Shown here piece by piece: positions 1 to 64,000 of a stretch of DNA of 64,000 nt; within the stretch, counting starts at the first letter, position 1, and every line of letters starts with the position of its first letter. The stretch comes from Dictyostelium discoideum (taxonomy: Eukaryota): NCBI GenBank assembly GCA_000004695.1, contig CM000155.2, forward strand, positions 2,368,001-2,432,000. Reading direction: 5' to 3'. Position numbers and translations under genes: made by a program. The notes beneath the pieces are model-generated. The model saw nothing but the letters and a program-made list of their open reading frames with translations, did no database searches and was not told the DNA's origin.

Positions 1-2667
1 GAAAAGTTTGAATCATTTCCAATGGATGAAAATAATGAACAAGAGGAGGAAACAACTAGTAAAAAGAAAAAGAAGACTGGTGGTTTCCAATCGATGGATT
101 TAACAAAGAATTTATTGAAAGCAATTTTAAAGAAGGGTTTTAATGTACCAACACCAATTCAACGTAAATCAATTCCAATGATTTTGGATGGTCATGATAT
201 TGTTGGTATGGCAAGAACTGGTTCTGGTAAAACTGGTGCATTTGTAATTCCAATGATTCAAAAGTTGGGTGACCATTCAACAACCGTTGGTGTTAGAGCA
301 GTTATTCTTTCACCAACTCGTGAGTTGGCAATTCAAACATTCAAAGTTGTTAAAGACTTTTCACAAGGCACTCAATTACGTACCATTTTAATCGTTGGTG
401 GTGATAGTATGGAAGATCAATTCACAGATTTGGCTCGTAATCCTGATATTATCATTGCCACACCAGGTCGTTTAATGCATCATCTCTTAGAGACTGGTAT
501 GTCATTATCAAAGGTACAATACATTGTTTTCGATGAAGCTGATCGTTTATTTGAAATGGGTTTCAATGAACAACTCACAGAAATTCTATCAAAACTTAGT
601 GAAAATCGTCAAACACTTTTATTCTCTGCAACTTTACCATCACTATTGGTAGATTTCGTTAGAGCTGGTTTAAATAATCCAAAATTGATAAATTTAGATA
701 CAGATACTAAAATTAGTGAAAACCTTTCATTATCTTTCTTTACTTTACGTCATGAAGAAAAATTAGGTGTTTTATTATTCCTCTTAAAAGATATAATTTA
801 TAAAAAACCACAATTACCAACAACAGAAACAACAACAACAACAACAACAAATAATGAATCAAATCAACAACAACAAAAGAAATCATCAACAATTATATTT
901 GTATCAACAAAATATCATGTCGAATTTATTCATATTTTATTAGAACGTGCTGGTATTGCATCGACTTATATTCATGGTTATTTGGATCCAGTTGCAAGAA
1001 AGATTAATTTAGCAAAGTTTCGTTCACATCAAGTTGGTGTTATGGTTGTAACAGATTTAGCAGCACGTGGTATTGATATTCCATTATTGGATAATGTTAT
1101 CAATTTCGATTTTCCACCAAAAGAAAAGATTTTCATTCATAGGGTTGGTCGTGTTGCTAGAGCTGGAAGATCAGGTATTGCCTATTCATTGGTATCACCT
1201 GATGAGGTTCCCTATATGATTGATTTACATCTTTATTTGGGTAGAAAGTTTTTAAATAAATTCCAATATGAAGGTCAAACAATCAATGATCCAAAATACT
1301 CTTTCTATGGTACAATTCCACAAACAATCATTGATCGTGAAACTGAATTTGTAAATGTTCAACGTAAAGAATGTATAGAGTTACTTAGTCTCACCAAAAC
1401 AATTCACAATGCTCACAAGAAATATTTATCAACTCGTCCTGGTGCCTCTCATGAATCAAATAGACGTGCCAAGCTAATGGATAAATCAAAATATCATCCA
1501 ATGTTAAGTGATCATTTGAATTCAAACGATCAAATTAGAAATGATTTCATTCAATCTTTGAAATCATTTAGACCACCACAAACCGTTTTGGAATTGGATG
1601 CTAGAAAAAATAATGTTCAAGTTTCAATCATGAAAGATAAAAGAAAAGTTCATACAAACGTTATCGAATCTCAACAAAAGAAATTATATCTTCAACAATC
1701 TGAAACAAATTTAGGTCCTGAAAATGAAGAATTTGATTATTCAAAATTAGATACAAGAAAAAGATTATTACAATTAACTGAAAATATTACTGAAGAAATG
1801 TTAAGAAGTAATAAATCAAATGATAATAATGATAATAATAAAGATATTAAAATGAATGAAAATGATGATGAAAATGATGATGATGATGAAGAAGGTGAAA
1901 ATGATGATGATGAAGAAGAGGAAAATGAAAAAGATGAGGATGATGAAGAAGATGAAAATAAAAATAAATTTAATATTAAAATTGAATCATCAGATAAAAA
2001 TGATAATAATAAAAAGAAATTAAAATCAAGATCATCATCAAGAGATCCAAATTTCTTTATTTCAGCAACACCAGAAAATTTAATTCAAGAGAGAGCAATG
2101 TCAATTTCAAATAGATTCACTAAAGATGATGAAGTTAATTTAGTAGCCGATACTGATAGAAAACAAAAGAAATCAATGGTTTGGGATAAGAGAAAAGGTA
2201 AATTCGTTAGTAGTCAAGCCGATGCTGATAGAAAGAATTCAAAGAAATTGGTTCGTAATGAAGCTGGTAAATTGGTTGAAGCTAAAAAGAGTCATAAAGG
2301 TTACGAAGAATGGAAAAAGAAAACTCATGGTAGAATTCAAAGAGTTGGTGAAGATGAAAACTCTAAATATCAACCAAATCAAAAAGAATATCTTCCACAA
2401 AAATGGAGAGGACAAGGTAGAGAGAAAGAAAAGAAAGATAATAAAGCTTCCCATGCTAAAGGTTCTCATGGACTTAAAGGTAGACCAAGTGAACTTAAAG
2501 ATAAAAATCAAATTTCAAAGAATCGTTCAGAGAAAGAGAGAAAGATGAGAGTAAACAAAACAAAAGGTAATCCAAAAGGTTCAAAATCTAAATCAGGCGG
2601 TGGTGGTGGTGGTAAAGGTTCCAAATTTGGTTCTGGAAAATCAAAAGGTGGAAAAAGTCGTAAATAA
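1..2667 (+). CDS. ddx54: ATP-dependent DEAD-box RNA helicase, DDX54/Dbp10 family. The true 5' end is probably upstream of the window.
   Basis: ORF 22..2667. The frame is open from nt 1 (EKFESFP-MDENN...), so the first codons or exon may lie off-window. Motifs seen: GGFQSM (DDX54-type), Q-motif PTPIQ, Walker A GSGKTGAF, PTRELA, DEAD (FDEADRLFEMGF), SAT, HRVGRVARAGRSG. The C-terminus has a Dbp10-CT-like WDKRKGKFV and a basic G/K tail. Confidence 0.8.
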   Translation, partial: EKFESFPMDENNEQEEETTSKKKKKTGGFQSMDLTKNLLKAILKKGFNVPTPIQRKSIPMILDGHDIVGMARTGSGKTGAFVIPMIQKLGDHSTTVGVRAVILSPTRELAIQTFKVVKDFSQGTQLRTILIVGGDSMEDQFTDLARNPDIIIATPGRLMHHLLETGMSLSKVQYIVFDEADRLFEMGFNEQLTEILSKLSENRQTLLFSATLPSLLVDFVRAGLNNPKLINLDTDTKISENLSLSFFTLRHEEKLGVLLFLLKDIIYKKPQLPTTETTTTTTTNNESNQQQQKKSSTIIFVSTKYHVEFIHILLERAGIASTYIHGYLDPVARKINLAKFRSHQVGVMVVTDLAARGIDIPLLDNVINFDFPPKEKIFIHRVGRVARAGRSGIAYSLVSPDEVPYMIDLHLYLGRKFLNKFQYEGQTINDPKYSFYGTIPQTIIDRETEFVNVQRKECIELLSLTKTIHNAHKKYLSTRPGASHESNRRAKLMDKSKYHPMLSDHLNSNDQIRNDFIQSLKSFRPPQTVLELDARKNNVQVSIMKDKRKVHTNVIESQQKKLYLQQSETNLGPENEEFDYSKLDTRKRLLQLTENITEEMLRSNKSNDNNDNNKDIKMNENDDENDDDDEEGENDDDEEEENEKDEDDEEDENKNKFNIKIESSDKNDNNKKKLKSRSSSRDPNFFISATPENLIQERAMSISNRFTKDDEVNLVADTDRKQKKSMVWDKRKGKFVSSQADADRKNSKKLVRNEAGKLVEAKKSHKGYEEWKKKTHGRIQRVGEDENSKYQPNQKEYLPQKWRGQGREKEKKDNKASHAKGSHGLKGRPSELKDKNQISKNRSEKERKMRVNKTKGNPKGSKSKSGGGGGGKGSKFGSGKSKGGKSRK

Positions 2668-3824
2668 TTTAATTCCAAAAAAAAAAAAAAAAAATCAAAG
2701 GGATGTCAAAACCACTCAAAAATACAATTAGTTTTGCAAACCAAAAAATAAAAAATAAAAAAAAAATCTTAAAAATAATTTCTATGGAATTTCATAATGG
2801 TAATCAGAAATGATTCTTTTTAATATTAGTATTTTGTTTTTTTTTTTAATTATTTTTGCTGAGTTCGATAATGCGATATTTGTTGCTTCTCCTTGAGATA
2901 CTTACTTACAACAAAGAAACTTCACTCTACATCAATAACCAACTATCAAAACCCTTCGTCTCCAAAAGAGTTACTAAAAACTAAGTGAGAGTCCTCATTG
3001 CTTACAAATTTTTAATTTTACCATTTTAATAATAACCATATTATCATTTGATCTGTATTGAATTCCCCTCAATGCTATCAATTCGAAAAATTACTTTTAC
3101 TAAAAAAAATTTTTAAAAAAAGAGGGGTAGTTTGTATGAGCAATTGTTTTTGTCCTTCCCCAAGCTTTACCCTTTTTTTCAAAAAAAGAGTAAAGTGGCC
3201 CTCGTACTTCATAAATTTATTATTTTAACATCTTGATAATAACGATATAAATCATTTTATTGGCCTTGAATTCTTCTATTTATTTTTTTCGACACTCAAC
3301 TCATTATAACCCACTAATAGGGGACAGCAAAATCTTCAACCACTTGGACATATCAATAACATCCAACACAATTGTCATTTTATATAAATAAAAATGAAGA
3401 AAAAGAACAAATTCAATCACGAGAAAGTAACCATCCAAATCCATAAAAAACAAAAATAAATTAACTGAAAAAGTCCAAGCAGCCATATGGTTTAAAACGA
3501 GATTCTGACAACAAAAACTAATCAGAATTAGTACCTGAACAATTTGACCAAGATTTGTTTATCCCCTCAATTCCAGACCAGAAAGTAATTTTAAAATCTT
3601 TTTACTTTCCAAACCATCACTGTTGTTGGTTTAAATACTTGGATGGATTTACCAATCTTACTCTTTTTTAGTTATTTTTATTATATTTACCAAAAAAAAA
3701 AAAAAAAAATTCTTTAATTGTAAGGAATAGGTTTTATTAGTTCTTTTTAATCTCTAGAAAAAAAAAAAAAAAAAAAAAAACAAAAATAAATAAAAAAATT
3801 TTAAAATGAATTAAATAAATTTAT

Positions 3825-4750
3825 TTATCTTAATTCTGGATGATTTTTAAAGTCAGATGAAAGGGATTGACCACGAGCAATACCTTGGATTAAGAAATTC
3901 ATATCAACAATTTTAGTGACGAGACGGCTGCCAATGGTGAAAAGTGAACTATCTCTCCAAGTGAGTCTACCAACACTACGAATTAAAATGTCAGCAACTG
4001 AATCTGGTGTATCTGAAATTGCATGGAAGAATTTGAAGAATGAAAGTTTTGGTTGATTATCATAAAAGTTTGTTTGGATTGGTCCACTTTGTAAACTGAT
4101 AACATCAATACTATTTTTGTTTTTTAAAAAAAAATTATTAGTAATTTGAAATAATATTTTTATTATAATTATTATTTTTATTATTACATACCCATAATTA
4201 TAACATTCGATTGCTAATGAAGCAGCAAATGATTGTAAGAAAGCTTTACCACCACCATAACTGCTACAACTTGGAGCTGGGAAGAAAGCAGATTGACTTG
4301 AAGTAAAAGTAACACAACCCTTTAATCCCTTTTCAACCATATTTGATACAATGTAATGAGTGAGTTTAACATGTGACATCATATTGCATTCTAAGTTGAC
4401 TAATTGTTTTTCTAAAGTTGAACGGAAGAATGCTGATAATTGGATGTAACCTGCATTGTTGATTAAAATTTGAACATCGATATCTTTGATAGCTGCTTTA
4501 ATGATTGGCATGTAATCATATTCATGATCAGCTCTACCTAAATTAACACCAACCTTTCTAAATTCAACCTTTGGGAATTGTTTTTTTAATGATTCAAATG
4601 CACCTTGTAAAGTTTCATCATCAAGTGCAACTAAAACAACATTTAAACCTTGTGCAGCTTTATAATTTTAAAAAAATTAAAAAAAATTTTGTTAATATCT
4701 TTTTTTTTTATTTTAAATAAATAAATAAATAAATAAATAAAAAATAATAA

Positions 4751-4806
<56 letters not shown>

Positions 4807-5052
4807 AAATAAATAATAATAAAAAGAAAAAACAATTTTTTTAAAAAAAAAAAAAAACATACCTAATTTTGTGGCAACGGCTCTACCAATGCCAGATGAG
4901 GCACCTGAAACTAAAGCCCATTTAGCATTATACTTTTGTTTTAAGTTTTGATCCTCAAATTTGAAAGCAGCTAAAATAACTGGAACAAGATAACTGAAAA
5001 TACAAATGAAACCAGCTAAAAAGATTGACCAATAAATTAAAGATAAAAACAT
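3825..5052 (-). CDS. Short-chain dehydrogenase/reductase (SDR; 17beta-HSD / 3-ketoacyl reductase-like) with an N-terminal membrane anchor. Three exons.
   Basis: Exons: complement(join(3825..4110,4192..4666,4863..5052)), total 951 nt = 316 aa. Intron 1 is 4667..4862 (GTATGT...AAAG) and is mostly an (AAAT)n microsatellite. Intron 2 is 4111..4191 (GTATGT...ATAG). Motifs: Rossmann LVSGASSGIGRAVATKLAAQG, catalytic S...YGGGK (YxxxK), and an SDR PG-motif SLQSGPIQT. The ORF-track 'M' at 5073 is a GTG codon; the first real ATG is at 5052. Confidence 0.7.
4719..4812. repeat. (AAAT/AAATAAATA)n microsatellite that makes up most of SDR intron 1.
   Basis: Read directly. Confidence 0.9.
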
Positions 5053-5075
5053 TTTATACTTTGTTGAAATCACAG

Positions 5076-5109
<34 letters not shown>

Positions 5110-5447
5110 GAGCACTGACGAAAATATAAAAAAAAAAAAAAAAATAAAAAAAAATTGAAAAAAATCAATTAAGATATTTTAATTATGATTGATTATTTTA
5201 AATCCATTGCTAATAAAAAAAATAAAAAAAAAAAAATTAAAAAAATCAATAAAAATTATCTTTGTTAAGATTTAATCCTTTGTTATAAAAATAAAAATGA
5301 AAATAAAAACAAAAAAAAAAATTAAAAATAAAAAAAAAAATAAAAAAAAATAAAAATAACATTAAAAACATTTTTTCGTTCGTTTTTTTTTTTTTTTTTT
5401 AATTTTTATAAAAATTCCTGAACAAAACCAATAAAAAAAAAAAAAAA

Positions 5448-7541
5448 ATGAATAAATATAAAAATAAATATAATACTGATAATAAATTTAATAATAGTAA
5501 ATATATTAAAAATAATCAAGTTGAATTAAGTAAACAGGAATTAGAGGATGAAGAAATTTTAAAAATAAATGATGATGAATTTAATGAAGGATTAAATAAA
5601 CAAGCTCTATTTCAACAAGATGATTATGTATATAAATTTAAAAAACAACAAAAAGAAGAAAAAATAGGTGGTGATGAAAAAACACAAATAGATAATGAAA
5701 AACCTGAAGATTTTAATATAACCTTAAAATCAATAGATTTTAAATCAATTAATTTACCTTCTTTTAAAAAAAGATTCTTACAATCATCAACAATTAAAGA
5801 TATTGATTCATTTGAATTTATAAATTCAACTACAGAATTTATAATTGAAAATAAAAGTGATGACGATAATTATTATGATGATGATGATGATGATGAAGGT
5901 GACAAAAATAAAGAAAAAGAAAAAGAAAAAGAAAAAGAAAAAGAAAAAGAAAAAGAAAAAGAAAAAGAAAAAGAAAAAGAAAAAGAAAAAGAAAAAGAAA
6001 AAGAAAAAAATAAAGAAATTGAAAATAAAACATATCCAAATAATTGTAAAATACCAATTGCAAATACAGGAGAAAGTGAATGTTTACCAAATACATTAAA
6101 ATTATTTTTTAAGAAAACTCAATTTCCAACACCAACTTTATTTCAACAATATGCATGGCCAGCAATTTTAACAGGTCATGATATTATTGGTACAAGTTTA
6201 CCAGGATCAGGTAAAACATTGGGTTATTTAGCACCAATGATACCACATTGTTTAGCAAGAGTTGATAGAGGCGGAAAGAATAAAATAACAGGGGAAAAAG
6301 CACCAAAACAATATACAGGTATTTTAGTATTGGTATTAGTACCAACAAGAGAATTAGGTTTACAGGTTCATAGTAATACATTGATAATCACTCAACTATT
6401 TGGAATTAAAACATCGGTTATATATGGTGGTATTTCTAAAAACCTTCAGATTGAACAATTGGAAAAAGAAAAACCACAAATTTTAATATCAACACCGGGT
6501 CGTTTAATTGAGATGATAGAGAATGGTCATGTTGATCTTTCAAGTGTTACAATGTTAGTACTGGATGAGGCTGATAAAATGCTTTCCAAAGGTTTAATAC
6601 CACAACTTAAACAAATTCGTGGTCAAATTAGACCCGATTCACAAAATATATTATTTAGTGCCACTTTTCCAGATTCATTAAAAGAGGTTTCAAAAGATTG
6701 GATTAAAGATCCATCGATTCGTTTAAGAATTGGTTCTTCAGAATTACCAAAACTAAATCATATTCAACAAGATGCTCAATTAATTGCCCACCATAAAAAA
6801 CCACGTGCACTCATTAAACTATTAAGTGAGCCACAATTTAAAGAAAAGAAGAAAACAATTGTATTCTTTAATAAAATTAAAGAGCTAAAGAGAATTTCGA
6901 TCATGTTATTAAAATCAAATATTAAACATGATACAATCTTTGGTAATATTGATCAAGAGTTGAGAGAGAAACTCATTAATAAATTCTCAAGTTCACGATC
7001 AACTCTATTACTCTCAACCGATATCATTGGTCGTGGTATTCATATCGATGATATTTTCAATATTATAAATTATGATTTTCCAAGATCTCTAGAACAATAT
7101 TGTCATAGAGTTGGCCGTGCTGGTAGATCCGATAAAGTTGTAAATCCAAAAGCATTTAGTTTCCTCACAAACAGTGATTCTTATTTGGTTGAACCTTTTG
7201 TTCAATTCCTAAAAGATCAACATCAAAATATCTCCATTCCATTCTTAAAGCTATGTAATGAAAACTTTGGTACAAAATTCGAATTCACACTTTCAAAAAG
7301 AAAACAAAAGAAATTGGCTCAAAAAGATGACGTTGAAAAAGATGATGAAGCTTACTTGGCAAAATATGAAAAATTAATTAAAAAAGATAGAAAAAAAGAT
7401 AGTGATGATGAATGTAAAAAATTTAAATCATTTAAAAGAAAAAATATTGATAGTGATAGTGATAATGATAGTGACAGTAATAGTGATAATGGTAAAGAAA
7501 CAAAGAGTAAAGATAAAAATAAAAAATTTAAAAAATATTAA
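5448..7541 (+). CDS. DEAD-box ATP-dependent RNA helicase, family unassigned, with an internal (KE)18 low-complexity tract.
   Basis: Single 697-aa ORF with a real ATG. Motifs: Q-motif FPTPTLFQQYAWP, Walker A GTSLPGSGKTLGYL, PTRELGLQ, DEAD (LVLDEADKML), SAT, HRVGRAGRSD. An (AAAGAA)18 repeat at 5917..6007 encodes the KE tract. The C-terminus is acidic/basic and Ser-rich. Confidence 0.8.
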   Translation: MNKYKNKYNTDNKFNNSKYIKNNQVELSKQELEDEEILKINDDEFNEGLNKQALFQQDDYVYKFKKQQKEEKIGGDEKTQIDNEKPEDFNITLKSIDFKSINLPSFKKRFLQSSTIKDIDSFEFINSTTEFIIENKSDDDNYYDDDDDDEGDKNKEKEKEKEKEKEKEKEKEKEKEKEKEKEKEKEKNKEIENKTYPNNCKIPIANTGESECLPNTLKLFFKKTQFPTPTLFQQYAWPAILTGHDIIGTSLPGSGKTLGYLAPMIPHCLARVDRGGKNKITGEKAPKQYTGILVLVLVPTRELGLQVHSNTLIITQLFGIKTSVIYGGISKNLQIEQLEKEKPQILISTPGRLIEMIENGHVDLSSVTMLVLDEADKMLSKGLIPQLKQIRGQIRPDSQNILFSATFPDSLKEVSKDWIKDPSIRLRIGSSELPKLNHIQQDAQLIAHHKKPRALIKLLSEPQFKEKKKTIVFFNKIKELKRISIMLLKSNIKHDTIFGNIDQELREKLINKFSSSRSTLLLSTDIIGRGIHIDDIFNIINYDFPRSLEQYCHRVGRAGRSDKVVNPKAFSFLTNSDSYLVEPFVQFLKDQHQNISIPFLKLCNENFGTKFEFTLSKRKQKKLAQKDDVEKDDEAYLAKYEKLIKKDRKKDSDDECKKFKSFKRKNIDSDSDNDSDSNSDNGKETKSKDKNKKFKKY
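5917..6007 (+). repeat. Perfect (AAAGAA)18 hexanucleotide repeat inside the helicase CDS, encoding (KE)18.
   Basis: Read directly: 'aaagaaaaagaaaaagaa...'. Confidence 0.95.
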
Positions 7542-7924
7542 ACTTAAATAAAAAAATAAAGATTGCAATCTATTTAGTAGATATACGATTTTTTTTTTTT
7601 TTTTTTTTTCTTGGCTTTCATGAGAAACCAAGAAATAGTTTTATTTGAAATAAAAAAAAAAAAATAAAAAAATGGTCCTTATTTTTTTTTTTTTTTTTTG
7701 GTTAAACAAAGTGGTTGGAAAAGTAAAAAAATCTTTTATTTCGAATTTTTGAGAAAAGTGTTCTAAAAAAAAAAGTTTTTTTCTTTTTTTTTTAAGTTAT
7801 TTTCTTTTTTTTTTTTTTTTTTTTTTTCTTTTTTTTTTTTATTTTTATAAATTTTTTTTTTTTATTTTTTTTTTTCTTTTTTCTCCATTTAAAATTTCTT
7901 TAATCTTTGTAAATATATATAAAA

Positions 7925-8414
7925 ATGGGTTTAGAACAAGATAAGCAACCATTAATGGGACAACAACCAGTTTACCAAGGTTACCAACAACAACCACAAT
8001 ATGCTTACCCACAACAACCAGTTTATGCTCAACAACCAGTTTATGCTCAACAACCAGTTTATGCAACTACTGTAACTACATCTGACCATCATCATCATCA
8101 TCATCATGATGGAGGATATACTGGAGCTTTGATTTTCTTTATTTGTGGCTTCTTCATCTCGTAATTGATTTACTTATTTATTAAATTTATATATATATAT
8201 ATTGGTTTTTTTTTTTATTCTTTATACTAATTATTTTAAACTTTCTTTTTATTTTTTTTTTTTATTTTTTTCATTTAGATTACTTTGGTTAGGTGGTTTC
8301 TATTATATTAGATCTCACAACAGAACTGCTAGATCTTTAGGTATCGCCTCAGTCGTTTTATTCTTTGTCATGTTAGTTATTGTTATCATCGTTTTAGCTT
8401 CAGGTGCAAATTAA
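7925..8414 (+). CDS. Small two-exon membrane protein, 123 aa, with an N-terminal Q/P/Y-rich repeat (QQPVYA x3) and a His7 tract, followed by two predicted TM helices.
   Basis: Exons: join(7925..8160,8279..8414), 372 nt. Donor is ATCTC|GTAATT and acceptor is tcatttAG|A. The joined frame reads ...DHHHHHHHDGGYTGALIFFICGFFIS-LLWLGGFYYIRSHNRTARSLGIASVVLFFVMLVIVIIVLASGAN*. The two track ORFs (7925..8164 and 8202..8414) are the two exons. Confidence 0.55.
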
Positions 8415-8601
8415 ATATAAAATCAAATTCTTATTGAAAAAAAAAAAATAAAAACAAAATAAAAAATAAAATAAAAATCTTAAGATTTTCTGTAAATAAA
8501 TTTTATTTGTTTTCTGACACCACGCTTTAGGTTTTTTTTCACTTTTTTTTTTTTTTTCTTGACATTTTCTGAAATTTTTTTTTTTAAAAATTTTGTGTTT
8601 G

Positions 8602-8646
<45 letters not shown>

Positions 8647-8673
8647 ACCACCAATGCCATAAAGAAAAAAAAA

Positions 8674-10860
8674 ATGGATGGATTATATAATAAGATTTTC
8701 AAAAATAAATATTTAAAGAATATAATCTTTTCAAACATTAAAGAATATAATAAAGAACAAAGATATATTAGATATAATTATTATGATTTCCCATTTGAAT
8801 TAATATTGAAAACAAAGAATCAACAATTATTAATTGAAAAATTAAATGATTATAAATTTTATTTTATTGAAAATCAAAATATTAATATGGATACATTCAA
8901 ATATTTTATAAATTTTAATGAATCATGTTTAGAACAGTTATATATTTGGGATGAATTACCATTTGAATTATTTGAACTAGTTTTTAAAATATTTGGAAAT
9001 GAAATAAATGAAATTAATAATAAATCTCAAATAAATAGTGGAGGAAGGTATTATTATGCTGAAAATCATTTTCAAATATTTGGAAAATTATTTTACAAGC
9101 ATTTAATTAAAAGCTGTAATTCTGATAAATTCAAATTTCTAATTAATAACAATCATTTTAATATAAAGAATATTGATTTACACTCATTAAAATTATTATT
9201 TCAAGAAATTACTATTACTGATTCAAATAAAGAAGAAAAACATAATGAAATCAATAAAAGAAAAGAAATGTTTGAATTTATTTTTAATGAAATTAATATT
9301 TCATTTTGTCAATTAGCACAATATTTAAACTCTTTAATAGCGAGTAAAAATTTATCAGAAATATACGGGCCATTCATTATTGATCATTTTCCAAAACATG
9401 AAATTATTCCAAACTCATTCAAAGATTGTATGTTATCAATTTTTGAACACCAAAATTTATTTATTTTTAAAGAGATTTTAAATAAATATAAATATATTGA
9501 ACAAAGAATAGATATTTTACAATCACCAGCAGAGTTGGTAACTATTTTTGGTATTAAAATTGAAAAATGTGTAATTGAAGCAATGGAAATTCCAATCAAA
9601 TGTTTATTTGAAAGTTTTAATGTTGAAATTACCAAAACTCTATGGGAGGATTTAAAATTTTCTGGTATAGCTTTATTTAGCCTTAGATCATTGGTAATAA
9701 TCAATGATCCAAATGTTGCATTATACTTTAATGAAAAATTAAAAGGAGACATTTCATTAAAAAAGATATCATTGGTATGTGATTATAGGTTAAGAAAGAT
9801 GGGTATGAGAGATCAGGTTCGCTTTGAAACAACTCATAATAACAAATCTGACTATAATTATCTTAATGACAATGTTTCAAAAGAGATAATTCAAGACCTA
9901 CCAATTTATTTGTATAATCCAAATGAATTTTTAAATTGTATAATTAAAAAAGGATGTATAGAAACTTTTAAAGAATACTTTAAAAAGTTTCCAAGACATT
10001 ATAATATTGAACATGTTAAAAATATATCCCTCCTCATGAGAGATACAGATTTTTTTGGTTTTTTATTAGATATTATTAAATTTGGTGAACCACCAGAAAT
10101 GAATCAAGTAAATTTACCATTATATCATCAAAGTTTTTTAAAAGTGCTATTGGAATTTTCAATTGAAAATGATATAGGCAAACTATTTGATTCAGTTTCA
10201 TATCGTTTAACTTCACTTTTATCAAACAATCCAAAGCAAGGAAAATCATTTATAAGTAGTATTTCAGAATGGGTAGTTTCCAATCCAACACTTGCTAGAA
10301 GATGGCTAAATAATTCCACCTTAAAATTTTATTATCAAGAGACGGTTTCAGAAAAGGTAAACCAGATTTTATCAAGTCCAAAATTCGTAGTTGCTCCAAA
10401 TTCTATAATTGATTCAATTGAATCAAAATTTTTAATTGGTGAACTTTTAAACACTGATTTCCAAATAAAGACACTCAAAACAACTGAACTTCAAAAAAGA
10501 ATCATTTATTGTGCAATTAAAAATGAAATCGTCCTTACAAACTCCCATACTCTCTCCTATGATTTCTCAAAAATAAATAGAATGAAAAGTTTGTATTTCA
10601 AAATATTTTGCTTTTTTTATCCTTACTATGATTCACTAGAGGCTGAACATGGTAAAGGATTTATACTTTATAAAATTATAATCAAACTTCTCAAATGTAA
10701 AATTCTATCATTAGAAAACTTTGATTCAAAATTATTTTTAAAAACACCTCGCTTGGAAAAAGATATAAAAAACTTTATTTCAAAAATTAATAATTATGAA
10801 AATGGTCAAAATATTATAACTTTTAGTGATAATTTTAAGAATTTAAATTTTGAAATATAA
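8674..10860 (+). CDS. Hypothetical protein, 728 aa, N/K/I-rich, with no recognisable domain.
   Basis: Long uninterrupted ORF (track 8593..10860). The upstream part of the track ORF is translated poly-T, and the first real ATG is at 8674 (MDGLYNKIF...). Codon usage is typical of Dictyostelium coding sequence. Confidence 0.55.
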   Translation: MDGLYNKIFKNKYLKNIIFSNIKEYNKEQRYIRYNYYDFPFELILKTKNQQLLIEKLNDYKFYFIENQNINMDTFKYFINFNESCLEQLYIWDELPFELFELVFKIFGNEINEINNKSQINSGGRYYYAENHFQIFGKLFYKHLIKSCNSDKFKFLINNNHFNIKNIDLHSLKLLFQEITITDSNKEEKHNEINKRKEMFEFIFNEINISFCQLAQYLNSLIASKNLSEIYGPFIIDHFPKHEIIPNSFKDCMLSIFEHQNLFIFKEILNKYKYIEQRIDILQSPAELVTIFGIKIEKCVIEAMEIPIKCLFESFNVEITKTLWEDLKFSGIALFSLRSLVIINDPNVALYFNEKLKGDISLKKISLVCDYRLRKMGMRDQVRFETTHNNKSDYNYLNDNVSKEIIQDLPIYLYNPNEFLNCIIKKGCIETFKEYFKKFPRHYNIEHVKNISLLMRDTDFFGFLLDIIKFGEPPEMNQVNLPLYHQSFLKVLLEFSIENDIGKLFDSVSYRLTSLLSNNPKQGKSFISSISEWVVSNPTLARRWLNNSTLKFYYQETVSEKVNQILSSPKFVVAPNSIIDSIESKFLIGELLNTDFQIKTLKTTELQKRIIYCAIKNEIVLTNSHTLSYDFSKINRMKSLYFKIFCFFYPYYDSLEAEHGKGFILYKIIIKLLKCKILSLENFDSKLFLKTPRLEKDIKNFISKINNYENGQNIITFSDNFKNLNFEI

Positions 10861-10882
10861 AATATTAATAATAATAAATAAT

Positions 10883-10917
<35 letters not shown>

Positions 10918-11107
10918 TAATAAATAAATAATAATAAAAAATAAAAAATAAATGAATGAATAAAAAAATAAATAAATAAATAATAAATATATAAATGATT
11001 ATAAAAAAAAAAAATTTAAAAATAAATAAAAAAAAATTTTATTTTTATTTTTTTTTGTTAAATAAAACCTATTCTATAACCAATTAAAATTATTTCTTTT
11101 TACAAAA

Positions 11108-12439
11108 CTATTTTTCATTATTTCCAATAGATTCAGTTACTTTTGATTCATTATTATTTTTATTATTATTTATATTATTATTTGAATAAATATTTGAAGG
11201 TAAATAAATATTTTCATCAGAATTTAAAACTTCATCTTCTAAAATTTCAAAAACAGTAGCTATTTGATTTTCAACAGTGAATCTAATATTTAAAATATCT
11301 AAACTAAATCTATGTTTTTCAGGACCTTCTTCCTCTTGAAGAAGTTCACTATCATCAGTATTGTTGGTGGTTGTTGTTGTTGAAGAGTTGGTATCTTTAT
11401 TTTGTTTTAATTTTTGATCGGTTAATTTATCTTGTTTTCTCTTTCTGACGGAACGAATATCCTCTGTTAAAATTTCAATAATACAAGTTTCGATATCATT
11501 ATAGTTGTCATAGAATTTTAATTTCTTTTTATCGACGAAATATTGTAATTGTTTCTTAGCCACATCTAAAATGATGACATTATCTAATGGTGGTACGATT
11601 GGTATTGTGACCCAAGCAGGATTAATAACACTCTTTACACTATCGTGAACAGAGTATGGTTTGACATCTAAAATGGGTGTGCCATCAATTAAATCGATAC
11701 CTGATAAATAGATTGTATCACCAACGACCTTATCGATTTTGGCAACTGATAAACCGATTGGATTTGGACGATGTGGAGTTCTGGTTGAAAACAATCCAAC
11801 TTTAATACCATCTAAACGTGGTGGTGCAACCTTTGCTTTGACACCACTTGCTGGACGATCACTTCTAACTGAACGTAAGGTGTTGGTATTTTCGTGGAAA
11901 ATGAAAATTAACCAACAATGACTATATTGATCTAAACCCTCCAATGAATAGGTTGGATTTACACTTGTCTTTAACTTTAATAATGCTTTACCTTTGGTAA
12001 CGATTAATCCTTGTCTTGGTGTACCATTTCTCTCTCTAAAACAACTCTCTAAAAATCCAATTGGTGGATAATCAGGTGGTCTTTCCACATTTTTATTCTC
12101 TCTATCTTCTTTATATGAATTGACAACTCTTCTCAACTCTCTTTCTGCTCTAGTTCTACCTAATCTTTGTTCTTCACATTTCTTTTGTTCATGTAATTTA
12201 TTTTGTTTTTCTTTTTCTAATTTATCTTTTAAACTTAAATTTTTCTTTTGAATAATTGCTTATTTAAATTTTAAATTAATATTTATAATTATTAATAATT
12301 TAATAAAAAAAAAATAAAAAATAAAAAATAAGTACTTACATAAATAATATGAAAAGATTAAACTTGATATCAAAAGTGGTGTAGTAAATAAAAATAATTT
12401 ATTTGAAATTAAAGATTTAAAAAAGTCAAAAGACTTCAT
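11108..12439 (-). CDS. tRNA (adenine37-N6)-methyltransferase TRMO / TsaA(YaeB)-like protein. Two-exon model; the 5' exon is tentative.
   Basis: Main exon 11108..12225 carries the TsaA-like domain: PPIGFLESCFRERNGTPRQG, HCWLIFIFHEN, PPRLDG.KVGLFSTRTPHRPNPIGLS, DGTPILDVKPY. The track 'M' at 12136 is a TTG codon. The frame stays open upstream with no in-frame ATG before a TAA, so there must be a 5' exon. The candidate is 12340..12439 (ATG...TTAT|GTAAGT donor, phase 1), joined to a tttaaaAG|AT acceptor at 12225. Total is 1218 nt = 405 aa. Confidence 0.65.
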
Positions 12440-12514
12440 TTTCTTTTTTTCTTTTTTTTTTCTTTGATTAACAAAATATTGAAAATAAAAAAAAAAAAAA
12501 AAAAAAAACCGAAA

Positions 12515-12546
<32 letters not shown>

Positions 12547-13735
12547 CAAAAATTAATTCTTCTTTTTTTAAAGTCAAATCCATAAACTATAAAAACAACA
12601 AATATACGCAATTAAAAAAAAAAATAAAAAAATAAATTAATAAGCTTTGATTAAAATATAGTTTAGTTTATTTCTTTTTTTTAAAATAATGTTTTTTGAT
12701 TAAAAAAATTACTACTTTTATTAAATTTTTTTTTTTTTTCGCCACGGTGTTTGTCAAATTAATTTTATTTATTATTTTATTAAGTTGAGGTTTTATTTGA
12801 TTATTATTATTAAAACTAATTATTTAATTAATAATTTATTTATTAAACTATCAAAAAGTTTAATTATACAATTAATTATTTTTTTCTTTAATTTTAAATG
12901 AAGAATACAATGAATGTATGAGAATGGTTTGTATCGGTGATATCATTCTAGGATTTCTCCAGCGTTAACACCAAATTTGAGAAATTCTGCACGGGAGATC
13001 TGCAATTGCTCGCGATCGATCCTATCGTTTTATCCTTTGCCATAGTGAAATCGCACCCTTACTGTGAAATATGATTCTGGTGTTTCATCTGACGTTACAC
13101 TTAAGTGATGAAGCTTAAGTCAAAGAAGGATGTTGTTAATGTGTTAAAAACACAATAATGTCTTATTACAAAAAATTTTCGAAATTTTTAAGTTTGGTCT
13201 TTTTGAAAACTATTTTATGGGATTTATTTTTTTAAAAAAAAAAAATTGAAGTGTTATTTTTTTTTTAAAAATAAAAAAATACAAAAAAAAAACGAGATTG
13301 CCGATCCGCAAATGAAACGATTATTGTAAAGAAAAGAAAAAAATTTTGGATTACCAATCAAAAAAAAGAAAAAAAAAAAAAAAAAAAGAAAAGGAATTAA
13401 TAATTATGTTATAATTTTTTAAAAAAAAAAAAAAAAATTAATAAATAATTATTATGCCATAGTTTTCAAAAAAAACTCTTATTATTTGTTTGACTATATT
13501 TATGCGATAGTGTATTTATTAACTATATATTAAAAATAAAAAAACACAAAATAGATATTTGATTTTTTTTTTTTTTTTTGATGTATATAATCCATATAAT
13601 CAAATTTATCATATTCTTTATATATATATATATATATTTTATTGAGTTTTGATAAGAGTGAATAACAATGACTAGCTAAATCACTATTATTACAATATCA
13701 TTATTTTAAATTATTATTATTACTATTATTATTAC

Positions 13736-13791
<56 letters not shown>

Positions 13792-13805
13792 ATTAATAAT
13801 TATTA

Positions 13806-15956
<2,151 letters not shown>

Positions 15957-15995
15957 TGGTTATTTTTTATGAATAATTATTATTATTTATTATTA

Positions 15996-16062
<67 letters not shown>

Positions 16063-16246
16063 TTGTATTATTAAAATTGTCTCTTTTTTCTATGAAGTTA
16101 TTTTTTTTTTTTTTTATTCAAACTATTTGTCTATTATTTGTCTATTATTTGTAAAATACTTGTTTATTTTTATTTTTATTTTATTTTTTATTTTATTTTT
16201 ATTTTTTATTTTATTTTTTTATTTATTTTTTTGTTTGAATTGCTAC

Positions 16247-16308
<62 letters not shown>

Positions 16309-16586
16309 GCTATTTATTTAGAAATTATATGGTTATTTTATTTTATTTTATTTTTTTTTGTTTTTAAGGCTTTATTAACGGTAATTAATTATTTATATTA
16401 CTATATATCGTTTGATTGTTGATTGATGGTGGGTTAAAGTATTTTTGATTGAAAAGTATATACTAAAATTTTGGGGGTTTAGTTTTAATTTATTTTATTG
16501 TATAACGATAATATATTTTATTTGTAATGTTCTATTTTTAAAAATTACCCTTTTTGGGAAAAATAAAAAAATTAAAAAATCAAAAG

Positions 16587-16643
<57 letters not shown>

Positions 16644-16902
16644 AAAGGTTTAAATAAATGAAATTTAATTATATCTATAAAAGCAAAGTGAAAATAATGG
16701 CAAATAAAAGTCCAATTTTTTTTTTTTTTTTTTTAAATGAAAAAAAAAAAGATTTGGTAATTTGGTTTGCGTGGAAGATTTAAATTAAAAGAAAAAAAAT
16801 TAAATAAAATAAAAATAAAAAAATGTTGATGTTTGCTGTGGCAGATCCAAATTAAAAAAAAAAAAAAAAAAATAAAAGAAAAAAATTTTATGCAAAGAAA
16901 AA

Positions 16903-16940
<38 letters not shown>

Positions 16941-17282
16941 CCAGAAAATGTGTGACTCGTGTGGACGAGAAATAAAAAAATAAAAAAAAAAAAAATTGAC
17001 CTTTCCTTCATTTTGTTTATTTGAAAATGTATCCATTCCTTTTTTTTAAGATATTTTTTTGCACGGAAAAAAAAAAAAAAAGAAAAAAAAAGAAAATCAA
17101 AAAAAAAAAAAGCACTACCGTCACACGCGCAATGTAGTGTTGAACTTTTCCAAATTTTTAAATTTTTTTTTTTTTTTGTAAATCCTATTATTATAACAAA
17201 TTTCAACAAAACTAAAAAACGAAAATATCTTTTTTTTTTTTGATAAAATTTTGTATTAATTTATATTACCGATTATTTATTT

Positions 17283-17505
17283 TTTTTTTTTGAAATTTTT
17301 TTTTAATATCTTTTTTTTTTTCATTTATTTCTTATTTTCATTCTAATTTTAGAATTAATTTTTGATTTGTTTCAAAAATTTTTTTTTTTTTTTTTAAATA
17401 TTATTTTTTTTTTTTTGAAATGTTTTTTTTAATATCTTTTTTTTATTTATTTCTTATTTTCATTCTAACTTTGGAATTAATTTTTGATTTGTTTCCCAAG
17501 ATTTC
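17283..17505. repeat. Tandem duplication of an ~90-100 bp AT-rich unit ('gaaat(t/g)tttttt(t)aatatctttttttt..catttatttcttattttcattctaa(t/c)tttagaattaatttttgatttgtttc'), two copies about 130 bp apart.
   Basis: Copy 1 is near 17283-17375 and copy 2 near 17416-17505, with roughly 90% identity by eye. Confidence 0.7.
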
Positions 17506-17584
17506 TTTTTTTATTTTTTTATTTTTAGTTTATGTTTTATTTTTAGTTTTTTTTATTTTTTTTATTTTATTTTTAGTTTATGTT

Positions 17585-20500
17585 TTAATTTTTTAATAAA
17601 ACTGAACAAACTTTTTCAATGAACCAAGCACCAACTAAATCCAAGATGATAGCACCAACCATATATAATCTAAAAGTTGAATCAGGGAATTCAACCAATT
17701 CTAACATTGAATTTAATGGTGGTATAATTTCAGTAGCCAATAATAAACCTAAACCCCAAACAAAGGAGAGAGCGTATAATAATGGTTTATTTTCACTGAG
17801 AGATTGCATGAAAGGATGACCTTTGTAGTTGACGGCAAAGGTGGCGACTTGCATAGCATTGCTCATTAAAAACACAGCGGAATTCAAGAGATTTGGAGCA
17901 AAAGGTGAGTCAGGATCAGGTCTATTTGTACCAATTCTTAATTGAGATTGATGAACGATGAAAATGATACAAACTAGATGAAGTGCAAATTGTAAAAGGA
18001 TGGAGCACATCATATAGGGTGAGAATAGATTTGGATTTGGACGTTTATTAGCCAACTTCATCAAAGGCTTTGAGGTTGAGATGAAGAGGAAACAAACGGC
18101 GATCAACATACCAGAGATGGTGGCTTGAGTATCACCCAATTTAACACCATCCAAATAGAGTACCGATAAACCATAGGCAGTGATCAATGAATTCAAAGCC
18201 AAAATCTTATACATTTGGAAAGTGGTAACCAATGTACATCTACCTTGACGAATGATATGAGTGATTGGTTTGACGGCACTCGATTTTGAAGTGAATGGTG
18301 CAGCGATAGAAGCGTCACCCAATTTCACCATTTGAACTTCATTATCTTGTTGCATACGTTGTGCAAGATCAGCCGCTTGTTTTTGAGCCAATTCAGCCGC
18401 TGCCCTTGGATCACCATTACGACGTAGTTGTTCTTGCATTTGTCTTTGTTTAGCTTGATTGAAAATTTCCCTAAGATTAATCTCTGGTGGTGGTTTAAAT
18501 TCACCTTTATTTAAGATTGCAATACCAACATGAGCTTGTTTCAATGCACCAACATCATTTGTACCATCACCTGCCATCAATGTATAATGACCATTCACTT
18601 TGAAATTTGTTAAAATCATTTGTTTTTGTTCTGGTGAAACACGTGCAAACACTTTAACCAAATATAAATCTTTCTCTAAATTTTTATCACCAATAACTAA
18701 ATCTAAACTATTACCACCAATACAAAGATTATAATCTTTATCTAATTGATTTAAATGATTTTCATTACCATTTTCTAATGGTATTATAATTGATTCATCA
18801 ACTGAAACCCATTCACCTAAATTATTATTATCATTATCATTATTATTATTTTCTTCTTTTTCTTCATTTTTTTCATTATTATTATTATTATTACTGTTTT
18901 TGATTTTTTGTAAAATTATAGTTTGTTTATTTTCTTGAACAAAACCTAATTGTTTACCAACATGACAAGCAGTTAAACTATTATCACCAGTGATCATAAC
19001 TATACGATGAGATGAATTCATTAACATTTCAATTGATTCCTTTGAATCTGGTTTCAATGGACAATCGAAAATGATGAAACCACCAAACTCTAAATTACTT
19101 TCAACTGAATCTCTTTCCATTGATTTATATTGTGATACATTTAAACCAGACTCGAATCTCTTATAACCCAATGCTAAAACACGTGAACCTTGTCTTGAGT
19201 AACTCTTGAAACATTGATCATAATTATCTGGTAATGATTTATCATTAAAGAATGGTTTCATAATCTCTGGTGCACCTTTGGAGAATGCATAAGTATTGCA
19301 TTGGAGATTTTTGGTGTAAACTACATTACAAATGGTTGTCATTCTCTTTAATTCTGATGAGAAATGATATCTATGTACAATTTCAATATTAATTGGTTTC
19401 TTTTGATGAGAAATCTTATCGGCTTTACATGTAAAAGGTATAGATTTTAATCCTGCCATTTCCATTGGATCTCCAACTAATTTATTATCAATTAAAACTA
19501 AACTATGACAACCTGCTAATATAAATTGAATAACATCTGCTAATTCACTTGGTTGAACAAATGTTGTTGAAGTTAAAGATGATTCTTGTTCTTCTTTTGT
19601 GGTGCTGGTAGTAGTAGTAGTAGTAGTGGTAGTATTGGTAGTAGTGGTATCAGTTGTAGTAGAATCAATATCAACATCTTCATGATCGTTATTTGCAGTT
19701 ATATATTTCTTTGGACAATTTGCAATACCTTGAAGAACTAAATCATCAGTTGTTAATGTACCAGTTTTATCGAAACAACAAACATCAACCTTACCAGCGA
19801 ATGGAATTCTAAATGGTTCAGTACAATAGATACCCAATTTAATTAAAGAGATTAATGAATTGTTTACAGCTAATGATAATTCCATTGGAAGTTCTGGTGG
19901 GACGACAGAAGTGATAACCATGATACAATTGAGTAAAAGTTTATACTTTGAACGATTATTTTCACGGATACCCTTATTGAATAGATAGGCAGAGGCGGCG
20001 ATGGCAAATGTCAATAGGAAGAGAATGAAAAGGAATGATTCTTTATTATTTGCAGTGACACGTTCAGAACTAAACCAAATTGTTCTCATGAGTCTGCCTT
20101 GATTCGTATTGAAACCAGTCTTATAGGCGTATGCAATACATCCCCTATCTGGTGGTTTAGAGACACGTGCTAATTTCTCGGATGGTGTATGTTGAACAAT
20201 GGTTGTACCGCCATAAAGTATATGAATCTTTTCATTCTTTAAATCCAATGGTTTTGTTGATTTTCTATCCTTTATTGATTCCTTATGATGTGGAGTTGAT
20301 TCACCAGTTAACATTGCTTCATTCACTACACATCCACCACTTAACAATATCATATCACATGGTAGTGTTGATGTTGCTTCACTTGCACCTCTACCAATTG
20401 ATACAATATCACCTGGTAATATCTCTGTTGTATTAATTTGTTTCCATTGATTTAATCTATAAACATAAATTGGGAATGTTGGTTTACTACTCATATTTCT

Positions 20501-21568
20501 TAATGAATTTAAATTACTTAATCTCTTTTAAAAAAAATAATAAATTGTTGTTAATATATAAACAATTATATATATATTTTTTTGAAAAAAAAATAATTAA
20601 TTATAACATACAGATTTAACAACAGTTGCTTCAAATACTAATAACATGAATAAACTGAAAAGACAATAGAAAACATATTCTTCTAAACACCATAAGAGTA
20701 CACAAAATACTTGGAAAACAAAGAATGGAGCGATAGCTTGTTCTTTGTATAGTGCTAAAAATGTTGGAATTGGAATATCGAATCTATTTAAACCATATTT
20801 CATTGCTGCCAATTCAATTTGTTCATCAGTTTCATAGGAACGTGCTTGATTTAATAATTCTTCACTATCTAATGGTATATGGAATTTAATTTTTTCAAAT
20901 TGTTTCTTATCTGGATTATATACTAATTTTCTTTTTTGAAATTCAATTGAATATTGTAAATCTTTAAATTCCTTTTCACTTAGATGTTTAGTTGAAATTT
21001 TACCAACATTACTACCATTACCAACAATGTTTACACTTGTTGAAGATGCAGATGAAATCGATGAAGGTGCTCTATGTAAATGTCTAGAGATTGGGCATAA
21101 TTGTTTCATACCCATATGTTTACCTGGTGTAACTTTTGCATGTGTTGCAAATTTAATATTATCAACTTTCTTCATTGTTACAAAACATTTATAATCAATT
21201 GACCAATGATTGAATAAATACGATACAAAATGTAATGCCATAGTTGAACAAATTAAAAATACATGTAAATTGAATTCAACTTGATTTTCATCTTCTTTAA
21301 TTTCACCACTTTCAGTAGAATTATTATTATTATTAATAATGGTATCATTGCTAATATCACCACCAATACTACTATCATTTGATTTTATAAGTGTCGTACC
21401 ATTATTATTATTATTATTATTTATTATTGGTTCTATTGGAGTTGTTGAATATAAATAAAATAAATAAATGTATATAATAATAAATGGAATTACATTTAAA
21501 TGTAAAAAGCTTGGTTTAATTCTATACAATTGTATAGACTTTATCCCTTTGCTATTATCTACATTCAT
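17585..21568 (-). CDS. P5A-type cation-transporting P-type ATPase (Spf1/ATP13A1 family), two exons.
   Basis: Exons: complement(join(17585..20524,20612..21568)), 3897 nt = 1298 aa. The 87-nt intron runs 20525..20611 (AAATCT|GTATGT ... ttaaaAG|AGA). Exon 1 encodes a Spf1-like N-terminus (FQKRKLVY, NRFDIPIPTF, PFFVFQVFCVLLWCLEEY). Exon 2 has TGES, the P5A signature PPELPMELS, the phosphorylation site CFDKTGTLT, and GDGTNDVGALKQA. Confidence 0.85.
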
Positions 21569-21861
21569 TTTTTTAAATACTCTTTAAAAAAAAAAAAGAA
21601 AAAAAAAAAAAAAAAAATTTCATGATCAGCAAAAAAAAAAATGACAAAATTTAAAATTAAAAAAAAAAAATTAAAAAAAAATAAAATTTAAATAAATAAC
21701 TATCCCTATAATTTTTTTTTTTTTTTTTTTTTTCTTCTAGGTTACTCATATAAATTAAAATTAATTTTTTTTCTTTTCAACTATAAAGGGTAATAATATT
21801 TTTTTTTTATTTTTTATTTTTTTTTATTATTACTATATTATTATTATTTTATTTTTTTATT

Positions 21862-22374
21862 TTAATAGTCAATATAGGTAATCGAACGAATTACCATATT
21901 GGGAGAAGTATTGCCCCTTACTATATAGCCGAATAAATGATAAGAAAAGGGTCTAATTTCATTCACATAATTTGGTAATGTTAAGAAATTATTCCAAGTA
22001 TCTAAACGAATATTCCAAACACTACTATTTTGTTGTTTCAAGTCAAATGTGAAATCGGTGCCAATGTATATATGGGAAATTGGTTTATTTGAATGGTTAA
22101 GGATTTTAACTCTAAATAAGGAAAATTCATCACCCCTATGATCTGACCATGTCTTTTCAAAACTTTGTACCAATTCCAAAAGATAAAAACTATCACTTAA
22201 TAAACATACCGAAACATCTTCAACCGGATTATAATTATAACACATTTGATCAAAACCACAATATCCATCACCACATGGTACCTTATAATCTATTTCACAT
22301 CTTATAATATTTATAAAATAAATTGATACCATTAAAATTATTATTAATATTTTAAAAATATTTAAATCTTTCAT
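21862..22374 (-). CDS. Small secreted protein, 170 aa: signal peptide, a Cys-rich stretch and a W/N-rich beta-type module that may bind carbohydrate.
   Basis: Real ATG at 22374. The hydrophobic N-terminus MKDLNIFKILIIILMVSIYFINIIRC reads as a signal peptide. Downstream are a CGDGYCGFDQMC motif and WNIRLDTWNNF. No significant repeats, and the codon usage looks coding. Confidence 0.5.
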   Translation of the reverse strand: MKDLNIFKILIIILMVSIYFINIIRCEIDYKVPCGDGYCGFDQMCYNYNPVEDVSVCLLSDSFYLLELVQSFEKTWSDHRGDEFSLFRVKILNHSNKPISHIYIGTDFTFDLKQQNSSVWNIRLDTWNNFLTLPNYVNEIRPFSYHLFGYIVRGNTSPNMVIRSITYIDY

Positions 22375-23429
22375 TTTTTTAATATATTTTTTTTTTTTTA
22401 ATAATTATTTTTGTTTTTATTATTATTGTTGTTATATTTATTATTATTATTATTATTATTATTGTTATTAATTTTTATTTTTTATTTTAAAAATTATTAG
22501 ATTTATTTAGAAAATGAAATTTTTTTTTTAAATGAATAATTATTAATAAATTAAAAAAAACTGTACAATATAAATAGAAATAAATAAATTAAGTAAGAAA
22601 ATTGGGAAAAATAAATAAATAATGAATAAAAAAAAAAAAAAAAAAAAAAATAAAATGATATTTATATTTTTTTTTTTACTTATTTTTTTGTTTTTTTTTT
22701 TTTTTTAAAATTGAATCATGATATTTTTATTTTATTTTATTTATTTTAAAATATTATTTGTTTTTTGGAGTAAGGATTATTTGTATTTAAAAAATGAATT
22801 ATTTTTTTTTTATTTTTTTTTTTTTTATTTTAAAAATGATAATAAAAGGAAAAAGGAAAAAAATCACTACCTCCAAATATTTACATTATACTATCACACC
22901 CACACATATATGTATCTAGTAATAGATAATGAGTAATTTTTTAAAATTCAAATAGTTGTAATAGTAGTTTTAAGAAATTAAATTTATTTTAAACAAAATT
23001 TTTTTTTAAAATTTCGATAGGTTTTTTAATTTATTTTAAAATAAAAAAAACACTCATTATAGTATAAATTTCTTTAAAAATACGATGATTTTGGGATTGG
23101 GGTGTCAAAAAAAAAAAAAAAAAAAAAAAAAACAATTCTATTTTTATCTCTTTTTTTTTTTTCGAAAAAAAAAAAAAGATCAAAAATATCCCTATTTATC
23201 ATATGGTATTGACAATTGAATAGAGCCCAATAAATCTCTGACCAAAAATAAATATATTGTGACAATGAAGTTTGGGAGATATATTTTAATAAATTTATTA
23301 TTTGATAAATTACACACCAATAATTATTAATAAAAAATCTGTATTTGGTAAATACCATCACATTAATCAATAATTTTCGAACCCATCAAATTATTTTATT
23401 TATTCTATTTTTGTTTAATTTTATTTTAT

Positions 23430-23478
<49 letters not shown>

Positions 23479-24177
23479 ATATACTATATAATAATATTAC
23501 CAAAAAAAAAAAAAAATATTTTATGTGTAATTTTTATAGATCTATTCTAATTATATATAAATAAATTGTGGGTGTGTTTGTGGTAGTGGTTATTTATTTT
23601 TTTCTATTTTTATTTTTATTTTTTTATTTTAAAAAATATATTCATATATATTATATTATTTTAATTATATATTTATTTTTTTAATAAATTTGAAAAAAAT
23701 GCTCTATATTTTTCTTTTTTTCTTTTTTTAATTATTATTATTTTTTTGTAGATTCGAAAAAAAAAAAATAAATAAAAAATATAATAGTTTTTAAAATTTA
23801 TTTTGATAGTTATCTATCTATATATATATTAACCTTAAATGAGTATTTATCTCAGGTGTAGACATTAACCCATTCAATAAAGCCGATAATGTGTGCAATT
23901 AATAATCTGTAAATTTGAATTACTATAATTTGATATTTTTAATTACTATTAAATTTTAAACTTGGTGGATTTTTTTTTTTTTTTTTTTTTTTTTTAATAA
24001 ATAAATTTGCGAATATTAATTTATTAATACATTTACAGAAAAATATGAAAAAAACAGTGTTTTAAAAAAACATTGGGGGAGTGTTGAAAATAAAAAAAAA
24101 AACTTTTTTTTTTTTTTTGATTAAAAAATGATTTGTTTTTTTTTTTTTTTTTTGGCCAAACAAAAAAACTATGAAAA

Positions 24178-25610
24178 ATGAATAATAATAATAATAATAA
24201 TAAAAATAATAATAATAATAATTTTTTAATTAAGAAACAAAAGAAATTAGTATTCATAAGAATATTAATGTATGGATTATTGATATTTTTAATATCATTA
24301 ATTGTATATTCAAATTCTTTAGAAGGTGAATTTTGTTTTGATGATCAATTTGCAATTGTTAATAATAAGGATGTAGTTGGATATAATGATGAACACTCAG
24401 GTACTGATTCATCAACTATTGGAATACCAAATACTATGGATAGTATGAGAGATGATGAAATCTTTAAAGATAAAACCGAGGGAGTTTATCAAGAATATGA
24501 ACAAGATGAAATCATTCCAATGAAAAAAATTTCAATTGCATACCAATATTTTAGCAAATTATTATCACACGATTTTTGGGGACAGGATATCACAAAAACA
24601 GATTCACATAAATCTTATAGACCATTAACAACCCTATCATTTAGATTCAATTTCATAACATCAGGTTATAAATTAGATTCTGAATCATTTCATCTTACAA
24701 ATGTTTTTTTACATAGTATAGTTTCAGTTTATATATTTTTCATTTCATTATTAATTTTTAAACCAATTAATAATGAAAATGAAGAAGAAAAAGAAGAAGA
24801 GGGAAAAAAAGGAAAAGAAGAAAATGAGAAAAAGACATCATATTTATTAAAATTATTAGGTGTTGATGAATTTTGTTGCTTTTTAACATCATTATTTTTT
24901 TCATTACATCCAATTCATACTGAAGCAGTAAGTGGTATTGTTGGTAGAGCAGAATTATTATGTACAGTCTTTTTAATGATATCATTATTATCATTTTTAA
25001 AATGTTGTAATGTTAATTCAACTCATTGGGGTTATTTTTTCATTTCAATTTTTAGTTTAATCTTTTCAACTTTATCAAAAGAGACTGGATTTTGTTTAGT
25101 TTTCATTTTACCAATTACTGATTTCCTTTTAGTACAATATCCAAATTTTAAAAAACAACAACAACAAAATTCTAGAAAATCATCATCCTCTTCACCACTT
25201 TCATTAATGTTTTTAATTAGAACTATTATAATTTCAATTGTTGGTTTTATTTTCATATATATTAGAAAATTAATTACAGTTAATATGGTTTTAGATAATT
25301 TTAGAATGTTGGAGAATCCAATTGCAAGAGAACCAATTTTACTCACTAGAATTTTATCATTAATGAATTTACATTCTAGATATCTATGGTTATTAATTTA
25401 TCCAATGAATTTATCAGCTGATTGGAGTTTTAATTGTATTCCATTAATTAAAGATATTTCAAATCCTTTAAATATCTTATCAATTTTATCTTATTCAATC
25501 ATTTTATTCACTTTAATTTATTATTTCTTAAAAATTCAATTCTTTACAATCATTTTCAAATCTTTAATTTCTTTAAAGAATTTAATAATTAAAAGTAAAA
25601 AACAAAAAAG

Positions 25611-25646
<36 letters not shown>

Positions 25647-27323
25647 CTCTGATGATGATGATGAAGAAGATAATAATAATGAAAATAATGAAAATAATAA
25701 AAATAATAAAAATAATAATAATAAACCAGAATATTATAATTCAATTTTATGGTGTATTTTATTTGGTATAATTTCATTTTTACCATCAAGTAATATTTTC
25801 TTTTATGTTGGTACAGCAATTGGTGAACGTTTACTTTATATCCCTTCAATTGCATATTGTTTATTACTTTCAAGATTTTTAACATTACCTTTAATTTATT
25901 TATCAAATAAAAATAATAATAAAAATAATAATAAAAATAATAGTATTAAAAATAATAATAATGATAATAATAAATCTGAAATAATTTCAACTAAAACTGA
26001 ATCAAATACAATTGGTACAACTAAAAAAAGAACAAATAAAATTTTAACTTCTTCATCATCATCATCTTCTTCTTCTTCTTCTTCTTCTTCTTCTTCTTCT
26101 TCTTCTTCTTCTTCTTCTTCACAATCTCATTCTTCATCTTCTTCATCATCATTATCAACTAATATTAAAAATAATAATAATTTAAAAGAATCAAAAATTT
26201 ATAAAATTTATTTAATTTTATTAATTTTAATTATAATTTTATTAACAAGTTTTTATTCAATAAAAACATGGAAAAGAAATGAAGATTGGAAAAATGAAGA
26301 ATCATTATTTTTGAGTGCATTAAAAGTTTGTCCAAATAGTGCAAAAGTTCAATATAATGTTGGTATTCTTTATAGAAGAACTAAAGAATGGGATAAATCA
26401 ATAAACCATTTTAATAGAGCAAAAGAGATTTTACCAGACTATTGTGATGTTGATTATTTCTATGCATTAACATTAATTAATAAGAATGGCGATTATAATG
26501 AAGCTAAACCATATTTAAATAAATCAATGAATTGTCGTTACACACAAGTTAGATCATTGGAGGCAATTAATGAAATTATGACATTCTTATTAAATTCAGA
26601 CCCAGACAATCCAATACTCTTATCTGATTGGGCAAATTATGAAAAAGAACTACAACCTGTAAATTCAGCAATGCATTTCCATAAGGCTGCTTTAATCCAC
26701 AGCAATCAAGGCGACAAAAAATTAGCTCTTCAATTATTAAAAGAGTCTTTAGACTCATTATCACGTGTCAATGATACAATGTTGAGTAAAAAATCCATTG
26801 AAAGGGATAAAAGAATTATAAATGAACTATATTGTCAAGATTATATTTGGCTATCAGCGGTTTATTTCGATTTACAAGACAATGATCAATCGGTGAATGC
26901 TTTGAATTATATTTATAAAAATTGTAAAAATTTTAAAAAGATTTGGAATGAAGGTTTATTATCATTGGTAAATTTAAAACTTTACGCTTTAAAAAATGAT
27001 AAATCTGGTAAATTACCATCAGTTAATGAAATCCTATTAATTCGTACTCAAATGTCACAAATAAAAGATAAAGAATATAAACTTGGTTCAACACAATTCT
27101 TAGCACAATACGCTCAAAATTATGAATCTGTAGATTTCAATAAAGCTGTTCAACTCTATGAAAAACTTTTATCAATCTCTCCAGATACCTCTTCCTATTA
27201 CAATCATTTACCATTACTTCGTTTATCTTGGTATTATAAAAATATTAAAAATGATCAATCTCAATTTGAAAAATATTTTAAACAATTAAATTTAAATTTA
27301 ATATTTGATAATGATTTAAAGTA

Positions 27324-27324
<1 letters not shown>
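24178..27324 (+). CDS. TMTC-like transmembrane and TPR-repeat protein (a DUF1736-containing protein O-mannosyltransferase family).
   Basis: 1048-aa ORF with a real ATG at 24178. TMTC hallmarks: N-terminal TM followed by GEFCFDDQFAIVNNKDV, DUF1736-like FHLTNVFLHS...HPIHTEAVSGIVGRAELLCTVFLMISLL, multiple TM helices, and C-terminal TPR repeats (AKVQYNVGILYRRTKEWDKSINHFNRAKEILPDY...). It is interrupted by poly-N/poly-S inserts. Confidence 0.8.
26050..26160 (+). repeat. (TCT/TCA)n repeat encoding a poly-Ser tract in the TMTC-like protein.
   Basis: Read directly. Confidence 0.9.
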
Positions 27325-27355
<31 letters not shown>

Positions 27356-27699
27356 CCTATTTAAAAATTGTTTTTTATTAATACTTAATTTTTCTTTTTT
27401 TTTATTTAGAAAACTATTCTCTGAATTATAAAATAAATAATTTACAATATTAAAATAATAAATAAATAAATGAACCAGAGTGTTAAAGATATTTAAAGAA
27501 ATTCAGAATTTTTAAGAAATTATTTGAAAAACGTCGATTAATTCTGACTTTTTTTAATCAAAACTGTTTTTATTTTTTTTTTATTTTTTTTTTATTTTTT
27601 TTTTTTTTTTTTTTGAAAAAAATTGATTGTTTTGTGACCAAAATAACCTTTTTGTTTTTTTTTTTTTTTTTTCATTCACCAAACTATTAAAAAAAAAAG

Positions 27700-29669
27700 A
27701 TGAATTTAAAACCACCAACATCAAAAGTAGAATTAAGAATTAAATGTCATAAAATCTTGGATAAAGATACATTAAGTAAAAGTGATCCAAGAGCTTCAGT
27801 TTATGAAAAAGATCGTGCTGGTCAATTTCGTTTAATTGGAAAAACTGAAACAATTCAAAATCAATTAAATCCAGAATTTAAAACTCCAATTGTTATTGAT
27901 TATCGTTTTGAAGAGATTCAAGTTCTTAAATTTGAAATTCATGATGTTGATAAAAATGATGAAGATTTTATTGGTGATGCTGTAAGTTTTAAAAAAAATA
28001 AATATATATTTAAATCCAATTTATATTAATTTTAAATCTTTTTTTTTTTTTTTTTTTTTTATATATAGAGTTGTACATTAACATCAATTTTATCAAAACC
28101 AGGTCAAACTGTTTGTTTACAATTATTAACTAAAAGTGGTAAACATGCAGGGTCAATGACAGTTATTGCAGAAGAAATTAAAAATACTTTACAAACAATT
28201 AAATTCAATCTTATTGGTAAGAAATTTGATAAAAAAGATTTATTTGGAGCTGGTTGTGATCCATATCTTATCATTTCAAGAAAAGTACCATCAACCAATA
28301 CATTTGTTAAAATCTATGAATCACAAGTTCAAAAGGGTACTTTAAATCCAGTATTCTCTGGCATTGAAATGAAACTTGAAGAATTATGTGGTGGTGATAT
28401 GCAAAGAGAAATTAAATTTGAATTTTATGATTGGGATAGGTTAGTTTATTATTATTATTATTTTAAATTTATTTTTCATATTTTAATTAATATTAATTAA
28501 TTTTATTATTTATTAATAGAATTGGTAAACATGATTATATTGGTGAATTTCATACAAATGCTCAAGAATTGTTACAACCAAATCAAGCATTTAATGTAAT
28601 TAATTCACATAAACAAGAGAAAAAGAGTGGATATAAAAATTCTGGAACTGTATCAGTATCAGATGCAGTAATTGAGAGAGAATATAACTTTTTAGAGTAT
28701 ATTATGGGTGGTTGTCAAATGAATTTAATAGTTGGTATTGATTGTACTGCAAGTAATGGTGATTCAAATGATCCAAATTCTCTTCACTATAAGAATGCTC
28801 AAGGTTTGAATCAATATGCCAATGCAATTTGTTCAGTTGGTAATGTTATTGTACCATATACCACTACACCATTGATTCCGGTCTATGGCTTTGGTGGTAT
28901 TATGCCAGGTCAAAGCGAGGTTTCACATTGTTTCCCAATGACATTGAATGCTTCAAATACATTATGTTGTGGTGTGAATGGTGTATTGGATTGCTACTAT
29001 GATAACATTTCAAAGATTCAATTACATGGTCCAACCTATTTCGCCCCACTCATTAATATGGCCGCTCGTTACGCTTCTCAAGGCCAAAGCCAATCAAATC
29101 AAAAATATACAATCTTGATGATTATCACTGATGGTGAGATTTTAGATGCAGATAATACAATCGATGCCATCGTTAAAAGTAGTGGTTTACCATTATCCAT
29201 TATTATCGTTGGTGTTGGTAATGCTAATTTCACAAATATGAATATTTTAGATGGTGATGATGCCGCTCTTCAAAGTGGTGGTGTTAGAGCTGAAAGAGAT
29301 ATCGTTCAATTCGTTGCAATGAGAGATTATTTAAATAGACCAAATGAATTGGCTGCTGAAGTACTTAGAGAAATTCCAACTCAATTCCTTTCCTTTATGA
29401 AGAAATATAAATTTAGACCAAATCCACCACCACCACCACCACCTGTTATAATTGGTGCTCCTCCACAATATGATAATCCAACCACAACCACCACTGCTAC
29501 CTCGCCATCCACTGGCATTGACCTTAATAAAGGTTCCAACGTTGGTTTAAATCTTACAAAAACTGAAAGTAGTCCTTCACCATCTGGTGGCGCTGGTATT
29601 GACCTTAATAAAGGTTCTGTTGTTGATATTACAAAAGGTGTATCAAATGTATCATTAGAAAAGAATTAA
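27700..29669 (+). CDS. Copine (two C2 domains plus a C-terminal vWA domain), three exons, 600 aa.
   Basis: Exons: join(27700..27981,28069..28439,28520..29669), 1803 nt. The donors are GCT|GTAAGT and AG|GTTAGT, and the acceptors are atatatAG|AG and ttaatAG|A. C2A reads SKVELRIKCHKILDKDTLSKSDP; C2B reads GAGCDPYLIISRK...YDWDR-IGKHDYIGEF; the copine vWA region reads LIVGIDCTASNGDSNDPNSLHY, followed by a Pro-rich tail. The track 'M' at 28569 is TTG. A length of 600 aa would fit Dictyostelium CpnA, but I cannot confirm that. Confidence 0.85.
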
Positions 29670-30021
29670 TAAACATTTAAAAAAAATAAAATAAAATAAT
29701 TAAAATTTTACTAAACAATTTTTTTTTTTTTTCAAAAGTGGGGATTCTATTTAAATTTCTATATTAAAATATTTTACTAAAAAAAAATATATCCAAGAAT
29801 CTATTTAAATTATTTTAATTATTAATTTTCATATATATTTTTTTTTAATTATCTTTTTTTTTTTTTTTATTTTATAATTTATTTTATTTTTATTTTTATT
29901 TATTTAATTTATTTAATTTTCTGTATACAAGTTTTATTTTATTTTATTTTATTAATACTAATTATTTTTTAATACTAATTATTTTTTTTTTTTTTGTTTT
30001 TTTTTTTTTTTTGTTTTTATT

Positions 30022-30312
30022 TTATTTTGGATGAGGTGGAGAAGAAAACTTTTTTAAAATTTCAGAATCAGATAAAGGTTTTGAATTTTCATTTGTTTGT
30101 TGGTTAGCTGTATGATCTTTAATACCTAAATCGTCAAAGAGAGAACCAGTGTCATTTTTAGTATTTTCTTTTGTTTGATTTTTGGTGGATCTTTTTTCTC
30201 CACTTGGTGAATTATAAATTATTAATGCTTCTGTTCCCAAAGGTAGAATTTCATTGGAATTTGGATTTTGTGCTGTTGTTTCAAAGTCAAGGTCTAAAAG
30301 TGTATCTGACAT
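30022..30312 (-). CDS. Small acidic hypothetical protein, 96 aa.
   Basis: Real ATG at 30312. The codon usage is not AT-junk and the sequence is not low-complexity (MSDTLLDLDFETTAQNPNSNEILPLGTEAL...). There is no homology I can recognise. Confidence 0.4.
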   Translation of the reverse strand: MSDTLLDLDFETTAQNPNSNEILPLGTEALIIYNSPSGEKRSTKNQTKENTKNDTGSLFDDLGIKDHTANQQTNENSKPLSDSEILKKFSSPPHPK

Positions 30313-30412
30313 TTTTTTTTTTTTTTTTTTTTTTCTTTAAGTGTCTTAATTTCTTTTCTTTGCTAAAAAATAATTGTTTATTTATTATTACTATTATTTT
30401 ATTTTTATTATT

Positions 30413-30497
30413 TATAAATAATTTTTGTTTAAATAATTTTTGTTTAAATAATTTTTGTTTAAATAATTTTTGTTTAAATAATTTTTGTTTAAATAAT
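30413..30497. repeat. Five tandem copies of the 16-mer 'aaataatttttgttta'.
   Basis: Read directly. It lies just upstream of the start of the minus-strand small ORF 30022..30312. Confidence 0.9.
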
Positions 30498-31121
30498 AAT
30501 TTTTTTTTTTTTTTTTTTTGAAAGTGTTTTATTTTTTTTATATTTTTTTTCTAAATTTTTACAAATCAAGTAGTGTACACATACTATGAAAAAAATTATT
30601 TTTTTTTTAATTAAATTTAATTAAATTTTAATTTATTTTTTTTTTTTATTTTTTTTTTTATTTTATTTTTATTTTTATTTTTATTTTTTTGAATAATATA
30701 AAAAATAAAAAAAAATAAAAAAAATAAAAATAAAAAATAATTTTTGATTCAAATAAAAAGTTTCTAAATGATACCAGGTTTATTTGAAAATTAGTTTTTT
30801 AAAATATTTAAAGACTCCATTTTTTTTTTTATGATATTTAAGATTCCCAAGATTTCTGCAATAAAATTTTTTTTTTCCTTATCTTATTTTTTTTTTTTTT
30901 CCCCTCTCCAATATTCTTGGTGGTATTTAAAAAACCTACTTTAAAACATCAAATGAGGTTTTAATTAAAAGAAAAATAAAAAAATGTGTTTAGAAAATTA
31001 TTTTTACTATTGCATAAATTTTTAATTTTTTAAAGAATAATTGGGATTTAGTTTATTTATTTAATATTACAAAATGGTAGTTTTTTTTTTTTTTTATTTT
31101 TAAAAAAAAAAAAAAAAAATT

Positions 31122-31898
31122 TTAATAAATCAAATTAGAACGATGGTAAGCCCTTCCACCATTTGATTGAATTATAAACTCTTCAATTGTTAACATATCA
31201 TTTGAATTATCTCTTTTCTCTGAAACTTTTATAAATTCTTCAACTGTTAAAAGATCTTCATTATCTTCATCCTCCTCTTCTTCTTGTTGTTCTATGTTTT
31301 GATCAGCATAGTATTGTTGATTTACATTATTATTATTGTTATTGTTATTATTATTATTATTAAAATTATTATTTATATGATGATGATTACGTGGTGAAGA
31401 TGACATTGGTGAAGAGGAAGAAGAGGAAGAATTCTTTTTCTTTCTTTGTAAAGATAAAGATGCTAAAGATATTGGTGATTCAACATCGTCCTCATCCTCA
31501 CCTTCAATTCTAATACTATTACTACGACTATTTCTATTACTTGGTTCTCTACAACTTAATATAAATTCTTCGACTGTCATTAAATGATTTTCATTTTCAA
31601 TTGTATCATCTTCAACAATTGTTCTATTTATTCTACCACTACCACTTGCACTGCATGTAGTATTTCTTCTTCTACCACCACCAATATTACTACTACTACT
31701 ACCACCATACGATACACCAACTCCATTTTCATTCTCTGCTTCAATTTGATTTAAACCTAATATAAATTCTTCAACAGTCATTAAATCATTTTCATTACTT
31801 ATATTTACAATACTATTCTTTCTACTACCATTACCACCAATTCCATCTTGTGAGCATGCTTCTTCTTCATCTTGTATACTTTCATTTGATGGATTATA

Positions 31899-31941
<43 letters not shown>

Positions 31942-31994
31942 GATGATGAAGGTACTGAATTTGTTCTTTTTCTTGAAAGTGGATTAAATCTCAT
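31122..31994 (-). CDS. Hypothetical 290-aa protein with four copies of a [DH]-L-[ML]-T-[VI]-EEFI motif and poly-N/poly-S tracts.
   Basis: Real ATG at 31994. The four motif copies are NDLMTVEEFILGL, NHLMTVEEFILSC, EDLLTVEEFIKVS and NDMLTIEEFIIQS. Confidence 0.55.
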
Positions 31995-32254
31995 TCTTTA
32001 TTTATTTATGTACAAGGGTCGAATATTTTATTTTATAGTTTAATGTTTGGAAAGTTTTTTTTTTATTTTCTTTTTTTTATATAAAAAAAATACAATTTAA
32101 AATTTGAAAATTAATATGGTAAAAGTAATTTCGAAATATTGAAATAAAAAGGAAAAAGAATACTATATAAATATCTTTTTTTTTTTATATATATATATAT
32201 ATCGCTATTTTTTTTTTTTTTTTTTTTTAATATATATTGAATTTTTTTTTTATA

Positions 32255-32270
<16 letters not shown>

Positions 32271-32312
<42 letters not shown>
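32271..32312. repeat. Poly(T) homopolymer of about 42 nt. The same intergenic region also holds an A-run of about 50 nt (poly(A)) at ~32700..32753.
   Basis: Read directly. Confidence 0.9.
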
Positions 32313-32317
<5 letters not shown>

Positions 32318-32703
32318 GGTAATTTTATTTTAATGGGGGGGGTAAAAAAATGATTTTTGATATGTTAATTATGATAAGTGTGTAGGTGCTTATAAAAGAG
32401 TTTTTATTACCTATTTAAGTATTTTTTCCGGTGTTAAAATTTTTTTTATTTGTTTAAATATAAAAAAAAAAAAAAAAAAGAAAAAAAGGATTGTATGGAT
32501 TTAAAAATATAAAATAATTTAATGGGCGATATATAATGTACAACAAATTTAAATAAAAATAAAATATTTATATATATATAAAATAAAATAAACAAATAAC
32601 AATAATAATAATAATAATAAATAAATAAATGGTAATGTTGTGTGTGTATGTGGTTGTGTATTGTTATTTAAAAAACAAAAAAAAAAAAAAAAAAATTTAA
32701 AAA

Positions 32704-32756
<53 letters not shown>

Positions 32757-33277
32757 AATAAAAAAAAAATTAAAAAAAAAAAAAAGTTGTAGGTGTTATT
32801 AATATTAATAACTTATTTTTGGTTGATCTTGATTTTTTTTCTTGATCTCATATTTTAATAAAAACCATCCAATAAAATAAAATGATATATATCATATATT
32901 ATGGCAGCATGGTGTGTGGATATTATTAGAAGTTTGTGTGTTAGTGGTGATAAAAATAAAAAATAAAAAATTTTAAAATTAAAAAATTAAAAAATTAAAA
33001 AAAAAAATTAAATTTTTTTAAATACAAACCTACCTCTCTCTCTCTTTTTTTTTTTCTAAAGAAACTGATCTTTTTTTTTTTTTGGTTTTTTTTTTTTTTA
33101 TTGGGGTATTTTTTATTTTTTATTTTTTTTTTTTTTATTTTTTTTTTTATTTTTTTTTATTTTTTTTTTTAATCAATCATTTCCAGATTTTTTTTATTTT
33201 TTTTATAGGCAATGGGTCAATAAAAAAAAAAAAAATATCCAATCAATAAACCTCCGTAGGTTAATTTATTATTTTCT

Positions 33278-33308
<31 letters not shown>

Positions 33309-33590
33309 GTTCATATTTTTTATTTTATTTTTTTTCTTTTACTTTTTTTTTTTTTTTTATTATTTTTAAAATTAATATTAATTTTTTTTTGGGGGGTCAA
33401 TGATAATGATTGTGGTTGGGGTTGTAAGCTTAGATCTGGTCAAATGTATTACTCCATAATATACTTGGCGATGAATGGAAAAGATCCTCAAGTGCAACTC
33501 ATCCAGATGTATATAATAATGTAAAAATTTTCTAAAAAAAAAAAAATGATGTAATTAAAAATAGAAAATTTTTTCTAATTTTTTATTTTT

Positions 33591-33680
33591 AAAATTAAAT
33601 TTATATTTTGTGAAAAACATAAAATTAAATTTATATTTTGTGCAAAACATAAAATTAAATTTATATTTTGTGAAAAATAA
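33591..33680. repeat. Three tandem copies of a 30-mer, 'aaaattaaatttatattttgtg(a/c)aaaacat'.
   Basis: Read directly. It sits in the long intergenic region upstream of eIF3e. Confidence 0.9.
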
Positions 33681-33981
33681 AATAAATAAATAGAAAAAAA
33701 AAAAAAATAAAAAACCTTTTTTTTGGAAACTAAAAATATTTATTTTTATTTTTATAAAATTATAACCCAATTTTTGTTGAGTGTTTCTTTCCAAAACCAT
33801 TTAAGCAATGATTTAAAAATAAAGATAAAATAAAATAAAATATAATATATATTATAAAAGTCATAAAAAAAAACGTGAAAAAATTTTGTACTTCAATCAA
33901 AATTTTTTTTTTTTTTTCAATTTTTTCTTTTTTTATTTTTTTTTTTTTTTTCAATTTTTTTTTATTTTTCATTTTTTTTTT

Positions 33982-34016
<35 letters not shown>

Positions 34017-34070
34017 ATCGTATTGATATTCCCATACTATTTATTCAAAAATATTTAGCCAAACCATAAA

Positions 34071-35845
34071 ATGGAATACGATTTAACCAAACAAATATGT
34101 TCATTCTTAGATGCACATATGATGCTTCCATTAATTAACTATCTCAAAGTAAAGATCAATAAATAAAAATAAAAATTTAAAAAAAAAAACACATAATAAT
34201 AATAATAATAATAATCTTTATCTTTATTTTTTTTTATTTTTTATATTTAGGATACTCAACAATATCAAGAGAATGAAATTAATAAAGCAATGGCAGATAT
34301 TTTATCACAAACTGGTTGTTGTGATTATGCAATCAATGCTTATGAATCAATTGGTAGAGATACAGCACCACTCCAAGCCAAAAAACAAGAATTGGTTGGA
34401 GAACTTAATAAATTAAAGGAACAATGTTCATTTGTAACTCAATATATTGAATCAAAGAAACAACAAAAAGAACAACAAAAAGAATTAAAAGAACAACAAA
34501 AAGAACAACAAAAAGAAAAAGATACAGATAAAACTACACCAACTACTACAGATGAAACAACTACCACCACCACTACAGCACCAACCACCACCACTACTAC
34601 AACAACAACAACTATTACACCAATTACAGTTATTCCATTTTCACAATTATTAGAGAAAATTACACCAGAAATTTTAGATAGTATATATAGATTTTCAAAA
34701 TTATTATTTGAGATTGGACAATATGGATCAGCAAGAGAACATTTAGAGATTTTCCTTCAATTATCACCAACCCATCAAAATAAAGACAAGAGATTATCAG
34801 CATTATGGGGTATCCTCGAATCAGATATCCTCTCATTGAATTGGGGTCAAGCAGTTGGTGACATTTCACCATTACAAGATCAAATCGATTCCAATGGTAC
34901 ACCAGTTGAACAATTGGGTCAAAGAGCATGGTTAATTCATCGTGCACTCTTTGTCTACTTTTACAACCCAGAATCACGTTCATCATTGGTTGATTTACTC
35001 TTGGAGGATAAATATTTAAATGCCATTCAAACCACTTGTCCACACATTCTTCGTTATCTCGCCGTTGCCATCATTGTCAATAAAAAGAAACAACAATCAA
35101 ATGTTTTCCAACGTATTTTAAATGCACTCGTACGTGTCGTCGAACAAGAAGCTTACGTCTATCGTGATCCAATCACTCAATTCATCTCTAGTCTCTTTGT
35201 CAAATTCAACTTTGAAGATGCTCAAGCTCAACTCATTCTCTGTGAAAAAGTTTTGAAAAATGATTTCTTCCTCAATACCTGTGTCGATGAATTCATGGAA
35301 AATGCTCGTGTTTGTGTCTTTGAAACTTATTGTAATATTTTAGAATCAATTGATATTGAGTAAGTTTTATATTATTATTAAATATATATTTAAAATTACT
35401 ATTTATATATATATTAATATATATTTTTTTTTTTTTTTTAAAAAAAACCAATAGTATGTTATGCAAAAATTTAAGAATTGATCCAGAATCATCAGAGAAA
35501 TGGATCGTTGAAGCAATTAGAAATACTAGATTCTCTGCAAAGATTGATTCAGCAAATAATCAAATTAAAATGTTTACTCAACATAATTCCTATCGTCAAG
35601 TTATGGATAAGACAAAAGCATTATTTAATCGTGGTATCGAAATGGTCGTAGGTATCAATGAATCTAGAAGTCAACAAAATAGAAAAGGTGGTGATAACCG
35701 TAAGAATCAACGTGGTCAAAATAGAAATCAACAAAATCAACAAAACCAACAATCTAATGAATCAAATGAAACAACAACAACAACAACAACTGCAGCAGCA
35801 GCAACAACAACAACTACTACAACTGCAACTCCAACTTCCGCTTAA
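34071..35845 (+). CDS. eif3E: Eukaryotic translation initiation factor 3 subunit E (eIF3e/Int-6), three exons.
   Basis: Exons: join(34071..34148,34251..35359,35455..35845), 1578 nt = 525 aa. Exon 1 reads MEYDLTKQICSFLDAHMMLPLINYLK|GTAAAG. Exon 2 starts after tatatttAG. Exon 3 follows a GA|GTAAGT donor and an accaatAG|T acceptor. Against human eIF3e I can align AEYDLT..FLDRHL..PLLEFL, the PCI region SALWGILESDILSLNWG...QRAWLIHRALFVYF...NAIQTTCPHILRYLAVAII and the C-terminal EKWIVEAIRNTRFSAKIDS. A Thr-rich insert explains the extra length. My by-eye nucleotide count near 34250 disagrees with the ORF-track frame by 1 nt, so I set the exon-2 start to 34251 to fit the track. Confidence 0.85.
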
Positions 35846-35900
35846 ATTTTATTATTAAAATTTTAATAACACACACTCATCCATCCACCATCATCTGAAA

Positions 35901-35950
35901 TAATAAAATCACGCCGCACACTCCGCACCCACATCCGCACCCACATCCGC
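35901..35950 (+). repeat. C-rich 12-mer tandem repeat, 'ccgcacccacat' x3 (imperfect), in the eIF3e 3' flank.
   Basis: 'ccgcacactccgcacccacatccgcacccacatccgcacccatcac'. The GC content is unusual in an AT-rich context. Confidence 0.85.
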
Positions 35951-36470
35951 ACCCATCACTTTCACATTTATTCATTCATTCATTTAATATTAATATAGAT
36001 AGAGATAACGATATAGATATATAATATCAAATGATACTATTTGTTGATCGATTTTTATATAAAAAAAGAAAAAAAGTTAAAAAAAAAAAATAAAAAAATA
36101 AAAAAAAAAAAATAAAAAACTAAAAATATAATTAAAGAAACGTTTTAAAATTTTTATTATTTTATTTTATTTTATTGATTTGTTGTTGTTGTTGTTTTGT
36201 TTTAATCAGTCTGTTGGAATGAATGAATGAATGAATTTTCTTTCTTCAAACAAATTCGGAATAAAAGTTATTTTTAGATAAAAAAAGAGGACAAAATCTA
36301 AAAATAAAATTTTTAACAAAAAAAAAAAAAAAATTAAAAAAAAAGAATGGATTACATTAATTTTTTTTCAACTTTTATTAAAAATAAATAAAATTAAATT
36401 TTTGCTATTTGTTGTTTATTATTTCTGTTTACAATTATTTTTATTAATCTTTTTTTATAATTAAAAAGGT

Positions 36471-36512
<42 letters not shown>

Positions 36513-36645
36513 TGTAAGTATTTATCCAAAAACGGAAAAAGGTTAAAACTAATTTTTTTTTTTTTTATTTTTTTAAATTTTTAATTTTTTTATTTTTCAA
36601 CTTTTTTTTTATTTTTTTTTTTTGTTTTTATTATCGCTTTAACTA

Positions 36646-36678
<33 letters not shown>

Positions 36679-36734
36679 TCTAAAAATTAAAATTAAAATA
36701 TATAAAAAATTAAGAATATTCCAAGGAGGTTGAA

Positions 36735-38126
<1,392 letters not shown>

Positions 38127-38224
38127 ATAAATAAAATAATGTAAAATTAAAAAAAAAATAAAAAAAAAAATAAAATAAAATTATTATTATTATTATTATT
38201 ATAAATAGTTTATTTTTCAATTAA

Positions 38225-39517
38225 TTATTTTAAAGTTTTTAAATATTCTTTTAAACCAATTAAATTCTTTCTTTGAAGTTGTTTTGGAATTAATTGTAAA
38301 ATTGGATTTCTATTTAATTGAATATCTTGTAACCAATTCATACGAATGATTTCAGTTGGTAATTGTTCTATTTTATTATTTGAAAGATCAATTTCATATA
38401 ATGATTTCATATCTATAATTGATTTTGGTACGATTATAATTTGATTTTCATTTAATTCAATTCTACATAAATTTGTTAATTGAGATATATTTGAAGGTAT
38501 TTCTTGTAATTCATTGAAATTTGCTGATAGTGTACGTAGAGTTAACATTATTTCACAAATTGGTTCTAAAGATTCCAATTGATTACCACTGATATAAAGT
38601 TCAGATATTGATTTCATAGTTGATTGAATACCAATTCTGTTTGCTTCCTCCATCCAATTTGAAAATGATTTAATTTTATTATTATCTAAATATAGAATTG
38701 ATAATGATACTAAATTTATAAATTCAAATGGTATTGATTCCAATTGATTATTTGAACAATTTATTGATATTAAATTTACACAATTTAAACCGATTGAATT
38801 TGGTATCGATGTTAATTGATTCGATTGTAAATCTAAATATTTCAATTGTTTACAATTACCCAACTCGTTTGAAATCATTGTAATTGAATTGAATGATAAA
38901 TTTAAATTCTCTAAATAATGTAATTGTCCAATCTCTTTTGGTACATCTTTTAATCTATTATTTGATATATCTAATTCTCTTAATGTTATACAATTTAATA
39001 CAGCCCATGGAATTCTTAAAAATTGATTAAATGAAATTGTTAATGATTTTAAATTACATGGTAATCTATTTGGTGGTCCATCAATATTTAAATTACCAAT
39101 TTCATCACCATCATCGTCAATATTTAAATCATCACCAGTCATTTGATTTCTATCCAATGATAATTTCTCTAAATTTACTAATTCACTTAAATTTGGGAAT
39201 GATTTTTTTAATTTATTTGATGCTAATGATAAATATTTTAAAGTTAATAATTGATTAATTGGACAATAGGATTTATCATTTAAACCTGAACATAATGTTG
39301 AATCTGTAATTTCATTCTTTGATAATATTAACTTTTCAATCCTTTTTAATTTACTAATACAATTGATATCATTGATTTGATTCTGATATAAATTCAATAC
39401 TTCAATTGAATTTGATATTATTGAATAATCACCAATTATCTTTGGTATTGATGTTAAATTATTTTGACTTAAATCTATCTTTTTAATATTATTTAAATTA
39501 TTTAAATTATCTTCACA

Positions 39518-39548
<31 letters not shown>

Positions 39549-39610
39549 TCCTCTATAAATTCTAAATCATTATTATTTAAATTTTTAAAACTCCAATCAA
39601 TTTCAATTGA

Positions 39611-39656
<46 letters not shown>

Positions 39657-39686
39657 GCATTATTACTATTAGCATTATTATTATTA

Positions 39687-39747
<61 letters not shown>

Positions 39748-40333
39748 ACATTATTTGATTTAATAGTATATCTCTAATATCGATTATTGGAGATCTTGGT
39801 GATGATGAAGAAATTGATGAAGTTGCATCATTTGATGAAGAAGTGCATGATCTTGGTGATGTTAAATTTCTTGGTGTATTGTTTCTACTATTTGGTGCTG
39901 AATAATGTTGTTCATCATCATTGATTTTTAATGTTGGTATATCAAGATCTAATTTAAATTGATTATTACCACTAATATTCGAACTATTATTTGTTTTGGT
40001 ATTCTTTGTTGATGAATTCTTTTTATTTGATTTATTATTTGATTTACTATTTGATTTATTACTTTTATTACTATTTCCACCACTACCACTACTTCTTTGA
40101 TGTCCAACTGAATTGTTTGTATTATTATTATTTATATTATTATTATTATTATTACTATTATTATTATTATTATTATTTATTTCAAATTGATCTCCTAAAG
40201 GGGGCTGAGAATATATTAATGATTTTGATCTTGTTCTATTTATACTTGTAGGTGGTGGGGAGTATATTGATGATGATACAACTGTTGAGTTTGATCTTTT
40301 TCTAGATATTGAACTTGAATGATGATTACCCAT
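38225..40333 (-). CDS. Leucine-rich-repeat (LRR) protein with an N/S-rich N-terminal half.
   Basis: 702-aa ORF with a real ATG at 40333. The C-terminal ~400 aa hold at least 14 canonical LRRs (L..L.L..N.L..IP..I..L..L..L.LS.N.I). Confidence 0.75.
39607..39740. repeat. (ATT)n repeat, encoding poly-N on the minus strand in the LRR gene. A further run sits at 39520..39560.
   Basis: Read directly. Confidence 0.9.
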
Positions 40334-40937
40334 TTTTTTTTTTTTTTATTTTTTTTTTTATTTATTTTTTATTTTTTATTTTTTATTTATTGTAGTTTTA
40401 ATATTTTTATGTGAATTGAAAAATAAAAATAAATAAAAAAAATAAAATTATGATAGCAATAAGGATTTTATTTTTTTTTTTAATTTTTTTTTTTTTTATA
40501 TGGATATTATTTAATTACTAGTAATAATTATTGTTATTAGTATTCTATTATACTAGAAAAAATAAAATGAAAATCTATAAAATATTTATGTATATATATA
40601 TATATATATAATAATTTTTTTTTTTTTTTTTTTTTGATATTTTTATAACTTTAAAGAGTTTAAGGAAATTTTTTTTTTTTTTTTTAATTTTTAAAAATTC
40701 TAATTAAAACTTAATTTTTTAATTAGTTTTTTTTTGAAAATTTTAAAATTTATATGTATCAATTATATAATTACAAATTAATTAATTAAATTTTACCTTT
40801 TAAAACATAAACATTCATAAACCAATTATAACAAACTGCCACAAGATAATGAATTTTTTTACATATGATAACAAAAAAAATATAAAAATATAAATATAAA
40901 ATTATATAGATCACTTTTTAGTTAATTTTAAGCTTTA

Positions 40938-40958
40938 TTGTGTGTGTGTGTGTGTGTG
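40938..40958. repeat. (TG)n dinucleotide microsatellite, with a second, shorter (TG)n at about 40994..41010.
   Basis: Read directly: 'gtgtgtgtgtgtgtgtgtgta'. Confidence 0.9.
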
Positions 40959-41636
40959 TATTGTTAATATGTAATTAAATAATTACAATTATTTGTGTGT
41001 GTGTGGGTGTGATACTATTATTTTTAGTTGTGTGGTAAAGAGATTATTATTATTATTTTTTTTTTATTTTTTTTAAAAAAAAAGGACACTGTGAGTGAAT
41101 TATTAATAAATAAAAATTAAAATTAAAATAAATTTAAATACACCGTGAGTGAATTATTAATAAATTATGAAAATAGGTATAGGCTGGGATTATAAATGAA
41201 TTTATAATAAAATGATTACAATTAAGAATACACGTAGGAAATTTAGTTTCTCGAGTAGCTATTAACAGTCGTAATGAGCCAAGAAAAACACAAGATTGAA
41301 TAAAATATCTTATTATTGTCTTTTAAAATTAATATTGATGAAATAACTCTAAATTATATCATTAATATATGAAAATGAAAAATAAAAATAATAATTTCTT
41401 TTAATAGAAAAATAAAAATAAAAATAAAAAAAAAAAAAATAAATAAAATAAAAAAAAAAAAAACAAATAAATAAATAAAAAAAAATAAATTAATAAATAA
41501 AATTTTCAAATATATATATTTACCCCCCACAAAATACCACCACATTTGTTTTTACAATTTTTATTTCATTTTTTCCTTTCTTTCTTTTTTTATTATTTTT
41601 AGCTCTAGCTTAATTATATTCCAAAATTAAAGAATA

Positions 41637-41667
<31 letters not shown>

Positions 41668-41868
41668 AATGAAAAAAAGTGAAAAATCAGATGATGATGA
41701 ATCTTAACTGGTAAATAATTTTTTTTTTTTTTTTTTATTTTATCTATAAAAAGATATTTTTTTTTTTTTTTTTTCCCCCACAAATTTGTAAACAACCAAC
41801 GAAATTAAATTTAATTTTTTTTTATTTTTTTTATTTTTTTCAATTTTTTTTTAATTTATCATTTAAAT

Positions 41869-45081
<3,213 letters not shown>

Positions 45082-45793
45082 TAAATTATATTTTTAAATC
45101 TTGGGAATAAATATTTCCTTTTCTTTTTTTTAAATTAATCCTTTTTTAAATAAACGGATTAATTCCAACAAAATCTTCAAATGTATCGATTTAATTTTTT
45201 TTTTTTTTTTATTTTTTTTTTTTTTTTTAATTAATCCTTTTTTTATTTTTTTATTTTTTTTTTTTTTTTTTTTTTTTATTATTTTTTTTAATTTTTAATA
45301 TAATGGTTTTAAAATAAAAAAAATTAAATAAATTAAAAATTATAATTTTTTTTTTTTTTTTTTTTTTAATTAGATTCTTTTAAAAAAAAAATTAAAATAA
45401 TATTAAAAATAGGAATTAAATAAATTAAAATATTGATAAAATCTTGAATCTAAGGATAATGAAAAATAAAAAAAATAAAAAAAATTTATTGAATTTCCTA
45501 TTAAGTTAATTTCCTGTTTTAGTGTTTTTTTTAAAATAAAAAAAAAAAAATAATAAAAAATTAAAAATAAAATTTAAAATAAAAAAAATAAAATATAAAA
45601 ATAAAATAAAAAAAAAATTTTAATAAACTATAGTCTTCGAATGAACTAATAAAATAAAAAGTAAATATAATTATTTAAATATTTATTTTTATATACATAT
45701 ATTTAAATATTAATAAAAAAAATTTTTATTTGGGAAAAAGAAAAAAAAAAAAAAAAAAAATTGGAAAAACGATTTAAAGAAAAAAAATAAAAA

Positions 45794-46951
45794 ATGGGAA
45801 TTGAACAAGAAACTAAAGATGATTTTATTTCAATGTCACATGAAGGTGAAAGATTGAGTAAAGAAGCCAAAATTGAAGCAGATAGATTGAGTAAAGAAGC
45901 CAAAATTGAAGCAGATAGATTAAGACAAAATGTCAAATTAGAAGCTCAAGAAATAAAAAAAGATATTGAAAATCAAGCTCATAGTTCATGGGATACAGTT
46001 AAAGATGGTGCTAAATCAGTTCAAGACTATATCGTTAGTGGATTTGAAACTGTTAAACATTCAATTACAACCGATCCAGATGAATTGGCAATGGAACATT
46101 TGAAGGATAATATCAATGAAAAGATTGAAAATGTAGATAAAGAAGGTTCATCCATCCTTGGTGAAATTACCGATTTCTTTAAGGGAACCGCCGAAGAAGT
46201 CAAAATAGAAACAGATAAAATTGGTATGGGTGCATTCAATGATAGTGATCCATTTGTTGGTGATGTCCATAAAACATTCAATAAGACCACTGATAACTTA
46301 AAGGATGAAGCATCTAAACTCTCCAAAGATGCCAAATACCATTCAAATAGACTCTATGATGAATCTGGTAAAATCTACAAAGATACAAAGAATGAATCTG
46401 GTAAACTCTACAATGAAGTAAAGAAAGAATCTGGTAAACTCTTTAATGAAGCCAAGAAGGAAACCAATAAACTCTACAAAGATACCAAGAATGAAGGATC
46501 CAAATTGGCAACCGATTTAAAGAAGGATGTTGAGCAATTTGCTGATGAATCTAAAAAGATTGCTGCCGATATTAAAAACATTGCCAATGATACTTATCAA
46601 GGTATAACCAATGATGCATCAAAGAAAGCAAATGAACTTAAAAAGAAAGCAGGTGAAACTCTTGATGAATCTGCTGGTGCCATCGAACATCAACTTGATC
46701 TCTTCAAGAGAGATTTCAAATATCTTAACCAAAGAAGTGGACTTATCTATAGTGGTTTTGGTTTGGTTGGTGGTTATGGTGCTTCAAAATTCTTGGTTCC
46801 TAATGCTTCTCCAATCACTAAATTAACTTTAATGGCCGGTTTTGCCTCATTGGGTGCTTACTATGGTCTCCATCAACCATTCAATAGAACCATTGATAAT
46901 TCTCTCAATAGATTAAATAATAAAAAAGAAGAAATCAAAAAGAAATGGTAA
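45794..46951 (+). CDS. LEA-like repeat protein (11-mer/amphipathic K/E repeats: ESGKLYNEVKK, ETNKLYKDTKN...) with a C-terminal hydrophobic/Gly-rich segment.
   Basis: 385-aa ORF with a real ATG at 45794. A 33-nt tandem duplication encodes ERLSKEAKIEAD twice. The C-terminus reads GLIYSGFGLVGGYGASKFLVP...LMAGFASLGAYYGL. Confidence 0.6.
   Translation: MGIEQETKDDFISMSHEGERLSKEAKIEADRLSKEAKIEADRLRQNVKLEAQEIKKDIENQAHSSWDTVKDGAKSVQDYIVSGFETVKHSITTDPDELAMEHLKDNINEKIENVDKEGSSILGEITDFFKGTAEEVKIETDKIGMGAFNDSDPFVGDVHKTFNKTTDNLKDEASKLSKDAKYHSNRLYDESGKIYKDTKNESGKLYNEVKKESGKLFNEAKKETNKLYKDTKNEGSKLATDLKKDVEQFADESKKIAADIKNIANDTYQGITNDASKKANELKKKAGETLDESAGAIEHQLDLFKRDFKYLNQRSGLIYSGFGLVGGYGASKFLVPNASPITKLTLMAGFASLGAYYGLHQPFNRTIDNSLNRLNNKKEEIKKKW
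45849..45914 (+). repeat. In-frame 33-nt perfect tandem duplication ('agattgagtaaagaagccaaaattgaagcagat' x2) that encodes ERLSKEAKIEAD twice.
   Basis: Read directly. It is mirrored as LNLSASILASL x2 in the antisense track ORF 45703..45936. Confidence 0.9.
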
Positions 46952-47199
46952 AGAATAAAAAAAACATTTAAATTAAATGCTATTTGAAAAAAAAAAAAAA
47001 AAAAAAAAAAAAATAATAAAAAAAAAAAAAAAAAAAAAAAAAGAGATACAAAATCCAAATGCCACAAACACTGTTATGTATTTATTTTTTAAAAATTTTA
47101 TTTTTTTATTTTTGAAATTTTTAAATTTTTCTTTTCTTTTTTTTTTTTAATTTTTTTTTTTTTTTTCTTTAGCACAAATAAATATATATACGCATTTAA

Positions 47200-47583
47200 A
47201 TGAGTAATTTGCCTCCAATTGTAGATAATGAAAAAGAAGGTAGATTTGAAATGAAGTTTGATAATGGGGAAATTGCCCATTTAGATTATATCATTCACAA
47301 AGGAGGGGAGTATGATTTAACACATACATTTGTTCCAAATAGCCAAAGAGGAAAAAACATTGCATCTCTTTTATCAACTGCTGCTATGAACAAAGTTAGA
47401 GACAATCAAAAAAAGGTTGTCTTATCTTGTTCAGTATGTATTTAAATTTTTTTTAAAAATAAAAAAAATATTGGAAATCCAAAAAATATAACTCTAATAG
47501 TAAAAAAAAAGTATATCTCAGATACATGGTTACCAAAAAATCCAGATTATATCAAATATGTTATTAGATTAATTAAAAAATAA
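47200..47583 (+). CDS. NATD1/YjdJ-like mini-GNAT (N-acetyltransferase domain-containing protein 1 homolog), two exons, 101 aa.
   Basis: Exons: join(47200..47433,47512..47583). The donor is TCA|GTATGT and the acceptor is aaaaaaAG|TAT. The joined protein is ...GEYDLTHTFVPNSQRGKNIASLLSTAAMNKVRDNQKKVVLSCS-YISDTWLPKNPDYIKYV..., which matches the NATD1/YjdJ pattern (L.HTEVP...RG.GIA..L, C.Y....W..K.P.Y). Confidence 0.65.
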
Positions 47584-47987
47584 AAGTTTTTCTTTTTTTT
47601 TGTCTAATATGAATTTATAATTGTCCAAAAATAAAAAAATAAAAAAAAAAAATGAAACTATGAAGTTAGAGCAATAAATATAATGTTTTTATTTTATTTT
47701 TTTGTAGCAAATAAATAATTTATTTTTGGTTTTTTTTTTTTTTTTTTTTTTTTGGTATTGTTTAATAAAAATACATATTTTATTTTTACGAGGTGATATC
47801 ACACTTTTTTTTTTTTTTTTTTTTTTTTGTAATGGCTGTACAAGATAGGAACGATACACTATCGAACTATTAATTATTATTGCTTCTATTATTGATTTTT
47901 TTTTTTTTTGTTTTGTTTTTGTGTTGTTTTTTGTTATAATAATTAAATTATTGAATTTTTTTTTGTTTTTTTTTTTTTTTTTTTTAC

Positions 47988-48846
47988 CTAAAGGATTAAA
48001 CAATCACCACCTTTAAACTTTTTAAGGATACCACCTTTTTTATCTTTCTTTGATCTGCCTGGCTCTTTGAGTGATTTTTTGATTTCTCTAACCACTTCAA
48101 AGAAACATTCATCCACATTCAATCTTTTCTTGGCAGAGGTCTCCAAGAATGGAACAGAGAAAGATTTAGCCAATTCACTTCCTTCACCTTCAGTAACTTC
48201 ACGAAGGTTTTCTAAATCACATTTGTTACCGACTAATACAATTGGAACTTTATCATTATCTTTTACTCTAATGATTTGTTCTCTAACAACATTAATTTCT
48301 TCAAAAGAAGTTCTGGATGTTACATCATAAACACATAAGAAACCTTGACCTGTACGCATATATTGGTCTCTATATTATTTAATATTTTAAAAATATTAAT
48401 ATTTTTTTTTTTTGATCTTTTTTTTTGATTTTTATAAAAAAAAAAAACCACCAATCAAAATATATCGAGAATGAAGATAATTTGATTTGCTAAATAATTT
48501 ACTAAATTGAATAAAATCAACATACCTCATAGCACTGTAATCATCTTGACCTGCAGTATCTAAAATATCTAATAAACAAGTATCTTCATCGACTTGACAT
48601 TGTCTACGATAACTGTCCTCTGTTTTAAAATATATATGTTTTTTAAAAAAAAAGAGAAAAAAAAGAGAAAAAAAAAAATATATTAATAAAAATTCTTTAT
48701 GATTTGTGATCAAATGATTAATACAAACCTATTGTTGGATCGTATTCCTCAATAAAGTGATTTTGGATAAATTGGATAGTAAGTGCACTCTTACTGTTAA
48801 AATAATTTAAATAATTATTGTGGTTAGTTATTTAGTTTTAAATTAA

Positions 48847-48882
<36 letters not shown>

Positions 48883-48883
48883 T

Positions 48884-48914
<31 letters not shown>

Positions 48915-49005
48915 GATATTTATTTATTTATTTTCAAAAATAAAATAAAACTTACCCAACACCACCACCACCCATAACAACTAATTTATATTCATTTGAA
49001 ACTGA
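47988..49005 (-). CDS. rasB: Ras-subfamily small GTPase, four exons, ending in a CLIL CaaX box. I take it to be Dictyostelium rasB.
   Basis: Exons: complement(join(47988..48369,48526..48619,48729..48793,48956..49005)), 591 nt. The introns are GG|GTAAGT...aacAG, G|GTTTGT...aacAG and AG|GTATGT...atatAG. Product: [15 protein letters not shown](G)[108 protein letters not shown]...[21 protein letters not shown]...GGDCLIL. It has all the G1-G5 motifs, and it agrees with the RasB sequence as I recall it. Confidence 0.8.
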
Positions 49006-49706
49006 CATGGCTTTCTATAAGTAAAAAGGATATGTATAAAGTTTTGATTTTTTTTGCTGTGCGTGTTTGATTATTTCTAAATTAGTTGGAGGTTTTTTTT
49101 TTTTTTTAAAAAATATTTTTTTTTTTGTGTGAGTATAGGAATAAAAAATAAAAAAAATAAAAAAAAAAAAAAAAATTTGAAAAAAAAATAAAAAAAAAAA
49201 AAAAAAAAATTATTTTTAAAAAAAAAAATAAAATAAAAAAAAAAAATAAAAAATAAATATAAAAAATTAAAATTATCATCAAAACAAAAAATTAATTTGC
49301 GACTTACTTTTTTGATTATGACTTTTTACTATTGGAATTGTTTTATTTATTTATTTATTTTTTTATTTTATTATTTTTTTTTTTTATTTGTACTATTATT
49401 ATTTTATTTTTAAAATTTATTAGTTTTTTTTTTTTATTTTATAAAAAAAAATAAAAAAAAAAAAAAATAAAAAATTTTAATCAAAAAAAAAAAAATATTA
49501 AAATTTTTCAAAGAATTCATTGGATTGAAAGTTTTTATTCATTTTTTAAAATTTGATATTTTTGGATTGGAATGGGTGGTTCAAAAATTGAAAAAAAAAA
49601 AAAAAAAAAAAAAAAGATAGGAATGGGGTAGTTGGAAAAAAATAAAAAAATAAAAAAAAAAGGAAATTCAAAACAATGTTTTTGGATAGTTATTGAATTC
49701 CTTAAA

Positions 49707-49744
<38 letters not shown>

Positions 49745-50201
49745 CAGTATATTCAATACAATATCTTTATTATACTCAGAACCCTTGGCAAACCATCAAT
49801 CGATGTTAACTACTGGAAACATGATTGTGTGACCAAAAGCGATCAAATTAATATTCAATGGCGAAAAATACTATTACTTTCTCGACTTTATAATGACTAT
49901 CATCAAATCTCATCTCTGGAAGTCATATATTCGCTTCGAAAGATGCACTACTGAAAGAGTACTACTCAATACTTAAGAATCTATTAATTTCTTAATTAGA
50001 CAACTAAAGAATAATAAAAAACGCACCATTTGTCAAATTCAACAAAAGTCTCTTTAAATTCAAATTCCTTTATCCAAATTAATTTCTAATTCCAACTTTA
50101 AAAATCTCATACTTTTTTTTTTAATAATTAAATTTTAAACATTTGGATTATTATTTTTTTTTTTTTAAATTTTTTTTTTTAATTTTTATTATTTAAAATT
50201 T

Positions 50202-51728
50202 TTAATATCTACGACCACCATAATTTCCACCTCTATTACCGCCTCTATTACCACCACCATTTCTACCACCACCATTTCTACCACCACCACCATTTCTACC
50301 ACCACCATTTCCACCTTTCATATTTTGTCTATTTCTAATTGCGTTAATATCTAAAAATTCAGAAGGAACCTCTTGTTCGGATCTTTGTAAGAGATTAGTT
50401 AAATCACCAACCAATTCCATATCATCTAAAGAGTTATTTGAGAGAATTGAATGAGATGTACCGAGGGCACCTGCTCTACCGGTACGACCAATACGATGTA
50501 CATAAGTTTCACAATCAGAAGGTAAAGAGAAATTAATGACATGACTAATGCCTTTAATATCTAAACCTCTAGAGGCAACATCAGTTGCAACAACAATATC
50601 TAAACGTTTATTTTTGAAATCTTGAACGATTCTTTCACGTCTATTTTGATCGACATCACCGTGAAGGGTATCGATTCTAACGTTATCACCATTGGATTGA
50701 ATGTAATGTTTCAAGGTATCGGCACCTTTTTTGGTCATTGTAAAAATAAGAGTTTGTGCTTTTTCATCGGCTGAATAGATTTCACCCAATGTATCCATGA
50801 GGGCATCAACTTTGTCAGCATCGGTTGGAACGATTTTGAACTTTTGACTGATATTTTTATTGGCTGTCAATTGACTGCTACCGATTTGTAATCTAATTGG
50901 AGTTCTAATGTGTTTTTCAGCGAATGAGCTTACTTTCTTTGGCCAAGTTGCAGACCAATAGAGTACTTGTCTATCTGGACGAATTGAGTTGAAAATACCA
51001 TCAATTTGTTGTTCAAAACCCATCTCCATTAATCTATCTGCTTCATCAACGACTAAGAATGAAATATTCTTGAGGGATAAATCACCACTTTCCATAAAAT
51101 CGATAATTCTACCTGGAGTACCAACAACGATCTTTGGACGTCTAGACAATTGAAGTTGTTGAGAACGTCTTGGGGCGCCACCATAGATTGTGGCGATTTC
51201 AATATTTACCAATCTAAGATATTGTTCGGCTTCTTGATTGATTTGATTTGCCAACTCACGAGTTGGTGCAACTACTAATACCGATGGTCCTGGATAGTAG
51301 GATTGACGTGGTTGTGCCAATATATGTTCGATTGCTGGTAAAATGAATGAAAGTGTTTTACCTGAACCTGTCTTTGAAATACCCAACATATCACTACCTG
51401 ACAAGGCAATTGGCCAACCTAAACTTTGAACTGGTGTTGGTTTTTCAAATTTTTTAGATAAGAAATTTTTAATTGTACTTTGGAATGGAACTGACTCTAT
51501 GGTATCAATTGGTTTTGGTAAATAAAAATTATTTTCCTTTTTAATTGATATCTCAAACTCTTTAATAAAATCCATTGTTTCTTGTTGATCCTCTGTTGGT
51601 AAATCTATTAATCTCTTTCTAATTGGTGCCATATTTTTTAATTCATCATCCCAATTAATTTCTCTTTTTTTATTCCCAAAATTATCAAAACCATTATTTG
51701 ATTTACTATTATATCCATCATTATTCAT
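50202..51728 (-). CDS. DEAD-box RNA helicase of the DDX5/DDX17/Dbp2 family with a C-terminal RGG/GGRNGG tail.
   Basis: 508-aa single-exon ORF with a real ATG at 51728. Motifs: Q-motif FEKPTPVQSLGWPIALSG, Walker A SKTGSGKTLSFILPAIEH, PTRELANQ, DEAD (LVVDEADRLMEMGF), SAT, HRIGRTGRAG. It is followed by (GGRNGG)n repeats. Confidence 0.8.
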   Translation of the reverse strand: MNNDGYNSKSNNGFDNFGNKKREINWDDELKNMAPIRKRLIDLPTEDQQETMDFIKEFEISIKKENNFYLPKPIDTIESVPFQSTIKNFLSKKFEKPTPVQSLGWPIALSGSDMLGISKTGSGKTLSFILPAIEHILAQPRQSYYPGPSVLVVAPTRELANQINQEAEQYLRLVNIEIATIYGGAPRRSQQLQLSRRPKIVVGTPGRIIDFMESGDLSLKNISFLVVDEADRLMEMGFEQQIDGIFNSIRPDRQVLYWSATWPKKVSSFAEKHIRTPIRLQIGSSQLTANKNISQKFKIVPTDADKVDALMDTLGEIYSADEKAQTLIFTMTKKGADTLKHYIQSNGDNVRIDTLHGDVDQNRRERIVQDFKNKRLDIVVATDVASRGLDIKGISHVINFSLPSDCETYVHRIGRTGRAGALGTSHSILSNNSLDDMELVGDLTNLLQRSEQEVPSEFLDINAIRNRQNMKGGNGGGRNGGGGRNGGGRNGGGNRGGNRGGNYGGRRY

Positions 51729-51733
51729 AAAAC

Positions 51734-51764
<31 letters not shown>

Positions 51765-51897
51765 GTTATTTTGATAATTATTAGTCTCTCCAAATGATTG
51801 AGTTGATCCTTCACTTCTTCTTTGAAATGATGCAAATAATGGTTCTGTTGATCTAAATGTACTTATACTTCTTATACCATTTGTATGTTTTATTGCC

Positions 51898-51934
<37 letters not shown>

Positions 51935-52375
51935 TCAAAAATTTAATTTTATTTATTAAGAGTATATATATTTTAAATCATTACTTACATTTTTAAATAA
52001 TTTAATTCCCAACATTTTTAAAAAAATATATATGTTTAAAAATAATTATTATTAACTATTTATTTTTTCAAATATGTTGAACAAAATGAAATAAAAAACG
52101 AAAAAAATTATTTAAAAAAAACAAAAAAACGAAAAAAATATTTTTTATTTATTTTTATTTTTATTTATTTTAATTTTTTTTTTTTTATTTCGGTTTTTCA
52201 GTAACTGTAAATTGCGTGTAAAAATATCAAAACTAAAAAGCAGTAGGGGTGTTGGTTGAGAAAAAAAAAATATATATATATAAAAAAAAAAATTAAAATA
52301 ATTATTGTAAAAAATAAATAATTAAGAAATTTTTATTTTCAACTCTCTTACCAATATTCCATTATACAAAAAACT

Positions 52376-52416
<41 letters not shown>

Positions 52417-52534
52417 AAAATTAAGGTTATTTTTAGAATTATTTTAATTAAATCTTTTTTTTTTTTTATTTTTTTTTTTTATTTTTTTTTTATTTATTTT
52501 TTTTATTTATTTTTTTTTTTAATTTTTTATTTTA

Positions 52535-55498
52535 TTATCTTGGTTTTAGTTCTGATTGTGATTCTTGTGCTTTTGTAATTTGTTTGACTTTATATTTCAA
52601 AGTTTGAGTTGTTGGTAAACGATTTCTAAAGTAAATAACAGTACCAATAATAGCAGCACCACCAGCAATACCAACTACAATACCAACGATTGCACCAGTT
52701 GACAAACTTGATTTACCACCATTACCACCATTACCACCATTACCATTACCATTATTACCATCACCAACATTTCCACAACCATCACTTCTAATTAATAAAC
52801 CAAAGTTTTTACCAGAATTACTACTACTTGCGGAATAACATGATGGTAATGATTTCTCTTCTCCACTTGTTGGGTCATAGGTACCAAATTTAATTTCACC
52901 AAATCCAGTACCAGATAAATTTTCATAATTTATTAAAGTTTGATTAAATACTTGAGTTGAATTTGTTGAATTTGTAGTTGTTGGTGTTGGTGTTGGATTT
53001 AATAAACTATCAATGAAATATTGATTAATTCTAATTATTAATGTTGAATTATTAATTGTTGCATTTTTACCAATATTAATAAATGTTGAATTGGTTAAAC
53101 TATCTAAAGTGAAAATGAATTGACCATTTTCAGAATTTAATTCACCACTGACATTTAATGTACCAATGATAGCTTTATCACCAACAATACCATCGGATAC
53201 TGATAATGAGGAATTAATGGTACCAATGCCATATAAAGAACCATTTGATAAATTAATAGTTTCATCTGAGTGAACCAAAGCATCATCTAAAACTAATAAT
53301 CCACCATCTTGATTATAGGTCTTGATGGAAGTTTCTTTGGAGATTTTAACATTACCACCTTTATTAACAAATGGAACTAAAACTTGAATACCATTTTCAC
53401 CACCAAACATTTCAATAGTACCAGAGTTTATAAATGATTCGCCACCAGTATTATTAATTGGTAATACATTTGATTGTAGAATGAAATGAGCATCATTTCT
53501 TAAACTACCACCTTCATTAATGATAATATCACCCAATGTTGTAACTTCACCAAAACTATTAAATAATTGAGTATTTAAAAGTGATAATGATGAACCACTA
53601 TTTAATTTCAAAGATCCTTTCATAATTGTGATTGATGTATTATAGGTTGTCATATTTGAATTATTTTCAAGTACCATTTCACCTTCAACAATTTTCATTG
53701 ATCCAAATTCAATTAGAAAATTTGCTCCTTCATTATTTGTAAATGTACCATCAATTACATAATCACTAGTTGATGTTACTAATGTTCCATAGTTTCTAAA
53801 TTCACCACCAACTGTAACATTTGAATAGAAAATAAATAAACTACCAGTCTATTAAAATTTTTTTTTTTTAAAAAAAAAAAAGTTGTTAGTAGGTTAAACA
53901 ACCAGATGTTTTTTTTTTTTTTTTTTTATTAAAAAAAAACTTACGTTAATGAATGAACCAGTCACAGATAATAATGAATTATTAAAAATATTTGAACCAT
54001 TTAAATTTTGAGTAAAATCATAATATTGACCTTGAATATAAAATTCAGAATTTGCAACAACAAATGAGGATTTTCCAGAGAATGAAGTATAATTGGTAAC
54101 TTTAACAATTGAATTTACAACTTCAAATAATGATGAATCCATCATATTAAGTACTTGATCAATTGACATTATACTATTACTCATACTAACTCTGGAATTA
54201 TTGTAAAAAACAGATTCTTGAGCGATTGTCATTGTTGAGTCAAAAATTTCCAATGCAGAGTTATCAGATGTAAGTAAATGAGCATCTAAAATACCAACAC
54301 TTCCCATTTTAAATTGTAATAAACTATTATCACGAACAAAAAAGAATCTATTCCAATTGGATGGAATTTCTGGAATACTGATTAAAAAGGTGGAATTTTC
54401 AACATAAATCATTGAATTACCCAAAGTTGCAAATTGACTCATAATATTAATTTCAGAGTTTGAAATTAAACCACTACTTGCACCATCAAATAACAATGAT
54501 TTACCTGTTGTCAATTTGGAATTATAAAGACCCAATAAAGAATCACCATCAAATTCAACCTCATCATTAAAAGTTACATTTGAATTTTCTTTGATAAGTA
54601 TCAAACTTGTTAATGAACTTCCACTAACAATAATTTGATGTTTACAATCAAATACACTATTTAAAAAGACCAATTGACTATCAACCCATCTACTAATTGG
54701 AACTAATTTAACCAATCCAAAATCAACAATACTATTTTCAAAAGTTAATTTGGTTTTATTTCCAGTCAAGAGCATACTATTGTAAATTGATATTTTTGAA
54801 TCTTTAATATTTAAAAGTGATCCATCTTTTACTACAAATTTATTAAGAGTGTTATTGATAACAATAGTACTTTGAGAAATGACATCCCATTGAGAATAGA
54901 GATCAATAAATGCATTTTCAACCAACATTGTAGCATTTGACATGAGAAGTAGGGAGAGTGTATAGTCTAAATAAAATCCGGAAACCAAGGTATCTTGAAT
55001 AACCCAACCTACTCCACCATAAATACTAACACTTGCATTTGGAGCATAGAAATGTTTACCCAATGTTCTTAAAGTACAACCTGCGGCACAAATTAAAGTT
55101 TCAGCATCGATTCTGAAATCTGGATTTTCTAATGGATCGCCACTAATATTAAATATTACTTCTTGAGGGGCAAATTGGTCTTTGACTTGGAATAGTGCAG
55201 TTTGAATACCATATTTGGAATTAAAGTTTGTTGAATAATTAAAACCACCAACATAAATTTTAGATGCAATAGCTTTTTGATAGTGGTTGGTTACTATTTG
55301 ATTGGAAACTAATGTTAAGTATGTTTCATCATTTAATGTTGGAAGTGTTGTTTGGCTACTACTAATATAATCATACCAATTATTATTATCACTCCAATCT
55401 CCAACATTTACAGAAAAAAAAAGTTTAATATCACAACTAATAAAATTTAATAAATTTATTATTATAAATAAAAAAATTATTATATTATTATTATTCAT
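52535..55498 (-). CDS. Large type-I membrane glycoprotein, 955 aa: signal peptide, an S/T/N-rich repetitive ectodomain with very many N-x-S/T sites, a G/N-rich stalk, one TM helix and a short basic tail. Two exons.
   Basis: Exons: complement(join(52535..53848,53945..55498)), 2868 nt. The 96-nt intron runs 53849..53944 (ATTAAC|GTAAGT ... ttttaatAG|ACT). N-terminus: MNNNNIIIFLFIIINLLNFISC. TM region: AIVGIVVGIAGGAAIIGTVIYFRNR. The track ORFs 53894..55498 and 52535..53698 are the two exons. Confidence 0.65.
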
Positions 55499-55603
55499 TT
55501 TTTAATTTTAAATTATTCTTATTTTCCAATTATTTTTTTATTTTTTTTTTATTATTTTATTATTTTTTATTTTTTTATTTTTTATTTTTTTAATTATTAT
55601 TAT

Positions 55604-55650
<47 letters not shown>

Positions 55651-64000: not shown

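Follow-up and report, generated by a model that had tools for sequence, protein, structure and literature searches.

A disordered, acidic protein of Dictyostelium discoideum with four conserved short motifs, predicted to form self-capped helices, that may serve in docking

Repeated short helical motifs on a disordered chain are a well-known principle. LGN/AGS3 contains four GoLoco motifs and calpastatin four inhibitory repeats; in both, some four short helical motifs are placed on flexible linkers and each engages a copy or domain of a folded partner. The 290-aa protein of Dictyostelium discoideum described here has a similar architecture, but there is no sequence relationship with either of them. 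The way in which its predicted helices start also has a described counterpart. GSTs carry an N-capping box together with a hydrophobic staple, the latter running from L153 to I158 (PMC9959719). This type of helix start and the motif of the 290-aa protein have in common an S or T at the N-cap, an acidic residue at N3, hydrophobic residues at N' and N4 and a helix, predicted in the case of the motif, right after the Thr. The GST-type start is a generic local element inside folded domains, whereas the motif stands alone, four times, in a disordered chain and has additional conserved flanks, NxN[DH] upstream and I/L after the Phe. We propose, with a probability of about 0.5, that the 290-aa protein is a disordered, acidic protein restricted to Dictyostelia and that one or several folded partners dock onto its four pre-formed helical motifs.

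The gene is located on the minus strand of the window, the whole 64-kb stretch of D. discoideum DNA that was analysed (G+C 23%), and ORF analysis shows one uninterrupted frame from ATG to TAA. Orthologues are present in D. purpureum (DICPUDRAFT_99242, 201 aa) and in Acytostelium subglobosum (a hypothetical protein of 193 aa). The features of the D. discoideum gene are the following, with the helices taken from the structure prediction discussed below.

31122..31994, minus strand: CDS in a single exon, coding for 290 aa and a stop; acidic product with much N, S and E, predicted to be disordered
31956..31994, minus strand: conserved N-terminus MRFNPLSRKRTNS, residues 1-13
31899..31940, minus strand: poly-Asn tract of 14 N, residues 19-32; species-specific low complexity that neither orthologue has
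31752..31796, minus strand: copy 1 of the motif, NENDLMTVEEFILGL, residues 67-81; predicted helix 74-81, beginning after T73
31545..31595, minus strand: copy 2, NENHLMTVEEFILSCRE, residues 134-150; predicted helix 141-149, beginning after T140
31218..31265, minus strand: copy 3, DNEDLLTVEEFIKVSE, residues 244-259, with an acidic run before it; predicted helix 251-259, after T250
31164..31211, minus strand: copy 4, DNSNDMLTIEEFIIQS, residues 262-277; predicted helix 270-277, beginning after T269
31125..31163, minus strand: C-terminal tail NGGRAYHRSNLIY, from the alignment

The net charge of the D. discoideum product is -21, at one end of the range of -12 to -21 found over the three orthologues, and disorder-promoting residues make up 67-74% of the chain in these three proteins. 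The linkers had been described as S/N-rich in an earlier reading of the sequence alone, which agrees with the composition of the product (N 58 and S 42, together 100 of the 290 residues). Besides the motifs, the three-way alignment shows a conserved acidic patch and a conserved start, MRFNxLSRKRTNS, in which M1, R2, S7, R10 and N12 are invariant. A regex scan for the basophilic kinase consensus RxRxx[ST] found RKRTNS/RKRTNT in D. discoideum and D. purpureum and RRNS in Acytostelium, and we regard this N-terminal element as a putative basophilic kinase site. The tail YHRSNLIY is identical in D. purpureum and has diverged in Acytostelium. Upstream of the gene, the intergenic segment 32190..32315 consists of a (TA)n run followed by very long poly-T, including one stretch of about 60 T, a composition typical for AT-rich Dictyostelium intergenic DNA. 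On the plus strand, an antisense ORF of 56 aa (31584..31754) is a low-complexity artefact. A tRNA scan of the window gave no genes.

On a public Dictyostelium contig of 2.2 Mb the 290-aa ORF is annotated as a gene, lying between a C2/copine gene and a gene for a PCI subunit of eIF3, and both neighbours were confirmed in the window by Pfam. Two public contigs of more than 1 Mb encode a protein identical to the 290-aa product. Adjoining the gene on the same strand is a downstream ORF of 96 aa (30022..30312, minus strand). In D. purpureum, too, the orthologue is followed by a small gene (L002 4551..4859), and the two downstream genes are 61% identical (E 2e-40). The 290-aa gene and its small neighbour thus form a conserved pair, and this microsynteny supports orthology with D. 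purpureum. The 96-aa ORF is missing from the gene calls of the public contig, and no Pfam family was found for it. Its product begins with MSDTLLDLDF, where LLDLD resembles a clathrin box, and also contains LFDDLGI. The Acytostelium orthologue (L003 6001..6664) occupies 664 bp for 193 codons and has no straight-through translation, which points to a short intron that both Dictyostelium genes lack. The Acytostelium gene is flanked by genes for a DSPc phosphatase and an Arf/Ras-like GTPase, unlike the genes in Dictyostelium, so that there is no wider synteny.

Poly-N and poly-S tracts yield long spurious ORFs on both strands, and the ORF could in principle be a chance product of AT-rich, low-complexity DNA and not a gene. 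This is extremely improbable, since the start and the four motifs are conserved in D. purpureum and Acytostelium and the tail in D. purpureum, dN/dS is well below 1, synteny is conserved and independent annotations call the gene. The 290-aa gene is real and conserved, and the possibility that it is not a gene is effectively excluded.

The product contains four copies of [LM][LMV]T[VI]EEFI, which start at residues 71, 138, 248 and 267 and read NDLMTVEEFILGL (L71), NHLMTVEEFILSC (L138), EDLLTVEEFIKVS (L248) and NDMLTIEEFIIQS (M267). All four stretches quoted in the sequence-only reading are present in the translation. Two of its details have to be corrected: the pattern [D/H]L[M/L]T in its title misses copy 4 (D-M-L-T-I), whereas the pattern given above fits all four, and the spacing, stated as 40-70 residues, is 67, 110 and 19 residues when measured from start to start. 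The strand, which that reading did not give, is minus. The repetition is not due to chance. The 6-mer TVEEFI occurs three times in the product and none of 5000 protein shuffles reached three. A six-frame scan of the whole window found no fifth copy. The T-[VI] codons differ between the copies (act gtt, aca gtc, aca gtt and aca att, respectively), and these synonymous differences indicate old duplicates that are maintained at the protein level. Over about 13-16 residues the consensus is N-x-N-[DH]-[LM]-Φ-T-[VI]-E-E-F-I. Among the 12 instances (four copies in three species), the Thr, the Glu three residues after it and the Phe are present in all 12, the residue before the Thr is always M, L or V and the residue after the Phe is always I or L.

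All four copies are retained in both orthologues, and in the three-way alignment each has flanks of its own: ...EEFIxxLN for copy 1, NENHLMTVEEFIxSCRE for copy 2, which is the longest block that is near-invariant across all three species, and LLTVEEFIxxSExRDNSxDxLTxxEF for the conserved stretch of copies 3 and 4. The linkers between the motifs differ in length and are unalignable across the species. Purifying selection is concentrated on the motifs. Calculated with the Nei-Gojobori method on the D. purpureum coding DNA, dN/dS is 0.08 for the 64 codons of the motif blocks (dN 0.041, dS 0.531), 0.38 for the other 135 aligned codons and 0.32 overall. The distance between copies 3 and 4 is exactly 19 residues in each of the three species, whereas the other spacings vary two- to threefold (67, 38 and 27 residues between copies 1 and 2; 110, 75 and 64 between copies 2 and 3). 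The constant spacing suggests that copies 3 and 4 function as one unit rather than as independent beads. Acytostelium and Dictyostelium are on the two major branches of Dictyostelia. Since both branches carry the arrangement, the four-copy layout is probably as old as the common ancestor of these two genera.

Structures were predicted with AlphaFold2 from an alignment of the three sequences, in two runs with either D. discoideum or D. purpureum as the first sequence. The pTM was 0.18 in both runs and the chain is non-globular in the models; pLDDT was below 50 for 197 of the 290 residues in D. discoideum and for 100 of 201 in D. purpureum, but as the alignments comprise only three sequences, such failure to fold supports disorder only weakly. 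The motifs are predicted to be helical at pLDDT values of about 60-78, with flanks below 50, and in both modelled species each motif helix begins at the residue after the invariant Thr:

D. discoideum: helices 74-81, 141-149, 251-259 and 270-277; invariant Thr 73, 140, 250 and 269
D. purpureum: helices 49-57, 87-98, 162-171 and 181-188; invariant Thr 48, 86, 161 and 180

The D. purpureum model contains one extra helix (138-145). The motif matches an N-capping box, with T at the N-cap and E at N3, combined with a hydrophobic staple of the i/i+5 type, with Φ at N' and F at N4. The suggestion made from the sequence alone that each copy might form an amphipathic helix, for which a check with AlphaFold was proposed, is therefore borne out in part: each copy is a short predicted helix in an otherwise disordered chain, but the hydrophobic moment of the motif helices is only moderate (0.28-0.34, against a protein-wide median of 0.20 and a 95th percentile of 0.46). 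With such a moment 'amphipathic helix' is an overstatement, and 'self-capped mini-helix exposing V/F/I' is a better description.

In a database of 5.8 billion proteins, neither a single-sequence search nor a profile search, the latter flooded with low-complexity words, went beyond the two dictyostelid orthologues. When 1.84 billion representative proteins were searched exhaustively with an HMM profile of the three proteins, the two orthologues and one further protein (P0003) were found. The profile search that had been proposed as a check on the motif turned up only the two dictyostelid orthologues and a protein that matches in the motif alone. The clustered protein collection does not contain the exact D. 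discoideum protein and never gave a self-match, and paralogues within the species lie outside these searches. Nor did the searches bring up any other protein with the motif that would point to a shared docking code. A search with a 40-aa profile of the concatenated motifs gave no candidates, none of the 391 pattern matches obtained by scanning metagenome contigs with back-translated motif patterns was a relative, and a literature search found nothing on the motif strings or the D. purpureum locus tag. As far as seen, the protein is restricted to Dictyostelia, and its family is unnamed and absent from Pfam.

P0003, which alone among the matches of the exhaustive search lies outside Dictyostelia (E 2e-5 for the sum of six stretches), is a single-exon protein of 1466 aa (L004 2001..6401) on a 5.4-Mb contig of the ENA assembly ERZ25066843. 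It consists in part of 33 tandem repeats with a perfect period of 18 aa, ...PRDMTVEEYLKSIEDEE, and its Pfam matches are repeat artefacts. The core D-M-T-V-E-E-[FY]-[LI] is common to P0003 and the 290-aa protein, but in P0003 it forms a strict 18-residue tandem array without the NxN[DH] flank, and the remainder is unrelated. Most likely the two have arrived at the same helix-start sequence by convergence. The P0003 locus has a G+C content of 39%, and near the C-terminus of the protein there is a second repeated motif, [ST]xF[AV][VIL]TG, in six copies.

The sequence-only reading did not recognise the motif from any named domain, and no significant assignment to one was obtained: searches of the PDB by sequence and by profile gave nothing significant, the motif profile found no chain at E<=10, and Pfam gave only a sub-threshold match of SAND (PF01342) to one copy. 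This match, on copy 2, scores 20.7 bits against a cut-off of 22 bits and covers profile positions 31-64 of 76. The corresponding match in D. purpureum scores 18.3 bits and Acytostelium has none. All SAND scores (20.7, 18.3 and 12.4 bits) are below the cut-off and cover 23 to 34 of the 76 positions. The segment 'W-F-T-P-x-E-F' of SAND and copy 2 both have a T-x-x-E-F helix start. A KDWK-like motif, [KR][DN]W[KR], is absent from all three orthologues, and Trp is absent altogether from the D. discoideum and D. purpureum proteins. On account of the missing Trp, the missing KDWK-like motif and the sub-threshold scores we reject a SAND domain. The best PDB match is the chromodomain of CDYL (2dnt; E 0.63 over 29 residues), of which the C-terminal strand and helix, with the segment EDDTWEPEQHLVNCEEYI, are aligned with copy 2 and its upstream acidic flank EDDTIENENHLMTVEEFI. 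A chromodomain is rejected as well, since the match is not significant, there are no aromatics upstream of copy 2 and Pfam gives no chromo match. The likenesses to SAND, to the tail of the chromodomain and to the EF-hand arise because each of these has a helix beginning Φ-[ST]-x-x-E-[FYL], and the resemblances of copy 2 to SAND and the chromodomain are probably this shared helix-start pattern.

A number of short motifs were also considered and rejected. The only LIR-type pattern is the one at copy 3 in D. discoideum and D. purpureum, without a Pfam match, and the WH2 regex has no matches, again without a Pfam match. By inspection, the [DE]QR triad of GoLoco is absent (Pfam gives no match either), the L-to-F spacing is wrong for PAM2 and the T-to-F spacing is wrong for the Nrf2 ETGE motif. 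Also by inspection, the Phe is at +4 and not at +3 as in the FHA/BRCT-type pT-x-x-[FY], a Fbw7 degron lacks its Pro at +1, and the motif is internal and ends in F-I, other than the TPR-clamp motif TIEEVD-COOH of Hsp70/Hsp90. Acidic dileucine motifs and clathrin boxes in the 290-aa protein were dismissed by inspection as not conserved.

A degenerate EF-hand was one of the known repeat families that the sequence-only reading named as a match that would overturn it, and the corresponding rival is that of degenerate EF-hand-like Ca2+ sites, made up of a loop and the exiting helix. The loop and the motif do correspond in register: hhalign places the motif on the hands of calmodulin with N-x-N-D-L-M-T-V-E-E-F at loop positions 3-13, so that N/D, N/D, a hydrophobic residue, T, E (the second of the motif) and F are found at positions 3, 5, 8, 9, 12 and 13. 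The columns matching positions 3 and 5 are N/D/E in 10 of the 12 instances, position 12 is Glu in all 12, and the fixed spacing of copies 3 and 4 resembles a paired unit. However, the hhalign probabilities against the four calmodulin hands are 10.6% and 0.2%, no EF-hand model of Pfam matches the full protein, its orthologues or the isolated motifs at E<=10, and the motif profile finds none of the many EF-hand chains in the PDB. The canonical loop regex has no matches. Loop position 1 is D/N/E in only 5 of the 12 instances, mostly being I/R/N/P rather than Asp, Gly is never found at position 6, which is D/H/E/P, and the models show no entering helix upstream. The spacings, either 19 or varying from 27 to 110, differ from the approximately 36 residues of paired hands, and 19 is too short for a canonical pair. 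Calcium sites of this kind are thus very improbable. It is improbable, to a lesser degree, that the four helices are structural and pack into a small bundle, intramolecular or oligomeric, in which the N/S-rich linkers form the loops. The helices are of similar length and are the only hydrophobic clusters of the chain, and the fixed spacing of copies 3 and 4 has a helix-loop-helix-like appearance. Yet no packing is seen in the AlphaFold2 models (pTM 0.18 for each species), the helices, at 8-10 residues, are short for bundle formation, the linkers between copies 1 and 2 and between copies 2 and 3 vary two- to threefold in length, and the net charge is -12 to -21. Quite improbable, too, is a nuclear acidic activator or shuttling protein in which V-E-E-F-I, a ΦxxΦΦ pattern by inspection, acts as transactivation domain or CRM1 NES and the N-terminus, with its basic RKR, as NLS. 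In D. discoideum and D. purpureum, copies 1, 2 and 4 have the pattern Φ-xx-Φ-xx-Φ-x-Φ, but none of the Acytostelium copies does; activation domains are normally not conserved residue by residue, whereas T, E and F of the motif are invariant, and Pfam finds no DNA-binding domain. We consider these three explanations, EF-like sites, bundle and activation domain or NES, to be less likely.

A specific sub-case of docking is that each copy is an LxxIxE-type motif for PP2A-B56, so that the protein would recruit or titrate up to four tethered holoenzymes as a sponge, or would be a heavily targeted substrate. B56 binds the LxxIxE motif in extended form. Of the catalogued linear motifs, LxxIxE is the only one that fits, which makes B56 the sole candidate partner from among them. 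The motif is defined as [LMFI]xx[ILV]xE, in which the Glu at P6 never varies and either P1 is Leu or P4 is Ile, and acidic or phosphorylated residues at P2 and P7-P9 enhance binding (PMC10970375). In the three species, 11 of the 12 instances agree with this definition; these are all L..V.E or M..I.E, so that each keeps one high-affinity determinant. The motifs sit in predicted disorder, and Thr at P3 has a precedent in a reported B56 motif, LSTLPE in HBc (PMC10970375). Against this, the regex is low in information, with roughly one chance match per 300 aa as an estimate, and the B56 code does not include the residues that vary least, T (P3), F (P7) and I (P8). P2 (M/L/V), P7 (Phe in 12/12) and P8 (I/L in 12/12) are hydrophobic and not acidic or phosphorylated, copy 4 of Acytostelium (LLTFGE) breaks the rule, and there is no conserved basic patch upstream. 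Moreover, a helix is predicted from P4 onward, in contrast to the extended bound peptide. We therefore regard B56 as an unlikely partner.

Predicted short helices in a disordered chain, with selection focused on them, form the pattern expected of functional linear motifs. The suggestion of the sequence-only reading, a repeated docking motif whose four copies would give multivalent binding, is compatible with all of these results, and the docking reading, to which we now return, would explain the pattern as follows. The motif Thr would act as N-cap and the Glu three residues later would complete the capping box, while the hydrophobic residue before the Thr and the invariant Phe five residues further on would form the hydrophobic staple (N'/N4). 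A helix that starts itself in this manner would leave a small V/F/I patch exposed in a very polar chain, and such pre-formed helices could dock in hydrophobic grooves on one or several folded partners. Copies 1 and 2 would be carried on flexible linkers of variable length and copies 3 and 4 would be a rigidly spaced tandem unit, which would make the protein a multivalent adaptor or a sequestering factor (sponge). The motif Thr is in a CK2-type TxxE context, and the N-terminal basophilic site together with this Thr would probably provide a phosphorylation switch. Docking, multivalency, phospho-regulation and the identity of the partner are what we infer here; an intramolecular fold, metal binding or a phospho-switch could explain the invariance of Thr, Glu and Phe just as well. 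More tentatively, the docking reading may be extended to the proposal that N-x-N-[DH]-[LM]-Φ-T-[VI]-E-E-F-I is an uncatalogued self-capped mini-helix docking motif for a conserved folded partner of the social amoebae, that the protein is a dedicated multivalent adaptor or sponge for this partner, with two copies free and two in the tandem of fixed spacing, kept since the dictyostelid ancestor, and that it is switched by phosphorylation of the Thr or the N-terminal site.

As things stand, this is one among the many uncharacterised, lineage-restricted disordered proteins of Dictyostelium, and no long-standing question is opened by it. The protein lends itself to study, since the gene is small and intronless, has four short motifs that can be mutated and belongs to a genetically tractable organism. 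The protein also illustrates how a generic helix start, made of a capping box and a hydrophobic staple, can be conserved on its own as an element of a disordered chain. Should the motifs serve in docking, they would represent a new class of linear motif and a regulatory interaction that is specific to the social amoebae.
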